NCBI GenBank assembly: GCA_965368975.1
Contig: CBDUPA010000013.1
Location: forward strand, 146,644 to 210,643
Reading direction: 5' to 3'
Origin: an uncultured bacterium
GTDB lineage: Bacteria; Acidobacteriota; Thermoanaerobaculia; Multivoradales; JAHZIX01
Length of the DNA stretch: 64,000 nucleotides
The translations under genes were made by a program, and so were the position numbers. This document shows positions 1-64,000 of this stretch, piece by piece. Positions within the stretch are counted from its first letter, which is position 1. Every line of letters starts with the position of its first letter. Under the pieces are notes generated by a model. That model was given only the letters and a program-made list of their open reading frames with translations. It was not told where the DNA came from and ran no database searches.

Positions 1-9
1 GGAAAAGAA

Positions 10-2310
10 ATGAAGCTACGAAGAGAGATTTCCATCGGTGAAGGGACGCTGATCCTGGAATCCGGCCACCTCGCCAAGCAAGCCGACGGCTCCTGTACCG
101 TCCGCATGGGCGACTCCCTGGTGCTCGCCACCGCCTGCGCCACCAAGAGCGAAGGCACCCGCGACTTCCTGCCCCTGACCGTCGACTACCGCGAGTACAG
201 CTCCGCCGCTGGACGCATTCCCGGCGGCTTCTTCAAGCGCGAGGGTCGGCCTTCCGAAAAGGAAATCATCACTTGCCGCCTGATCGACCGGCCGCTGCGG
301 CCGCTGTTCCCGGAAGGCTACTTCCAGGAAACTCAGATCATCGCTTTCGTCATGTCCGCCGACGGTGACAACGACACGGACATTCTGGCCATCAACGGCG
401 CCTCCACCGCCTTGGTGCTGTCGGACATTCCGTTCTACCACCCGGTGGGCGCCGTGCGCGTCGCCCTGATCGACGATGAAGTCATCTTCAACCCGACGAA
501 CAGCCAGCGCGACGTCTCCGACCTCGACCTGATCGTCGTGGGCACCGAAGAGGCCATCGCGATGGTCGAAGCGGGTGCCAACCAGCTGCCCGAGGACGTC
601 ATTCTCGACTGCATCTTCCAGGCCCACGAGAAGGTCAAGGAGATCATCGAAGCACAGAAGTCGATGTTCATCGAGAGCGGCCTGACCAAGCCGGACTGGG
701 AAGTGCCCCAGCGCTACACCCAGGAAGTCTACGACGAGGTCAAGGCAGCGATCTACGAGCCGCTGTGGAAGGCGTTGCACACCAAGGGCAAGTTCGAGCG
801 CAAGGCGGCCGCCGGTGAGGTGGTCAAGGGCTTCCTGGAGACCATCCCGGAAGAAGACGAGGTGAAGCGCGCTCAGGCCAAGATCGTCGTGTACGTACTG
901 GAAGAAGAGATCCTGCGCGCCGCGATCCTGCAGAACAAGCGCCGTTTCGACGATCGACGCCTTGACGAGATTCGCGATATCGAGATCGTCACCGGCTACC
1001 TACCGCGGACCCACGGTTCGGCCCTGTTCACCCGCGGCGAAACTCAGGCGATGGCCACGGCGACTCTCGGTACCCGTCGCGACGCCCAGATCATCGAGGA
1101 GTACGAGGGCGAGTCGCTGCAGAAGTTCCTGCTGCACTACAACTTCCCGCCCTTCTCCGTCGGCGAGGTGCGTTTCCTGCGTGGTCCCGGTCGGCGTGAG
1201 ATCGGTCACGGCGTGCTCGCGCGCCGCGCACTGACCCCGGTGCTGCCGCACGAGGACGACTTCCCCTATACCGTGCGTGTCGTCTCGGACATCTTGGAGT
1301 CCAATGGCTCCTCGTCGATGGCGACCGTCTGCGGTGGTTCGCTGGCGCTGTTCGATGCCGGTGTACCGATGCTGGCGCCGGTCGCCGGTGTCGCCATGGG
1401 TCTGGTCAAGACCGATGACGGCTTCGCGGTGCTGTCCGACATCGCCGGTCAGGAAGACCACTACGGTGACATGGACTTCAAGGTCGCTGGTACCCGCGAG
1501 GGCATCACCGCCCTGCAGATGGATATCAAGATCAAAGGCGTGAGCCGCGAGATCATGGGCACCGCCCTCGAGCAGGCCAAGGCCGGCCGCTACCACATCC
1601 TCGACCTGATGGAGCGTTCCCTGCCGGCGCCGCGTACCGACCTGTCGCAGTATGCTCCGCGTCTGCACACCATCGAGATCCAGAAGGACAAGATCCGCGA
1701 CGTCATCGGCCCCGGTGGCAAGACGATCCGCTCGATCATCGAAGAGACGGGTTGCGACATCGAGATCGAGAACGACGGCCGCGTCATCATCGCGTCCCCG
1801 GACGCACCGGCGGCGCAACGCGCGATCGAGATCATCGAGCGCCTCACCGAGGTGCCCGAGGTAGGCAAGACCTATGCTGGCCGCGTCACGCGCATCGAGA
1901 GCTTCGGTGCCTTCGTCGAGATTCTCCCCGGCACCGAGGGCTTGCTGCACATCAGTGAGCTGGCCCCCTATCGCGTCGCCGAGGTGACGGACATCGTCAC
2001 TGAGGGTGACGAGGTGACCGTCAAGGTGATCGACATGGACCTCGAGTCCAACCGCATCCGCCTGTCGCGCAAGGCCGTGATCATGGAGGCGCCGGACTAC
2101 AACCCGGCCGACTATGAGGGCATGGACGCGCCCGACACCGGCGGTGGTGACCGAGGAGGTCGCGGTGGCGGCCGAGGCGGTGATCGTCGCGGTGGCGGTG
2201 GTGGCCGTCCCGGTGGCGGCGGCGGCGGCCGTGGTGGTCGTCCGGGCGGCGGTGGTGGCCGTGGCGGTGATCGTCGCGGTGGTGGCGGGGGCCGAGGTGG
2301 CAACCGCTGA
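10..2310 (+). CDS. pnp: Polyribonucleotide nucleotidyltransferase (PNPase) with Gly/Arg-rich C-terminal tail
   Basis: Two RNase PH domains (IPGGFFKREGRP, RREIGHG, ESNGSSSMA, GDMDFKVAG), KH (VIGPGGKTIR) and S1 (FGAFVEILPGTEGLLHISE) domains. Confidence 0.98.
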   Translation: MKLRREISIGEGTLILESGHLAKQADGSCTVRMGDSLVLATACATKSEGTRDFLPLTVDYREYSSAAGRIPGGFFKREGRPSEKEIITCRLIDRPLRPLFPEGYFQETQIIAFVMSADGDNDTDILAINGASTALVLSDIPFYHPVGAVRVALIDDEVIFNPTNSQRDVSDLDLIVVGTEEAIAMVEAGANQLPEDVILDCIFQAHEKVKEIIEAQKSMFIESGLTKPDWEVPQRYTQEVYDEVKAAIYEPLWKALHTKGKFERKAAAGEVVKGFLETIPEEDEVKRAQAKIVVYVLEEEILRAAILQNKRRFDDRRLDEIRDIEIVTGYLPRTHGSALFTRGETQAMATATLGTRRDAQIIEEYEGESLQKFLLHYNFPPFSVGEVRFLRGPGRREIGHGVLARRALTPVLPHEDDFPYTVRVVSDILESNGSSSMATVCGGSLALFDAGVPMLAPVAGVAMGLVKTDDGFAVLSDIAGQEDHYGDMDFKVAGTREGITALQMDIKIKGVSREIMGTALEQAKAGRYHILDLMERSLPAPRTDLSQYAPRLHTIEIQKDKIRDVIGPGGKTIRSIIEETGCDIEIENDGRVIIASPDAPAAQRAIEIIERLTEVPEVGKTYAGRVTRIESFGAFVEILPGTEGLLHISELAPYRVAEVTDIVTEGDEVTVKVIDMDLESNRIRLSRKAVIMEAPDYNPADYEGMDAPDTGGGDRGGRGGGRGGDRRGGGGGRPGGGGGGRGGRPGGGGGRGGDRRGGGGGRGGNR
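2140..2307 (+). repeat. Low-complexity GGN/CGN repeat encoding the RGG/GGGGR tail of PNPase
   Basis: GGDRRGGGGGR occurs twice and GGRPGGGGG twice in the translation. Confidence 0.85.
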
Positions 2311-2356
2311 TCCCTATACCTCTCTCGCCGGCACCACGGGTGCCGGCGGAGAGGGC

Positions 2357-3118
2357 GTGCACCGGGACGAGCTGGCGTCGTACCTGAACGACTACCTGCG
2401 CATCGACCAGTTCAAGGACTACGGTCCGAACGGCCTGCAGGTACAAGGTAAGGAACGCATCCGCAAGCTCGTCACCGGTGTTTCCGCCTGCCAGGAACTC
2501 TTCGTCCGTGCTCGCGAGGCGAGCGCCGACGCGGTGATGGTGCACCACGGGATCTTCTGGGACTACTCCCCTTCCCCGCTCACCGGTATGCAGTACCGAC
2601 GCGTCGCCGAGCTGATCCGAGGTGACGTCAACCTCTTGGCCTATCACCTGCCACTCGACGCCCACCCGGAGCTCGGCAACAATGCCTTGGCCGCGCGGGC
2701 TTTCGGTCTCGAGAACCTCGAGCCCTTCGGCCTCCACAACGGCCAGTACATCGGCTTCAAGGGCGTCTTCCACGACAAGGTCTCGACCAGCGTCCTGGCA
2801 GCCCGCTGCCGTCAGGTCTATGGCGCACGAGAGCCCCTGATCCTCGAAGGCGGCGAAGACTTCGACATCCGCTCCATGGGCATCATCAGTGGCGGTGCGC
2901 AAAAGGAGCTCTACCAGGCCATCGACGCCGGCCTCGATGCTTTCCTCACCGGCGAGGTCAGCGAATGGGTGATGAACGTGGCGCGCGAGAACCGCATCCA
3001 CTTCATTTCAGCCGGTCACTACGCCACCGAAGTATGCGGCATCACGGCCTTGGGGCGCCACGTAGCGGAAGAGTTCGGCATCGAGGTCGAATTCATCGAC
3101 ATCCCGAATTCCGTGTAG
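2357..3118 (+). CDS. Nif3-like dinuclear metal-centre protein (YbgI family)
   Basis: DYGPNGLQVQG, VHHGIFW, YHLPLDAHPELGNN, AGHYATE motifs; GTG at 2357 preceded by GGAGAGG (alternative GTG at 2297). Confidence 0.92.
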   Translation: MHRDELASYLNDYLRIDQFKDYGPNGLQVQGKERIRKLVTGVSACQELFVRAREASADAVMVHHGIFWDYSPSPLTGMQYRRVAELIRGDVNLLAYHLPLDAHPELGNNALAARAFGLENLEPFGLHNGQYIGFKGVFHDKVSTSVLAARCRQVYGAREPLILEGGEDFDIRSMGIISGGAQKELYQAIDAGLDAFLTGEVSEWVMNVARENRIHFISAGHYATEVCGITALGRHVAEEFGIEVEFIDIPNSV

Positions 3119-3149
3119 ATCCTTCGCTCTCCCCAGAGGCCAGGGTGCC

Positions 3150-3192
3150 AAGAAGAACCGGAGCCTTGCCAGAGGCAGCTCCGGTTTTCTTG
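3150..3192. terminator. Probable bidirectional intrinsic terminator between convergent genes
   Basis: AACCGGAGC...GCTCCGGTT stem with inner TGCC/GGCA pairing, A-rich 5' and T-rich 3' flanks. Confidence 0.7.
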
Positions 3193-3215
3193 TGCCATCA
3201 AGGACTCCGCGCCTG

Positions 3216-4340
3216 CTACTGAGCTTTGTCACCTCCGTAGTATTCACGGCGCAGAACCTCGACCAGCCGCTCGTCGACCAGCCCTGGCGGGTTGCCACTG
3301 AAGTCGAGGTCATGGGCTGTACGGAAGGCGTCGACGGCATCGATAGCCTCCTGATCGTAGCTGCCGTAGGCACGCTGGTAGGCGTGAGCCTTCTCGTTGA
3401 ATCCCTGCACCGCCTCGAAGAAGGCTTCCGGCTGACTGCGCATCTGCGTGCGGTCCGCATCGAACTCAGGCGCCTCGGGGAAGCTTTCCAGATCCTTGCG
3501 CCAGAAGCCGAGAGCGTGCAGCATGCGCTTCAACTCGACGACGTCATCCCCCTGGATCGCCGAGAAGCTGCGGTGCCCTAGACGGTTGGCGGTCAGGTAG
3601 TAGATGCGCTTCATCTCGGCGACCGGCGTGGCATGCTCGCCAACGTCGATCGACAGCGAGATGTGGTCGCCACCGCGTCCGTAGACGCCCGGATCGGCGA
3701 CCCGGATGGCGGCACTCTGCAGGCGCCCCCAGCGGCCGTCACCGCCCTTGGCTTGCCCGGCTTCGAGCGCCAGGATCAGGCGCTCGGCCAGCGGCATGTC
3801 CGTACCCGCGGTCGACTCGAAATGGTCGCCCACCGCGTCGACGACTTCGCGGCCCACCAGGATGTTGCCCTGCACTGTGTAGTTGTCTCCCTGACGGCTG
3901 CCCGCCCAGGCATTGTTCTCGCCACCGGTGAAGGCAGCCTTGCGGCCTTCCATATCGATCAGGCCGAGCTGGCGCAGCTCGCGGCCGTTGTCCCCGTCCA
4001 GCAACTGCTCAATGGCAGCCTCCGGCGCGACACCCTGCTCCAGAAGGTCGAGACCTTGACGCCCGTACTCCACCACCGTCCAGCTCTGCGTCGCCACCGC
4101 GCCGACGCCCGCACGCGCCCAGGGCACGGCCCGCCCGACGAACGGCACCCGCGTGGTCACCGCCACGCCACTCTCACCGGTCGCGGGATCGATGGCACAG
4201 ATCGAGAACGTCGCCTCGGCAGGCACAGTACCGAGGACGGCAAGCACGGCAACGAGCCACAGGGTGGAACTGAAGGGCGAACGACCATGCGGAACAGGAC
4301 TGTAGCCAGGGGGCAGGAGCGAGGGACGGCGAGACTTCAT
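3216..4340 (-). CDS. DUF1028 family (Ntn-hydrolase-like) secreted protein with C-terminal peptidoglycan-binding-like domain
   Basis: Signal peptide then TFSICAIDPATGESGVAV, GVGAVATQS, ALEAGQAKGGDGR..QSAA; C-terminal GDDVVELKRMLHALG...GLVD. Confidence 0.85.
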   Translation of the reverse strand: MKSRRPSLLPPGYSPVPHGRSPFSSTLWLVAVLAVLGTVPAEATFSICAIDPATGESGVAVTTRVPFVGRAVPWARAGVGAVATQSWTVVEYGRQGLDLLEQGVAPEAAIEQLLDGDNGRELRQLGLIDMEGRKAAFTGGENNAWAGSRQGDNYTVQGNILVGREVVDAVGDHFESTAGTDMPLAERLILALEAGQAKGGDGRWGRLQSAAIRVADPGVYGRGGDHISLSIDVGEHATPVAEMKRIYYLTANRLGHRSFSAIQGDDVVELKRMLHALGFWRKDLESFPEAPEFDADRTQMRSQPEAFFEAVQGFNEKAHAYQRAYGSYDQEAIDAVDAFRTAHDLDFSGNPPGLVDERLVEVLRREYYGGDKAQ

Positions 4341-4614
4341 GGAGAACCTCCGAGCGTCGTGGTTTCGAGGAATCAGACGAGGGAACCAAAGAACAGTCTA
4401 CCTGGTCCCCTACCACACGACGAGTAGAACCCATGCTTGAGAGTTGGGAGCTTGAGAACTCTTGGGTTATGATGGACCTGCTATTTGCATGACTTCTGCA
4501 GACAGCCGGTAGCCCAACAAGATATCCCAGAGGAAGACCCCATACCAGAGGACCAGATCCAGAGACAGGCGCAGGGATAAGCTCTGGCGACTGTCTCGGG
4601 AGGGAGAGAGAGCT

Positions 4615-6318
4615 ATGAAACCAACCACCATTCTGCTCAGCGTATTGACGGCAGCGCTGACACTGACAGCTCTGGCTGTGCCCATGCCAGCCGCGGCTCA
4701 GTGCGGAGAGACCATTACTCACCTCGGCGGCCGCTCGACGGCAATCGTCCCCGGCGGCGTCAAGGACGCCAAGGGTATGCTGGAGGCACTCGAGAACCCG
4801 AAAGTCCAGTCCATGCTGATGGAGGCCATCCAGCAGGGCTTGGCCCTCGAAGGCATGCCGGTGGACCGAGACCGTGACTTCCGTATCTACGGTGAAATCG
4901 TCTACCAAGCCAAGCAACTCGCCGAGGCGAATGCCGCCCCGCGGGACTACGGGAAGGGCACCCAGCTGTTGTGGATGGCCTACCGCAAGGACGGTGAGGT
5001 CACGCTGCTGGACAAGCCGTGCTGGGGCGCCTCCCGGCCGATGCAGGCCTGGGAAGTCCCCGTCCGCCTCGACGGCAAGATTTACCAGTTCATCATGCCT
5101 CGCCAGTGCATCAACCTGTCGGCCCAGTCAGAGTCGATCCCAGATCCAGACTACGTACCGCCGGCCCCACCGAAGGAAGAGGCCGAGTGTAAGTTGCGCG
5201 CATCGGCCGACAACGAGACCGGCATCATTACGCTCGACGCCAGCGGCTCGAAGGGCACCGTGACCATCGTTGGTGTCACGAACGGCGGCCAGCGCATGGC
5301 TCCGGACGTCACCTCCACCGGCGCCAACCAGTGGCGGTTCCCGAGCCAGGGCGAGGCCCCGAACGGTGACTACGTGTTCACCGCCGAGGCCAAGACCAAG
5401 GACGAAACCAAGACGTGTGAGGCCACGGCCCAGATGACGCCGCCGACCATCGCCTGTAACCTTGCGGCGACCGTCACCGACGACCGTCACATCAACGTCG
5501 CCGTGACACCGCAGGATGTCGAGGTCGAGGGCATGCGGGTCGAGTACACCCTGAACCCGAGCGGGAAGACCGGTTCCGCCTCGCTCGACGACGGCTCGCA
5601 CATGTGGCTGTTCCCCGCCAGAGGCAAGGCCAAGCCGGGCAGCTACAACTTCGTCGCCGACGTTCGTGGTCGCCGTGACGGTAAGGGCACTTGCACCAGT
5701 GGTGACGTCGAGGTTCCCATTCCGCCGTTCCCCACCTGGACCGTGCGCGCCTACGGTGCGCGTCTCGATACGTCGGCGGACGAGTTCTTCCTAGCCAGCA
5801 CCGATCCGGCGACCAACACGATTCCGATCCGCGAGCACTTCAACATCGAGAACGGCAGCGGCTTCGGTTTCGGCCTCGAATACCGTCCGACTCAGAAGAT
5901 CGGTGTCGAAGCCGGCCTGCTCCTGGCCAGCCTGGACGCCAGCTACAAGCTCGACATCGGTAGCGACTGGGCCATGGACCAAGACGACGTCGACTTCACC
6001 GCCTTCACCCTCGGCCTGAACTTCCACCCGCTGGAGACCTCCGGCCGCTTCGACCTGTTCCTGGGACCGTTCATCGGCTTCAGCAACTTCGACGACGCCG
6101 ACTTCAGCGCGTTGGGCACCACCAAGGGGTATGACTTCGACGGTGGCTTCCTGTGGGGCGCCCAGATCGGCTTCGACCTGCTGTTCACCGAAGGTGGCCC
6201 GTGGGCCTTCACCAGCGCGTTACGCTACCTGGAAACTTCCGCTGAGGAGAACAGCTTCGAGATCGATCTCGACGAGCTGATCCTGAGCGCCGGTATCGCG
6301 TACCGCTTCCCGCGCTGA
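4615..6318 (+). CDS. Secreted protein: N-terminal Cys-containing domain, two Ig-like repeats, C-terminal OmpW-like outer-membrane beta-barrel
   Basis: Signal peptide; two ~85-aa Cys-bounded repeats (W.FP..G.A..G.Y.F.A); amphipathic beta-strands ending GIAYRF. Confidence 0.7.
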   Translation: MKPTTILLSVLTAALTLTALAVPMPAAAQCGETITHLGGRSTAIVPGGVKDAKGMLEALENPKVQSMLMEAIQQGLALEGMPVDRDRDFRIYGEIVYQAKQLAEANAAPRDYGKGTQLLWMAYRKDGEVTLLDKPCWGASRPMQAWEVPVRLDGKIYQFIMPRQCINLSAQSESIPDPDYVPPAPPKEEAECKLRASADNETGIITLDASGSKGTVTIVGVTNGGQRMAPDVTSTGANQWRFPSQGEAPNGDYVFTAEAKTKDETKTCEATAQMTPPTIACNLAATVTDDRHINVAVTPQDVEVEGMRVEYTLNPSGKTGSASLDDGSHMWLFPARGKAKPGSYNFVADVRGRRDGKGTCTSGDVEVPIPPFPTWTVRAYGARLDTSADEFFLASTDPATNTIPIREHFNIENGSGFGFGLEYRPTQKIGVEAGLLLASLDASYKLDIGSDWAMDQDDVDFTAFTLGLNFHPLETSGRFDLFLGPFIGFSNFDDADFSALGTTKGYDFDGGFLWGAQIGFDLLFTEGGPWAFTSALRYLETSAEENSFEIDLDELILSAGIAYRFPR

Positions 6319-6364
6319 TCGTTCCTGCAGCAACTCTGGGAGCCTGACCGGCTTCCAGAGCCCC

Positions 6365-6399
6365 AACGGCCCGCCAACCTCTGAGGTGGCGGGCCGTTT
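6365..6399 (+). terminator. Intrinsic terminator hairpin
   Basis: AACGGCCCGCCA / TGGCGGGCCGTT inverted repeat 46 bp after the stop at 6318. Confidence 0.7.
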
Positions 6400-6530
6400 C
6401 CGTCTAGAGTGGCTCAAGTAAGAAGGAACTGTCCAATCACCAACTGGGCCCAAGGAACATAGTTCCAATAAGGGCCCCCAGAATGAAGAGCCATACGACT
6501 AAGGTCAAGATGTTCTCTGCTTGCTGCTCA

Positions 6531-7373
6531 CTATTCTGATTGTTTCCCGTTGGTATCGAACTCGGTGCCTTGGTAAATCTCGTTCCCGGACGCTTCGGCG
6601 AACTGGCCATGCAGAACCTTGACAGCTACAAGCTCGCGGCTGCGTCTATCCCACTTTCCAGACCGTCGCAAAGCCCCCATTTCCCAGAACCCCGATGAGC
6701 TTGTAACGTCCCGTCAGCAAGTCCCCAGGCTTGAGACGCCCTCCCGCCCGAATCTTCCGGCTCATGTCGAGAATCTTGGTATCGATGGTAGACGTGTCTT
6801 CACCTTGAGTCGCAGGATCCTCTTTCTGCTCGTACAGCCGCGTCAGCTCTTCAGTCCACTCGCGCACTTCTTCAGACGGATACTCAACTGCTGGCTCTGG
6901 TGGCAACTGCAGTGTAGAGCCTAGTGCAGCTGGCAAAACCTCAGGCTGTCCGCTCAAGTGTCGATACAGGCTGTGGTACCCGCTCTCAAGGCGGTATCCT
7001 TTAGCGCCACGCAGATCTGAGGGAACAGACTGAGAGTTGTCATCCTCAAAAACAACCGGAATGAAGCGTGTATTCTCTGCCCCAGCATCGTAAAGGCTCT
7101 GCGTCAGAATCGCTCCCTCCCAGCTTGCCCCTTTCTTACGCTTCTTCCTTCATAACAGCGAGCGTACACAGCAGTACAAACAACAAGCACAAAGTCAGCC
7201 GCTTGGATCTGATTCTTCGTCCAGCGCGGCCACCCTTCACTGGGCGACGTTTCATAGCGATCCAAGCGGACGTCAATTCGTTCGGATCGAAGACGCTGTG
7301 CCAGGCTAAGTGCTCGTTGCTTATGTTCAGCAGAAACGTGACTATAACTCACGAAGACTCTGGGCGAACTCAT
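6531..7373 (-). pseudogene. Frameshifted, truncated SEFIR/TIR-domain + Ser/Thr kinase gene
   Basis: RVFVSYSH...GWPRW...ADFVLVVCT (7373-7140); frameshift to KGASWEGAILTQSLYD...RFIPVVF; then RYKLIGVLGNGGFATVWK; second frameshift near 6652 to WDRRSRELVAVKVLHGQFA; stop at 6531 before any catalytic loop. Confidence 0.8.
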
Positions 7374-7520
7374 GGCAGACTGAGTCACCTTTGCGAGCTA
7401 TGGTCAAGAGTAACTTCCGACCATAGCTCACACCTTTGCTCCTGACGTTAGAACGGTCCTCATCTCTACAACCCTACAGCACTGCACGGTCCGCTGAAGA
7501 AGGTAAAAGCTAGCCAGCTC

Positions 7521-8693
7521 TTACGCAATCGCCGAGTCCGGCCGCAACCCCAGCAAGAACTCTTCCCCCGGCAAGCAGAGGATTCCGTCGACCACCAAGC
7601 GCTCGTCGCCACGGTAGATCAGCGCGACTGTGCTCTCTGGGTAGTCCTCACGGAAGGCTTTGAGCGCTCGCAGATCCTGGGGCCGGACCGTCGCTGTGTT
7701 CTTGACTTCCAGAGCATAAAAGCCGGCTTCGCCATAGACCACGAAGTCCACTTCGACGCCCGAACGAGTGCGCCAGTAGAACAGCTTCGCTTCCTGCCGC
7801 GAGTAAGCGATCCAGGCGCGTAGGTGCTGGGCGACCAGACCTTCGAATGCGGTGCCATCGATCTCCTCGACCCGATCCAGAGGGCCACGCGGACGCAGAG
7901 CGCGAAAGACACCAGTATCGAAGAGAAAGAACTTTGGGTGGGCCACGACAGCTCGGCGGGCCCGCTGGGTGAACACCGGTAGGCGGAAACAGAGCAGTAG
8001 GTCTTCGAGCACCTCCAGATAGCCGGCAACCGTGCGGCGCTGCACCTGACAGTCCCGTGCCACGTTGCTGATGTTCAGCACCCCACCGTGAGAGAAGCTA
8101 ACTGCTTCCAAGAACCGTGCAAAGCTGCCCACGTCTCGTACCCAGCCCTCAAACTGGACTTCCTGCTCCAGGTACAGGGCAGCATAGGAACGAACCACGT
8201 CTTCCGGATCCGGCGCGGCCACGACCAGCGGTATTAGGCCATGGCGCAGCGCTTCGGCGAGTCGGAAGTTTGGTAGCTCTGCGGCCATGAACGGATGCAA
8301 CGTCCGGTAGACGGCACGGCCTGCGAGCAGGTCGACACCTTCTCGGCGGAGCTTGCGGGCACTGGAGCCAGTGAGCACGAAGCGCTTGCGCACCGCCCCA
8401 GTAGCAAGCGGTCGTTCCAGCAGGTCGTGTACGACGTTGAGCAGTTCCGGAACACGCTGTACTTCGTCGACCACGACCAGCTCGGTACCGGCAGCACCCT
8501 GCACCAGCTCACTGAGTCTTTCTGGCTTGGACTGGAGACGCCGGTAGACATCCGGCTCCAACAGGTTGACAAATAGCGCGTCTGGAAAGCGATGCTGCAA
8601 CCAGGTGGACTTGCCGGTGCCACGCGGACCGAAGAGGAAGAAGCTCTGTTCCGGTACAGGAAAAAAGCGGCGCTGGAAGTCGAGTCGGCTCAT
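7521..8693 (-). CDS. AAA_14-type ATPase with DUF4143 / PD-(D/E)xK-like C-terminus
   Basis: GPRGTGKST Walker A, VVVDEVQ Walker B, LTGSSA, LLAGRA, PKFFLFDTG, YWRTRSGVEVDFV..ALEVK; start set at ATG 8693. Confidence 0.9.
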   Translation of the reverse strand: MSRLDFQRRFFPVPEQSFFLFGPRGTGKSTWLQHRFPDALFVNLLEPDVYRRLQSKPERLSELVQGAAGTELVVVDEVQRVPELLNVVHDLLERPLATGAVRKRFVLTGSSARKLRREGVDLLAGRAVYRTLHPFMAAELPNFRLAEALRHGLIPLVVAAPDPEDVVRSYAALYLEQEVQFEGWVRDVGSFARFLEAVSFSHGGVLNISNVARDCQVQRRTVAGYLEVLEDLLLCFRLPVFTQRARRAVVAHPKFFLFDTGVFRALRPRGPLDRVEEIDGTAFEGLVAQHLRAWIAYSRQEAKLFYWRTRSGVEVDFVVYGEAGFYALEVKNTATVRPQDLRALKAFREDYPESTVALIYRGDERLVVDGILCLPGEEFLLGLRPDSAIA

Positions 8694-8870
8694 GGTGCAC
8701 TCGTGCAAATCGAGTCGATCTGGGTATGGGTTTTCGACTGATGGTTCATTCTGGCATCTGACTTTCCATTTTGCGACGCAATTTGGAATCCTCGATGCCA
8801 GATTAGCATTCTTCAGCGACTCCTTCAAGGCCCCGATGAAGCCCTGACGCGCGTGCGGTATCATGGCTCT

Positions 8871-10712
8871 ATGTTGTCCTCAACTCTCCGCGTTTCTGCC
8901 TCGCCCTTCTTACTCCCACTCGCCCTCGCGGCGCTGCTGTCACCAGCAGCCGCAGCGCAGGACTTGCCCCTGTTCACCGACATCGCTCCGACGAGCGGCC
9001 TCGACTTCCATCATTTCAACGGCATGTCCGGCGAGATGTACCTCACCGAGATGACCGGCCTGGCAGCCGCGCTGTTCGACTACGACGGCGATGGTGATCT
9101 CGACGTCTACCTCGGTCAGGGCACCATGCTCGGGCCCGAAGCGACGCTGGCCGACGCGACCTGCCCGATTCCGGAGGGCTTCTCCACCACCAAGTCACCG
9201 ACTGACCGCCTATTCCGCAACGACCTGGGGCCTGACGGACCGCGCTTCGTCGACGTCAGTGCCAAGGCAGGCGTCGATCTGGAAGGTTGGTCGATGGGGG
9301 CAACAACCGGGGACTTCGACAACGACGGCGACGTCGACCTCTACGTCACCCAATTCGGCCCCAATCGCCTACTGCGCAATCGCGGGGACGGCACCTTCGA
9401 GGATATCGGCAAGCAGGCAGGAGTCGACGATGCACTGTGGGGGCTGAGCGCTGCCTTCTTCGACTACGACCGTGACGGCTGGCTCGATCTCTACGTCGCC
9501 AACTATGTCGACTTTCCCAACGATCGCACCATCACTTGCTACGCGCGCAGCAGTCGGCGTGACTACTGTGGTCCGTCCGGCTTCGAGCCACATCCCGACC
9601 GCCTCTACCGCAACCGTGGCGACGGTACCTTCGAGGACGTCAGTGCGCAGAGCGGTATCGCGCGCTTGCGCGGCGCCGGCATGGGCGTGGTGGCGGTCGA
9701 TTTCGACGACAATGGCTGGCTCGATCTCTACGTCGCCAACGACGGTATGCCCAACTACTTGTGGTTGAATCAGGGGGACGGAACCTTCCTGGAGGAGGCC
9801 CTGTTCGCCGGCACCGCGGTCAATGCGAGCGGTACGCCCGAAGCCAGCATGGGCGTCGACGCTGGTGACTTCGACGACGACGGCGACTTCGATCTGTTCA
9901 TGACGCACCTGCTGGGCGAGACCAACACCTTGTTCGTCAACCAGGGCGAAGGCCTGTTCGTCGACCGCTCCAGCGACGCTGGCTTGGCGGCAGACAGCCT
10001 GCCCTGGACCTCCTTCGGCACCACCTGGTTCGACTACGATGGCGACGGTCGACTCGACCTGGTGATCGCCAATGGCTCCGTCAAAGTGCTCGAAGAGCAG
10101 CGGGAGGGCGACGCCTATCCTCTGCGCCAGCCAAACCAGCTGTTCCGCAACCTCGACGGCCGCCGCTTCGTCGACACCACCGCCTCGGCGGGTCCGAGCT
10201 TCACACAGCTGCGCGTCAGCCGCGGCATCGCCCAGGGAGATATCGACAACGACGGCGACACCGACCTGCTGGTGACCAACAGCTGCGGACCGGTCGAGCT
10301 CCTGCGCAACGAGACGGGCCAGAACAAGCCGTGGCTGGGACTGCGCCTGGTCGACGCGCACGGACGCGACGCCCTAGGCGCGGTACTCGAGGTCATCCAG
10401 CCCGGAGCCGCGAAGTTGACCCGGCGCGTCCATACCGACGGCAGCTACACGGTAGCCAACGACCCTCGTGTCCAGGTCGGCCTCGGTAGCATGGACTACA
10501 GTGTCCGCCGACGCGGTCTGCCGGTGCGCGTGCGTTGGCCGGACGGCAGTGCCGAGACCTTTGCCAACGTTCCCTTCTCACGCTACAGCGAGCTGCGTCA
10601 AGGCAGTGGCACCTCCGACGCACCCAATTCCCCACGCGCCGGCACTCCAGACCCAGACAACGGTACAACCGGCGCCGACGCGACCGACCGCCAACCGGAG
10701 ACCCACCGATGA
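8871..10712 (+). CDS. CRTAC1 / ASPIC-UnbV family FG-GAP repeat protein
   Basis: Signal peptide, many DYDGDGDLD/DFDNDGDVD repeats, C-terminal RDALGAVLEV...VRWPDG UnbV-like domain. Confidence 0.9.
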   Translation: MLSSTLRVSASPFLLPLALAALLSPAAAAQDLPLFTDIAPTSGLDFHHFNGMSGEMYLTEMTGLAAALFDYDGDGDLDVYLGQGTMLGPEATLADATCPIPEGFSTTKSPTDRLFRNDLGPDGPRFVDVSAKAGVDLEGWSMGATTGDFDNDGDVDLYVTQFGPNRLLRNRGDGTFEDIGKQAGVDDALWGLSAAFFDYDRDGWLDLYVANYVDFPNDRTITCYARSSRRDYCGPSGFEPHPDRLYRNRGDGTFEDVSAQSGIARLRGAGMGVVAVDFDDNGWLDLYVANDGMPNYLWLNQGDGTFLEEALFAGTAVNASGTPEASMGVDAGDFDDDGDFDLFMTHLLGETNTLFVNQGEGLFVDRSSDAGLAADSLPWTSFGTTWFDYDGDGRLDLVIANGSVKVLEEQREGDAYPLRQPNQLFRNLDGRRFVDTTASAGPSFTQLRVSRGIAQGDIDNDGDTDLLVTNSCGPVELLRNETGQNKPWLGLRLVDAHGRDALGAVLEVIQPGAAKLTRRVHTDGSYTVANDPRVQVGLGSMDYSVRRRGLPVRVRWPDGSAETFANVPFSRYSELRQGSGTSDAPNSPRAGTPDPDNGTTGADATDRQPETHR

Positions 10713-12364
10713 GCCGTCTCTCTCGTCCCGCCGCCCTTCTCGTCTCGACCGTCGTGGCGCTGCTGTGTGGCGTCCAGATAGCCGACGCGCAGCCCTACCG
10801 CGATCCTGCACCACCAATCCCACAAGCCGGCGCCACCAGTGGTACCAACGGCGGTAGCGGCAACCGTGTCGAGCTGCAGCCGGTCGATTTCCCCAATCTC
10901 GAGGGCCTGGAACCGGCGGTCGCCGAGCAGTTGCAGGCGGTGCAGGGCATGCTGGTCGAGACGCTCGAAGGCCTGCAGACGAACCCGAGCGCACTGGAGC
11001 CGCAGCAGCTGGCCCTGCGCTTCGGGGAACTGGGTATGGCCTACCAGGCCTACGAATTCTACGACGCCGCCGAAGCCGCCTATCTCAACGCCGTGCGGCT
11101 GGCTCCGGACGACTTCCGCTGGGTCTACTATCTGGCCACGTTGTCGCGCCAGCAGAACCAGCTCGAGCGCGCCAACACTGCCTACCGGCGAGCGCTGGAG
11201 ATCTACGACCAGCACATTCCTGCACGCTACTACCTGGCGCAAAACCTGCTCACCCAGGGCGATCAGGAAACCGCGGTGCTGTTGCTGCAGCAGATCCTCC
11301 AGATCTTCCCGGTCGAACCCAGCGCACACGCCGCCCTGGCCGAGATCGCGCTGCAGCAGGGCGAGTACCAGCAAGCCATCGAGCACCTCACCCGGGCCCT
11401 CGACGAGCAGCCCGAGGCCAACCGGCTCCACTACACCCTGGGCATGGCCTACCGGGGCCTCGGCGATATGGACAAGGCCCGCCACCACCTGGAGCTGGCT
11501 GGGCGTGTCGGTGTGCGACCGCAGGATCGTCTGCTCAATGAGCTCACAGAGCTGGCCCAGGGTGAGCGCGTCTACCTGCTGCGTGGCCGCACTGCCTTCG
11601 CAGCCGGCCGCTACAACGAAGCCGCTCAGGCCTTCGCCAACGCCATCGCAGCGGACCCACAGAGTGATCGTGCCCGTACCAACCTCGCCGCCGCCCTCGG
11701 CCAACTCGGCCGCACAGACGAAGCAGTCCTTCAGCTGCGCAAGGTGATCGAGAACGATCCCTACAACCGCACCGTCCTGTTCAACCTCGCCATGCTGCTG
11801 GTGCAGAAGGGCGAACACGAAGAAGCCGCGAAGCACCTGGAAGTGGTCGTCGAGGGCATGTATGACGATCCTGAGGCACAGTTCCAATACTCGCTCGCCC
11901 TGCGTCGCCTGGGCCGCCACGACGAGGCCCTGGTACCTGCCCAGCGTGCCGTCGGGCTCGACCCGCTGCGCGCCGAGTCCCAGTTGCAGCTGACGCAGGT
12001 TTACCTCGACCTCGACCAAACCGCCGAAGCCGCCCGCGCGCTGCGCGCCGCCAACGAGCTGATGCCCGAAGACGGCCGCATCGCCCGTGCCCTCGCTCGG
12101 CTCCTCGCCGCTGGCCCCGACCTCGACTTGCGCGATGGTGCTCGTGCGCTAGAGCTGGCCGAACTGGTGTTCCAAGCGCAGCAGACCACCGAGCACGCCG
12201 AACTCATCGCCCTGGCCCTGGCGCAGCTGGATCGCTGCGAAGAAGCCGCCACCTGGCAGCGGCAAGCGATCGAAGCCGCGGCCCAGGCCGGTGCCGCCGG
12301 CGCTGCCCAGCGCATGACCCAGATGCTGATCCGCTACGACCACGATCGGCCGTGCCGGCCGTGA
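10709..12364 (+). CDS. Secreted tetratricopeptide repeat protein
   Basis: ATGA overlap with upstream stop; signal peptide; tandem TPR helices. Confidence 0.88.
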   Translation: MSRLSRPAALLVSTVVALLCGVQIADAQPYRDPAPPIPQAGATSGTNGGSGNRVELQPVDFPNLEGLEPAVAEQLQAVQGMLVETLEGLQTNPSALEPQQLALRFGELGMAYQAYEFYDAAEAAYLNAVRLAPDDFRWVYYLATLSRQQNQLERANTAYRRALEIYDQHIPARYYLAQNLLTQGDQETAVLLLQQILQIFPVEPSAHAALAEIALQQGEYQQAIEHLTRALDEQPEANRLHYTLGMAYRGLGDMDKARHHLELAGRVGVRPQDRLLNELTELAQGERVYLLRGRTAFAAGRYNEAAQAFANAIAADPQSDRARTNLAAALGQLGRTDEAVLQLRKVIENDPYNRTVLFNLAMLLVQKGEHEEAAKHLEVVVEGMYDDPEAQFQYSLALRRLGRHDEALVPAQRAVGLDPLRAESQLQLTQVYLDLDQTAEAARALRAANELMPEDGRIARALARLLAAGPDLDLRDGARALELAELVFQAQQTTEHAELIALALAQLDRCEEAATWQRQAIEAAAQAGAAGAAQRMTQMLIRYDHDRPCRP

Positions 12365-12475
12365 AGCCAGCGGCACAATCCCCCCAACCTCCGGCGCAGC
12401 CCACGGCGGCGTCCCTCAGCCACTCCGGTCTCCAGACCCCAGAACACAACCCACGAACAGGAAGGACCGGACATC

Positions 12476-13702
12476 ATGAAACTAGCTATTCTATCTCGAT
12501 CTCCAAAGGCCTATAGCACCCGAAGACTCAAGGCGGCAGCTGAGGAGCGCGGACACAAGGTCCGCATCCTCAACACGTTGCGCTTCGCCATCGACCTCTC
12601 GGCCAACGTCCCGGACCTGCAGTACCGAGGCAAGCACCTGTCGCATTATGACGCGATCCTGCCGAGAATCGGTGCCTCGATCACCTTCTTCGGCATGGCC
12701 GTCGTCCGGCAGTTCGAACAGATGGATGTTTATACTCCAACCACCTCTGCCGGTATTGCCAATTCGAGAGACAAACTGCGGGCGATCCAGATCCTGGCGC
12801 GCCACGGCATCGGCATTCCGGGCACGATGTTCGTCCGGGATCGAGCCGATGTGATCCCCGCTATCGAAGAGGTCGGAGGCGCGCCGGTCGTGATCAAGCT
12901 CTTGGAAGGCACTCAGGGCATCGGCGTCATCCTGGCGCCCGACAACAAAGTCGCCGAAGCGGTCGTCGAGACTCTCCAGAGCACCCGCCAGAACGTCCTC
13001 ATCCAGCGCTTCATCGCAGAGAGCCGGGGCAAGGACATCCGAGCCTTCGTCGTTGGTGACCGGGTGATCGCCGCCATGCGGCGGAGTGCTTCCGGAGATG
13101 AGTTTCGTTCCAACGTCCACCGTGGCGGCACCACCGAGGCCGTAGAGTTGCCCCCCGAATACTCGAGGGTAGCGGTGCAGGCAGCACAGATCATGGGCCT
13201 GCGGGTCGCCGGCGTGGACTTGCTGGAGAGCGACCGAGGCCCCCTGGTGATGGAGGTCAACAGCTCTCCGGGCCTCGAAGGTATCGAGGGTGCGACCGGT
13301 CTGGACATCGCCGGTGCCATCGTCGACTTCGTCGCCAGCCAGGTGGACTTCCCGGAACTCGACATTCGCCAACGGCTTACCGTCAGCACGGGCTATGGTG
13401 TCGCGGAACTGCTGGTGCGCGAAGGAGCCGAGCTTCTGGGTAAGAGTCTCAGCGCGTCAGGGCTCCGCGAGCGCGACTTGATAGTGCTGACCTTGACCAA
13501 GGGTACGGTAGTGATCCCAAATCCGAAGGCAACTCGGGTCCTCGAGGCCGGTGACCGGCTGCTCTGCTTCGGCAAACTCGAGACGATGCGCGACCTGGTA
13601 CCGGAGCGGCTACGGCGACGGGCACGGTCCAAAGTACAGCCATTTCCGGAGCACCCCTTCCCAGGCACTGACGAGGACGCCGATACCCGAGACGTCCCTT
13701 GA
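12476..13702 (+). CDS. rimK: RimK-family alpha-L-glutamate ligase fused to a C-terminal TrkA-C (RCK-C) domain
   Basis: MKLAILSR..YSTRRL, KLLEGTQGIGV, FRSNVHRGG, MEVNSSPGLEGIE; C-terminal GKSL..SGLRER...VIPNP...LEAGDRLL. Confidence 0.9.
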   Translation: MKLAILSRSPKAYSTRRLKAAAEERGHKVRILNTLRFAIDLSANVPDLQYRGKHLSHYDAILPRIGASITFFGMAVVRQFEQMDVYTPTTSAGIANSRDKLRAIQILARHGIGIPGTMFVRDRADVIPAIEEVGGAPVVIKLLEGTQGIGVILAPDNKVAEAVVETLQSTRQNVLIQRFIAESRGKDIRAFVVGDRVIAAMRRSASGDEFRSNVHRGGTTEAVELPPEYSRVAVQAAQIMGLRVAGVDLLESDRGPLVMEVNSSPGLEGIEGATGLDIAGAIVDFVASQVDFPELDIRQRLTVSTGYGVAELLVREGAELLGKSLSASGLRERDLIVLTLTKGTVVIPNPKATRVLEAGDRLLCFGKLETMRDLVPERLRRRARSKVQPFPEHPFPGTDEDADTRDVP

Positions 13703-14673
13703 CGGCGAGGGGTACTTCCAGGCAAGCCAAGCGCGAGCCTTTCCTGCTGGCGAATCAGGTCGTGGCCCCCGGGAAACGGGCCAAGCTCGAGATCTCGATC
13801 GCTCGGCTGATGTCGGGTACGCCCGTCGCGCTGCCGATCCTCGTCTATCACGGACGTACCGAGGGTCCCTGCGTGTGGCTCACCGCCGCGGTGCACGGCG
13901 ACGAACTCTGTGGCATCGAAATCATCCGGCGGGTTCTGGCGGAGATCGACCCGCGCTCGATCGCCGGAACAGTGCTCGCGGCTCCGATCGTCAATGTTCA
14001 TGGCTTCAACCGCGGCGACCGCTACCTGCCCGATCGGCGGGATCTCAACCGGTGCTTCCCGGGCTCCGCGCGCGGCTCTCTGGCGTCGCGCATCGCGCAC
14101 CTGATGATGACCGAAGTCATCGCTCGGTGCGGTTTCGGCATCGATCTCCATACCGGGTCTGATCATCGGATCAATCTGCCCCAGATCCGGGCAGATCTCG
14201 AAGATCCGACCACTCGGGAATTGGCCGAGGTGTTTGCTGCACCGGTCGCCATCCACTCGCGGACCCGCGATGGCTCCCTGCGCCAGGCAGCCACGGAAGC
14301 AGGCTCCGTCGTCCTGCTCTACGAAGCCGGCGAGGCGGACCGCTTCGACGAACGGGCCCTCGCGTCCGGGACCGCTGGAGTGCTTCGGGTTCTTCAACAC
14401 GTAGGGGTGATGAAATCGGGAGCTCCAGCTCCGACCAACGCTGTCCGCTTCTCTCAGGCCACGTCGTGGTTGCGGGCGACCCATAGCGGCATGCTGCACC
14501 TCAAAGTGTCTCTCGGCACGGAGGTTGCTCCTGGCGACGAAGTCGCAACGATCTACGACCCGTTCGGCAAGCGCCTCTCTTCGATCTCCGCTCGAACCAA
14601 CGGCGTGGTGATTGGACAGACACAACGCCCCTTGGTCAATCGCGGTGACGCTGTCCTGCATATTGCCGCCTAG
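13699..14673 (+). CDS. Succinylglutamate desuccinylase / aspartoacylase family protein
   Basis: AAVHGDELCG, DRRDLNRCFPG, IDLHTG, LLYEAGE; overlaps rimK stop. Confidence 0.92.
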   Translation: MTARGTSRQAKREPFLLANQVVAPGKRAKLEISIARLMSGTPVALPILVYHGRTEGPCVWLTAAVHGDELCGIEIIRRVLAEIDPRSIAGTVLAAPIVNVHGFNRGDRYLPDRRDLNRCFPGSARGSLASRIAHLMMTEVIARCGFGIDLHTGSDHRINLPQIRADLEDPTTRELAEVFAAPVAIHSRTRDGSLRQAATEAGSVVLLYEAGEADRFDERALASGTAGVLRVLQHVGVMKSGAPAPTNAVRFSQATSWLRATHSGMLHLKVSLGTEVAPGDEVATIYDPFGKRLSSISARTNGVVIGQTQRPLVNRGDAVLHIAA

Positions 14674-14692
14674 AACCCGCCTCGCGCACCTA

Positions 14693-17620
14693 TTACAGGT
14701 AACCCAACGCACGCAATTGCGCTTGCAGCTCGGCGGGCAGCGGTTCCGTGTTGGCACTCGCATCACGAATCTCTTCCAGGCCCTCCCACCACAGCATGAC
14801 GCCGACCTCGTCTGGACGCAGGGCCCGGTCGAGCAGTTCGAAGTTCTTGCCGTCGAAGCGGGCGGCTCGGAAGCTGCCAAGGTCGTCGAGGTGTAGGTAC
14901 AGCGCCTTGGTCAGGCCATCGTCGCGCAGGACGTGAAAGCGCGCGAAGTCGGTCTCGGACTCGAAGAAGAGAGTGAAGGTCTCCCCCGCGGGGATGCGAA
15001 AGTGAGCGGTCTGGATGTCCGGATCCAGACGCAGGCAGGTGGCGCCCGCCAACCACTCCTCAGCGAGCCCCACGTCGCGGCTCGGCGTCGACACACTCGC
15101 TGACGGTGCCACGGTATCTTCCTCGACCAGCGGGGGGGAACACTGCAAGTCGACCGTCTTCAGGTTGCTGGCGAAAAGGGGGGCCGGGCTACTACGGAAG
15201 CGGCCGTACCAGTCGCGGCCGCGCGGATTCTGGATGCGCAAGCGAGTACCGCTGACCTGGCGAATGAAGCCGCGGTGCAGCTGACGCAGAAGCTGGCGGG
15301 CCGTCTCGGAGTCGCCGCCATTGAGGTCTTCCTCGCCCACGCCTTCGCCACCCGGCCAGGCGTTGGTGTGCTCGATCACCTTGGTACGGCCGTCCTGCAG
15401 GGCGATGCCGTAGTTCGAGCTGGCGGCGTAACTCCAGGCCGGGGGCGGTGGTGGGCCTTCGCCTTGTACCAGTCCGACCAGCGAAACACCGTCGGCAGGC
15501 TTGGCCGGTGGTAGACCCAGGATGTCGAGCAGGGTCGGGACGATGTCTACCGAACGCACCTGCTCGGTGACCCGGCGGCCAGCCCACTCGCGACCGGGCA
15601 CCGCCAAGACCAGCGGTACTTGCAGGTTCTCGTCATAGAGGTAGTAGTGGTTGTAGACACCATGTTCACCGAGAAGCTCGCCGTGATCCGAGGTCAGAAC
15701 GACGACGGTACGCTGAGCCAGATCCAAGCGCTCGAGTGCCGCCAGCAGCCAACCGAGCTGCCGGTCGAAGTAGGCGATGCTGCTGTCATAGAAGCGGCTC
15801 GCGATCTCTGGATCGACGATCTCCGGAGACGGGGCATCGGGAGGGCCCCCGGTGCTGCCACTGCCCGGCGTGTTCCCAGCCAGTTCGTCGACATCCGACC
15901 GATCCGGCTCCTTCCAGCGCAGATAGGACCGGCGGACAAATCCCTCGTCGGCCCGGCGTGCCGGAACCTCGACGTGAAGCTGGCCGCTCTCCACCCTGCC
16001 ACCGAAATCTTTGTAGAACGGCTGCCGCGTGCGCAGCGGTCCGTGCACCTCGTAGGTGTGCAGAAAGAGAAAGAACGGTTGGTCGGCGTGGGCTTCGAGC
16101 CAGCGCAAGGTCAGCTCGACGTTGGCTAGCAACTCGTCGTCCGACTTGTCGACACGCCGATCCCGCCAGTAGCGAAAGGCGTCGAAACCTTGCGCCAAAC
16201 CATAGCGAGGATGCAGGTAGCCTCCGCCGGTGAAAGCTTGGGTCGTATAGCCCGCATCGCGCATGTGCTCGGCGAGCAAGCGCAGGCCTGCGGGGACCTC
16301 CTCGCTGCCCAGGTTGACCCCGTGGCGGTGGGCATCGATGCCGCTGAACATCGAGGTGTGAGACGGTAGCGTCCAGGGGCTCGGTGCCACGACGTCGTCG
16401 AACACCACTGCATGTTCGGCCGCCCAGCGGTCGAGGTGGGGCGAGGTCGGGCGGTTGTAGCCGTAGAGGGAGAGGTGGTCGGCGCGCAGGGTGTCGACCG
16501 AGATCAGGACCACGTTGAGCGGCGGCGGAGCCCGATGCCGCGGCGCGACCGCGGTGCCGCGGTCGTAGACGGCTGGATGCGCCCACAGGCCAGCGACCCG
16601 CGAGGCCTGCTCGACATTATCAGCGAGCAAACGTAGCTCCAGCTCCACGCCGTCCTTCGCCAGCTGCTGGCGGTCGCTGGCATCGTCGGCGCCCTGTAGC
16701 ACCGTCGCGAGCTGGATGCGCAGTTCTTGCCAGCCGTCCGCCGCTTCGACGCGCCACTCAGCCAGCGGCGTCTCCCGCCCCACCAGGGCCAGCTGGAAAC
16801 GTGCCGGCCCTGACCACGCGGGTACACCGACCGCCGCCCGTAGCTCCGCCTCCGGCGTCGCGACCAGGCGGCGACGGAGGTGGTCTCCCGGTAGCATCAG
16901 GCGGCCCGCCCGCACGTCACCGTCGAGATCGACCTGTACCGTTCCGGCTTGCCACGGCTCGGCGAGCTGAGGATCGACCTCTTCCCGATACGCCGAGATC
17001 TGCTGGACGACGAAGTTGTTGCGCGACAGCGGAACGCGCAACTCCAGCTGCCGGATGCGACCCGCCCAACCGCGCCGCCCCTCCACCGGAAAACGATAGC
17101 GTTCGAGTCCCCGCTGCAGGCGCTCGGGCGAGAAGGCTCGCAAGCTGCCGAAAAAGGCCTCTTCGGTCGACGACATCCATTTCAGGAGTACAGGACGCCC
17201 TCGCAGGCCGCGTGCCACGAACTCGACGGCGTCGACGTCGTCGGCCTCGAAATCGGTGGCAAGACGCAGCGTGACCCAGACCTGTGCATCGAAGTCGAGC
17301 TGCACACCCTGGCGATGTTCGAGTCGCTGCCGCGGCGCCGGCTCGACCTCCAGGTCGCCGAGATCCGCCGGCTGCTCGAACGTGCGATCCAAGACGGCCT
17401 GGCGCCGTAGCAACCGCTGGGGCGCCAGTAGCCCAAGATCCGGCCCCTCCAACCAGTTGGCGGTTCGGGCGCGCGGGCTGGGCGGTGCAGCGCCGTCGCC
17501 ACACGCCATGAGGCTGCCGCCCAGCAGCAGCACGCCGACGAGGCAACCCCAAAGCACGAGGAAACCCCACAGCACGCCGAACCTCCCCGGCTGTACATCC
17601 GCCTTCGCGTCGAACTTCAC
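14693..17620 (-). CDS. Large sulfatase-like (alkaline phosphatase superfamily) envelope protein
   Basis: NVVLISVDTLRADHL, PSPWTLPSHTSMFSG, FLHTYEVH, TSDHGE, C-terminal LRALGYL; start uncertain (GTG 17620). Confidence 0.82.
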   Translation of the reverse strand: MKFDAKADVQPGRFGVLWGFLVLWGCLVGVLLLGGSLMACGDGAAPPSPRARTANWLEGPDLGLLAPQRLLRRQAVLDRTFEQPADLGDLEVEPAPRQRLEHRQGVQLDFDAQVWVTLRLATDFEADDVDAVEFVARGLRGRPVLLKWMSSTEEAFFGSLRAFSPERLQRGLERYRFPVEGRRGWAGRIRQLELRVPLSRNNFVVQQISAYREEVDPQLAEPWQAGTVQVDLDGDVRAGRLMLPGDHLRRRLVATPEAELRAAVGVPAWSGPARFQLALVGRETPLAEWRVEAADGWQELRIQLATVLQGADDASDRQQLAKDGVELELRLLADNVEQASRVAGLWAHPAVYDRGTAVAPRHRAPPPLNVVLISVDTLRADHLSLYGYNRPTSPHLDRWAAEHAVVFDDVVAPSPWTLPSHTSMFSGIDAHRHGVNLGSEEVPAGLRLLAEHMRDAGYTTQAFTGGGYLHPRYGLAQGFDAFRYWRDRRVDKSDDELLANVELTLRWLEAHADQPFFLFLHTYEVHGPLRTRQPFYKDFGGRVESGQLHVEVPARRADEGFVRRSYLRWKEPDRSDVDELAGNTPGSGSTGGPPDAPSPEIVDPEIASRFYDSSIAYFDRQLGWLLAALERLDLAQRTVVVLTSDHGELLGEHGVYNHYYLYDENLQVPLVLAVPGREWAGRRVTEQVRSVDIVPTLLDILGLPPAKPADGVSLVGLVQGEGPPPPPAWSYAASSNYGIALQDGRTKVIEHTNAWPGGEGVGEEDLNGGDSETARQLLRQLHRGFIRQVSGTRLRIQNPRGRDWYGRFRSSPAPLFASNLKTVDLQCSPPLVEEDTVAPSASVSTPSRDVGLAEEWLAGATCLRLDPDIQTAHFRIPAGETFTLFFESETDFARFHVLRDDGLTKALYLHLDDLGSFRAARFDGKNFELLDRALRPDEVGVMLWWEGLEEIRDASANTEPLPAELQAQLRALGYL

Positions 17621-17636
17621 GCGATGTCTTGGTCGA

Positions 17637-18320
17637 TCAGTTGTTCTTGACCGGCCGATAGGCCTGCAGCCAGCCCGCGAAGGCAGGCACCTGACGCGTC
17701 TGGATCCACACCCTGCCCTGTCCCGAGAAGCGGCACACCAAACCCTCACCGGACAGGAAGAGCGACTTGTAGCCACCCACGCGCGTGACGTTGTACTGCA
17801 AGCCATCGGTAAAGGCGACGATGTGCCCCGTGTCAACCACGTAGTCGCCGCTGACGTCGATCTCGATCAGCGCACCATAGGTGTTGAACCACAGATCACC
17901 GTGGCCCGAACAGCGGATCAGGAACAGCGATTCGCCCGAGAAAAAGCCCTTGGTGAAACCTTGCCACTTGCTCTCGACGTTGACGCCCATACCGCTAGCG
18001 ACGAAGGCAGAGTTCTGCAGGTAGACGGTGTCGCCGTCCAGGTAGACGTGCGCCATGTCTCCGGGTGGACCGGGCGCAATGCTGATCTCACCACTGCCGC
18101 CGCGCGCCGTGAATTCGTTCAGAAACAGCGACTCACCAGTGAGAAAGCGGCTCAGGCCGCCCTTGAAGCGTGTCTTCATCTCGACGTTCGTGTCCATCGT
18201 GGCCATCGCCGAGGCCTCGACGCGGAGGGTCTGTTCAGCCGGGATCTCCACGGTCAGCAAGGCGAAATCAGGACGGCTCTCGAGGCGGTGCTCGAAGTCG
18301 GTCTTGTCTTGGTCGATCAT
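17637..18320 (-). CDS. TIGR00266 / AIM24 family protein (copy 3)
   Basis: GESLFLNEF, VVDTGHIVAF, SGEGLVCRFSGQGRVWIQTR; RBS GAGGAAT before ATG 18320. Confidence 0.9.
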   Translation of the reverse strand: MIDQDKTDFEHRLESRPDFALLTVEIPAEQTLRVEASAMATMDTNVEMKTRFKGGLSRFLTGESLFLNEFTARGGSGEISIAPGPPGDMAHVYLDGDTVYLQNSAFVASGMGVNVESKWQGFTKGFFSGESLFLIRCSGHGDLWFNTYGALIEIDVSGDYVVDTGHIVAFTDGLQYNVTRVGGYKSLFLSGEGLVCRFSGQGRVWIQTRQVPAFAGWLQAYRPVKNN

Positions 18321-18331
18321 CGCATTCCTCC

Positions 18332-19012
18332 TCAGCGGGGCCTCAGCTTGGGGCCCAGATTGCGTCCGAAACTCGGTGGGTTGTGACTCTGGCACCACAC
18401 CGTGCCCTGGCCCGTGAAGCGGCACACGAGCCCCTCACCGCCGAGGAACGACGACAGCCAGCTCTTGCCCGCCTTGGTGACGTTGAAATTCAGCGTCTCC
18501 TGGAAGGCGACGATGTGGCCCGTGTCGACGATCGTCTCGACCTGACTCATGTCCACCGGGTAGATCATGCCGAAGGAACTCAGCACCACCTTGCCGCGGC
18601 CACTGAGGTGGAGCCAGAACATGCTCTCGCCAGAGAACAAGCTCTTGAAGCCCTGCCACCCCATGTCCATCTGCACGCCCGGTTCCGAGGCAACGAAGGA
18701 CCCGGCTTGCACGATCAGCGTCTCGTCTTGCAGGTCGTAGACCATCATGTCCCCGGGCAGGCTGGTGGCCAACAGCACTTCCCCACCGTTGGCCGCAGCC
18801 GTGTAGTGGTTGAGGAAGAAAGACTCGCCGGCCAACATGCGCTTCATCGCCTTGAGTACGCCGCCCTTGCCGCGCTTGTGGGTGGTGGTCTCGATGCTCA
18901 TGTCGCCGCTCATCGAGATCATCGCTCCCGCCTCCGCGGTGACGTTCTCGCCCGGAGCCAAAGTCAAGCGCGCGGCGGCGGCGCCGGGGCGATGGAGAAG
19001 TTCGACTTCCAT
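18332..19012 (-). CDS. TIGR00266 / AIM24 family protein (copy 2)
   Basis: AEAGAMISMS, GESFFLNHY, IVDTGHIVAF, GGEGLVCRFTGQG. Confidence 0.9.
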   Translation of the reverse strand: MEVELLHRPGAAAARLTLAPGENVTAEAGAMISMSGDMSIETTTHKRGKGGVLKAMKRMLAGESFFLNHYTAAANGGEVLLATSLPGDMMVYDLQDETLIVQAGSFVASEPGVQMDMGWQGFKSLFSGESMFWLHLSGRGKVVLSSFGMIYPVDMSQVETIVDTGHIVAFQETLNFNVTKAGKSWLSSFLGGEGLVCRFTGQGTVWCQSHNPPSFGRNLGPKLRPR

Positions 19013-19041
19013 GGTGTTCTCCTCTTCTCAGCTAGTCCGGC

Positions 19042-19701
19042 TCACAGCCGCGGGTTGATCCAGGACGCCAGGCCGCTCAGCGAACGGCTCTGGATGACGA
19101 TGTTGCCGGTGCCTTCCATGCGGGTCACCAGCCCTTCTCCACTAGTGAGACTGGAAATCAGCCCGCCGGAGAGTTGCGGCTTGAGCTTGAGGTTCGGCGG
19201 ATAGGCCACCAGGTGCCCCGTGTCGACCACGTACTCGCCGTTGACCTGGCGATCCAGCAGACCGCCGTAGGCGCCGAACCACAGCTTACCGGTACCCGAG
19301 AGCGTGAGACGGAACAGGCCCTCGCGGCCGATCAGGGAGGCGAAGCCGGCCCAGGACATTCCCAGCTTGACGCCCGGCGTCGAGGCCAGGTACGCCCCAG
19401 GCTGCAGGCACACCTCCTCGTTGTTCAGGTCCAGCTCACGGATGTCGCCCGGATTGGGCTGTACCAGCGTCAGACGCCGCACGTGCCCGGTGTTGTTGGT
19501 GAAGGTGTTGACGAACATCGATTCGCCACCCAGCACCGACTTGCCAAGCGCACCGAAGAAGCCTCCGTTGAGCTTGGTGTCGACATCCAGGTCGGCCGCC
19601 ATGCTCGCCATGGCATCCGCTTCAGCGGTGATGCTCTCCCCCGGCTCGAGGTCGATGTGCACGTGCGCGAACGCCGGCCCACCGTCGATCTGCGTATTCA
19701 T
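19042..19701 (-). CDS. TIGR00266 / AIM24 family protein (copy 1)
   Basis: AEADAMASM, GGESMFVNTF, VVDTGHLVAY, SGEGLVTRMEGTG. Confidence 0.9.
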   Translation of the reverse strand: MNTQIDGGPAFAHVHIDLEPGESITAEADAMASMAADLDVDTKLNGGFFGALGKSVLGGESMFVNTFTNNTGHVRRLTLVQPNPGDIRELDLNNEEVCLQPGAYLASTPGVKLGMSWAGFASLIGREGLFRLTLSGTGKLWFGAYGGLLDRQVNGEYVVDTGHLVAYPPNLKLKPQLSGGLISSLTSGEGLVTRMEGTGNIVIQSRSLSGLASWINPRL

Positions 19702-20933
19702 TCGCTGCCTCCTTGTATCGATACTTCGGACCCGCCGAGCAGCTGGTGCAGCCGGTCCTGGATCACAGTCAAGCGGTCGGGCGGAATCGGCGTTGTCGCC
19801 AAGTCGGGATGCCAGCGCTCGCGTAGCTTGCTGATGCGTTCCTCGGTCGCCGGATGGGTGCTGAGGAAACCCAACGCCTCCTGCACCTCTGCTCCCTCTT
19901 CACCCAACATTTCTTGCTGCTGCGCCTGCAGTTTCTCGAAGAACTGAGTCAGGCCGCGCGGATCGATGCCGGCTACCGTCAGGTACTCCCAGCCGACCTC
20001 GTCGGCCTCGCGTTCGAAATCGCGCGAAAAGCCCAACGTCAGCAACTGCAGGCCACCATCCGCGACCACGGCGACGATACCGCTGACGTCGCCCAGCAGC
20101 ATCTGGACGACCACGAAGAGGCCGGCGGCGCTGACCATCTGCCGCAAGCTGTGCCGCTCGGTGACGTGCGCCAGCTCGTGCCCCAGCACACCCAGCACCT
20201 GCTCGGGCGTTTCGGCTTCGAGCAGCAGTCCGGAATGCAACACGACGTGGCCCCCCGGGATAGCAAAGGCGTTGAGCTCGGGATTGTCGACCACGTGGAA
20301 GTCGAACTGATAGCCAGTGTCCGGCACCACGGCCAGCAGCGGAGCGACCAGCTCGTCTACCTCGGCTTGGAGGTTCGGGTCGTCGATCACCCGCATCGTC
20401 GCCTCGACCTGGCCGAAGACCACATCGCCCAGCGCCACCTCGGCTTCCGCTGGCACCAGGCCGGCGACCAGGCCGACCAGTGGCTCCTTGAGCAGCCACA
20501 GCGCGACCAGCGAACCGAGAAGCATCGCCAGGATACTCAGGCCAATCAGACGTCCCAGGTGCTTCTTGCCGCGCACTGCCGAAAGCTGCGCCGACAGCTG
20601 GCGATCGTGCACCAAGTGCGGATCGCGCAACACGCTGTGATCGGGTGTATAAACCGTGACGTCCGGCTGGTCGGGGTGCGAGAAGAAGATCAAGCGGTCG
20701 TTGTTACCACCCAGCCGCATCTGCAAGCCACGTAGCGGCAGGTCGATCTTCAGCCCACCAACAGCGGCCCCGAAATGGACGCCACTGGCGTCGAGAAGCA
20801 GGCTGCCCGCGGCACGCTTGCCTTGCAAGCAGGGATGGAAGGCAGAGGCGCTGATCGAACCCGCAGCCGCGACGGTCGCGGCACCCGGAGGGTTCGTCAC
20901 CGCCGACGAGCCATTGCTGTGCGCCAAACTCAT
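19698..20933 (-). CDS. M48 family zinc metallopeptidase with N-terminal PH-like domain and TM helix
   Basis: NAFAIPGG, VLGHELAH, FSRDFEREAD, FLSTHPATEER; start uncertain. Confidence 0.88.
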   Translation of the reverse strand: MSLAHSNGSSAVTNPPGAATVAAAGSISASAFHPCLQGKRAAGSLLLDASGVHFGAAVGGLKIDLPLRGLQMRLGGNNDRLIFFSHPDQPDVTVYTPDHSVLRDPHLVHDRQLSAQLSAVRGKKHLGRLIGLSILAMLLGSLVALWLLKEPLVGLVAGLVPAEAEVALGDVVFGQVEATMRVIDDPNLQAEVDELVAPLLAVVPDTGYQFDFHVVDNPELNAFAIPGGHVVLHSGLLLEAETPEQVLGVLGHELAHVTERHSLRQMVSAAGLFVVVQMLLGDVSGIVAVVADGGLQLLTLGFSRDFEREADEVGWEYLTVAGIDPRGLTQFFEKLQAQQQEMLGEEGAEVQEALGFLSTHPATEERISKLRERWHPDLATTPIPPDRLTVIQDRLHQLLGGSEVSIQGGSE

Positions 20934-21083
20934 GCTTCGTGTGGTACCTCTCGGTGAAGATACCAAGGATCCGGCAGAGCGACAAGCAGACTCCGGCGGC
21001 GGCGCGCGGACGGGCAAGAAGGGCTCGAAGGTGTCGCATGTGGGGTTGACGGGGACCAGGTACCTCCGTAGCATGAGCCAGCC

Positions 21084-22649
21084 ATGGCAGGCAGCGACGA
21101 AGTTCTACGCGCGCTCGAGAAAGCGGTCGAACTGTCCCCGGACAGCGGCCCGTTGCGGCGTCACTTCGGTGAGACGCTGCTCAACCGCGGGCTCTTCGCA
21201 CGCTCCGAGGAACAATTCAAGGCGGCGCTCGAACTCGATGGCGACGACGCCGAAGCCAAGTTGGGCATGGCGCGCGCTCTCTACGCCCAGGGCGAAGCGG
21301 CCACCGCGCTATTGCTGGTGCGGCAGGTGACACGCGAGTCGCGACGACCGGCGCGGGCCTACATTCTCTATGCGCGCCTGCTCCTCGGCCTGGGCAGCGT
21401 CGAACGGGCGGTTGCGGAGTACTACCGGGGCGTCGAAGAAGATCCGGGGCTGGAAGATCCGGCGCTGGCGGCGCAGCTGGGGATCCACCTGGGACCGTCG
21501 GCACGCCCGGAAGAGAGCGAGGTCGACACCACGTCCACCGCGGAAATTCCTGCCGACCAGATCCCGACCTTCGAGGATGACCACCCTGCCGCCGAGGCGC
21601 AGGATCGCAGCAAGGGCGAAGACGGCAGCGACACCGCGGAGGTCCAGATTCCCCCGGAGGGGATCGCCGCTGCCAAGGGGAAGGATCCGGTCGCCGGCCT
21701 CTCCAGCGAGCTGCCGCCGATCACCGAAGAGGGGGAAGCCGGCGAGCGGCGGCGCTCCGCTGAACGCTACTCCGAAGCCCTACGCCAGTTGTTCGCGGTG
21801 CGCCCGCGGCAGACCTTCCAGGACGTCGGCGGCATGGAGACGGTCAAGGAAGAGCTGCAGACGATGATCCTGCACCCGCTCAACCACCGCGACTTCTATC
21901 GCAGCTACGACAAACCGGTCGGCGGCCGCTTGCTGGTCTATGGCCCCCCCGGCTGCGGCAAGACCCACCTGGCCCGCGCCATCGCCGGCGAAGTGCTGGC
22001 TCCCTTCCTCGCCGTCGGCCTGCGTGACCTGGTCGACGTATGGCAAGAAGAGGCCGGACAGGTCCTGCAGAAGATCTTCGACCAGGCCCGCCAGCAGACA
22101 CCTTGGGTGCTGTTCTTCGACGACGTCGACGACTCCTCGACCCAGCACGACGCCCGGCCTCTGCTGCAACAGCTTCTGAGTGAACTCGATGGGCTCAACG
22201 CCAGCAATGACGGCCTGCTGGTGCTGGTAGCGACCAATTCCCCCTGGCGCGCCGAGCAGGCGCTGCTACGCGAGGATCGTTTCGACCGCGTCCTCTTCCT
22301 GCCGCCACCGGACGCCAGCGACCGAGCCGAGATCCTGCGCATCCTCTGCCGTGGCAAGCCACAGGAGAAGATCGACTTCCAGCACCTCGCCGGCGTCACC
22401 GAAGGGTTCACCGGCCGCGACCTGCGCGACCTGGTCGACGAAGCGGTCGAGCGCAAGTTGGAAGTGTCGCTGGAAGAAGGCCGACCGAATCCACTCAGTA
22501 CAGCCGACCTGGCGAATGCCGCCGGCCGCGTCGCTCCGTCCAGCTTCCTCTGGTTCGATCGCGCCCGGCGCCAGCTCGATCCAGATCCGCAGGAGGGCGA
22601 GGTCTACGGCGAGTTGCGCCGCTACCTCGACGCGCACCCGCAAGCCTGA
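21084..22649 (+). CDS. TPR + AAA ATPase protein
   Basis: N-terminal TPRs, acidic linker, FQDVGGM, GPPGCGKT, variant Walker B LFFDDVD, ATNSPW, LLREDRFD. Confidence 0.85.
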   Translation: MAGSDEVLRALEKAVELSPDSGPLRRHFGETLLNRGLFARSEEQFKAALELDGDDAEAKLGMARALYAQGEAATALLLVRQVTRESRRPARAYILYARLLLGLGSVERAVAEYYRGVEEDPGLEDPALAAQLGIHLGPSARPEESEVDTTSTAEIPADQIPTFEDDHPAAEAQDRSKGEDGSDTAEVQIPPEGIAAAKGKDPVAGLSSELPPITEEGEAGERRRSAERYSEALRQLFAVRPRQTFQDVGGMETVKEELQTMILHPLNHRDFYRSYDKPVGGRLLVYGPPGCGKTHLARAIAGEVLAPFLAVGLRDLVDVWQEEAGQVLQKIFDQARQQTPWVLFFDDVDDSSTQHDARPLLQQLLSELDGLNASNDGLLVLVATNSPWRAEQALLREDRFDRVLFLPPPDASDRAEILRILCRGKPQEKIDFQHLAGVTEGFTGRDLRDLVDEAVERKLEVSLEEGRPNPLSTADLANAAGRVAPSSFLWFDRARRQLDPDPQEGEVYGELRRYLDAHPQA

Positions 22650-22673
22650 GCCCACCTGGTATACCATCGACTG

Positions 22674-23012
22674 ATGCGGCTGCGTACGTTCCTCAGATTC
22701 TTGTTCGTCGAATATTGCGTGGTCATCGGACTGCTACTCTTGCTCCTACCCTGGAGCGACGCCTGGCCGCAAGTGTTCCGTCAAATCCCCCAGTCCGCGG
22801 TCAGCGACCTTCTACGCAACTCCTTCGTGCGCAGTGCCATCAGCGCTTTCGGCTTGGTGCACCTACTCTGGGTTCTGCACGACGTCGACCTCTTCCTGAC
22901 CCAACTGCGCCAGCGAGCCGAGGAGAGCACGGAGCCGAACACGAGCCTCGCACAAGATGAGGAAAGCCTTGACCGACCGGCCGTCGACGCCTCGCCTGCT
23001 GGCGATCAGTGA
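22674..23012 (+). CDS. Small membrane protein (2 TM), hypothetical
   Basis: Hydrophobic helices GLLLLLLPWS..W and FVRSAISAFGLVHL; operonic position. Confidence 0.7.
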   Translation: MRLRTFLRFLFVEYCVVIGLLLLLLPWSDAWPQVFRQIPQSAVSDLLRNSFVRSAISAFGLVHLLWVLHDVDLFLTQLRQRAEESTEPNTSLAQDEESLDRPAVDASPAGDQ

Positions 23013-23652
23013 CCGCCGCAGCGTCGAGCTGGACACCTGGCTCGACCAGCTCGGCGACGCCCTGTCCATGACGGCCGGTGCCCTGCCTTCCCCGCCCCTG
23101 GCCGTGCTGCTGCGCGAGAAGGATCTCGACGATCGCGCCCTTTTCGAATTGGCGATCGAGGCCCGCCGACGACTTCCCACCAGTGTACCGCTGCTGATCC
23201 ACGGCCGCGCCGACATCGCCGTCGCGGCAGGGGCACAAGGCGTCCACCTGGCTTCCGCGTCTGGGCCCTACGGTACCGCACCACCGCCGCTGCGCGAGTT
23301 GTGCCGCTGCTTCGGCGCTGCCCTCGACTTCGGCGTCTCGACGCACCATGTGGACGGCATCGCCGCCGCGCACCGTGACGGTGCGGCCTACGTCACCTTC
23401 AGTCCGGTCTTCACGACCCCGGGCAAAGGCTCGCCGGTCGGTCTCGAGGTTCTGCGCCAGGCGGTCGCCGCGGCCCCCGTTCCGGTGCTGGCGCTGGGTG
23501 GCATCGAGGCAAACAAGCTCGCAGCCGTCGCCGCCACCGGAGCCCACGGCATCGCCGGCATTCGTTGCTTCCAGCAGCCCCACGTGGCAGCCACACTCCG
23601 GGCAGCCACCTCCACATGGCCAGCGGAATGGCCAGCGGAGCCGGTGGCGTGA
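22957..23652 (+). CDS. Thiamine phosphate synthase-like (ThiE/TenI) protein
   Basis: LREKDL, GAQGVHL, GVSTHH, YVTFSPVFTTPGK, PVLALGGI. Confidence 0.85.
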   Translation: MRKALTDRPSTPRLLAISDRRSVELDTWLDQLGDALSMTAGALPSPPLAVLLREKDLDDRALFELAIEARRRLPTSVPLLIHGRADIAVAAGAQGVHLASASGPYGTAPPPLRELCRCFGAALDFGVSTHHVDGIAAAHRDGAAYVTFSPVFTTPGKGSPVGLEVLRQAVAAAPVPVLALGGIEANKLAAVAATGAHGIAGIRCFQQPHVAATLRAATSTWPAEWPAEPVA

Positions 23653-24209
23653 AGGAACTGCATCGCCACGGAGGCTCTTTGCTGCTCGCCCTGCTGATCG
23701 TCATCCTCGATCAGTGGAGCAAGTGGATCATCGAGCTGCACCTCGCACTGCACAGCCGACACGCCGTCGTCTCTACCGCCGGCTGGGCCGACTGGCTCCC
23801 CCTCTCCTTCGATCTCGTGCACGTGCGCAACACCGGCGTCGCCTTCGGCCTGTTCGCCGACCTCGGCGCCAGCGGCCCCTGGCTGCTCGCCCTGCTCGCC
23901 GGCAGCGCGCTGGCCGCGCTGGTGGTCTATTACCTCTACCTGCCAGCGGACGCCCACCTCCTGCGTGGCTCCCTGGCTCTGGTGCTCGGCGGCGCCGTCG
24001 GCAACCTCATCGACCGTATCCTCGGCGGCGCGGTCACAGACTTTCTCGACATCTACCTGCGCCTGTCCTCCAGCACGCACCACTGGCCAGCCTTCAACGT
24101 CGCCGACAGCGCCATCACCGTCGGCGTCCTCCTGATGGTGATCGGCTCCCTGCGCTACGCGCCGACCACGTCGGCGCCCGCCGGCGACGATGCAGGTTCC
24201 CCACCATGA
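23649..24209 (+). CDS. lspA: Lipoprotein signal peptidase II
   Basis: LDQWSK, NTGVAFG, GGAVGNLIDR, VTDFLD, WPAFNVADSAI; GTGA overlap with upstream stop. Confidence 0.95.
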   Translation: MKELHRHGGSLLLALLIVILDQWSKWIIELHLALHSRHAVVSTAGWADWLPLSFDLVHVRNTGVAFGLFADLGASGPWLLALLAGSALAALVVYYLYLPADAHLLRGSLALVLGGAVGNLIDRILGGAVTDFLDIYLRLSSSTHHWPAFNVADSAITVGVLLMVIGSLRYAPTTSAPAGDDAGSPP

Positions 24210-25210
24210 CAGACCCCCGGACGGACACCCACGCCTGGATCGTACCCGCGGCAGCCGAAGGTGAGCGCCTGGACCGTTTCTTGACCTCCATGCTCGAAGC
24301 ACCGCGCAATCAGGTGCAGCACTGGATCCGCGACGGTCGGGTCGAGCACGCCGGCCGCACCGCGCGCAAGCCATCGCAGCCGCTGGTCACGGGCGACGCG
24401 GTGCGCTGCACCCCACCACCCCCCGCCACCGAGGACCCGCGCATCGAGCCGGAAGCCGGCGACCTGCACGTGCTCTACGAAGACGAACACCTGCTGGCTC
24501 TCGACAAGCCGCCGGGTCTCACCGTCCATCCAGGCGCCGGACGCGACACCGGCACCCTCGTCCACCGCTTGCTCCGCCGCTATCCCGAGCTGGCTGGTGT
24601 CGGAGGCACGGGCCGTCCCGGTATCGTGCACCGACTGGACAAGGACACCAGCGGCGTCCTGGTCGTCGCTCGCACGGCCGAGAGCTACCAGGCGTTGATG
24701 CGCGCCTTCGCCGAGCGCCGCGTGCGCAAGCAGTACCTGGCGATCGTCTATGGCGTGCCCCGCGAAGCCGCGGGCCGCATCGAGGCACCGATCGGCCGCC
24801 ATCGCCACAAGCGCAAGGAGATGACCGTGCGCGGCGACGGCCGGCCGGCGCTCACCGACTACCGCACCCTCGCCAGCTCCACCGAGACAGGCGCCGGCCT
24901 GGCGCTGCTGGAAGTCGACCTGCACACTGGCCGCACGCACCAGATCCGCGTCCACCTCAAGCACCTGGGACACCCCCTGGTCGGTGACCCAGTCTACGGC
25001 GAGGCACGCTGGCGCGGCCTGCTCGGCCCCAGCGGCCAGAAGCAGGCCCGCTTCGCCTGCCGCGACTTCCCGCGCCCCGCGCTGCATGCCTGGCGCCTGG
25101 GGCTCGACCATCCCGTCACTGGCAAGCCGGTCCAGGTCGAGGCACCCGTGCCCGACGATCTACGCCAGCTGTGGCAGCAGGCGGCGGGCCAGGCCTGGCC
25201 CACCACCTGA
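24206..25210 (+). CDS. RluA-family pseudouridine synthase with S4 domain (RluD-like)
   Basis: RLDRFL, KPPGLTVHPG, RPGIVHRLDKDTSG, TGRTHQIRVH, ALHA; ATGA overlap with lspA. Confidence 0.93.
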   Translation: MTDPRTDTHAWIVPAAAEGERLDRFLTSMLEAPRNQVQHWIRDGRVEHAGRTARKPSQPLVTGDAVRCTPPPPATEDPRIEPEAGDLHVLYEDEHLLALDKPPGLTVHPGAGRDTGTLVHRLLRRYPELAGVGGTGRPGIVHRLDKDTSGVLVVARTAESYQALMRAFAERRVRKQYLAIVYGVPREAAGRIEAPIGRHRHKRKEMTVRGDGRPALTDYRTLASSTETGAGLALLEVDLHTGRTHQIRVHLKHLGHPLVGDPVYGEARWRGLLGPSGQKQARFACRDFPRPALHAWRLGLDHPVTGKPVQVEAPVPDDLRQLWQQAAGQAWPTT

Positions 25211-25270
25211 CTGCATCGCCTGAGTGCTGGGCCCCATCGGCCCGCTGACAGACGTCACGGAGCGAGGCGC

Positions 25271-25933
25271 TTACTCGGTCGCCGTCAGCACCGACTCGAG
25301 GGCTTCCTCGAAGACGTCATACGGCTGGGCGCCGCGCACCGGGCGTAGCACCGTCACCTTGCCTTGCTCGGCGTTGTAGCGGCCGACCAGGAAGTTCGGC
25401 GTGCCCTGGATACGCAACCGCTGCGCCTCGTCCATGTCCTGGCGCACCGCGTCGGAACTGGCGCTGCCATCCAGGCACTGACGGAAGGCGGCAACGTCGA
25501 GACCCACCTGCTCGGCATAGCCCGGCAGCTGCTCAGCCCCCAGGTTGCGCATGTTCTCGAACAGCAGGTCGTGCATCTGCCAGAACTTGCCCTGGTCGGC
25601 GGCGCACTGCGCGGCCTGTGCAGCCTTGAAGGCGTTGCTGTGCATCGGCAGCGGCAGGTCGAGGAAGATGTAGCCCACCTTGCCGGTGTCGATGTACTTC
25701 TCCTTGATCTGCGGCAGCGTCAGATGCGCGGCGCGGGCACAGTAGCCGCACTGATAGTCGGCAAACTCCACCAACACCACCTTGGCGTCCGGGCTACCCA
25801 TGTACGGATCGTCCTGGACGTCCAGCACCTTGCTCGCCGCCTGCGCCTGCAGTGACGCCGGGGTCAGCAAGGTCAGGGCCAGGAGGGCCGCAACCAGGGT
25901 GAAGAGGGGCGTCGTCAGACTGTGCTTGCTCAT
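25271..25933 (-). CDS. DsbA-family thioredoxin-fold protein
   Basis: Signal peptide, EFADYQCGYC, IQGTPNF cis-Pro loop, GAQPYDVF. Confidence 0.9.
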   Translation of the reverse strand: MSKHSLTTPLFTLVAALLALTLLTPASLQAQAASKVLDVQDDPYMGSPDAKVVLVEFADYQCGYCARAAHLTLPQIKEKYIDTGKVGYIFLDLPLPMHSNAFKAAQAAQCAADQGKFWQMHDLLFENMRNLGAEQLPGYAEQVGLDVAAFRQCLDGSASSDAVRQDMDEAQRLRIQGTPNFLVGRYNAEQGKVTVLRPVRGAQPYDVFEEALESVLTATE

Positions 25934-26170
25934 TGATGTTCCTCGCAATGTCTTTGTACAGGTGTGTTTCTTCATGGCCACCCACGTGCGGCGGACGCAG
26001 GTTATCAGAGCCCAGCACTCGCCCCGGAGGCAGGCGTGCGCATCTAGGAATACGCACTGAATCCCCCGCCGGTTCACCTGCGCCAACACAGCAGAACTTT
26101 TCCCACGCCTACCCTGAAAGCAGCAAAACCAGCCCCTTCGCTCAAGTTATTTCCGAACAGTATCAAGCAC

Positions 26171-26199
26171 TTGATTTACGCTCTGTTACCGCCTATATT
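26171..26199 (+). promoter_or_regulatory. Candidate sigma70 promoter for dnaE2
   Basis: TTGATT-N17-TATATT in an AT-rich intergenic region. Confidence 0.45.
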
Positions 26200-26310
26200 T
26201 GTCGATCCGTATCGCTGGAAGTCACTGACATTCCAGTATTTACTCGCGGCACAAGATCTTGTCCGCAGATACAAACAATCGTCAAATCGAGCCCCTCGAG
26301 AGTGCCCCTC

Positions 26311-29300
26311 ATGTCGTCCGACTTCCAGAAGCAGCTGCACAGCAACCCGTACAGAAGCTCCCCGAGCGCGCGCAAGGAGCAACAACGCCGCCATGCCGTC
26401 GACGCCGCCCAGCCCGCGCGCCGACGACGAAGCGAGCATCCCGAGTACGTCGAACTCCACACCGCTTCCGCCTTCTCCTTCCTCGCCGGCGCCAGCCAGC
26501 CCGAAGACCTCGCCGCCCGTGCCGCCGAACTCGAGCTACCCGCGGTCGCCCTGCTCGACAGAGGTGGCGTCTACGGGGCGCCCCGCTTCTACAAGGCGGC
26601 CAGAGAAGCCGGCATCCGGCCGCTGGTCGGGGCCGAGATCGTGCTGGAAACGGCCGAGCCGGCCCCACATCGGGAGCCGGGATCTGGTGTAGGGGCATCC
26701 CCTTCCGATCCCCTGCTCCTGCCCCGCCTCAGCGTCCTGGTCCGCGACGCCGCCGGCTACCGCAACCTGTGCCGGCTGCTCACCGCTTCCGCTCGCCGCT
26801 ACCCCAAGGGCCAGGCGCGCACCGACTGGGACCTGCTCGCCGCCCATGCCGGCGGCTTGCACTGCCTCAGCGGCGGTGACGAAGGCCCGCTCGCCCACCT
26901 CTTGGAAGGCACCGCACCCGAGCGCGCCGACCACCTGCTCGGTCACCTGCGCGCCCTCTTTCCCGGCCGCCTGCACGTCGAGCTGCAACGCCACCGGCTG
27001 CGCGCCGAAGAACACCGCAACCGCGCCCTGCTGCAGCTCGCCGAGCGCCACCGCCTGCCCATCGTGGCGACCAACGGCGTGCGCTACGCTCGTCCCGACG
27101 ACAAGCGCCTGCAGGACGTCCTCACCTGCATCCGGCACCACACCCAACTCGACCGTGCCGGCCGCCTGCTCGACGCCCAGCGCCTGCGCTGCCTGCGCTC
27201 CCCCGCCGACATGCGCCGCGCCTTCGCCGACCTGCCCGCCGCCGTTACCGAGAGCGTGCGCCTGGCCGAGCAACTCGACTTCACCCTCGACGACCTCGGC
27301 TACCGCTTCCCTGACTACCCTCTCCCCACCGACGAAACCCCCGACTCCTACCTGCGCCACCTGACCTGGAATGGCGCCCGCGCCCGCTTCCGTCCGCTCA
27401 CCGCGCGCGCCCAGGCGCAGATCGAGAAAGAACTGGCGATGATCGAGAAACTCGGTCTGGCCGGCTACTTCCTCATCGTCTGGGACCTGATCCGCTTCTG
27501 CAAGCAAGAGAACATCCTCGCCCAGGGCCGCGGCTCGGCCGCCAACAGCGCCGTCTGCTACGCCCTCTCGATCACCGCCGTCGACCCGGTCAAGATGGAG
27601 CTGCTGTTCGAGCGCTTCCTGTCCGAAGAACGCGGCGAGTGGCCCGACATCGACCTCGACCTGCCCTCCGGCGCCCAGCGCGAGAAGGTCATCCAGTACG
27701 TCTACCAGCGCTACGGCCCCCACGGCGCCGCCATGACCGCCAACGTCATCACCTACCGTGACCGCTCCGCCGCGCGCGAGGTGTCGAAGGCTCTCGGCTA
27801 CTCCGCCGAACAGGTCGGCCGCCTGTCCAAGATCCTCCGTTCCTGGAGCTACGACCAGCGGCGCGGCGACCAGGACCGCGGCACGGAAGACCTCGACCAA
27901 GAACTCGCCAAGAGCGGCTTCGAGCCGCAAGAGCCGCGCATGCGGCTGTTCAAAGAGCTGTGGCACCAGATCCAGTACCACCCGCGCCACCTCGGCCAGC
28001 ACAGCGGCGGCATGATCATCGCCCACGGCCGCCTCGACGAAGTCGTGCCCCTAGAACCCGCCGCCATGGCCGGCCGCACGGTCATCCAGTGGGACAAAGA
28101 CGACTGCGCCGACTTGGGGCTCATCAAGGTCGATCTCCTCGGCCTCGGCATGCTCAACGCGCTCGAAGAGGTCGTGCCGCTGATCCGCGCCCACGAAGGC
28201 AAACACGTCGACCTCGCCCACCTGCCGCCCGACGACCCCAAGACCTTCAAGATGCTGCAGCAAGCCGACACTGTCGGCGTCTTCCAAGTCGAAAGCCGCG
28301 CCCAGATGGCCGCCCTGCCGCGCAACCACCCCGAGCGCTTCTACGACCTCGTCATCCAGGTCGGCATCATCCGCCCCGGCCCCATCGTCGGTGGCATGGT
28401 CCACCCCTACTTCGAACGCCGCCGAGGCCGGCAGAAAGTCGAGTACCCGCACCCCAGCCTCGAACCCGTCCTGCGTCGCACCCTCGGCATCCCCCTGTTC
28501 CAGGAACAACTCCTGCGCATCGCCATGGTCGCCGCCGGCTTTTCGGGAGGCGAAGCCGAAGAACTACGCCGCGCCATGGGCTTCAAGCGCTCCGTCGACC
28601 GCATGGTGTCGATCGAAAAACGCCTGCGCGCCGGCATGCGTCAACGCGGCATCCCCAAGGACGCCGAAGACCAGATCGTCCAGAGCATCACCAGCTTCGC
28701 CCTCTACGGCTTCCCCGAGTCCCACGCCGCCAGCTTCGCCCTCATCGCCTACGCCAGCGCCTACCTCAAAGCGCACCATCCCACCGCGTTCCTGATAGGC
28801 CTGCTCAACGCCTGGCCGATGGGCTTCTACTACCCCGCCACCCTGATCAAAGACGCCCAACGCCACGGCGTCGAGGTACGCCCGATCGACGTGCAGGTGT
28901 CGGGACAGCGCTGCCGCTGGGAAGACAATAGAAGATTGGGTGCGGTGCGGTTGGGATTGCGCTTCGTGCGTGGACTCAGAGCGGAGAGTGCCGTCGCGAT
29001 CGAGAAAGCCCAGCCCTTCGAGGACGTCGAAGACCTGACCCGGCGCGCCGGCCTGCGAGGCGAGGAGGTCAGCAAACTCGCCCACACCGGTGCGTTGGCG
29101 TCCCTCGGCCTGAGCCGACGAGAAGCCATGTGGCAGGCCGCGAGAGTGACTAGAGATGCCGGCCCGCTGTATCGGAACGAGAAAGACACCGCACCGTCAC
29201 CGCTGCCGGAGATGAACGCCACCGAAGAGATGGTGGCGGACTATGAGGGCACGGGACTGACGACGGGGGACCATCCGATCCGGTTCTTGCGCGAGCAGCT

Positions 29301-29625
29301 GTCCAAACAAGGCGTCGTGCCAGCGGCGGTTCTGGAGAAGATGGCGGCGGGTCAGATGGTCAAGGTGGCCGGATCGGTGATCGTGCGTCAACGGCCGGGG
29401 ACGGCGAAGGGCGTGCTGTTCATCACCGTGGAGGACGAAAGCGGCATGGTGCAGGCGATCGTGTCGCCGGAGCAGATGCAGCAGAACCGGAAGGTGATCG
29501 TCGGGGCGGCGGGGCTGGTGATCGAGGGGAAGTTACAGCGTCGAGATGGGTCGATGTCGATTCAGGGACAGAAATTCTGGGGGTTGGAGGAGGTGGTGCG
29601 TGGGGGGAGCCATGATTGGCATTAG
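26311..29625 (+). CDS. dnaE2: Error-prone DNA polymerase DnaE2
   Basis: YVELHTASAFSFL PHP start, QGRGSAANSAVCY, PDIDLD, KVDLLGLGML, YGFPESHAASF, VRQRPGTAKG, terminal SHDWH (SRDFH-like motif). Confidence 0.95.
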   Translation: MSSDFQKQLHSNPYRSSPSARKEQQRRHAVDAAQPARRRRSEHPEYVELHTASAFSFLAGASQPEDLAARAAELELPAVALLDRGGVYGAPRFYKAAREAGIRPLVGAEIVLETAEPAPHREPGSGVGASPSDPLLLPRLSVLVRDAAGYRNLCRLLTASARRYPKGQARTDWDLLAAHAGGLHCLSGGDEGPLAHLLEGTAPERADHLLGHLRALFPGRLHVELQRHRLRAEEHRNRALLQLAERHRLPIVATNGVRYARPDDKRLQDVLTCIRHHTQLDRAGRLLDAQRLRCLRSPADMRRAFADLPAAVTESVRLAEQLDFTLDDLGYRFPDYPLPTDETPDSYLRHLTWNGARARFRPLTARAQAQIEKELAMIEKLGLAGYFLIVWDLIRFCKQENILAQGRGSAANSAVCYALSITAVDPVKMELLFERFLSEERGEWPDIDLDLPSGAQREKVIQYVYQRYGPHGAAMTANVITYRDRSAAREVSKALGYSAEQVGRLSKILRSWSYDQRRGDQDRGTEDLDQELAKSGFEPQEPRMRLFKELWHQIQYHPRHLGQHSGGMIIAHGRLDEVVPLEPAAMAGRTVIQWDKDDCADLGLIKVDLLGLGMLNALEEVVPLIRAHEGKHVDLAHLPPDDPKTFKMLQQADTVGVFQVESRAQMAALPRNHPERFYDLVIQVGIIRPGPIVGGMVHPYFERRRGRQKVEYPHPSLEPVLRRTLGIPLFQEQLLRIAMVAAGFSGGEAEELRRAMGFKRSVDRMVSIEKRLRAGMRQRGIPKDAEDQIVQSITSFALYGFPESHAASFALIAYASAYLKAHHPTAFLIGLLNAWPMGFYYPATLIKDAQRHGVEVRPIDVQVSGQRCRWEDNRRLGAVRLGLRFVRGLRAESAVAIEKAQPFEDVEDLTRRAGLRGEEVSKLAHTGALASLGLSRREAMWQAARVTRDAGPLYRNEKDTAPSPLPEMNATEEMVADYEGTGLTTGDHPIRFLREQLSKQGVVPAAVLEKMAAGQMVKVAGSVIVRQRPGTAKGVLFITVEDESGMVQAIVSPEQMQQNRKVIVGAAGLVIEGKLQRRDGSMSIQGQKFWGLEEVVRGGSHDWH

Positions 29626-30506
29626 GCGTCGTGGGCGAGGCGGAAGCCGACCGTATGAAAACGCATCGATTCTGGGAAGCCACTCCTATAGGCCGCACGC
29701 ACCCGACGAGCCATAGATGTCCAAGAGCCACCTCTAAAGACGCGTTCAACCTTCTTGCTAGGCGAATCTTTCCTATCCTCGCCATCAGAAGGTAACTCCC
29801 AAACGTCTAAACACCACTCCCAGACGTTGCCCAGCATGTCATACAACCCCCAAGCATTGGGAACCTTCATTCTGACGAGGCGAGTACCGGCCTTAGAATG
29901 CGAATACTGGACCTCCTTCCAACTTCTAGAGTCCCATCCAGTTTCTAAATCGAAATCTACTCCGCTGTTTCCTGCATACCAAGCAATTCTATCCAGCAAA
30001 GGAGCATTGTTAGCACCGACCAAGCGCAGTTCACCAACGTAGGTACTTGTTTGAGTACCAGCCCGACATGCATACTCCCATTGGGCCTCAGTTGGTAAAG
30101 ATACCGCTAGTCCCGGAACCTGCTTATTCAGCTTCTCCAAGAATGATCTACAGTCCCACCAACTAACTTGATCTACCGGCCGCTGCTCTGACTGGAAATC
30201 GCTAGGATTCTCACCCATCACTGCTTGCCAGAGATCTTGAGTACATGGTGTCTCACTGAGCCAGAAGCTCTTGGTGAATGTCACCTCATGCTGTGGCCCT
30301 TCCTGATCGAATCGGCCCTGCTCCGTCTCCGGAGAGCCCATCAGAAACCGTCCCGGCCGGATCCAGCGCATCCGGTGCGTCACCTCGCCGACCGTGAAGC
30401 CCACGAAGACACCGTACTGGTCTTCTCCCCACTCGCTCGCCCAGATCGGAGGGGCGCCTTCGTCGAGGGGGTGCGGGATGGTCTGGACTCCGCCAAATCT
30501 ACCCAC
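29622..30506 (-). CDS. FGS (formylglycine-generating enzyme / SUMF1-like, C-type lectin fold) domain protein
   Basis: RMRWIRPGRFLMGSPE, LPTEAQWEYACRAG, PNAWGLYDMLGNVWEW, RGGSW...GFRLA. Confidence 0.88.
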   Translation of the reverse strand: MGRFGGVQTIPHPLDEGAPPIWASEWGEDQYGVFVGFTVGEVTHRMRWIRPGRFLMGSPETEQGRFDQEGPQHEVTFTKSFWLSETPCTQDLWQAVMGENPSDFQSEQRPVDQVSWWDCRSFLEKLNKQVPGLAVSLPTEAQWEYACRAGTQTSTYVGELRLVGANNAPLLDRIAWYAGNSGVDFDLETGWDSRSWKEVQYSHSKAGTRLVRMKVPNAWGLYDMLGNVWEWCLDVWELPSDGEDRKDSPSKKVERVFRGGSWTSMARRVRAAYRSGFPESMRFHTVGFRLAHDA

Positions 30507-33500
30507 TTACTCTGGATCCCTGGCGAGACGGAAGCCCACATAGTCAAGGTGCTCGCTCAAGTTAACCGAACGACGAAAAGCGGCACGAATACAGTCGGCA
30601 CTATCGTCCCAAGAACCTCCGCGAACAACGCTGAATGAACCCGAATCTGCAGGTAATGGGTCCACTTGCGTCTCGATACCGTACTCGGGATGCAATCCAA
30701 GCCGATCGGCACACAACTCATTTACGTTGCCCAACATGTCGTACATCCCCCACGCATTTGGCTGCTTTAAGCCAACAGATCTTGTGCCACCGATTGCCCC
30801 AGAATATTGCCTTCCTTCCCATCCCGACATATTGCTCCCCTTCTCCAGATCAAAACCGTGCGTGCAGTTACCACCATACCAAGCGATCGCATCTAGCATG
30901 GGAGCATTGTATTTCGCCAAGATCTCTGGAATGCCAGAATAGGTGGCCGTCTGCGTCCCAGCTCGGCATGCGTACTCCCATTCCGCCTCAGACGGTAGGC
31001 GAAGAGCAAGACCTGATCGCGTCTGGTTCAGCTTCGACACGAACTCTTGGCAGTCCTCCCAGCTAACCTGTTCTACAGGCCGCCGATCCGACTTGAAGTA
31101 GCTCGGATTCTCTCCAGTCACCCCCTGCCACAGATCCTGTGTTACCGGAAACTCCCCCATCCAAAAACCACACGTCCAGGTCACAAGATGCTGCGGCCCT
31201 TCGTTGGCATACCTTGGCGTCTCCGACTCCGGCGACCCCATCCAAAACCGTCCCGGCGGAATCCATCGCATCCGCACCTCGACCCTCCCGACCTCGAACG
31301 CCGCCCAGAGCCCAAACCGATCCCGCCCCGCCGCGCTCGCCCACTCCGGACGGGTGAAGCGCCGCAATTCCACGCGCTGGCGATCCGACGTGATGATCAC
31401 CGCTGGCGCCTTCGGCAGCACTACCTTCGCAGGGCCAGATCCGAGCGGGATCCGCTGCCACAATCCCTCGCCGTGGCTCTCACGTTCGAGATCTCCGGCG
31501 TCACCAGCGCGTCCCGCGCCTTGCTCCGCCTCCGTCTCGCCCGCTCTCTTCTTGGGCTCCGCCGGCTCTTCCTGATCTTGGGCCAGGCGGACGCCCAGGT
31601 GGCTGAAGCGATCGCCCGGGGGGCGCCAGTTGCGGTACGCGGCGCGCACGTAGCGCGCGTCGTAGATCCAGGAACCGCCACGGACGACCCGGTCCGAGCC
31701 CAGCTCGGGACCCTGCGGATCCGTCACAGCCTCTGCGGAGTAGTCACCCTTCCAGTCCTGGCACCACTCGAACACGTTACCCAGCGTGTCGAAAAGGCCC
31801 CATGCGTTCGCGCCTTTCTCGCCGACCTCGTGAGTGCCACCCTCACTGTTCGCACCGTACCAAGCAATCCCCTCAAGTTCGGAGCTGTAGCGGCTCGTTC
31901 TCGTTCCAGCCCGGCACGCGTACTCCCACTCCGCTTCTGTGGGCAGGCGGAGCCGGAGACCTGCAACGCACTCGTTCAGCTTCACGAGGAGCTGCTGGCA
32001 GTCGTCCCAGCTGACTTGCTCTACCGGCCGCCGGGGCCCCTTGAAGTAGCTTGGATTCTTGCCGGTGACGGCCTGCCACAAGTCCTGCGTCGTCGGTACC
32101 TCGGCCAGCCAGTAGCCACGACTGAGCGTGACCTGGTGCTGCGGCCCTTCGTCGTCGTCGCGCTCTTCTTCGTCCTCCGGCGAGCCCAAGAGGAACGTTC
32201 CCGGCGGGATCCAGCGCATCCGGACACGGACTCCCTCGACCTCGAAAGCGGCCCAGCGGCCGTAACGGTCTTCACCGCCGTCGATGGCCCAGGAGGGGAG
32301 GGGCTCAACCGACTTCGTTTCCAGATGTAGGAACTCCCGCGCCGAAAGGATTTCAATCCAGGGACTCCTGCCTGCGGCCTGCAGCGCCTCTGCAACACCA
32401 TTGGCCCGGACTTCTAGCCCCCCTCCAACCTCCCACAACGCGTACCTTCGTTCACTCTGCCCCGCGTACTCCTCCACCTCAGCCGGGCTCAAGAGCTCCG
32501 GGACCGGCACGTTCTTCAACCGACTCCGAGCCAGCCTCAACGTCCGCGTCAAGACCGGCCCCAGCTCGGAGTCCTTCCAGGCACGTTGCGGCAATCGCGG
32601 ACAAGCTCGCGCGAACCAGTGCAGAATCGGCAACTGGTGCGAGGCCTGCTCTCCTTCCTCCTGCACCGTGACCGCCAACTGCTGCCAGAAGCATTCCATC
32701 GCCTCGACTTCATCGGCAGACACCAGAGACAGGGCACCGGAAGTAACCAGGCTCAGCACTTCTTCCTGCCAGATCTCCTGCGGCAACGAGGTATGCCAAC
32801 GACGGATCACCGCAACAGCCTGCTCTTGCAGCACCGGTTCCAATTCCAAGAACGCTCGCCGCCAACGCTCGACGGCCTTTGACTGGAAGCTCAGGCCAAC
32901 CGGCGAGCTACTGTCGACATCGGGATGGTTCCAAGCGTCGATCTCTGTGCCGATATCAGCGTCTTGCGCGGGCAAGACTTGCCGCAGAGCACGCAGCAGG
33001 CCGGGCTCGATGCGCAAAGCCGGGGACATCAGGGTAAGCAATACCTCGCTTCGAGCCTGCAACTCCCTTGCAGACAGTGAACGTCCACGGCGAGCCGGTG
33101 AGCGCAAGGGGTTGCCGGCGTCGAGTGGCTTCCAGAGCCGGGTCACACCTGACGTCCAGCGGTTGGCCGGGAGTGGTACGACGGACCGTAAGCGCGCTTC
33201 CCGCCGCTGCAGCCGACGTCCAAGGCGTTTCCAGGCCTGGCGTTGCCGCTTGTCCCCTCGGAATCCCAAGTCGCTCAGAACAAGAACAGTGTCGCCGCGC
33301 AGGGCTTCAGGATTCAACAGAGAATTCGGCAGCAACCAGGGGCCACTAGCCCCACACAGACTGGTCGCCACACGTAGGCTCGCCACACCCAGAAGGCGCC
33401 GCAACTTACAAACGAGAACATCCTGATCGTGCCAGAAGGGAACCAGGGAGACATTCCGGTCGATCAGGACTGTCACCCTGGGGCTCCAAGCCGCGGTGCG

Positions 33501-34010
33501 GAGTCTAGGCATCTCGGGAACGATCTCTCCGCGACTCCAACGCCGCACGAGCGCCGACACGTCGACACGCCGACTCGGGATCGATGAGCGCAAGAGTCGA
33601 TGCAGGGCAGGCTCGAGCCGTGCCCAGGGGGCGGTCGGTGGCGAAGCCGGCCAGTCCTGGCTCGGACTGAGAGCCGCCAAGTCAAGTCCACCGGCGTTCT
33701 CTTCCGTAGGCTCCGCCGACTCCGGTTCTTCGAAGAACTCGACCCTCTCCGGCCGCCAGAAGGGAGTGGGAGCCAGGGGGGCCCGGGCCTGCTCCGCAGG
33801 ATCGTGCTCAACGGCCTGCGCACCTCGAGTTACTACCGCTTCCGCACCGGCCGTGGCGCCGTCTCGCACGGCTGGCCCCGTTTCAGGTCTCTGGTACCCC
33901 AGCATTCGAGCCGTGCTTCGCAGCTCAGACTCGCCAGCCACGAGTGCCCGCAAGAGGTCAGCTCGGCCGAGGCACGGCGGTCGCCGGGCAGCGGCTTGCA
34001 GGCTCACCAC
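30507..34010 (-). CDS. vWA-like N-terminal module fused to two FGS domains (MoxR partner)
   Basis: LGRADLLRAL start, VTVLIDRNVSLVPF (degenerate MIDAS) and VLVLSDLG, then two FGS domains each with LP(T/S)EAEWEYACRAG and RGGSW. Confidence 0.82.
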   Translation of the reverse strand: MVSLQAAARRPPCLGRADLLRALVAGESELRSTARMLGYQRPETGPAVRDGATAGAEAVVTRGAQAVEHDPAEQARAPLAPTPFWRPERVEFFEEPESAEPTEENAGGLDLAALSPSQDWPASPPTAPWARLEPALHRLLRSSIPSRRVDVSALVRRWSRGEIVPEMPRLRTAAWSPRVTVLIDRNVSLVPFWHDQDVLVCKLRRLLGVASLRVATSLCGASGPWLLPNSLLNPEALRGDTVLVLSDLGFRGDKRQRQAWKRLGRRLQRREARLRSVVPLPANRWTSGVTRLWKPLDAGNPLRSPARRGRSLSARELQARSEVLLTLMSPALRIEPGLLRALRQVLPAQDADIGTEIDAWNHPDVDSSSPVGLSFQSKAVERWRRAFLELEPVLQEQAVAVIRRWHTSLPQEIWQEEVLSLVTSGALSLVSADEVEAMECFWQQLAVTVQEEGEQASHQLPILHWFARACPRLPQRAWKDSELGPVLTRTLRLARSRLKNVPVPELLSPAEVEEYAGQSERRYALWEVGGGLEVRANGVAEALQAAGRSPWIEILSAREFLHLETKSVEPLPSWAIDGGEDRYGRWAAFEVEGVRVRMRWIPPGTFLLGSPEDEEERDDDEGPQHQVTLSRGYWLAEVPTTQDLWQAVTGKNPSYFKGPRRPVEQVSWDDCQQLLVKLNECVAGLRLRLPTEAEWEYACRAGTRTSRYSSELEGIAWYGANSEGGTHEVGEKGANAWGLFDTLGNVFEWCQDWKGDYSAEAVTDPQGPELGSDRVVRGGSWIYDARYVRAAYRNWRPPGDRFSHLGVRLAQDQEEPAEPKKRAGETEAEQGAGRAGDAGDLERESHGEGLWQRIPLGSGPAKVVLPKAPAVIITSDRQRVELRRFTRPEWASAAGRDRFGLWAAFEVGRVEVRMRWIPPGRFWMGSPESETPRYANEGPQHLVTWTCGFWMGEFPVTQDLWQGVTGENPSYFKSDRRPVEQVSWEDCQEFVSKLNQTRSGLALRLPSEAEWEYACRAGTQTATYSGIPEILAKYNAPMLDAIAWYGGNCTHGFDLEKGSNMSGWEGRQYSGAIGGTRSVGLKQPNAWGMYDMLGNVNELCADRLGLHPEYGIETQVDPLPADSGSFSVVRGGSWDDSADCIRAAFRRSVNLSEHLDYVGFRLARDPE

Positions 34011-35008
34011 GGACTGTCTTCAGGGTGCTTCCGCAGAGCGAAATCGCGGATCTTGATCAACCACTCCTTCTGCAGCTCCTCGCGCTGCTCCAGGGGCATC
34101 TCACGATCCCGAGTCAAGGTATCCAGAGCCCGCAGCAGGTCGAGGTACTCCGCGCCGCCAGGAGGAAAGAGTCCACGGTTGCGAATCACCTTCCGATCCT
34201 GCAAGAGCTGTTCGGCAGCTTCCCTGCGGATTTCCGGGCTCAATTCAGGGAAGTGCGCTTCGCCACGTTGCATCAGCAGACGGATGAACTCATCGGCTTC
34301 GCTCTCTTCCTCTGGCCACTTGAGCTGCAGCACCAGGCAACGACGCAGGAAAGCATCTGGCAGGGCGCGATCCTCGTTGGTTGTCAGGATGACCAACGGT
34401 CGGGCCAAGCTTTCGGCATCTTGCGCCACCTCGACGCCTCCTGGCCCGGTGAATCGCCCGGCGCCCAGGGCTTCCAGCAAACCATTTGGAACTGCGGTGT
34501 CCGCTTTGTCGATCTCGTCGATCAAGAGGACAGTACCTTGATCCGGTTGCCAGTCTTTGGGCTCGACAGGGGCTGGGGCTCCGACTTCCTTGGCCTGAGT
34601 CTTGGCGCTGTTCCAATGAAAAGCCCACCAGAGTGGTCCCGGGGCCAGGAAGCGAGTCTCCTTCAGTTGTTCGCGCACCTTCGCTTCATCCTTCACATCG
34701 AGCGCTCCCTGGACCTGAGCTTCCGCCAGACGCGCCACAGCATCGAAGCTCCAGAGCAGATCGCGGGCTTCGGTTCGCGCGTCGATGACCGTCGTGATGA
34801 GGGCGCGGTTCAAGGCCACTGCCGCCGCGCGGGCCAGCTGACTCTTGCCAGTGCCTGGTTCCCCGCGTATCAGCAGCGGTCGGTTCGCCGCCAGCGCAGC
34901 GTCGAGCGCGTCGATCGAGGTCTGGCTGAAGACGTGGACTGTCGATGGCAGGGCTCCGAGCTTGGGCAGGGGAAAAGGCTTCTCGGCTTCAATCTGAAAG
35001 TAGCTCAA
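34004..35008 (-). CDS. MoxR-family AAA+ ATPase
   Basis: RPLLIRGEPGTGKSQLA, DLLWSFDAVARL, LLIDEIDKAD, TTNEDRALPDAFLRRC. Confidence 0.93.
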   Translation of the reverse strand: MSYFQIEAEKPFPLPKLGALPSTVHVFSQTSIDALDAALAANRPLLIRGEPGTGKSQLARAAAVALNRALITTVIDARTEARDLLWSFDAVARLAEAQVQGALDVKDEAKVREQLKETRFLAPGPLWWAFHWNSAKTQAKEVGAPAPVEPKDWQPDQGTVLLIDEIDKADTAVPNGLLEALGAGRFTGPGGVEVAQDAESLARPLVILTTNEDRALPDAFLRRCLVLQLKWPEEESEADEFIRLLMQRGEAHFPELSPEIRREAAEQLLQDRKVIRNRGLFPPGGAEYLDLLRALDTLTRDREMPLEQREELQKEWLIKIRDFALRKHPEDSPW

Positions 35009-36465
35009 TTCGGCTCCTCGTCGGTCTTGCGGTCACGAACCAAGATGAAACGCAGTGGACCTTCGATCTCTTCGATCTCGATTGTCCAATCCACGTCGCC
35101 ACCGGTCAGCTGAATGATCTTCAGCTCCCGAACACACTCCTGCAACTGCCGAAGCGCCAGTTTGTGCCTTTCCAAGAACTCCTGACTACACAGGAGATAG
35201 CGCGATCGCCCATCGCCTCTCTTCTTGTGCAGGCGAAGATGAATATCGATCAACTCGCCACGCTTTCGGTTGCGTTCCTGAGGCGCTGTCTGCAACACGC
35301 GGACGCGCTGGCTTTCCGGCACCAAGTGCATCGCCAGTGCTTTGAGAAACGTATCTAGCGCGAATTCTCCTTTCAGATCGAGGCCCACCTCTGGAATCTT
35401 TCCCATTTCCGAGAAGGGCTGCGGATCTTGGGCCTGATCCTCTAGCGGGCGGAAACTATACGGCTGTCGGTCCTCTGCAGCCATCACGATTTCCGCCACT
35501 GTCGGCGTCGCCACGGGAATCTGCAGGATCAAGGCGCCGCTAGAACTTTCAGAAAATGGAGCGAGGAGGTGCCGATCGTAGAACATGGGCAGGAGGTGGG
35601 CCAGGATGTCTTCAATCACCTGGGCAGCCTTTACGCTGCGCTGCCTCATCAGGCTCTTGTGTGCCCCGTGGAGCACGTCCAAGAGCTCTTCCACCGTCGT
35701 TCGCTCACAGAGGAAGGAAACGACTTCTCTCTCGGTCATCGGTTCCAGGACCTCGCGCCAGCACTCCTGTGACTGAATCGCTCTGGCGGCCTCAGGTTCT
35801 CTCGAAAGGAGGCTCGTCAAGCGATCACGCGTCACGTTCCAGCGATCGAGATCGACTCCCAAGGCATCTCGAAAGTCGGGCAGTAATAGAAGCTGATGCA
35901 TTGGGGTTGCATCGACTCGCCAGGCCGTGAACTCGGACCTGGCTTGCCGAATGACACCGAAGATCCGCCCACCTACGAAAATGGGGGCACCCGAGATTCC
36001 TTGCAAGTACTCAACGTTTTCCGGGGGCGCTTCGACCGTCACGGTAAAACGGTGCGCTTGCTTGGCCACCGCTGGAGCCGTGCCGTTCAACGCTTCCATT
36101 CGATCCGCTACCGTGGTGCCTAAGGACGCCGTCCGGGCGCAGCCTCTCGATTCCCAGTCCTGCTGAACCGGCAACGGATTTCCCGATAGTAGGCAGAAGG
36201 ACGAAACAATGCCTCGAACGGGTTGACAACGGAGAACTGCTGCATCAATGCCATCTTCGGCGTTCTGGCACCAGAGCGTTTCCTCGACCGGCACTGTCAC
36301 CACCTGGCCCTGATCGCCGTCCAACAGAATCTCGACTCGAATTGCATCTTTGACCACGTGACCGGCCGTCAGGATGCGATCCCCGCCGAGCAAATAGCCG
36401 GTCCCCGTCTTCCCACCCCCACCGGCGAACTCCGAGTTGACTTGCACAAAGCGTCTCAGATCCAT
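35005..36465 (-). CDS. Trypsin-like serine peptidase fused to an uncharacterised C-terminal region
   Basis: GTGYLL, ILTAGHVV (His), DAAVL (Asp), GISGAPI (Ser); ATGA overlap with the MoxR gene. Confidence 0.85.
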   Translation of the reverse strand: MDLRRFVQVNSEFAGGGGKTGTGYLLGGDRILTAGHVVKDAIRVEILLDGDQGQVVTVPVEETLWCQNAEDGIDAAVLRCQPVRGIVSSFCLLSGNPLPVQQDWESRGCARTASLGTTVADRMEALNGTAPAVAKQAHRFTVTVEAPPENVEYLQGISGAPIFVGGRIFGVIRQARSEFTAWRVDATPMHQLLLLPDFRDALGVDLDRWNVTRDRLTSLLSREPEAARAIQSQECWREVLEPMTEREVVSFLCERTTVEELLDVLHGAHKSLMRQRSVKAAQVIEDILAHLLPMFYDRHLLAPFSESSSGALILQIPVATPTVAEIVMAAEDRQPYSFRPLEDQAQDPQPFSEMGKIPEVGLDLKGEFALDTFLKALAMHLVPESQRVRVLQTAPQERNRKRGELIDIHLRLHKKRGDGRSRYLLCSQEFLERHKLALRQLQECVRELKIIQLTGGDVDWTIEIEEIEGPLRFILVRDRKTDEEPN

Positions 36466-36493
36466 TCAAACCTCCAAGAAAATTGATGCTGAA

Positions 36494-36823
36494 TCACCCT
36501 CTAGCCGGTGTCGAGGCTGACAGATCCACTGGCTCTTTCCTAGTCGTCCCATCCATGGGATCGAACCAGGGTTTGAGCTTCAGCTTGACGGTGTGAACCG
36601 CGCCGGTCTGCCTCTTGCCTTCCGCGCCCACTTCCGCTCCGACCCCTAGAACATTGAAGCTGACCTTGCCATTGCCTCCGCCTTCCTGATTCACAGTGAC
36701 CTGGGCTTCCACTTCGACTTCCTGCAAGTCGAAGCGCAAACGGTTCCCGTGGCCCAAAGCCATGGCGGTAGTCAACTCTTCCCGCAGATTCTCCACAAAA
36801 TCGGCCAGCCGAATCTCAGACAT
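36494..36823 (-). CDS. Trypsin co-occurring domain protein (Trypco2-like)
   Basis: IRLADFVENLREEL...LRFDLQEVEVEAQV...GKVSFNVLG...HTVKLKLKP; lies directly upstream of the trypsin gene. Confidence 0.8.
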   Translation of the reverse strand: MSEIRLADFVENLREELTTAMALGHGNRLRFDLQEVEVEAQVTVNQEGGGNGKVSFNVLGVGAEVGAEGKRQTGAVHTVKLKLKPWFDPMDGTTRKEPVDLSASTPARG

Positions 36824-36896
36824 GCGCGTCTCCTTCAAAGTTCAAATGTCTGAGTGAGGATATACCAGACAAGGATCCGGAAGCGGCTGACGCCGC

Positions 36897-36983
36897 AGGA
36901 CAGGCACAGGGGCCTACCCCTACAACAGAGACCGGAATTGCCGCCTTGCCAATGTAGGGGTACCCCCCTGTGGGTGCCCCTAC
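36897..36983. repeat. Inverted REP-like (GTAG-family) doublet
   Basis: AGGACAGGCACAGGGGCCTACCCCTAC and GTAGGGGTACCCCCCTGTGGGTGCCCCTAC in inverted orientation, 30-bp spacer; each is a GTAG-led imperfect palindrome. Confidence 0.65.
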
Positions 36984-37022
36984 CCAGAACAGACCGTATC
37001 CGCTGAATCCGGCGCCGCTTGC

Positions 37023-37427
37023 CTACCGCTCTTCCCGATACGGCCGCTCGGCGTAGATATCCGCCGGCTTCTTCAGCTGGCCGTTCATCACGATGACATC
37101 GTCATCATTGCCGAACTGCCCATCCGGACCGGCGGAGATCAGATCGTAGTGATCGTCGATCCACTTGCGGTAGTAGAGGTCATTACCCCAGCCATCGACC
37201 GGATCGGGCATGCCTTCGCGCAGCTCTGGCTTGATGTCCATCAGCCGCTCCGGCATCTCGAAATTGGCGTCGCGGTCGGTGGTCAGGTGGGCTTTGAGGG
37301 CACCAGCCCAGGCGAACATGGTGGTCTCGGTCTGGGTTTGCGGACCGCTACAGGCACCAAGGGCTGCGACGGCGAGCACGAGGATGAGGGTGAGCGAAGA
37401 CGAAGGGAAGTGACGGGAAGCCTGCAT
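37023..37427 (-). CDS. Lipoprotein with GspG/T2SSG-like C-terminal domain
   Basis: Lipobox LGAC; PDPVDGWGNDLYY...YDLISAGPDGQFGNDDDV; RBS AAGGAG before ATG 37427. Confidence 0.75.
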   Translation of the reverse strand: MQASRHFPSSSLTLILVLAVAALGACSGPQTQTETTMFAWAGALKAHLTTDRDANFEMPERLMDIKPELREGMPDPVDGWGNDLYYRKWIDDHYDLISAGPDGQFGNDDDVIVMNGQLKKPADIYAERPYREER

Positions 37428-37560
37428 AGCGATCTCCTTTTGACGTTGGGTACAGCTCCGCCGGACGCTGCAAATGGATCTGCAGCCGCGGCAGTTTCTA
37501 AATGGTGAGAGGTCAACGTAAAGGGAGTCGCCAGTATAGCAGGGCGACTCGACAGCAAGG

Positions 37561-38205
37561 CTACTCGCGGTGCCGGAAGACGACGCAGAAGCGGTCTTCA
37601 TCGGCGTTCCAGTCTTCCAGACGTTCGACCGGCTCGAAGCCATCGAGCGCCATCTCGCGGATCAGGTCGTCAACGTCGATGCCGTGACCGCCGCGCTCGG
37701 GCACGCCGTCGAGCTCGCGCCAGTTGGTTTGCGGCTCGATGTCGAGGACGGCGATGCGACCGCCGGGACGCAGGGCCCGGGCCAGGCTGGCGCGCATGGC
37801 TACGGGATCGGTGAAGTGGTGATAGACCATGCGCAGCAGGATGACATCACAGCAGGCGTCGGGCAGGCCGGTGTCGGTGTCGGTGCCAAGCAGCACGGTG
37901 ACGTTGTCGAGACCTGCGTCTTCGACGTGCTGGCGGATCCTGGGGAGATCGTCTTCGTTCACCTCGGTCGCGAACACGTGGCCCTCGCCGACGGTTTCGG
38001 CTAGCGGCACGGTCCACTCCCCTTCCCCGGCGCCGACATCAGCGACCACCAGGGTGGGAGCGAGGTCGAGGACGGTGAGCAAACGCGTGACCTCGCTGTC
38101 ATCCTCCGCACGGCTAGCGATCGGAGTGCAAGCGGTGACGGCGAGCAGTACCAGGACGGCGGGCCAGGAACGTGCGGAGGCGAGGAGTGGACGTCTAGAA
38201 CTCAT
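37561..38205 (-). CDS. Class I SAM-dependent methyltransferase with lipoprotein-like signal
   Basis: VTAC lipobox; VADVGAGEG; DVILLRMVYHH; LRPGGRIAV. Confidence 0.85.
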   Translation of the reverse strand: MSSRRPLLASARSWPAVLVLLAVTACTPIASRAEDDSEVTRLLTVLDLAPTLVVADVGAGEGEWTVPLAETVGEGHVFATEVNEDDLPRIRQHVEDAGLDNVTVLLGTDTDTGLPDACCDVILLRMVYHHFTDPVAMRASLARALRPGGRIAVLDIEPQTNWRELDGVPERGGHGIDVDDLIREMALDGFEPVERLEDWNADEDRFCVVFRHRE

Positions 38206-38301
38206 TGGTGTCTCCCAAGTCGGATGACCGATCTTCCTCATGCTAGGAACCAGTCTCATGCTACGAACCAGCGGGGGCCACGTTGCATTCCGCATCGGCC
38301 G

Positions 38302-39291
38302 CTAGCGGGCAACCGAGGTCAACCAGGCCTGCAACTGAGCATCCAGGGCAGCGGGTTCGACGGCCAGGACCTCGAACAGCAGCTCCGGCTCGTAGTCCTC
38401 TCCCGCCGCCAACCTGTCGAGGAACGTGCGGAAGCGTGAACCGAGCTGTGCGTCGAGGAGCAGGAAGCGCACCAGCAGCGCGCTCTGCTCGTAGTCGAAA
38501 GACGGGTGCTCAGCATCGAAGTCGCCGCGGTGCCGGCGTAGCAGGCGTTCGACACTGCCCACTTGACCGTTCCGGTAGCCGTGCTGGAGCCGCGCGGCGG
38601 GACCTTCGACGCCGGCCAGGCCGGTCAAGGTGCCGGGACCGTCGAGGGTCGCGGGATCGCCGATGGCGTCGGCCAGGCCTTCGGACAGCCAGGGTGGCAG
38701 GTTGGGGCCGAGGGTGCGACGCTGGACGAGGTGCGCCAGCTCGTGCGCCAGGGTGGTGGCGTAGGAATCGTAGGGAGGCTCCCCGGCCCACATTGCCAGG
38801 TAGCCGCGCACCGGCCGGGCAAAACCGGCATAGCCGATGGCGACACGACCTTCGGTATGACTGAAGGTACGGAAGTCTTCGCCGTCAGCGAACAGCAGGA
38901 TCGCAGCCTTGGGTTCACCGAGCGGTTCGAGACCGAGGCGCACGGTGGTGGTGAGGTCGAGCTGGGCTCCGATCTTGGCGCAGGCGTCGAGCAGGCGCGC
39001 GTCGGTGACGTCGGTGAGCAGCTGGTACGGACCACAGCGAGCGTCGCGGGCGTCGGGGCCAAGGATGCTGCGGGCGGCGGCGAGGGCGTCGGGATGAGGT
39101 TCGACGGCGGGACGAGGCGCGCGCGGGCTCGGCGTATCGGAGGCCAGGGCGGCGGTTTCTTGCGTCGAGGGCGCGGAGATCGACTCCCCCTGTGGACTGC
39201 CCACGGGACTGCCGCACGCCGCCAGCAAGACGATCGTGACGATCCCCAGCAGGGCGTGAGTTGCGGACACGGGCTTAGATGGCTTTGGCAT
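38302..39291 (-). CDS. Lipoprotein with gluzincin-type metallopeptidase motif (DUF1570 / peptidase MA-like)
   Basis: LAAC lipobox; TLAHELAH...LPPWLSEGLAD; YEQSALLVRFL. Confidence 0.78.
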   Translation of the reverse strand: MPKPSKPVSATHALLGIVTIVLLAACGSPVGSPQGESISAPSTQETAALASDTPSPRAPRPAVEPHPDALAAARSILGPDARDARCGPYQLLTDVTDARLLDACAKIGAQLDLTTTVRLGLEPLGEPKAAILLFADGEDFRTFSHTEGRVAIGYAGFARPVRGYLAMWAGEPPYDSYATTLAHELAHLVQRRTLGPNLPPWLSEGLADAIGDPATLDGPGTLTGLAGVEGPAARLQHGYRNGQVGSVERLLRRHRGDFDAEHPSFDYEQSALLVRFLLLDAQLGSRFRTFLDRLAAGEDYEPELLFEVLAVEPAALDAQLQAWLTSVAR

Positions 39292-39402
39292 GCGTCGAAC
39301 CTTTCTGGCCCGAGTCTACGTCGAGAACTTCCGTCTCGTCAGCTTTCGACTGCTTTTCCGAACAATTTCATTACTCACAGATATTACATTCGACAACTAT
39401 TC

Positions 39403-39431
39403 TTGACGGATCTGTTTCACTTGGGTATGTT
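39403..39431 (+). promoter_or_regulatory. Candidate sigma70 promoter of the precursor-LanC-like operon
   Basis: TTGACG-N17-TATGTT in an AT-rich intergenic stretch. Confidence 0.55.
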
Positions 39432-39552
39432 GAGCAAGTCTCATCAAGATAACGCGCTCCACGAGATAAGGGGCCCTATATTCTGGCAGTCGGAACTTCC
39501 ATTCGTTCCCCAATGACTGATCCCCCCTAGGAATCCTGAAGGAGGAGTACCT

Positions 39553-39732
39553 ATGAAGCGTAAGCTGAAGAAGATGTCCCTGCGCACCGAGACGCTGCTG
39601 TCTTTGGAAGACAAGAACCTGCGCCGCGCCGGTGGTGGTGATGCGAGCGAGTGGAGCCACGCCATGTGGCCGGACAGCGGCACGTGCACCTATGGGGTTC
39701 ACGAGGGCGAAGAGATCATCGTCTACATCTGA
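39553..39732 (+). CDS. RiPP precursor peptide (59 aa, lanthipeptide-type double-glycine leader); not in the ORF track
   Basis: RBS GAAGGAGGAG; MKRKLKKMSLRTETLLSLEDKNLRRAGG-GDASEWSHAMWPDSGTCTYGVHEGEEIIVYI; 18 bp upstream of the LanC-like gene. Confidence 0.82.
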   Translation: MKRKLKKMSLRTETLLSLEDKNLRRAGGGDASEWSHAMWPDSGTCTYGVHEGEEIIVYI

Positions 39733-39750
39733 TCTAGGGACCGGCGGACC

Positions 39751-41061
39751 GTGAAGATGCCGAGCCAGGTTTCCAGCGTCGGAAGTCCGGCCTCGCTGCA
39801 CCTACCACCACCGGTCCGCCGGTCGGCCTTGATGACGGTCGAGGCGATCGCGGCGGATCTGCAACGCCTGGACGAGGGCGAGCAGCAGCAGATACCCGTC
39901 AACGCGTCTGCTCACCTGTGGCATCTCGCCAACCGGGCGCTGTTTTTCGCCTACCTGGGAATCGCTACGGACCGACAAGCCCCGCTCGACCAGGCGCTGG
40001 GCCTGCTCCAGAGGATCCTAGACGAGCTACCGAAGGCACAGCGGCTCAAGTCCTCGCTGTTCTACGGGGTATCTGGACTGGGCTGGACGCTGCACCACGT
40101 CGGTCGTCTCCTCGACGCGCACGACGATCAGCTGACCGAGGCACTGGACGCAGCGCTCGAGCAACAGCTGGCCGTGCCAGCACGACCAGGACGGCCCTAC
40201 GACCTGATGGATGGGCTCGTCGGAATGGGCGTGTATGCCTTCGAGGCGTCCCAAGAGTCCTTGCTGCACCGCGTCGTGGAACAGCTGCGGCACTGCGCGC
40301 AGACAGACGGTGACGGCGTCAGCTGGTGGGTGCCCGAACCCGTGCACCGCCCCGAAGCCGGCTCGGATACCGAGACGAGGCATCAACACAATCTCGGCCT
40401 GGCGCATGGCATCGCGGGTGTGATCGCTTTCCTGGCCGACGCCCTGACAGGCGAAGTCCTGCCGGAGACGACTGAACCGTTGTTGCGCGGTGCGGTCCGC
40501 TGGCTGTTGTCGCAAGGCCTCGACACAGACACCGCCCGTCGAGGTATCGAACCTGGACGCACCTTCCCCTGGTCCGTCATTCCGGGATTCACGCCTCACA
40601 TCAGCGGCTGGGACCCCGGTTGGGCCTATGCCGACAGCGGCATCGCCTGGGCCCTGCTGCGTGCCGCGCGCGTGCTGCGAGAGCGCGACCTGGAGCGTCG
40701 AGCCCTGGACGTCGCGCGGGCCGAGACGGAGCGACTGGCGGACATCCCGACGCGCAATCCGGGAATCGGCTACGGCCCGGCCGGCTTCGTGCTTCTCCAC
40801 CAGCGCTTGTGGCAGCAGACCGGCGACCCGGCATTTCAGCAGGCAGCACTGCAAGCCGTGGAGCAGCTCCTCGAACTGCGTAGTAGTAGCGCCGAAGAAA
40901 CGATCGGCGGCTTCTCCACCATCGATCCTCGCGGCGCCCGGCGTCCGGCCGACACCGGCTTGCTGGGTGGCGCCGCCGGCATTGGCCTCGTTCTGCTCAC
41001 CGCCCTGTTCGAGGTCGATGCGACCTGGGATCGCCTACTGCTGCTCTCGCCGCCCAGATAG
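39751..41061 (+). CDS. Stand-alone lanthionine synthetase C-like (LanC-fold) protein lacking Zn ligands
   Basis: SLFYGVSGLG, YDLMDGLVG, NLGLAHGIAG, GLLGGAAGIGL..L, WDRLLLLS; WCYG replaced by WAYA and CHG by GYG. Confidence 0.87.
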   Translation: MKMPSQVSSVGSPASLHLPPPVRRSALMTVEAIAADLQRLDEGEQQQIPVNASAHLWHLANRALFFAYLGIATDRQAPLDQALGLLQRILDELPKAQRLKSSLFYGVSGLGWTLHHVGRLLDAHDDQLTEALDAALEQQLAVPARPGRPYDLMDGLVGMGVYAFEASQESLLHRVVEQLRHCAQTDGDGVSWWVPEPVHRPEAGSDTETRHQHNLGLAHGIAGVIAFLADALTGEVLPETTEPLLRGAVRWLLSQGLDTDTARRGIEPGRTFPWSVIPGFTPHISGWDPGWAYADSGIAWALLRAARVLRERDLERRALDVARAETERLADIPTRNPGIGYGPAGFVLLHQRLWQQTGDPAFQQAALQAVEQLLELRSSSAEETIGGFSTIDPRGARRPADTGLLGGAAGIGLVLLTALFEVDATWDRLLLLSPPR

Positions 41062-41160
41062 CCGACCAGAGAACTCATGTTAGGCTTCAGTTCCTTCCCT
41101 TGACGCTGACTTTCACTCACCGGGTCCGGAACATCTCTAGCTCTAGCGGAGGATCCGTCC

Positions 41161-41589
41161 ATGTACAAGTTCGCACTCACCGCCATCTTCTTGGCTCTCA
41201 TCTCGCTCTCCCCCTTGACCGCCGAGGAATCGAGAGTCCAGGCCACGTTGGTCGAGCCGACCGTAAATCTCGACTTTGGCCTCGGTGACCCTGCTCCCGC
41301 GACAGCGTGTCAGGATCCTTCGTCGACGACGACCCTGTGCATCGGCGACCAGATGTGCCACGGCCAGAACTTCTGGGCCTTTCCGAATGGAACCACGGGT
41401 GAAGAATGCACCGGTGGGCTCGAGCTGATGACCCTCGACAGCGTGCCTCAAGCCTGCATCGCGGCGAGCGCCATGTCGGAACCGACAATTTGTAACAGCG
41501 TGTGCACCGAAGTCGACATGCGCGAGGACGACTCCAAAACGTCCAAGTGCTGTACCTACAAGAAGACGCGCATCTGCGACCCTGACTGA
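41161..41589 (+). CDS. Secreted cysteine-rich small protein (10 Cys), unknown function
   Basis: RBS GGAGG; signal peptide MYKFALTAIFLALISLSPLTA; 10 Cys including a CC pair. Confidence 0.75.
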   Translation: MYKFALTAIFLALISLSPLTAEESRVQATLVEPTVNLDFGLGDPAPATACQDPSSTTTLCIGDQMCHGQNFWAFPNGTTGEECTGGLELMTLDSVPQACIAASAMSEPTICNSVCTEVDMREDDSKTSKCCTYKKTRICDPD

Positions 41590-41706
41590 TGGGCCTATGG
41601 GGCGCGAGACCATGGAGTTTCCGCCCCCTGAGGCTTTGTGGTAGAACCAAGGCAGACCTTCGGGCCTTCCCGCGCCCAATTTCTCTCTCATCAGGAGATC
41701 TGCCAC

Positions 41707-44700
41707 ATGCGTGCTGCCTCGCCCTCGTCGCTGCTTGCCCCTACCCTGCTTGCCCCTGCGCTGCTAGCCCCGACTCTGCGGGTTGGCCTTCTGGCCGCGG
41801 CGCTCACCTTGGTGCCACTAACGCACGCTGAGGCTCAGGTACCCACGGGGGCGACGTCGACCGCCGGTACTCTCGCCTTCGACCCCGACAGCTTTGGCGG
41901 CTTCGACCGCGGCGGGTTGCACTGGCGTCACGTGGGTCCGTTCCGTGGCGGTCGCTCGACGGCGGCAACGGGCATTCCTGGCGATCCGAACACCTACTAC
42001 TTCGGTGCCACCGGTGGTGGTGTGTGGAAGACGACGGACGCGGGGCGCAACTGGCGCAATGTGTCGGACGGCTTCTTCGGCGGCTCGATCGGTGCCGTCG
42101 CGGTGAGCAGCTGGGATCCGAACGTGATCTATGTCGGCGGCGGTGAGAAGTCGATGCGCGGCAACGTGTCCCACGGTTCAGGCATGTGGAAGTCGACCGA
42201 CGCCGGGGCTACCTGGACCTCGATCGGCCTCACGGACGCGCACCACATCCCGCGCGTGCGCATCCACCCGCGCAATCCAGACCTGGTCTACGCCGCCTTG
42301 CTCGGCCGGCTGTATGGGTCGAGCGACACGCGCGGCGTCTACCGGTCGAAGGACGGTGGCACGACCTGGCAGCGTATCTTGTTCTCCAACGCAGACGCCG
42401 GCGCCTACGAGTTGGTGATGGACCCGAACAACCCGCGGCGCCTGTTCGCCACCTTCTGGCGCGTGCGCCGGACGCCGTTCAGCCTGTCGAGCGGAGGCGA
42501 GGGCTCGGGCATCTGGCGCTCGACCGACGGCGGCGACACGTGGGAAGAGCTGAGTTCCAACAAGGGACTGCCCGAGGAGCCGCTGGGCATCATCGGCCTG
42601 GACGTCTCCCCGGCCGATCCGAACGTGGTCTACGCGATCGTCGAAGCCGGTGAGGGCGGGCTGTACCGCTCGGACGACGGCGGCGACACCTGGCGCCGCA
42701 CGTCGGACAGCGCCTCGATCCGCCAGCGTGCCTGGTACTTTTCGCGCGTGGCGGCGGACCCGCACGACCCGAACACCATCTGGGTGCTCAACGTGCAGTT
42801 GCACGTGTCGCGCGACGGCGGACGCAGCTTCCGCACCGTCTCGACGCCACACGGCGATTACCACGATCACTGGATTGCCCCCGAGGATCCGCGGCGCATG
42901 ATCTCGGCCAACGACGGTGGTGCCTGCATCAGCTTCGACGGCGGTGCGACCTGGTCGACGCAAGAAAACCAGCCGACGGTGCAGTTCTACCGCCTGCACG
43001 TCGACAACCAGGTGCCCTACCGGCTCTACGGTGCGCAGCAGGACAACAGCACCTTGCGCATCGCCTCGCGCGGTCGCGGTGCCGGCATCACACGCCAGGA
43101 TTGGCAGATCACCGCGGGGGGCGAGAGCGGTTTCGTCGTGCCCGATCCGGACGACGCCGAGGTCGTCTACGGCGGCTCCTACGGTGGCTTCCTGTCGCGT
43201 CTCGACCACCGCACCGGCCACGAACAAGTGATCAGCGTCTGGCCGGAGAACCCGATGGGAGCCGCGGCCGGCGATCTGACCTATCGCTTCCAGTGGAACT
43301 TCCCGATCTTCTTCTCGCCGCACGACGCGGACAAGCTCTACGCCGCCGCCAACGTGCTGTTCATGAGCACCGATGAAGGACGCAGCTGGTCGGCGGTCAG
43401 CCCCGACCTGACGCGCGCAGATCCAGCGACGCTGGGAGCCTCCGGCGGTCCGATCACCAAGGACAACACCAGCGTCGAGTACTACGGCACCATCTTCGCC
43501 GCGCTCGAGTCGCCGCACGAGGCTGGCGTGCTGTGGACCGGCTCGGACGATGGCTTGCTACAGGTCTCGCGCGACTTCGGCGCGACCTGGAACGATGTCA
43601 CGCCGGCCAACTTGCTGCCGCGCAACGTCATGATCAACAGCCTGGAGTCGCACCCGAGCGAATCGGGAGGCCTCTACGTCGCTGCCACCGCGTACAAGAG
43701 CAACGACTTCCGTCCCTACCTGCTCAAAACCACCGACTACGGCGCCACCTGGACCACGATCACGCGCGGCATCCCAGACGACCACTTCACCCGCGTCATC
43801 CGCGCCGATCCCGAGCGTCCGGGCCTGCTGTTCGCCGGCACGGAGGCGGGCGTCTACGTCTCGTTCGACGATGGCGCACGCTGGCAGTCGCTGCAGCTGG
43901 ACTTGCCGATCGTGCCGATCACGGACATGGCGGTCACGTCAGCGCCCGGGCAGAACGGCGACCTGGTGGTGGCGACGCAGGGTCGTGGCTTCTGGATCCT
44001 CGACGACCTCAGCCCACTGCGCCAGTTGACGCCGGCAGTCCTGGCCAAGGATGTGCACCTGTTCACGCCGCGACCGGCGCTACGCTGGATCGCCCCCGGC
44101 TCGCCGACGCCGGACGGCAGCGCCCGCGGCGAGAACGGACCCGCGGGTGCCGAGATCCACTTCTACCTCAGCCAGACGGCGCTCGAGAGCGGCGCCGACG
44201 GCACGACTCCCGAAGTGCGCATCGAGATCCTGGAAGGCAACGGCACCGTCGTGCACAGCTTCTCGAGCGTCGAGGCGGAGCGCGACGAGAGTGTCACCCC
44301 CTCGATTCCCGATCCTGGTCAGCCGCCGCTCGTCCCCACCGAGCCGGGGCTGAACCGCTTCGTCTGGGATCTGCACTACCCGGGCTATGCGTTGCTCCCC
44401 GGCATGGTGCTGTGGGGTGCCGAGACTGCAGGTCCTATGGCGCTGCCGGGGGACTACCTGGTGCGTTTGAGCGTCGGTGAGACGTCGACCACGGCGCAGC
44501 TGAGGATCGATCCCGACCCGCGCCTGGACGTCACGCCGGAAGCCCTGCGTGACCAGTTCGCCTTCCTGATCGAGGTGCGCGACAAGCTCGACGAGACGCA
44601 CGACGCCATCGCCCACCTGCGCGCCACACGGGAGCAAATCGACGGCTTGCTCGGACGCTTGGACTCGGAGGGCGCGGGCCCTGATGCAGGCACCCTGCAG

Positions 44701-45021
44701 GGGCTGCGCGCGTCAGGCGAGACCCTGGTCGAGCGCCTGAGCGCGATCGAAGAAGCGCTCTACCAGACCCAGAACCGCAGCGTCCAGGATCCACTCAACT
44801 ACCCGATCCGGCTCACCAACAAGCTGGCCAGTCTGGCCAGTGGCGTCGCCCGTGGTCACCACCGACCGACGGCGCAGGCTGTGTTGGTCAAGGATCGCCT
44901 CAGCACCGCGATCCAAGCCCAGTTGAACGCGCTGCAGCAGGTGCTCGACACCGACCTGCCGGCCTTCAACCAGCAGATCCGCGATGCGCGCGTGCCGGCG
45001 ATTCTCTCGACCTCCCGTTGA
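41707..45021 (+). CDS. VPS10/sortilin-like BNR-repeat glycosyl hydrolase family protein
   Basis: WRHVGPFRGGRS, repeated S.DGG.TW Asp-boxes, HGDYH, GAQQDN; RBS AGGAG before ATG 41707. Confidence 0.9.
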   Translation: MRAASPSSLLAPTLLAPALLAPTLRVGLLAAALTLVPLTHAEAQVPTGATSTAGTLAFDPDSFGGFDRGGLHWRHVGPFRGGRSTAATGIPGDPNTYYFGATGGGVWKTTDAGRNWRNVSDGFFGGSIGAVAVSSWDPNVIYVGGGEKSMRGNVSHGSGMWKSTDAGATWTSIGLTDAHHIPRVRIHPRNPDLVYAALLGRLYGSSDTRGVYRSKDGGTTWQRILFSNADAGAYELVMDPNNPRRLFATFWRVRRTPFSLSSGGEGSGIWRSTDGGDTWEELSSNKGLPEEPLGIIGLDVSPADPNVVYAIVEAGEGGLYRSDDGGDTWRRTSDSASIRQRAWYFSRVAADPHDPNTIWVLNVQLHVSRDGGRSFRTVSTPHGDYHDHWIAPEDPRRMISANDGGACISFDGGATWSTQENQPTVQFYRLHVDNQVPYRLYGAQQDNSTLRIASRGRGAGITRQDWQITAGGESGFVVPDPDDAEVVYGGSYGGFLSRLDHRTGHEQVISVWPENPMGAAAGDLTYRFQWNFPIFFSPHDADKLYAAANVLFMSTDEGRSWSAVSPDLTRADPATLGASGGPITKDNTSVEYYGTIFAALESPHEAGVLWTGSDDGLLQVSRDFGATWNDVTPANLLPRNVMINSLESHPSESGGLYVAATAYKSNDFRPYLLKTTDYGATWTTITRGIPDDHFTRVIRADPERPGLLFAGTEAGVYVSFDDGARWQSLQLDLPIVPITDMAVTSAPGQNGDLVVATQGRGFWILDDLSPLRQLTPAVLAKDVHLFTPRPALRWIAPGSPTPDGSARGENGPAGAEIHFYLSQTALESGADGTTPEVRIEILEGNGTVVHSFSSVEAERDESVTPSIPDPGQPPLVPTEPGLNRFVWDLHYPGYALLPGMVLWGAETAGPMALPGDYLVRLSVGETSTTAQLRIDPDPRLDVTPEALRDQFAFLIEVRDKLDETHDAIAHLRATREQIDGLLGRLDSEGAGPDAGTLQGLRASGETLVERLSAIEEALYQTQNRSVQDPLNYPIRLTNKLASLASGVARGHHRPTAQAVLVKDRLSTAIQAQLNALQQVLDTDLPAFNQQIRDARVPAILSTSR
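41731..41775 (+). repeat. 3 x 15-bp tandem repeat (LLAPT/LLAPA/LLAPT) in the signal region
   Basis: CTGCTTGCCCCTACC CTGCTTGCCCCTGCG CTGCTAGCCCCGACT. Confidence 0.7.
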
Positions 45022-45120
45022 CGAGACGCCCGTTGAACTAGCTGCCCCAGAGAAGCAAGAGATCGATCCAGAGAGAAACTGGCAGCGCTACCGCTCTCGA
45101 CCCGCTGTCATGGAGACCTC

Positions 45121-47025
45121 ATGACCACCACCCCCGACTCCCCTACCGTCGCACCTGACGTCGCACCCAACGTCGCATTGGCTCGACTGCAGCCCACCGG
45201 CTGGGACCTTTCCGACCTCCTGCCCAACCCGCAGGCCGGCCTCGATCTACTGCACGAGCTGCGCGAGCGCGTCGCAGCTTTCGAGGCCCGGCGCCCCGAG
45301 CTGCAGCCGGAGATGGAGCCGGGCCACCTGCTCGACCTGCTGCGCGAGTATGAGCAGCTGCAGATCGACATGGATACGGTGAGCGTCTACGGCAGCCTCT
45401 GGTTCGCCTCGGACACGCAGTCGTCAGCCGCGCTCAACTACCAGAACCGAGTCGACCAGGCGCTGACCGAGTTCGACAACCGCCTGCTCTTTTTCACCCT
45501 CTGGTGGCGCTCGCTCGACGACGCCGAGGCCGATCGACTGCTACCCGCAGCCTCGCAAGACCTATCGAGCCAGCGCCCGAGCCAGCAAGAGCTGGACTAC
45601 CGCCAGTATCTGACGAAGCTGCGCCTGTGGCGGCCGCACACGCTGGGCGAAGAACCCGAGAAGATCATCAACCTGAAGGACTCGGCCGGCATCGACACCA
45701 TCTTGACCCTCTATTCCGTGCTCACCAACCGCATGGAGTTCCACCTTACCTTGCCGGCCCCATCCGGCGAACCGGCCGGCGAACCGATGGTGCTCAACCG
45801 CGCGCAGCTGATGACCTACGCCGTGTCGCCGGACGCCGCGACGCGCGAGGCCGCGTACCGCGAGCTGTACCGGGTCTACCAGGCGGAAGAGAATCTGATC
45901 GGCCAGATGTACGCGGCGCGCGTGCGTGACTTCTACCACGAGAACGTCGAGCTCCGTGGCTTCGAGTCGACGATGCACGTGCGTCACTTACTCAACCAGG
46001 TGCCGCCGGCTGCCGTCGACACGCTGCTCCAGGTGATACGTGAAGAAAGCGGCATCTTCCACCGCTACTTCGACCTCAAGGCTCGGTGGCTGCACGAGCA
46101 GGGAGCGGGCGACGGCAAGTTGACGCGCTTCGACATCTACGCGCCACTGTCGACCGAGCAGAAGGAGCAGCCCTGGGACGAGGCGGTCGAGCTGGTGCTC
46201 GATACGTTCCAGCAGTTCCATCCGCGCTTGGGCGAGGCGGCGGCGCGCGTGCTCGACGAGCATCACATCGACAGTGAGATCCGCAAGGGCAAGCGCGGCG
46301 GTGCCTTCTGTAGCTCAGTGCGCCCCGGCCTGACACCCTGGGTGCTGGTCAACTTCACCGGCCGCGTGCGCGACGTCGCCGAACTGGCGCACGAACTGGG
46401 CCACGCGGTGCACGGTGTGCTCGCTGGCGGCCACTCGCGCCTCGCCTACAGCTCGTCACTGTGCCTGTCCGAGACCGCCTCGGTGTTCGGTGAGATGCTG
46501 GTCACCGACCGCCTGCTGGCCAGCGAGCAGGATCCGGCAGCGCGCCGCGACCTGCTGCTCGAACTGATCTCCGAGATCTACGCCACCGTCCTGCGTCAGG
46601 CCTACTTCGTGCTCTTCGAGCAAGCCGCGCACAAAGCCGTGCTCGACGGCGCATCGGTGCCCGACTTGCATGCGCTGTACCTGCAGAACCTGCGTGAGCA
46701 GTTCGGCGACAGCGTCGAGGTCGACGAGATCTTCCAGCACGAGTGGCTGGTCATCCCGCACATCTACAACCGCCCCTTCTACTGCTACGCCTACGCTTTC
46801 GGGCAACTCCTGGTACTGGCGCTCTACCGCCGCTACCAGGAGGAAGGCGAGAGCTTCAAGCCCAAGTATCTGAAGATCTTGGAGTACGGTGGCTCGGCGC
46901 CACCCGAAACGATTCTCGCGGAAGCCGGCATCGACGCCACCGATCCGGCCTTCTGGCGCGGCGGCTTGCGCGTGGTCGAGGAATTGATCGACGAACTCGA
47001 AGCGGTCGCGGCACAGATCTCATGA
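45121..47025 (+). CDS. pepF: M3B oligoendopeptidase F family peptidase
   Basis: WDLSDL, KGKRGGAFC, LAHELGHAVH, SETASVFGE, IPHIYNRPFYCYAYAFG. Confidence 0.92.
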   Translation: MTTTPDSPTVAPDVAPNVALARLQPTGWDLSDLLPNPQAGLDLLHELRERVAAFEARRPELQPEMEPGHLLDLLREYEQLQIDMDTVSVYGSLWFASDTQSSAALNYQNRVDQALTEFDNRLLFFTLWWRSLDDAEADRLLPAASQDLSSQRPSQQELDYRQYLTKLRLWRPHTLGEEPEKIINLKDSAGIDTILTLYSVLTNRMEFHLTLPAPSGEPAGEPMVLNRAQLMTYAVSPDAATREAAYRELYRVYQAEENLIGQMYAARVRDFYHENVELRGFESTMHVRHLLNQVPPAAVDTLLQVIREESGIFHRYFDLKARWLHEQGAGDGKLTRFDIYAPLSTEQKEQPWDEAVELVLDTFQQFHPRLGEAAARVLDEHHIDSEIRKGKRGGAFCSSVRPGLTPWVLVNFTGRVRDVAELAHELGHAVHGVLAGGHSRLAYSSSLCLSETASVFGEMLVTDRLLASEQDPAARRDLLLELISEIYATVLRQAYFVLFEQAAHKAVLDGASVPDLHALYLQNLREQFGDSVEVDEIFQHEWLVIPHIYNRPFYCYAYAFGQLLVLALYRRYQEEGESFKPKYLKILEYGGSAPPETILAEAGIDATDPAFWRGGLRVVEELIDELEAVAAQIS

Positions 47026-47495
47026 CACCGCTGGAGCGTGGCGAGACGGTCTCGCTCGGCGTCGCAATCGTCGCGGGCCTACTCGGCTTGCTGACCAGCG
47101 TCGGTTTCGGCCCGCTGCCACTGATGCCCTCCTGGGTCGCCTGGGCGTTGCACCCGGTGATGTTGCTCGTCGGTGGCGCCGCGGGCGTGCTGGCGGTGCG
47201 CCGTATCCAGCAGATCGAAGAGGTCCGCTGGCAAATCGCCAACCAAGAGCTCGTGACCCAGGCAGAAGTCGACCACGCCCACCGCGAGGCCGAGCGTCAA
47301 CGCCGCTATGCCGGCACCGTCTACCTGCTGGCACCGCTCATGTTGGGCTATTGGGGTGCCTACCAGGTCGAGAGTGACGGCGCCTTGACGCTCGCTGGCT
47401 TGCTGCTGGTGACGCCGTTCGTCGGCTTCGGCCTGGGTCTCGGCCTGGAACTGCTACGCCAGCGGCGTCTTGCTGACGCCCCCGGCTTCAAGTAG
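47022..47495 (+). CDS. Hypothetical 4-TM membrane protein
   Basis: ATGA overlap with pepF stop; four hydrophobic segments. Confidence 0.7.
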   Translation: MTPLERGETVSLGVAIVAGLLGLLTSVGFGPLPLMPSWVAWALHPVMLLVGGAAGVLAVRRIQQIEEVRWQIANQELVTQAEVDHAHREAERQRRYAGTVYLLAPLMLGYWGAYQVESDGALTLAGLLLVTPFVGFGLGLGLELLRQRRLADAPGFK

Positions 47496-47718
47496 ACTCA
47501 CCAGGCCTGCAGGAACCCCCCGCCCGGGATGCTCACTCACCACTGGCGGGCACCATTCACACCTTCATCGGCCGCCACGTTACCGGCTCTGCCTGGCCTC
47601 CCACGCCACGGCCCACCGCCGGCTCCTGGATCTTCGATCCTAGCGAGAACGGGCTCGCTCGTCGTGCGCGCCGATTTCTGCCGCAACAAGTTCTGGCGCC
47701 AAAAGGGGACACGACACT

Positions 47719-48828
47719 ATGGATACATTCGAGCAGATGACCACAATGGGGCACGAGCGAGTCTTGATGTGCTCCAACCCGGAAGTCGGCCTGCAGGCAA
47801 TCATCGCTGTCCATTCGACAGTGCTGGGCCCTGGCCTCGGCGGCGTCCGCATGTGGCCCTACGCCAGCACCGAAGAGGCGTTGCTCGATGCCCTGCGTCT
47901 GTCCCGTGGCATGACCTACAAGGCAGCCACCGCTGGCTTGAACTTGGGCGGCGGCAAGGCCGTGATCATCGGTGACCCCAAGAAGGACAAGAGCGAGGCC
48001 CTGTTCCGTGCCTTCGGCCGCTACGTCGAGTCGCTGCACGGTCTCTACATCACGGCCGAGGACGTCGGCACCGACATCCACGACATGGACCAGATCCTCA
48101 ACGAGACGCGCTGGGTGACCGGTGTCTCGGCAGCCCACGGCGGCAGCGGCGACCCCTCTCCGGTGACCGCCTTCGGCGTCCTGCAGGGCATCAAGGCAGC
48201 GGCGCAGTGGCAGTTTGGCGACGCCTCGCTGAGCGGCCGCTCGATTGCCATCCAGGGCTTGGGCAATGTCGGCTTCCACCTGGCCGAGTTCCTGCACCAG
48301 GAAGGCGCCAAGTTGTTCGGCTCGGACATCGACCCGGACGCGTCCGCCCGCGCCGAGGCAGAGTGCGGCGTCGAGATCGTCGGGAGCGGCGAGATCTTCA
48401 AGGCGGATTGCGACATCTTCGCTCCCTGTGCTCTCGGTGCCGTGCTCAACGACGAAGTGATCCCGCAGCTACGGTGCAAAGTGGTGGCCGGCGGCGCCAA
48501 CAACCAGCTGGACCGCGAAGAAGACCACGCTGTCATGCTCGAAGAGCGCGGCATCCTCTACGCCCCCGACTTCGTGCTCAACGCCGGCGGGTTGATCAAC
48601 GTCTACACCGAACTCAATGGCTACAGCCGTGAGCGTGCCATGCACATGACGCGCGGCATCTACACCAACGTGTTGCGCATCTTCGAGCTGGCCAAGTCCG
48701 AGAGCATCCCGCCGAGCGAGGCTGCCGACCTGGTGGCTGAAGAACGCATCAACAGCATCAAGGACCTTGGCACGCGCCAGTGGGGCCGCTTCGCTGATCG
48801 CCGCACCGCCCAGGCCGCGGAAGCCTGA
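47719..48828 (+). CDS. Glu/Leu/Phe/Val dehydrogenase (leucine dehydrogenase-like)
   Basis: LGPGLGGVR, MTYKAA, GGGKAVI, YITAEDVG, GSGDPSPVTAFGV, QGLGNVG, GGANNQL. Confidence 0.93.
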   Translation: MDTFEQMTTMGHERVLMCSNPEVGLQAIIAVHSTVLGPGLGGVRMWPYASTEEALLDALRLSRGMTYKAATAGLNLGGGKAVIIGDPKKDKSEALFRAFGRYVESLHGLYITAEDVGTDIHDMDQILNETRWVTGVSAAHGGSGDPSPVTAFGVLQGIKAAAQWQFGDASLSGRSIAIQGLGNVGFHLAEFLHQEGAKLFGSDIDPDASARAEAECGVEIVGSGEIFKADCDIFAPCALGAVLNDEVIPQLRCKVVAGGANNQLDREEDHAVMLEERGILYAPDFVLNAGGLINVYTELNGYSRERAMHMTRGIYTNVLRIFELAKSESIPPSEAADLVAEERINSIKDLGTRQWGRFADRRTAQAAEA

Positions 48829-48838
48829 GGAGGCGCTC

Positions 48839-50830
48839 ATGCGCTCTGCTGTGGCTGGCGACGCCCGCGGCGGCGCTCGCTCCCTGGCTCGCGCCTGCGG
48901 CCGATGTGCCGCCCTGGGCTTCCTGCACGGTGCCCTGGTCTACGGCACGGTGCTGGCCGTTCTCCACCTCGAACACAACGCCGTCGCCTCCCTGCGCGAT
49001 GCACTGATCACCGGCGTCGTCTTCGCCGGCCTCTACGGTGTGTGGGCGGCGCTCTTCAGCGCCGGTGGCTTCGTGGCCTCACACTTGCTGCGTCGGCGCC
49101 CAGCAGCGGTAGATAGGGCGGCAGATGGGCAGCCGGCGGAGCCCGCAGCGCTGGCTCTCCAGCGCCGTGGGCTGTTCTGGGGGCTGCTGGGCTTCCACCT
49201 GGTGTTCTGGGAGCTGTTCTTCCTCTACGGCCTGACCTACGACCAGCTCCCCGGTCCCGTCGCCGGTCTGATCACGCGCGCTCCCGGCATGGCGCTCTTC
49301 TTGCTCGTCGCCGGTCTACTGATCGCGGCTGTCGTGACGATGGCCACCTGGCTCTACCTGCGCGCCTGCACCTTCCTGGCCGACCGTGGGCGCTTGCGCC
49401 CGGTGATCCTGGTGGCGACCACGGCAGCACTGGTGGTGCTGCTGGCAACACCGCTGCGCGTACCGCCCCCTTCGCAGGTCTCCAGCACGAGCACGTCGCC
49501 TGCCGACACCGAGCCACGGATCGACGTCGTCGACACCGGCGTGCGCGTCGTGCTGATCGGTCTCGACGGTGCCGACTGGAGAGTCCTCGATCCTCTGCTC
49601 GAGGCTGGCGAGCTCCCCGCCTTCGCGGCGCTGCAGGCCGAAGGCGTGCGCGCCAGCCTGGAGACCCTACCGGACGCCAACTCGGCGGTCATCTGGGCCT
49701 CGATCTACACCGGCACGACACCCGCAGAGCACACCATCCACGACTTCTACCGCATCGAGCTGCCAGGCTTCGCTGGGCCGGGCCTCTATCCGGTGCACCG
49801 CACCTACTTCAAGGAGCTGGCGGATCAGCTCGAGAAGGTCGGCCTGGCACGCCGCACGACGGTCAGCCGCTTCTCCCTGGCGCGGCCGCCACTGTGGGAG
49901 ATCGTCGATCATGCGGGCCTGTCGCTCGGGCTGGTCGATGGTTACTTCTACTCCTTCCCGGCACTGCCGGTGTCACACCCCGACAGCTTTTTCCTCGCCT
50001 ACGGCCTCGACACCTTCAACCAGAGCCTATCGGCAACTGGAGTCTCGGGCGGCACATCGGGAGCCGGTGCGAGCCCGCACGACATCCCCTACTTCGTGCA
50101 ACCCGAGGATCTGTTCCGGCGCGTGCGCGGAGGGCTCGACGGCGGCGACTTCGTATGGCAGCAGCACGCCCTTTTCGAGCTGCTCAGCGACCACCCACAG
50201 CCACGCCTACTCAACTTCTACACCCACGAGCCGGACAGCACCCAGCACTGGAGCTGGAAGTGGTACCAGCCCGAAGCCTACCTCTTCGTCGACGACGCCG
50301 AGGTGGCCGCGCGTGGCGGCGAGATCCGCGACCTGCACCACCGCTTCGATGCTTTCTTGGCCCGCCTACGTGAGCAGCTAGGACCGGACACGGTCTTCGT
50401 CATCGCCTCGGACCACGGCCACGCACCAACGCTGCTGCACAAGTACTACACGCAGCATCGTCACGGTCCGCCGGGCATCCTGCTGATGGCGGGCGGCCCC
50501 CTACGAGCGGGCGTCGACCTCGACGCTGGAGCGAGGGCGACGGGCGCACAGGGGACGGGCATGGAGGCACGCCTCGGCATGGGTATGGGTGCCCACGTCT
50601 ACGACGTCATGCCGACGCTCCTCTACCTGCTCGGCCTACCGGTGCCCGAGGACGCCGCCGGCCGCGTCCTGGAAGAAGCCATTGATGACGACTTCCGGGC
50701 CCGCTTCCCCCTGCGCACCATACCCACCTACGCGCTACCTGGCCTTGGCGGCCTGCTCGACCCCAGCGGACTGTCCGACGAGCGCAACCAGCAGGAACTC
50801 GACAAGCTCAAATCCCTCGGGTACATCTGA
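48839..50830 (+). CDS. Membrane-anchored alkaline phosphatase superfamily (nucleotide pyrophosphatase/phosphodiesterase-like) protein
   Basis: About 5 N-terminal TMs; VVLIGLDGADW, NSAVIWASIYTG, ASDHGH, C-terminal LKSLGYI. Confidence 0.82.
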   Translation: MRSAVAGDARGGARSLARACGRCAALGFLHGALVYGTVLAVLHLEHNAVASLRDALITGVVFAGLYGVWAALFSAGGFVASHLLRRRPAAVDRAADGQPAEPAALALQRRGLFWGLLGFHLVFWELFFLYGLTYDQLPGPVAGLITRAPGMALFLLVAGLLIAAVVTMATWLYLRACTFLADRGRLRPVILVATTAALVVLLATPLRVPPPSQVSSTSTSPADTEPRIDVVDTGVRVVLIGLDGADWRVLDPLLEAGELPAFAALQAEGVRASLETLPDANSAVIWASIYTGTTPAEHTIHDFYRIELPGFAGPGLYPVHRTYFKELADQLEKVGLARRTTVSRFSLARPPLWEIVDHAGLSLGLVDGYFYSFPALPVSHPDSFFLAYGLDTFNQSLSATGVSGGTSGAGASPHDIPYFVQPEDLFRRVRGGLDGGDFVWQQHALFELLSDHPQPRLLNFYTHEPDSTQHWSWKWYQPEAYLFVDDAEVAARGGEIRDLHHRFDAFLARLREQLGPDTVFVIASDHGHAPTLLHKYYTQHRHGPPGILLMAGGPLRAGVDLDAGARATGAQGTGMEARLGMGMGAHVYDVMPTLLYLLGLPVPEDAAGRVLEEAIDDDFRARFPLRTIPTYALPGLGGLLDPSGLSDERNQQELDKLKSLGYI

Positions 50831-50880
50831 TACGCTGCCGCTTCTCTGCAACTCATCGAGACGGTACCGAAGGAGATCCC

Positions 50881-51687
50881 ATGCCATCCTCCATCGCCAA
50901 CGCGGACATCCCCGTGGTCATTCTCTGTGGTGGCCAGGGAACGCGTCTGCGCGAAGAGACCGAGTACCGTCCGAAGCCAATGGTCGAGATCGGTAACAAG
51001 CCGATCCTCTGGCACATCATGAAGCTCTATGGCCACCACGGCTTGCGCCGCTTCATTCTGTGCCTGGGCTACAAAGGCTGGGTGATCAAGCAGTATTTCC
51101 TGCGTTTCAACGAGACGCACCGAGACTTCACCGTCACGCTCGACGGCTCGGCGTCGCTCGCGTACCACAACCGGCAGGCGGACGAGAACTGGGCCGTCAC
51201 CTGTGCCGAGACCGGCGCCGAGACCGGCACAGGCGGTCGCCTGTGGCGCGTGCGCGACTACGTCGACGCCCAGACCTTCTGTTTCACCTACGGTGACGCG
51301 GTCGGCAACATCGACATCGATGCCCTGCTCGACTTCCACCGCAGGCAGGGGCGGCTGGCCACGGTCACCGGTGTCCACCCGACATCACGCTATGGCGAGA
51401 TGAAGGTGAAAGACGGCCGCGCCCTCGAGTTCAACGAGAAACCGACGGTCGCCGAAGGCGTGGTCAGTGGCGGCTTCTTCGTCTTCCAGCGCGAAGTTTT
51501 CGACTACCTGGACAGTGAACCGGGTCTGTTCCTCGAACATGAGCCACTGCGTCGGCTCGCCCGCGACCAGCAGCTCTCGGTCTATGTTCACGAGGGCTTC
51601 TGGCACCCCATGGACACCTACCGCGACTACCTGCACCTCAACGAGGCCTGGAATCGCACGGAGACACCGCCATGGAAGATCTGGTGA
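50881..51687 (+). CDS. rfbF: Glucose-1-phosphate cytidylyltransferase
   Basis: VILCGGQGTRLREETEYRPKPMVEIG, TGGRL, FTYGD, GFWHPMDTYRD, PPWKIW. Confidence 0.93.
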   Translation: MPSSIANADIPVVILCGGQGTRLREETEYRPKPMVEIGNKPILWHIMKLYGHHGLRRFILCLGYKGWVIKQYFLRFNETHRDFTVTLDGSASLAYHNRQADENWAVTCAETGAETGTGGRLWRVRDYVDAQTFCFTYGDAVGNIDIDALLDFHRRQGRLATVTGVHPTSRYGEMKVKDGRALEFNEKPTVAEGVVSGGFFVFQREVFDYLDSEPGLFLEHEPLRRLARDQQLSVYVHEGFWHPMDTYRDYLHLNEAWNRTETPPWKIW

Positions 51688-52997
51688 CCCCTGAACTCAT
51701 GACCGGCCGCTTTCCGTCGTCCCTGTGTTGCCGCAGCTGCGACAAGCCGCTGCGCCACACGGTCGTCGACCTCGGCATGTCACCGCTGGCCAACGCCTAT
51801 CTGAGACCCGAAGACCTGGTCAAGCCGGAGGTCTTCTACCCGCTGTGCACCTATCTGTGTGACCGCTGCTGGCTGATGCAGCTACCCGAGGCGCAGAAGC
51901 CCGAGGACATCTTCTCGGACTACGCCTACTTCTCCAGCTACTCCACCAGCTGGCTCGACCACGCCCGTCGGTACACCGCAACCATGATCGAGCGCCTGGC
52001 CCTCGGAGCGCACAGTCGCGTGGTCGAGATCGCCAGCAACGACGGCTACCTGCTGCAGTACTTTCGCGCTGCCGATATCCCGGTTCTGGGAGTCGAACCC
52101 GCGGCCAACGTCGCCGCCGTCGCCGAGGCCAACGGCATTCCCAGCCGCGTCGAGTTCTTCGGCGCCAGCAGCGCCCGCGCCATCGTCGGCGAAGGGCTGC
52201 GCGCCGACCTGCTGATCGGCAACAACGTCTTCGCTCACGTGCCGGCGATCAACGACTTCGCCGAGGGTCTGGCCACCCTGCTGGCTCCCACCGGCGTCTT
52301 GACTCTCGAGTTCCCGCACTTGCTGCACCTGCTGCAAGAAGATCAGTTCGACACCATCTACCACGAGCACTACTCATACCTCAGCCTGCACAGCGCACGC
52401 ACCGTGCTCGACCGCCATGGCCTGACCGTCTTCGACGTCGACGAGCTCCCGACGCACGGCGGCTCACTGCGCCTCTATGCTCGCCACAAGGCACACGAGG
52501 CGCTGACCCTGCAGCCGAGGGTCCAACAACTGTTGGCGCGCGAGGAGGCGGCCGGACTGACGTCGCTCACTCCCTACCGTGCCTTCGCCGAGCGCGTGCG
52601 TCGGGTCAAGCGTAACTTGCTGCAAAAGCTGATCGACATTCGACGCCAAGGCCGCTCGGTCGCCGGCTACGGTGCCCCGGCCAAGGGCAACACACTCCTC
52701 AACTTCTGCGGCATCGGTACCGACCTGCTCGACTTCACCGTCGACCGCAGCCCGCACAAACAGGGCCACTACCTACCGGGCAGCCGCATCCCGATCCTGG
52801 CACCCGAGCATATCGAGGCCGCCAAACCCGACTACCTGCTGATCCTGCCCTGGAACCTCAAGAGCGAGATCATGGCGCAGATGGCCCACGTCGCCGACTG
52901 GGGCTGTCGCTTCCTGGTCGCCGTGCCGGACGTCGAAGAGCTGGCCGTATCCAGTGCCCCGCCCAATACGACACCCAGCGCGCCCGAGGCGAGCTGA
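51684..52997 (+). CDS. NDP-hexose C-methyltransferase (Zn-binding N-terminus)
   Basis: CRSC...CDRC, VVEIASNDGYLL, FDTIYHEH, YGAPAKGNTLLN, ILPWNL; start may be 51672, 51684 or 51699. Confidence 0.9.
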   Translation: MTPELMTGRFPSSLCCRSCDKPLRHTVVDLGMSPLANAYLRPEDLVKPEVFYPLCTYLCDRCWLMQLPEAQKPEDIFSDYAYFSSYSTSWLDHARRYTATMIERLALGAHSRVVEIASNDGYLLQYFRAADIPVLGVEPAANVAAVAEANGIPSRVEFFGASSARAIVGEGLRADLLIGNNVFAHVPAINDFAEGLATLLAPTGVLTLEFPHLLHLLQEDQFDTIYHEHYSYLSLHSARTVLDRHGLTVFDVDELPTHGGSLRLYARHKAHEALTLQPRVQQLLAREEAAGLTSLTPYRAFAERVRRVKRNLLQKLIDIRRQGRSVAGYGAPAKGNTLLNFCGIGTDLLDFTVDRSPHKQGHYLPGSRIPILAPEHIEAAKPDYLLILPWNLKSEIMAQMAHVADWGCRFLVAVPDVEELAVSSAPPNTTPSAPEAS

Positions 52998-53009
52998 GGA
53001 GCGCGGCAC

Positions 53010-53606
53010 TTGCTCTTCCGCGAGACTCCGCTCGCCGGTGCCTTCGTGCTCGAACCCGAGCAGCACGAGGACGAGCGTGGCGGCTTCTTCCGCAGCTTCT
53101 GCCGGCACGAATTCGAGCGACACGGCCTGGATGCGACCGTTGCCCAGGCCAACGTCTCGTCCAACCGTCGCGCGGGCACGCTGCGCGGGCTGCACTTTCA
53201 GACCGAGCCACACGGCGAAACCAAGCTGGTGCGCTGCAGCCGCGGCCGGCTGTTCGACGTCATCGCCGACCTGCGGCCGGGCTCCAGTACCCAGGGCCAG
53301 TGGTTCGGCACCGAGCTGAGCGCCGCCAACGGTCACCAGCTGTACATCCCCCGGGGCTTCGCTCACGGTTTCCTGACCCTCGACGACGACACCGAGGTCA
53401 GCTACCTGATGGGCAGCTTCTACCAGCCTGGCGCCGGTGCCGGTGTGCGCTGGGACGACCCCGACCTCGCCATCGCGTGGCCGCAGCCGCCACGGTTGCT
53501 GTCGGACCGCGACGCGGCCCTGCCGTCGCTGGCAGAGGTAGACCTCAATGCCCTGCTCTCTCGCGACGCGCCGCGAGCGCTAAACAGCACCGACGCCTCG
53601 GCCTGA
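53010..53606 (+). CDS. rfbC: dTDP-4-dehydrorhamnose 3,5-epimerase family protein
   Basis: DERGGFFR, GTLRGLHFQ, IPRGFAHGF, VRWDDPDLAIAWP. Confidence 0.92.
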   Translation: MLFRETPLAGAFVLEPEQHEDERGGFFRSFCRHEFERHGLDATVAQANVSSNRRAGTLRGLHFQTEPHGETKLVRCSRGRLFDVIADLRPGSSTQGQWFGTELSAANGHQLYIPRGFAHGFLTLDDDTEVSYLMGSFYQPGAGAGVRWDDPDLAIAWPQPPRLLSDRDAALPSLAEVDLNALLSRDAPRALNSTDASA

Positions 53607-53655
53607 ACGCCACACGAGAAGCCCTCACAGAGGAGCCCTCTCAGAGGAGACGACG

Positions 53656-55050
53656 ATGGAAGACCGCACCCCGGAAACGTTCGATGCCGCCGCTGGCCAG
53701 GACATGTACCAGCTGGTGCGCGAGCTGTTCCCGATCTGCCGCTCGATCACCGGCGATGGCGTGCGCCAGACTCTGGACCGCCTGGAAGCCGCCTTCCGCA
53801 CCGATCTCCAGCCGTCCTCCACAAACGCTGGCGTCGAGTTCCGACGCTACGAAGTACCCAGTGGCACGCCTGTGCTCGACTGGACGGTGCCCGACGAGTG
53901 GAACGTACGTGACGCCTACATCCGCAGCGCCCGCGGCGACAAAGTGGTCGATTTCCAGCACAACAACCTGCACCTGGTGAGTTACAGCGAGCCGTTGCGC
54001 GCCAGCCTGAGCCTGGAAGAGCTAGAACCGCACCTGCACAGCCTACCCGACAAGCCCGACCACATTCCCTACCGCACGTCCTACTACAAGCGCACCTGGG
54101 GCTTCTGTCTCAGCCGGCACCAACGTCTCGGCTTGCGCGCCGCCGCCAAGGACGGGCCTTTCGAGGTGGTCATCGACAGTACGCTCGAAGCGGGAGCCCT
54201 CAGCTACGGGGAAATCGTGCTGCCCGGCCAGCTAGCCCAGGAAGTCCTGATCTCGGCGCACTGCTGCCATCCCTCGCTGGCCAACGACAACCTCTCCGCC
54301 CTTGCCGTCACCCTGTGGCTGGCACGCCGGCTGGCCGAGCGCCAACGCCGCTACACCTACCGCATCGTCTACGCTCCCGGCACCATCGGCGCCATCACCT
54401 GGTTGGCGCGCAACCCCGAGGCCGCCAGCCGGGTCGCTCACGGCCTGGTCGCCGCCAACCTGGGTGACGGCGGTGCCTTCACTTACAAGAAGAGCCGGCG
54501 TGGCGACGCCGTCATCGACCGTGCCGTCGTCCACCTGCTGACCAGTCGCGGCCTGGCGCACAGCGTCGAGGACTTCGTGCCCTTTGGCTATGACGAGCGT
54601 CAGTACGGTTCGCCCGGCTTCGATTTGCCCGTCGGCTGCCTGAGCCGCACCGCCTGGGGCCGCTACCCTGAGTACCACACCTCGGCAGACAACCTGGATC
54701 TGGTGCGTCCCGAACACCTGGCCACGTCGCTCGACGTCTACCTCGGCGTCCTCGGCCTGCTCGAAGGCAACCGCACCTACCGCAACCTCAACCCCAGAGG
54801 TGAACCACAACTCGGCCGCCGCGGTCTCTACCGCACCCTTGGCGGCGGAGACGACGGCCGCGAGCGCGAGCTGGCCCTCCTGTGGGTACTCAACCAGAGC
54901 GACGGTAGCCATGACCTGCTCGACATCGCCGAGCGCTCCGGCATGCGCTTCTCCACCCTGCGCCGAGCCGCCGACGCGTTGCTCGCCGCCGACCTGCTCG
55001 AAGAAGTCCTTCCTCCAGTACCACCCCCGACCCCCGAGACCCCAACATGA
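53656..55050 (+). CDS. DUF4910 family aminopeptidase-like protein with C-terminal winged helix
   Basis: LFPICRSITGDGVRQTL, DWTVPDEWNV, HPSLANDNLS, YDERQYGSPGF, YPEYHTSADN, GEPQLGRRGLY. Confidence 0.88.
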   Translation: MEDRTPETFDAAAGQDMYQLVRELFPICRSITGDGVRQTLDRLEAAFRTDLQPSSTNAGVEFRRYEVPSGTPVLDWTVPDEWNVRDAYIRSARGDKVVDFQHNNLHLVSYSEPLRASLSLEELEPHLHSLPDKPDHIPYRTSYYKRTWGFCLSRHQRLGLRAAAKDGPFEVVIDSTLEAGALSYGEIVLPGQLAQEVLISAHCCHPSLANDNLSALAVTLWLARRLAERQRRYTYRIVYAPGTIGAITWLARNPEAASRVAHGLVAANLGDGGAFTYKKSRRGDAVIDRAVVHLLTSRGLAHSVEDFVPFGYDERQYGSPGFDLPVGCLSRTAWGRYPEYHTSADNLDLVRPEHLATSLDVYLGVLGLLEGNRTYRNLNPRGEPQLGRRGLYRTLGGGDDGRERELALLWVLNQSDGSHDLLDIAERSGMRFSTLRRAADALLAADLLEEVLPPVPPPTPETPT

Positions 55051-55805
55051 GTCAAGATACTCACCACACCCTCTCGCTGGCCGGCAAGTCGGCCCTGATC
55101 ACGGGGGCCAGCGGCGGCATTGGCGGTGCCGTCGCGGACAGCCTGGCACGCGCCAACGCCCGCCTGCTGCTCAGCGGCCGCAACGCGAAGCGCCTGCACG
55201 AGGCGGCAGAACGCGCGCAGCGACTGGGAGCCGCCGAGGTCTACACCCACCCTTCGGACCTGGCGGATGCCGGTGCCGTGCCAAGCCTGGTCGATGTCCT
55301 GCGCGAGACGCTGGGTGGCGTCGACCTGCTGGTGCACTCGATCGGTGTCTTCCGCGGCAGCGGCAGGCCCTTCGAAGATGCTTCGCTCGACGACTTCGAC
55401 CTCATGTACCGCGTCAACGTGCGTGTGCCGTACCAACTGACCCAGCTGTGCCTCCCGGGCCTGCGCAAGCGTCACGGCCAGGTCGTGTTCGTCAACTCGA
55501 CCTCCGGCCAGACGAGCCACCCGACCGTCAGCGCTTATTGCGCCTCCAAGTTCGCCCTGCGTGCCGTCGCCGACAGCCTGCGTGCGGAAGTCAACGAAGC
55601 GGGCGTGCGCGTTCTGACGTGCTACCCCGGCCGCACTGCCAGCGACATGCAGGCCGAGGTGCGCGAGTTCGAGAACAAGCCCTACGACCCCGCCGACTAC
55701 ATGCAGCCGGCCGACGTCGCGCACTCAATCGTCGCGGCGCTGACCCTGCCTCGCAGCGCCGAGTTGACCGAGCTGACTGTGCGTCAAATGACACCGCCCA
55801 GCTAG
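55047..55805 (+). CDS. Short-chain dehydrogenase/reductase
   Basis: ITGASGGIG, YCASKFA. Confidence 0.92.
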   Translation: MSQDTHHTLSLAGKSALITGASGGIGGAVADSLARANARLLLSGRNAKRLHEAAERAQRLGAAEVYTHPSDLADAGAVPSLVDVLRETLGGVDLLVHSIGVFRGSGRPFEDASLDDFDLMYRVNVRVPYQLTQLCLPGLRKRHGQVVFVNSTSGQTSHPTVSAYCASKFALRAVADSLRAEVNEAGVRVLTCYPGRTASDMQAEVREFENKPYDPADYMQPADVAHSIVAALTLPRSAELTELTVRQMTPPS

Positions 55806-55814
55806 GCTCAGAAC

Positions 55815-56252
55815 TCAGCCTTCCTGCTCGGCGAACTCCTTGAACTGGTTCATGATCGTCACCGTCTGCTTTTTGAAAGCTCCAGGCATCAACCAACCCA
55901 TCAGCTTCATGAAGATGCCGTGCAGCTCGAACACGTTGTCGCTGCGCCACAGCGTCGAATCGCCCTGATCGATGAACGTGTTGTGCACGGTGTTGAAGAC
56001 ACCTTTGGCCTCGTAGGTGCCGGCGAACTCGTCCGGCAAGTTGCGTACAGTGATCGTCTCGACCATCTCGATACGACGCTTGCCCATCTGGTACACCAGC
56101 TCGGACTTGGCTCCGACCTCTCCCGGAGTACCCGAAATGGGCGTGAAGCTCTCCAGACCCGGCTGCCACTTGCTCAGGTTGTCCGAGTTGTCGAACAGCT
56201 CGATCACGCGCTGCCTGGGCAGCGCAATGATCAGCTCACAGCAATACTTCAT
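55815..56252 (-). CDS. SRPBCC (START-like) family protein
   Basis: LFDNSDNLSKWQPGL, IEMVETIT, AFKKQT..MNQFKEFAE; RBS GGAGAG before ATG 56252. Confidence 0.85.
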   Translation of the reverse strand: MKYCCELIIALPRQRVIELFDNSDNLSKWQPGLESFTPISGTPGEVGAKSELVYQMGKRRIEMVETITVRNLPDEFAGTYEAKGVFNTVHNTFIDQGDSTLWRSDNVFELHGIFMKLMGWLMPGAFKKQTVTIMNQFKEFAEQEG

Positions 56253-56301
56253 GGTGAACTCTCCCGGAGGTAGTTGTCGGTGCAACTTGGCTGTGCAGAA
56301 T

Positions 56302-58407
56302 CTATCCTCGGTGCTCCGCCTTGTCCACCACTAGCTCCGTGAGCTTCGCGGTGCGCGAAATGACCGCATCGATGGCTTGCAGCAGCGCGATACGGTTGTT
56401 GCGCAACGCTTCGTCCTTGGCCATCACCATGACGTCTTCGAAAAAGCGGTCCAGCACGCTCGCCAGGTCACCGACGTGCTGCAAACAGCGCAGGTAGTCA
56501 CCATCCGCCGCCGCGGCTTCGACATCGCCGGCCAGACCTTCATAAGCCTCGTGCAGCGCCTTCTCCGCCGGCTCCTCGAGCCTGGCCGGATCGAGCCGCT
56601 GCGCCGGAGCGTCCTTGAGGATGTTCGAGATGCGCTTGGCCGACAGGGCGACGGAGAGGAAGTTCTCGTCCTCGCGAATACGATGCACCGCATCGAGACG
56701 GGCGTGCAAGTCGGGCAGGTTGCGCAGGCTGTCGCCGGCTTCACTGCCCACCGCTACTGCGGCCTCGACCTCGTCGTACGCGTAGTCGCGCAGGCTCAGC
56801 AGGTGCCGCACGCGGTCGGCAAGGAAGGTCTGCCAGGCTTCGAGGGTGGCTGAGCGATCCGCGGTCAAGCGTTCGCCGTAGAGGTCGACGGCCTTGGCCA
56901 TGGCGCGCAGGGGATCGAGCGCGATCTCGCCTTCGAGCAGAATGCGCACCAGCGCCTGAGCTGCGCGGCGTAGGCCGAAGGGATCCTTGGAACCGCTGGG
57001 AATCAGGCCGAGGCCGAACATTCCAGCCAGGGTGTCGAGACGGTCGGCCAGGGCGGTGATGCGTCCGACACGACCACGCGGGATGCGATCGTCGGTGGAC
57101 GCCGGCAGGTACTGATCGTAGAGGGCCTGCCAGACAGCCTCCTCGTAGCCCTCTTCGCGCGCGTAGAGCCCGCCCATGATGCCCTGCAGCGAATCGAACT
57201 CTTTGACCATCTCGGTCGGCAGGTCGGCCTTCAGCAGGCGAGCCGCCTCGACCGCCTCGGCGCGCTCGTCGTCCCAGCCCAACTCGGTGCACAGGTACTC
57301 GGCCAGGTCGGCCAGGCGAGATGCCTTGTCGGCGTAGGAGCCGAGCTTGTCGTGGAAGGTCAGGCGTTCGAGCTGACGCCGGCGATCGGCCAGACGCAGC
57401 TTGCGGTCTTCGTCGTAGAAGAAGCGGCCGTCTTCGAGGCGCGCGGCGACCACCCACTCGTTGCCGGAGCCCACACGGCCGGCTGGGTCGTCGGGCCGGT
57501 CCATGACGGTCAGGAAGACGGGCTTCAGATTGCCCTGCTTGTCCTCGATGGTAAAGGCGTGCTGGTGGTCCCGCAAGCTGGTGATCAGGACCTCGCGCGG
57601 TAGCTCGAGAAAACGCTCGTCGAAGTGGCCCGCGACGACACCCGGAATCTCGCAAATGCCCGTCAGGCTATCGAGCAAGGCGTCGTGGTGGACGAGTTCG
57701 CCACCAGCTTCTTCGGCCAGCGCGTGCATGCGTTCGAGCAACGTCTCGCGACGGGCGTCGGGACGCGCTTCGAGACCGCGCTCGGCCAGCTGAGCATGGT
57801 AGTCGTCGATGCCGCTGACAGTGAAGGAACTGGGACTGAGGATCGGGTGCCCGACGGTCTCCGCGCCGCTGGCGACGCCAAACAGCTCGAACGGCACGAT
57901 CTCCCGGTTGAACAGGGCCACGATGCCGTGCACCGGCCGTACCCAAGGGCCGACTCCGGTCCCCCAGCGCATGTTCTTGGCCCAGTTCAAACCCTGCAGG
58001 ATCTCCGGCACGATCTGCGCCAGCACCTCCGGCGTCGAACGCCCGACGGTGCGCTGCGTCGCCGCCAGGTACTCGCCCTTGTCGGTCTGGATGGTCTCCA
58101 GGTCTTCGGGCGCGACGCCGCACTTTTGGGCGAAACCGGTCAGCGCGCGCGTCGGTTCGCCGTCCTTGTAAGCGACGCGCAACGGTGGGCCGACGACCTG
58201 CTCTTCGCGGTCTGGCTCACGTGCTTCGAGGCCACGAATGGTCACCAGCAGGCGGCGCGGCGTGTAGCCGGTGGCCAGCTCGCGCGGTGCAATACCACGA
58301 GTGGTCAGGTCTTCGAACAGACGTCCCGCCAGCTGCCGCACGGCGGGTCGCAACATGCGGTCCGGGATCTCCTCGGCGCGCACCTCGAGCAAGAATTCGT
58401 TAGCCAT
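56302..58407 (-). CDS. glyS: Glycine--tRNA ligase beta subunit
   Basis: [51 protein letters not shown]. Confidence 0.97.
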
Positions 58408-59386
58408 GGTTCGCGCCCTCCCCCGCGTCTTCGGCGGCGTCTTCAGCCGTGCCCTCAGATCGAGGTGGCCGCTGGTCCGGTGGCAAGAGTGGGTAGTTCA
58501 ACTTCTCGCGGCTCGCCGCATACGCCTTGGCACACCCGACCGCCAGGTCGCGCACGCGCTTGATCAAGCCGACACGTTCGGTCACCGACACCGCACCGCG
58601 GGCGTCGAGCAGGTTGAACAGATGCGAGCACTTGAGCGCACACTCGTAGGCCGGCAAGACCAGCTCGGCGTCGAGGCAGCGCTGTGACTCGCGCTCGTGA
58701 CCGTCGAAGCGGATGCGCAGGAAGTCGACGTCCGCGACCTCGAAGGCGTACTTCGACGATTCGTACTCGTCCTGGTGGCGCACCTGGCCATAGTTGACAG
58801 CCGTAGAGTTCACTGCATCGATCCCGGCACCGTCTCCGCCACTCACCCAGTCGATGTCGTACAAGCTGCGTTTCTGGCTCAGGAACATGGTGATGCGCTC
58901 CAGGCCGTACGTGATCTCGGCGCTGATCGGCTGCAACTCCAGGCCACCCGCCTGCTGGAAGTAAGTGAACTGGGTGATCTCCATGCCGTCGAGCATCACC
59001 TGCCAGCCGACGCCCCAGGCGCCGAGCGTCGGAGACTCCCAATTGTCCTCCTCGAAGCGCAGGTCGTGCGCCGTCAGGTCGAGCCCCAAGGCTTCCAGGC
59101 TGCGCACGTAGATCGCCTGGATGTCCGCCGGGTGGGGCTTGAGGATGACCTGGAACTGGTAGTGTTTGCCCAGGCGGAAGGGGTTGTCGCCGTACCGACC
59201 GTCGGCCGGGCGGCGTGACGGTTGCACGTAGGCGACACGCCAGGGCTCCGGACCGAGCACGCGCAGGAAGGTGTCCGGATGCATCGTACCGGCGCCGACC
59301 TCGAGGTCGTAGGGCTGCTGGATGACACATCCCTGGCCGGCCCAGAAGGTCGACAGCTTGAGGATCAAGTCTTGAAAGGACTGCAT
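58400..59386 (-). CDS. glyQ: Glycine--tRNA ligase alpha subunit
   Basis: [57 protein letters not shown]. Confidence 0.98.
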
Positions 59387-59478
59387 GGGGTCTCTCGGGG
59401 TTGAGTATCGTGAGTCGGGTGACGGCGAGCCGAAACCCTACCGGATCCGGGATGCGTCGTAAAGACGCCAGCGCGCCG

Positions 59479-60249
59479 TCAGGAGGAAGCGCGTTCGACC
59501 TCGGCCTGGGTACGGCGGATCACCTCATAGCTGCGCAGCTCGCGCTGCAGGAATCCTCGCCGGACCCGCCGGCACAACTCCTCCACCACACGCAGCGTCT
59601 CGGCAGTCGGCGGGTGCTCCGCCAGCTCCTGCAGACGCCGGCTCTGAATGACGCGCAGGAACCCCAAGACCTCCGGCCCGACCGTCAGCGTGTCCGGCCC
59701 CGGCGCCGCGCACTCCGGGCCTAGGAGAGCGTCCCCATTGGGCGGCAACAGTGCCCGCCCAGCGAAGGGCTCGCCACACGCCGGGCAGTCCACGGGCGGC
59801 GGGAAGATACCCGCGAGACGCAGCACCCAGGCCTCGAAGTAGCGCGCGGCCAGGTCCGGCGCGGTGCCGTCGAGCAAGGCCTGGAGCGTCGAATCGAGCA
59901 GGCGGAAGTAGAGATCCCCCGGCTCGTTGTCCTGAACGAATTCGAGCAAGTGGTCCACCAGGTAGGAGCCGAGCAACAGCCCGTCGAGATCCTGCTGCAA
60001 CTTGCCGGCGGAACGCTCCAGCTCCACCTGCGTGATGCGTCCTAGATCCCGCCCTTCCTTCTCGAACCAGGTCACCTTGACCTTGGCGAGCGGCTGCAAC
60101 TCCCCGGCGAAGCGCGAGAAGCGGCGCTTGGCGCCCCTGGCGACGCCCTTCTTCTTGCCTTGTTGGCGGGTCAGGAAGGTGACGATGCGATCTTGATCGT
60201 GAAGGTCGAGAACGTCCAAGATCAGGGCGTCAGTGGTGAAGAATTCCAT
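59479..60249 (-). CDS. recO: DNA repair protein RecO
   Basis: OB-fold start (DRIVTFLT..GK..GVARGAKR..SRF), CPAC zinc-finger remnant, position upstream of glyQS. Confidence 0.93.
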   Translation of the reverse strand: MEFFTTDALILDVLDLHDQDRIVTFLTRQQGKKKGVARGAKRRFSRFAGELQPLAKVKVTWFEKEGRDLGRITQVELERSAGKLQQDLDGLLLGSYLVDHLLEFVQDNEPGDLYFRLLDSTLQALLDGTAPDLAARYFEAWVLRLAGIFPPPVDCPACGEPFAGRALLPPNGDALLGPECAAPGPDTLTVGPEVLGFLRVIQSRRLQELAEHPPTAETLRVVEELCRRVRRGFLQRELRSYEVIRRTQAEVERASS

Positions 60250-60273
60250 CGCGGGTCGCGTGCGGACTGCAGC

Positions 60274-62370
60274 CTAGGACACCGTACAGACTGGCGCGCT
60301 GAGCGTCGCCGCGATGCCCGAAGTGCTCACCGGCTGAATCGCATAGGCGCTGGCCGCTGCGGCTGGCGCGAATAACGGTTGCGACAGATCGTAGACCGTC
60401 AGCGTCGTGCGGCCTAAGAACTGCCAGCAGGTGGAGCTGCCGGTCTGGGCGAAGACGTTGTAGTACCAGGGCGTGGGTGTAGACGGTGCTGTCCAGCCGA
60501 GGTTGCCCTGGTCAAGCTGCGGCTGGATCAGCGCCGGAGTCTGGACTTGGTCGAGGTCGAGCAGGCGCAGCTCGCCGAAGACGAGCTCGGCGGTCTGCGC
60601 TCTGCTACCCACATTGGTGAGACCTACCGAAAGGCGCGTCACCGTCTTGCCACCCTGACCGCTCAGCGGCGCCTCGGCCTGCAGCCACCCTACTCCAGAC
60701 GCCTGACCGATCACCCGTGTAGTCGAACCATCGTCGAAGGTGACGCGAAAGTACGGCGACAGGCCGCTGCCGCCGGTATGCAGGTAGCTGAAGGCGATCC
60801 CGGGGTTGGTCGGCAACACGGTCCGGGTCTGATACAGCGCATACTCCGCGTCCTCCCCCGGTACCACCGAGCCGCCTAGTGCCAGGGACGAGCCGCCATC
60901 GTAGGCCAAATTGTAGGAAACGACGGCCCCGACACTCGAAGCGGGGTTGATCTTGCACAGCCAAGTCGGGGCTACGTCCTGCGTCGATAGCTGGTTCCAG
61001 CTTGAGGACAACAGGGTTTGTCCCTGGAGCGTGAAGAGTCCACCTTCGCCTTCGTTGAAGCGGGTGACGAAGGGCACCGGTAGCACCGGCGTGCTCGGCG
61101 GCACGAAAGCGGACACAGCGTTGAGGCCGGACGGCAGCGTGCAGGCGGTGCCGCTCGGCACCGCCTGGTAGCCAAGCCAATAGGCGTCGTCAGCGGCTTG
61201 GAAGGCCTGCCGGTCGGCATAGGTGTCCGGCCGTGGCTGACCATTGTCCGGCGTGCCGCCGTAGGCCGTCCACTGTGCCGCAAAGAAGGCGAAACTCTGG
61301 TAGTACGGCGGCAACGGCGCTCCAGTGCCGCTGGCTCGGATCGCCCCGACCCCCTGGCCCCCGAAGAGGCAGGCGCTGTTCAGGCAAGGGTTGCCGGAGG
61401 CCCCGGCGACCGGCGGGTTTCCGTTGAAGATCGTGTCCGCCCCCATGGTGCATGATATCCCTTGCGAGTAGCGGTAGACGTCGAGGTTCCAAAAGCTGTC
61501 GAAGCGCCGGTCTGCCTCCCCTTTGCCGTTCAGATAATTGTAGCTCTGCTGCGGCTGCGGCTGCTGGTTAGGGCTACCGCAGGACATGTAGGCATAGTCG
61601 GACTCCCACTCCCCCGCCGCCTGGAACAATGGATAGCTCTGGTCGTTGACCGCGTCAACGCCGGCCTGGTAGGTCAGCACTTCGACGGTCTGACCGCTGG
61701 AGAGCTTCATGCGCTGGAGTGCCTCGAGGTTGGCCAGGAGATTCTTCGACGAGGTGGCCCCGGCCTCGATGTCAATCAGCCAGCCGTCGAAGCCATAGGC
61801 CTCGGCGATGGCGTGCAGCTGCTGCGCTGGCTGCAGGCCATTGGCTGGAGCGAACAGGTCATTGAACTGCTCGCCGCAGCCGCTGCAGTCGCTGGTCATC
61901 GTGCCCAGCACCTTGACCCCGTTACGGTGTGCGGCGTTGACCCACACCGTAGGCGGCACCGCCAGCAGTGCGTGGAAGTAGTAATTCAGCGACGCGACGT
62001 AGGGCCAGTTGGTGAAGTTGTAGACGTTACCGCTGCTGCCCCCCTGCGGGTCGCGGTCGAACCAGGCCTGGAAGGCGCGCGAGCCAAGGTCGACGGTGCT
62101 GATCACGCGCGGGCCATCGGGCAGAGTGCGCGGCGCCAGCGGTACGTTGGCAACATCGAATGGGCTGACCGACGACGACTGCCAGTCGAGCACGTCCTGC
62201 GCCGTGTACAAGCAGGGATAGCTGCCGCAGTCCGCGCCGCCGCCGGTCGCCAGCTCGGCCTCCGGCGCTTCGGGTGGTGCACCGCAAGCCATGAATAATG
62301 CTGCGGTCAGGGAGATCAGCCAGCGGCGCTGAACTCGGCCGGGAACATGCCGGAACCTCGACTCTTGCAT
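60274..62370 (-). CDS. GH85 endo-beta-N-acetylglucosaminidase-like lipoprotein
   Basis: FMAC lipobox; YNFTNWPYV, VPPTVWVNAAHRNGVKVLGT, YGFDGWLIDIE, PFVTRFNEGEG, WNQLSTQDVAPTW, AYDGGSSL. Confidence 0.85.
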   Translation of the reverse strand: MQESRFRHVPGRVQRRWLISLTAALFMACGAPPEAPEAELATGGGADCGSYPCLYTAQDVLDWQSSSVSPFDVANVPLAPRTLPDGPRVISTVDLGSRAFQAWFDRDPQGGSSGNVYNFTNWPYVASLNYYFHALLAVPPTVWVNAAHRNGVKVLGTMTSDCSGCGEQFNDLFAPANGLQPAQQLHAIAEAYGFDGWLIDIEAGATSSKNLLANLEALQRMKLSSGQTVEVLTYQAGVDAVNDQSYPLFQAAGEWESDYAYMSCGSPNQQPQPQQSYNYLNGKGEADRRFDSFWNLDVYRYSQGISCTMGADTIFNGNPPVAGASGNPCLNSACLFGGQGVGAIRASGTGAPLPPYYQSFAFFAAQWTAYGGTPDNGQPRPDTYADRQAFQAADDAYWLGYQAVPSGTACTLPSGLNAVSAFVPPSTPVLPVPFVTRFNEGEGGLFTLQGQTLLSSSWNQLSTQDVAPTWLCKINPASSVGAVVSYNLAYDGGSSLALGGSVVPGEDAEYALYQTRTVLPTNPGIAFSYLHTGGSGLSPYFRVTFDDGSTTRVIGQASGVGWLQAEAPLSGQGGKTVTRLSVGLTNVGSRAQTAELVFGELRLLDLDQVQTPALIQPQLDQGNLGWTAPSTPTPWYYNVFAQTGSSTCWQFLGRTTLTVYDLSQPLFAPAAAASAYAIQPVSTSGIAATLSAPVCTVS

Positions 62371-62738
62371 GGGAATACCTCCGCGATGATCGTATCAGCT
62401 GTTGCGCGCAGTCTCGCACATCGACACCGCGCAGCACTAGCAACTGTACCTGCACCGGGAAAGCGACGCATGCGTCGCCTCCAACGCCTAGGGCACCAGC
62501 TGCTGCATCATCGCCAGAGTTCTTGCCCCAGGTAGGCGTTCTACAACTGGGGGGAATTCATCCGTTTGCTCCACGCTCTCAGACTTTATCAAGCTTGCGG
62601 GATCTCCCCCCATCCGAGTACACCTGACGGCATCGGAGATGCACGAGTGCTCAAGAGAAACCAAGAGATAGCAAAAATATCGCATTCAATTACACAGAGT
62701 ACGACACGAATCCTAACGATATTCAGGTCGCGAAATTA

Positions 62739-62767
62739 TTGACGTGATACTACGGCAGTGCTATCAT
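62739..62767 (+). promoter_or_regulatory. Candidate sigma70 promoter for the tandem precursor genes
   Basis: TTGACG-N17-TATCAT with extended -10 TG. Confidence 0.6.
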
Positions 62768-62864
62768 TCAGGCAAGATCATGTGAGTCCAAGCGCCAGCA
62801 CGTCCAGTGCTCGGCGCGTTTCGTTGGAATACCCCCTTTAAATGAAAGAGGAGGCAGATTCGTC

Positions 62865-63062
62865 ATGGAAAAAGACAAGGTCGTTGGTGCGTGGAAGGAT
62901 GCGGATGCTCGCGCAGAGCTGAGTGACGAGGAACGTGCGCTGCTACCCGAGAACCCTGCGGGGGCAGCTGATCTGACCGACGAGGCACTGGATGACGTCG
63001 CGGGTGGAGGCTCTTGTGTCGCCTGGAGCTGTAACAACCCACAGCCGACTCCGACCACCTGA
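62865..63062 (+). CDS. RiPP precursor 1, mersacidin/lichenicidin-type leader
   Basis: RBS GAGGAGG; VGAWKDADARAELSDEERALLPENPAG..DLTDEALDDVAGG leader; core GSCVAWSCNNPQPTPTT. Confidence 0.9.
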   Translation: MEKDKVVGAWKDADARAELSDEERALLPENPAGAADLTDEALDDVAGGGSCVAWSCNNPQPTPTT

Positions 63063-63279
63063 GAACTAGAGCACGACTAATCCTACCTTTAGCATTGAGG
63101 AGGTCCCTCCTATGGAACAAGACAAAGTCGTTGGTGCGTGGAAGGATGCGGATGCTCGCGCAGAGCTGAGTGACGAGGAACGTGCGCTGCTACCCGAGAA
63201 CCCTGCGGGGGCAGCTGATCTGACCGACGAGGCACTGGATGACGTCGCGGGCGGAGGCTCTTGTGTCGCCTGGAGCTGC
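62865..63279 (+). repeat. Direct repeat, 2 x 168 bp (62865-63032 and 63112-63279)
   Basis: 4 substitutions over 56 codons by manual comparison; copies diverge after the second Cys codon. Confidence 0.9.
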
Positions 63280-63306
63280 TCGAATCCAACACCGACTCCA
63301 GGTTAG
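63112..63306 (+). CDS. RiPP precursor 2, mersacidin/lichenicidin-type leader
   Basis: RBS GAGGAGG; same leader; core GSCVAWSCSNPTPTPG. Confidence 0.9.
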   Translation: MEQDKVVGAWKDADARAELSDEERALLPENPAGAADLTDEALDDVAGGGSCVAWSCSNPTPTPG

Positions 63307-63430
63307 AACCAAGCCAGACTGCAACAGTCCTTCAGCATGAACTTGCAAGAAGTGGGCAAGCTTGCCGCTTGCCCACTTCTTGTATCTTGGACCGAGCGCC
63401 GTAGCGACCGAAGGTACCAGTACACCCAGC

Positions 63431-64000
63431 ATGCAGCTCTCGACTCTCGACTACATACGTCTGGTTGCCCCTTCTTTTCCCCCGCGTCTCATTTCTGAGA
63501 CGACCGCCTCCTGGTGCCACGACGTAGCCGGGCGACTCCCTCCCTCCTCCAACATTATCTTCGAGTGCAGGCTCGCAGAGCCTGAGCCCAAGGCCGATTT
63601 CCTGGTCGCTGTTCTTCCTTCTGACGGCAGCCTCGGTGCCTGGACAGGCTCGAATTCGTTGTCGGTTCTTCCCGATGTACCTAGCTCTGAACCGACCTGG
63701 AGCAAGATCCTCAGCTTCCTTCGCGCCTGGGAAGGTGGCGACGAGAGACTCTCCCCTTTGTATGATGTTTGGCTGGAGTTCGATCAGTCCCACGGCTTGC
63801 CAGAACCAAGCTTTTTCTTCGGATACAACGATGCGCTGGGGCTCAACCACCCAGAGCTGACAGCTGAACTCATCGCTGATCTACAAGCAGCGCCCTTGCC
63901 AGACGCTCGACTGAACCAGCTGCGCAACTGTTTCCTGGCTCTGCCTGCCTATTCCGACGAATCCGACCGGGTATTCCGACTGAATCCGATCTGGAGTCGG
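63431..64000 (+). CDS. Putative RiPP maturase, N-terminal 190 codons (runs off the window; possibly prenyltransferase-like); not in the ORF track
   Basis: Open frame MQLSTLDYIRLVAPSFPPRLIS...IIFECRLAEPEPKADFLV...WSKILSFLRAW...VWLEFDQSHGLPEPSFFFG... with no stop to 64000. Confidence 0.7.
   Translation, partial: MQLSTLDYIRLVAPSFPPRLISETTASWCHDVAGRLPPSSNIIFECRLAEPEPKADFLVAVLPSDGSLGAWTGSNSLSVLPDVPSSEPTWSKILSFLRAWEGGDERLSPLYDVWLEFDQSHGLPEPSFFFGYNDALGLNHPELTAELIADLQAAPLPDARLNQLRNCFLALPAYSDESDRVFRLNPIWSR

Follow-up and report, generated by a model that had tools for sequence, protein, structure and literature searches.

Five intact open reading frames, all on the minus strand, form a co-directional and tightly packed operon of 7.2 kb in the window, by which we mean the whole stretch of 64,000 nucleotides that was analysed (Table 1). 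Going from the Trypco2 gene to the FGS-only gene, the first two genes stand 28 nt apart, the next two junctions overlap by 4 and 7 nt, and the last two genes directly abut, which confirms the five tightly coupled minus-strand genes of the original prediction, which had ended the operon at 36823; an in-frame ATG of the Trypco2 gene lies there and would give a protein of 109 aa. The 3' end of the FGS-only gene overlaps the end of the convergent dnaE by 4 nt, and dnaE, a methyltransferase and a pilin-like gene make up a housekeeping-type neighbourhood that is no defence island. PADLOC has no model for the cassette and returned generic matches only, to the protease and ATPase domains, the Rfam search of the window gave no match, and the promoter and terminator scan stayed at chance level. 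No hydrophobic 19-mer in the operon proteins reached transmembrane level and all components are predicted to be cytoplasmic. The cassette may have been acquired horizontally, the points counted being the rarity of module X (the part of the protease protein behind the trypsin domain), present in 2 of the 401 genomes that were sampled within the phylum of the window, and the GC content, at 0.60-0.61 in three 2-kb blocks covering the operon, 0.65 in a fourth and 0.63-0.69 in the flanking blocks.

Table 1. Genes and domains of the operon, with positions in the window.
Feature	Position	Strand	Basis
Trypco2 gene	36494..36838	(-)	114 aa from TTG start; PF19631
Trypsin+X gene (486 aa, third component)	35005..36465	(-)	
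Trypsin-like serine peptidase domain, residues 1-195 of 486-aa protein	35881..36465	(-)	PF00089, triad, Foldseek
X-N, five-helix bundle, residues 196-296	35578..35880	(-)	Structure model
X-C, alpha/beta domain, residues 297-486	35005..35577	(-)	Structure model; conservation over 125 family members
MoxR-like AAA+ ATPase gene (334 aa)	34004..35008	(-)	AAA_5, bpMoxR, motifs
1167-aa sensor protein gene (N-extension + 2 FGS)	30507..34010	(-)	
N-extension of 1167-aa protein, residues 1-570	32301..34010	(-)	vWA-position core, then conserved helical region
FGS/CLec domain 1, about residues 575-815	31566..32288	(-)	PF03781; variable-region-equivalent tail 31578-31700
FGS/CLec domain 2, about residues 885-1167	30507..31358	(-)	PF03781, best stretch 914-1164; variable-region-equivalent tail 30519-30641
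FGS-only protein gene (294 aa)	29622..30506	(-)	PF03781
Variable-region-equivalent tail of FGS-only protein	29634-29756	(-)	Alignment to L041 repeats

The protease arm and the ATPase were found as predicted. The first gene matches PF19631 (Trypco2) over the full length of the Pfam model (1-78 of 78; E 4e-24, 85.1 bits vs a cut-off of 24.2), and a Trypco2 homologue stands directly upstream of the protease gene in eight of the nine trypsin+X loci with upstream DNA. The adjoining gene matches PF00089 (trypsin) at residues 13-172 with 23.8 bits vs a cut-off of 20.6, its triad of His36, Asp74 and Ser158 (the last within GISGAP) is invariant in two alignments of nine sequences each, and Foldseek placed the domain with DegQ and chymase at E about 1e-10. 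The 334-aa ATPase matches AAA_5 (PF07728; Pfam, E 1e-13) with both Walker A (GEPGTGKS, residue 49) and Walker B (LLIDEID, residue 161) intact, and scores 25.8 bits with the bpMoxR model, just below its cut-off of 27; homologues 44-62% identical follow X in 14 loci. The NCBIfam model 'MadB family AAA-type ATPase', a name that we could not trace in the literature, gave 65 bits vs a cut-off of 475.

Both putative sensor proteins carry FGS domains, as PF03781 (FGE-sulfatase) matches two stretches of the 1167-aa protein (E 2e-79) and the 294-aa protein (E 1e-41), the latter being the FGS-only gene that had been foreseen. In the larger protein the two domains stand on either side of an acidic low-complexity linker of 65 aa, and the three FGS tails contain 0, 1 and 0 cysteines. 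The same protein had been described as vWA-like with two FGS domains, of which the FGS part was confirmed and the vWA part was not: no vWA model matched the N-terminal 570 aa, and hhalign of the N-extension against the 24 VWA_2 domains of its own genome gave 2.9% (E 0.015), aligning VLVLSDLG to the 'SDG' strand of vWA. What speaks for a vWA, without statistical support, is the position in the cassette and two short vWA-like motifs, VTVLIDRNVS (DRNVS 184-188) and VLVLSDLG (SDLG 246-249). The N-extension is conserved in eight loci, and the PDB sequence-profile search with it found nothing below E 0.04.

Module X comprises about 290 aa after the trypsin domain (291 aa, residues 196-486), and the structure model divides it into a helical bundle and an alpha/beta domain. 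X-C contains no Walker A motif; conserved across 125 family members are P317, T322, A324, E325, R334 and Y423. The family extends to 803 protein clusters at E<=0.001, and in 100 of the 148 best members (query excluded) the heads on X were trypsin in 40, TIR in seven, and CHAT, ParA-like, EAD1 and DUF4062 in one each. Heads are also swapped within otherwise identical cassettes, which carry trypsin (L100, L103), TIR (L101) or DUF4062 (L087). Judged by these arrangements, X is a portable constant module with exchangeable heads, namely trypsin, TIR, CHAT (caspase-like), EAD1, DUF4062 or ParA-like, and published third components are likewise built on a constant part, directly upstream of MoxR, at whose N-terminus signalling or peptidase domains are exchanged.

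The original prediction could not match this region to either VMAP or iSTAND, and proposed a profile and structure search of it. The VMAP half of the statement stood. PF20028 (VMAP-C) had no match in nine family members at E<=10, in 100 family members at E<=0.01, on the trypsin+X gene in its own genome (where the sole match lies elsewhere, at E 0.05) or in the two operon-bearing genomes G404 and G405, while the same model found six matches in three Streptomycetaceae genomes as a positive control. With hhalign, X reached a probability of 0.1% against nine VMAP-C sequences, and X-C 0.1-1.4% against VMAP-C, NACHT, MoxR and VWA_2; in the control, a NACHT-MoxR match was found at the P-loop of the window's own ATPase. 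We therefore rule out VMAP-C as the identity of X. No Pfam family for VMAP-M matches X, nor does any other model in the Pfam search; Foldseek with X alone gave nothing at E<=0.001 and with the whole 486-aa model trypsin folds only, the PDB sequence-profile search with X gave nothing below E 0.04, and the ESM Atlas returned unnamed or weak clusters only. The X profile had no match in five large actinobacterial genomes, an uninformative sample, and tblastn of TIR+X, X and a stand-alone X protein against plasmids found TIR domains only or nothing. A second search for homologues, with another alignment, brought no further members.

It is probable that X is the published TERNS3-N+TERNS3 module, a match made by architecture and descriptions only. 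The source data of Kaur 2021 (eLife 10:e70394, PMC8195603) contain the entry 'trypsin+TERNS3-N+TERNS3 -> MoxR' for a 503-aa protein of Sorangium cellulosum (KYF52375.1), as well as TIR+TERNS3 systems with vWA-L+FGS effectors. There the two-part third component (TERNS3-N and an alpha+beta TERNS3) lies directly upstream of MoxR, as X does by its architecture; TIR, peptidases or EAD1 are fused directly to its N-terminus, which is comparable to the heads of X, the implied module size of 280-310 aa includes the 291 aa of X, and the taxa (proteobacteria, acidobacteria, myxobacteria) overlap. In contrast, the listed vWA and vWA-L+effector proteins are mostly separate genes, whereas the 1167-aa protein joins a vWA-position core, a helical linker and two FGS domains, and the usual listed head is TIR instead of a trypsin with Trypco2. 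As to iSTAND, we regard an identity with it as unlikely. In the published descriptions (Kaur 2020, eLife 9:e52696; NAR 2026, PMC12839542), iSTAND systems have TIR, DRHyd, caspase-like, trypsin-like or EAD heads at the N-terminus; the Walker motifs of the module are lost, a helical insert follows strand 2 and the C-terminal bundle is reduced, an arrangement with which the secondary-structure order of X-C is compatible. According to eLife 9:e52696, FGS is also the commonest vWA-linked domain (22%), MoxR has no extensions and the systems occur in proteobacteria. An identity with iSTAND2 is very improbable, and that X is an uncatalogued module is slightly less likely than iSTAND. An uncatalogued X could, with the same small chance, be apoptosome-like: a Death-fold-like helical bundle followed by a nucleotide-blind NOD-like alpha/beta domain, in the order of CARD-NBD in APAF-1, whose assembly would be driven by the MoxR ATPase and not by a nucleotide cycle of its own, activating the fused trypsin, TIR or caspase heads, with retroelement-less copies as germline-fixed receptors derived from hypermutating ones.

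A survey of the gene neighbourhoods, which had also been proposed, found the linkage conserved. Of 15 other loci whose DNA extends far enough, 14 keep the order X, MoxR, N-extension+FGS and FGS, and because it recurs in this way the linkage is not due to chance. These relatives belong to Acidobacteria, Alphaproteobacteria and Myxococcota; the order was kept in seven of seven loci of the first set (an unclassified MAG, an Acidobacteria MAG, Niveispirillum, Nannocystaceae, a Polyangiaceae MAG and two copies in genome G022) and in seven of eight further loci from Myxococcota. A sixteenth locus (L037), where X and MoxR are followed by the contig end, stands outside this count. A Streptomycetaceae locus (L040) was rejected as a relative, since it holds a different cassette of Trypco2, a trypsin-kinase-like protein and an SF1 helicase.

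In five of 14 relatives (L041, L045, L103, L105 and, partial, L038) a reverse transcriptase is encoded between the genes of the large sensor protein and the final FGS protein. In L041, 13/13 and 15/15 mismatches between the template and the two variable repeats fall at template adenines, and in L045 the figures are 13/13 and 20/22. On this mismatch pattern, about 41 C-terminal codons of FGS are evidently rewritten by a diversity-generating type of retroelement (DGR) in the relatives. In the Niveispirillum relative the reverse transcriptase is partial and there are non-adenine mismatches. The window yielded no reverse transcriptase, and neither it nor the genome showed a repeat resembling a template, so that the three sensor specificities would be fixed in this copy. 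The original prediction had noted neither the retroelement link nor its absence here. The three FGS tails of the window nevertheless align without gaps to the L041 template and variable repeats, and all 14 mutable-adenine codons of that template vary among them vs 12 of 27 other codons (Fisher p 0.0004), a comparison of three paralogues with a template from another species, in which surface positions of the fold may vary for structural reasons alone. By these gene contents and alignments, the same cassette appears both with and without an active DGR.

Among the closest known counterparts of these loci are the DGR-associated MoxR loci of Doré (bioRxiv 2023 / PNAS 2024), which fall into RT clades 5A and 5C (e.g. 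DGR8 and DGR9 of Thiohalocapsa PB-PSB1). There the gene directly downstream of MoxR is a CLec target whose long N-extension has no predicted domains, and a second, short target consists of CLec only; genes for Trypco1/2, TIR and trypsin- or caspase-like proteins lie in the vicinity, VMAP-C was not detected, and the reverse transcriptase and template take the place equivalent to that in the five relatives. The window copy differs in having neither, and the module behind the protease was left unassigned in that work. The cyanobacterial FGS/DGR subtype of VMAP (Kaur 2020, PMC7159879) shares the Trypco partner, MoxR, FGS behind the vWA position, the DGR linkage and a tripartite third component that begins with a trypsin peptidase head and continues with an all-alpha middle and an alpha+beta C-terminus, but the window lacks VMAP-C and a Pfam match to VMAP-M. 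The earlier description of the third component as unrecognised is not supported, considering that its family is large, that its head swaps and position agree with published third components and that Kaur 2021 and Doré list or describe such loci. The architecture is already described in Kaur 2020, Kaur 2021 and Doré 2024, and the window holds a new, retroelement-less member. No experimental test of any member of this cassette type was found in the literature. The Esr threat-sensing pathway of Schaalia odontolytica (bioRxiv 10.64898/2026.09.08.750141) is the one relative of the ternary-system idea with experimental support that we found: the preprint reports that a MoxR-vWA-beta-propeller pathway is required for a threat response in this actinobacterium, and a variable sensor domain signals via a conserved MoxR-vWA pair. 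However, Esr has a surface beta-propeller sensor, a kinase/FHA relay and Esx secretion as output, and no protease/Trypco arm or FGS is described there.

With a probability of roughly 60%, we take the locus to be a MoxR-centred ternary conflict cassette that is immune-like, cytoplasmic and of the FGS/CLec-sensor type, and whose family is DGR-linked. The original prediction of such a cassette with a Trypco2/trypsin arm and FGS sensors was borne out by the matches of MoxR, Trypco2 and FGS and by the position and heads of the third component. In the mechanism that we propose, the FGS tails would act as sensors binding an invader-derived molecule, and the N-extension of the sensor protein, at the classical place of vWA, would dock on the MoxR ATPase. 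Bound ligand would license ATP-driven remodelling by which X modules assemble, and the assembly would switch on the fused trypsin domains by proximity, after which the protease could cut the small Trypco2 partner and/or other targets and cause growth arrest or death of the infected cell. The signalling direction from sensor to protease is inferred from the sensor-first model proposed by Doré 2023/2024 and from DGR targeting. Housekeeping-type neighbours, the lack of a PADLOC model and a vWA without statistical support were counted against this interpretation of the locus.

The direction of the signal would be reversed in the wiring published for VMAP and iSTAND systems by Kaur 2020, where X would sense the invader (possibly its nucleic acid), MoxR-vWA would set a threshold and trypsin would cleave the vWA-position protein, freeing FGS as decoy-type or binding effectors. 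The constancy of X across the family and the acidic linker, which could be a cleavage site, agree with it, as does the nucleic-acid sensing proposed for inactive STAND modules in PMC7159879. However, the DGR of the relatives diversifies the FGS tails and not X, and hypermutation of a binding surface is expected of the recognition element, while TIR and CHAT on X are typical effector or signalling domains, and we hold this wiring to be unlikely, though the least so among the alternatives. More doubtful is a device that is not directed at invaders at all, i.e. self/non-self, kin-recognition or developmental signalling of social bacteria with lectin-fold domains reading a cellular ligand. The association of such systems with multicellular or social bacteria in the literature, the frequency of Myxococcota among the relatives and the context outside a defence island would fit, but the predicted cytoplasmic location is a poor fit with cell-cell recognition, a BsuBI/PstI restriction enzyme gene adjoins one relative, and TIR, CHAT and DUF4062 heads are hallmarks of abortive infection.

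The missing reverse transcriptase and template could also mean that the window copy is a functionless relic in decay, and decay does occur in the cassette family, since the Niveispirillum relative shows the partial enzyme and non-adenine mismatches. Against this, none of the five frames is interrupted, the catalytic residues and Walker motifs are preserved, and the genes still adjoin tightly or overlap; moreover, nine of 14 related cassettes have no reverse transcriptase in the DNA covered, so that the form without it is common and not exceptional, and a relic seems improbable. The FGS proteins might be true formylglycine-generating or EgtB/PvdO-type enzymes, e.g. maturing a sulfatase 12 kb away with MoxR as chaperone, given that PF03781 is the FGE family and that a sulfatase gene lies at 14693-17836. 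FGE needs a cysteine pair in the tail region, which the counts in the three tails do not provide, and the equivalog scores are far below their cut-offs (PvdO 158.6 vs 500, EgtB 91 vs 360, GldK 116 vs 350). In addition, the tails align to DGR variable repeats, and the linkage in 14 loci is to the protease and Trypco2 and not to sulfatases, making an enzymatic role the least credible of these readings.

Among the predicted immune or apoptosis-like systems of bacteria, the ternary MoxR systems form one of the largest classes without any experiment on a protease/FGS member. The copy in the window is compact, intact, predicted to be cytoplasmic and free of a retroelement, which makes it convenient for a first functional test. 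Of wider use are a working profile of the third-component module, which Pfam does not model, a position-by-position map of probable ligand-contact residues in the three sensor tails, and evidence of one cassette occurring in DGR-bearing and DGR-free form. If the apoptosome-like reading of X were true, the same bacterial immune system would exist in both an innate and an adaptive version.

The original prediction of five tightly coupled minus-strand genes for Trypco2, trypsin, MoxR and FGS proteins (FGS being a lectin-fold FGE-sulfatase-family domain) was confirmed by the ORFs, their junctions (in order a 28-nt gap, a 4-nt overlap, a 7-nt overlap and direct abutment) and the Pfam matches. The trypsin triad is intact as claimed, with His36, Asp74 and Ser158 invariant in two alignments of nine sequences each. 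In the ATPase both Walker A and Walker B are intact, and the bpMoxR model of Pfam gave 25.8 bits, slightly below its cut-off. The same protein partially matches NCBIfam NF047784, 'MadB family AAA-type ATPase' (E 6e-18, 65 bits, cut-off 475). No transmembrane-grade hydrophobic stretch was found in any of the five proteins. This MoxR-centred operon is a ternary conflict-type system, and that reading was correct from the start.

Features of the operon, of module X (residues 196-486 of the trypsin protein) and of other regions and loci discussed in the text
Feature	Location	Strand	Description	Basis
Five ORFs	29622-36838	minus	114, 486, 334, 1167, 294 aa	ORF calling
Frame 1, 114 aa		minus	Trypco2	Pfam E 4e-24
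Frame 2, 486 aa		minus	Trypsin-type peptidase, residues 13-172	Pfam 23.8 bits, cut-off 20.6
Frame 3, 334 aa	34004-35008	minus	AAA_5 ATPase	Pfam E 1e-13
Frame 4, 1167 aa		minus	Two FGE-sulfatase domains	Pfam E 2e-79
Frame 5, 294 aa		minus	One FGE-sulfatase domain	Pfam E 1e-41
X part 1	X residues 11-100		Five-helix bundle	Predicted structure
X part 2			Alpha/beta domain: strand, helix, short strands, three helices, strand, helices, strand, helix	Predicted structure
Direct repeat	62865-63299		188 nt, two copies	
Paralogous segments	17699-19299		Three, 44-97 nt	
Extra genes, second X	L035:9455-12737		Unclassified MAG	
Trypco2-led cassette	L040:7670-12674		Streptomycetaceae chromosome	
Restriction endonuclease	L102:10843-12057		BsuBI/PstI type	
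Reverse transcriptases	C9:139746-140354; C15:6217-6825; C16:93083-93673		DGR size, own genome	
Template-like stretch	C16:92592-92712		121 nt, paired with 97050-97170	

The 1167-aa sensor had been described as vWA-like with two FGS domains. Both FGS domains stand, but the vWA part matched no model: Pfam on 8 homologues gave no vWA domain in the N-extension (residues 1-570 of the sensor), genome-wide VWA_2 and VWA_CoxE searches matched 27 and 7 other genes and not the sensor gene, and hhalign of the N-extension against 24 VWA_2 domains of the same genome gave 2.9%. The support for a vWA-like region consists of two motifs, VTVLIDRNVS and VLVLSDLG, and gene position. One homologous protein, P0011 (567 aa), follows trypsin and X to about residue 400 and continues in a stretch resembling the core at the sensor's vWA position (VVLVDRSARLVPFWDDQD...); it is a natural fusion that bypasses MoxR, or else an artefact of assembly or of a frameshift.

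In 9 close homologues, Pfam at E<=10 matched no family on X, and X modelled alone (pLDDT 77.5, pTM 0.77) is predicted to consist of two parts. The X family is large, as a profile of 10 X sequences matched 803 of 1.84 billion representative proteins at E<=0.001 (399 at 1e-10, 43 at 1e-30); a word-indexed search recovered just 8 relatives. Heads preceding X were scanned in 100 of the 148 best matches, query excluded (those of atypical length, 52 in number, were all included, as was every other one of the 96 with typical length), giving trypsin in 40, TIR in 7, and CHAT, ParA/MinD-like, EAD1, DUF4062, TPR and a weakly matched Mrr-type nuclease in one each, while many of the remaining proteins were stand-alone X of 240-320 aa. 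On X itself no family recurred among these 100, with three isolated sub-threshold matches. X is thus a portable constant module with swappable signalling or peptidase heads. The third component of ternary systems is defined in these terms, as a constant module with exchangeable heads, in the accessible parts of the Aravind-group papers (Kaur 2020, PMC7159879; Kaur 2021, PMC8195603). In locus L035 three extra genes lie between trypsin+X and MoxR, two of them unassigned ORFs; the third encodes 604 aa with a ParA/MinD-like head (Walker A KGGVGRT, Arg replacing the usual Lys) and a second X copy, so that this cassette has two third components.

The original prediction could match the region behind the trypsin domain to neither the VMAP nor the iSTAND type, and for VMAP-C this was borne out. 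PF20028 (VMAP-C) did not match the trypsin+X gene and had 0 matches in the operon-bearing Nannocystaceae and Niveispirillum genomes, with 6 copies in three Streptomycetaceae genomes as control, and hhalign of the alpha/beta part of X against 9 VMAP-C sequences gave 0.1%; VMAP-C is ruled out within reach of these tools. X is also without Walker A, and hhalign against 10 NACHT domains gave 0.2% in a pipeline that joins NACHT to MoxR at 79-93%; iSTAND is a secondary candidate for the identity of X. Kaur 2021 (PMC8195603) adds two third components, iSTAND2 and TERNS3, and the accessible part of its source data holds a 503-aa 'trypsin+TERNS3-N+TERNS3 -> MoxR' entry from Sorangium cellulosum, dozens of 'TIR+TERNS3-N+TERNS3 -> MoxR -> vWA -> vWA-L+...' entries of 369-469 aa (several with 'vWA-L+TIR+FGS_fold'), an EAD1 fusion of 372 aa and a stand-alone form of 294 aa. 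X measures 291 aa here, with trypsin fusions of 470-520, TIR fusions of 429-463 and stand-alone forms of about 294 aa. As the two-part build, implied size (280-310 aa), heads, position and taxa all agree, we rate the identity of X with TERNS3-N+TERNS3 at about 0.6, on architecture as compared by catalogue description. That X is an uncatalogued module is somewhat more doubtful even than iSTAND, and iSTAND2 is very improbable. That the third component is unrecognised was probably a wrong claim: the cassette architecture is already present in the 2020, 2021 and 2024 catalogues.

The gene-neighbourhood survey established conserved linkage. By tblastn with the five window proteins, the order Trypco2, trypsin+X, MoxR-like, N-extension+FGS and further FGS gene(s) recurs in seven loci: L035, L036 (Acidobacteria MAG), L038 (Niveispirillum, Alphaproteobacteria), L039 (Nannocystaceae, Myxococcota), L041 (Polyangiaceae MAG), and L045 and L046, both from a single genome of the phylum to which the window belongs; L037, on a short contig, has X and MoxR before the contig ends. 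X occurs in 8 of 301 sampled Myxococcota genomes, and the same order with X, MoxR, N-extension+FGS and FGS together is seen in 7/8 of these enlarged loci, the other (L106) having X in another context. Their heads are trypsin (L100, L103), TIR (L101), a weak EAD5 match (L104, its X gene scanned as L092) or none detected (L099, L102, L105), and a further short locus, L087, has a DUF4062 head. Trypco2 lies upstream in 8/9 trypsin+X loci with upstream DNA and was not found at TIR or headless X loci. The restriction endonuclease gene directly upstream of the L102 cassette is the only defence-island-like neighbour seen. L040 carries a different cassette of Trypco2, a 573-aa trypsin fusion with a weak protein-kinase-like region, and a 989-aa AAA_11/AAA_12 superfamily-1 helicase.

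The operon and dnaE are convergent, with a 4-nt overlap between the end of dnaE and the last operon gene; upstream are genes for a pilin-like protein, a methyltransferase and a LanC-like protein. These surroundings are no defence island. GC in 2-kb blocks over the operon is 0.60-0.61 in three and 0.65 in a fourth (flanking blocks 0.63-0.69), and X was found in 2/401 sampled genomes of the phylum and 0/16 of the same taxonomic order. This rarity, together with the lower GC in part of the operon, points to horizontal acquisition. A promoter and terminator scan stayed at chance level and an Rfam search of the window gave no match. Elsewhere in the window, the direct repeat falls in the block of lowest GC (0.59), its copies sharing 94% identity and starting 247 nt from each other, and the paralogous segments (70-79% identical, spaced about 690-1390 nt) lie at and just past the 5' end of a minus-strand 1047-aa sulfatase-domain ORF.

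In 5/14 related cassettes (L041, L045, L038 partially, L103, L105) the large sensor gene and the last FGS gene have a reverse transcriptase of the diversity-generating retroelement (DGR) type between them, and some other loci stop near a contig end. Compared with the 125-nt template of L041, the 3' ends of two of its FGS domains have 13 and 15 mismatches, all at template adenines; the corresponding fractions are 13/13 and 20/22 in L045 and 10/16, 9/22 and 11/19 in L038, where the element seems to be decaying given the many mismatches outside adenines. No reverse transcriptase was found in the window, and template-like repeats were absent both from it and from the rest of the genome; as the genes abut, the operon has no spare DNA for a template. 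The last 41 codons of the three window FGS domains align gap-free to the L041 template, and the tails differ at 14/14 mutable-adenine columns (codon position 1 or 2 in that template) and 12/27 others (Fisher p 0.0004), in a test of three paralogues against a template from another species, with columns that are surface positions of the fold. Variation at all 14 columns is consistent with past hypermutation of the sensor tips, or at least with exposure to the same diversifying pressure, the tips now being fixed. The genome's own three reverse-transcriptase genes, outside the window, are each flanked by two NACHT proteins (ORFs of 1071-1258 aa) also with FGS domains, which is the NACHT/CLec DGR-target type in the accessible text of Doré (bioRxiv 2023/PNAS 2024). 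The paired C16 stretches have 35 differences, 22 at adenines.

MoxR ATPases and vWA partners form remodelling pairs, such as RavA-ViaA, CbbQ-CbbO and NorQ-NorD. In the proposed mechanism, cytoplasmic FGS tails would bind an invader-derived ligand, the N-extension would couple binding to MoxR, and ATP-driven remodelling would let X modules assemble and activate the fused trypsin, which may act on Trypco2 and/or other substrates and cause growth arrest or cell death. The sensor-first order follows the proposal in the accessible text of Doré. The main rival is the original model of Kaur, in which the third component senses and the protease frees vWA-linked domains; we rate it lower, as in relatives it is the FGS tails, rather than X, that the mutagenic machinery targets. 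Signalling from sensor to MoxR-vWA draws indirect support from a 2026 preprint (10.64898/2026.09.08.750141), whose accessible text describes an oral actinobacterium needing a MoxR-vWA-beta-propeller pathway for its response to an epibiont. We found no published experiment on a protease/FGS member of the ternary systems in the literature.

The overall novelty here is modest. What is new is, first, a fully intact, retroelement-less member from a phylum that seldom carries the system; second, a usable profile of X, a module without a public model, together with its division into domains; and third, evidence that DGR-bearing and DGR-less forms of one cassette coexist.
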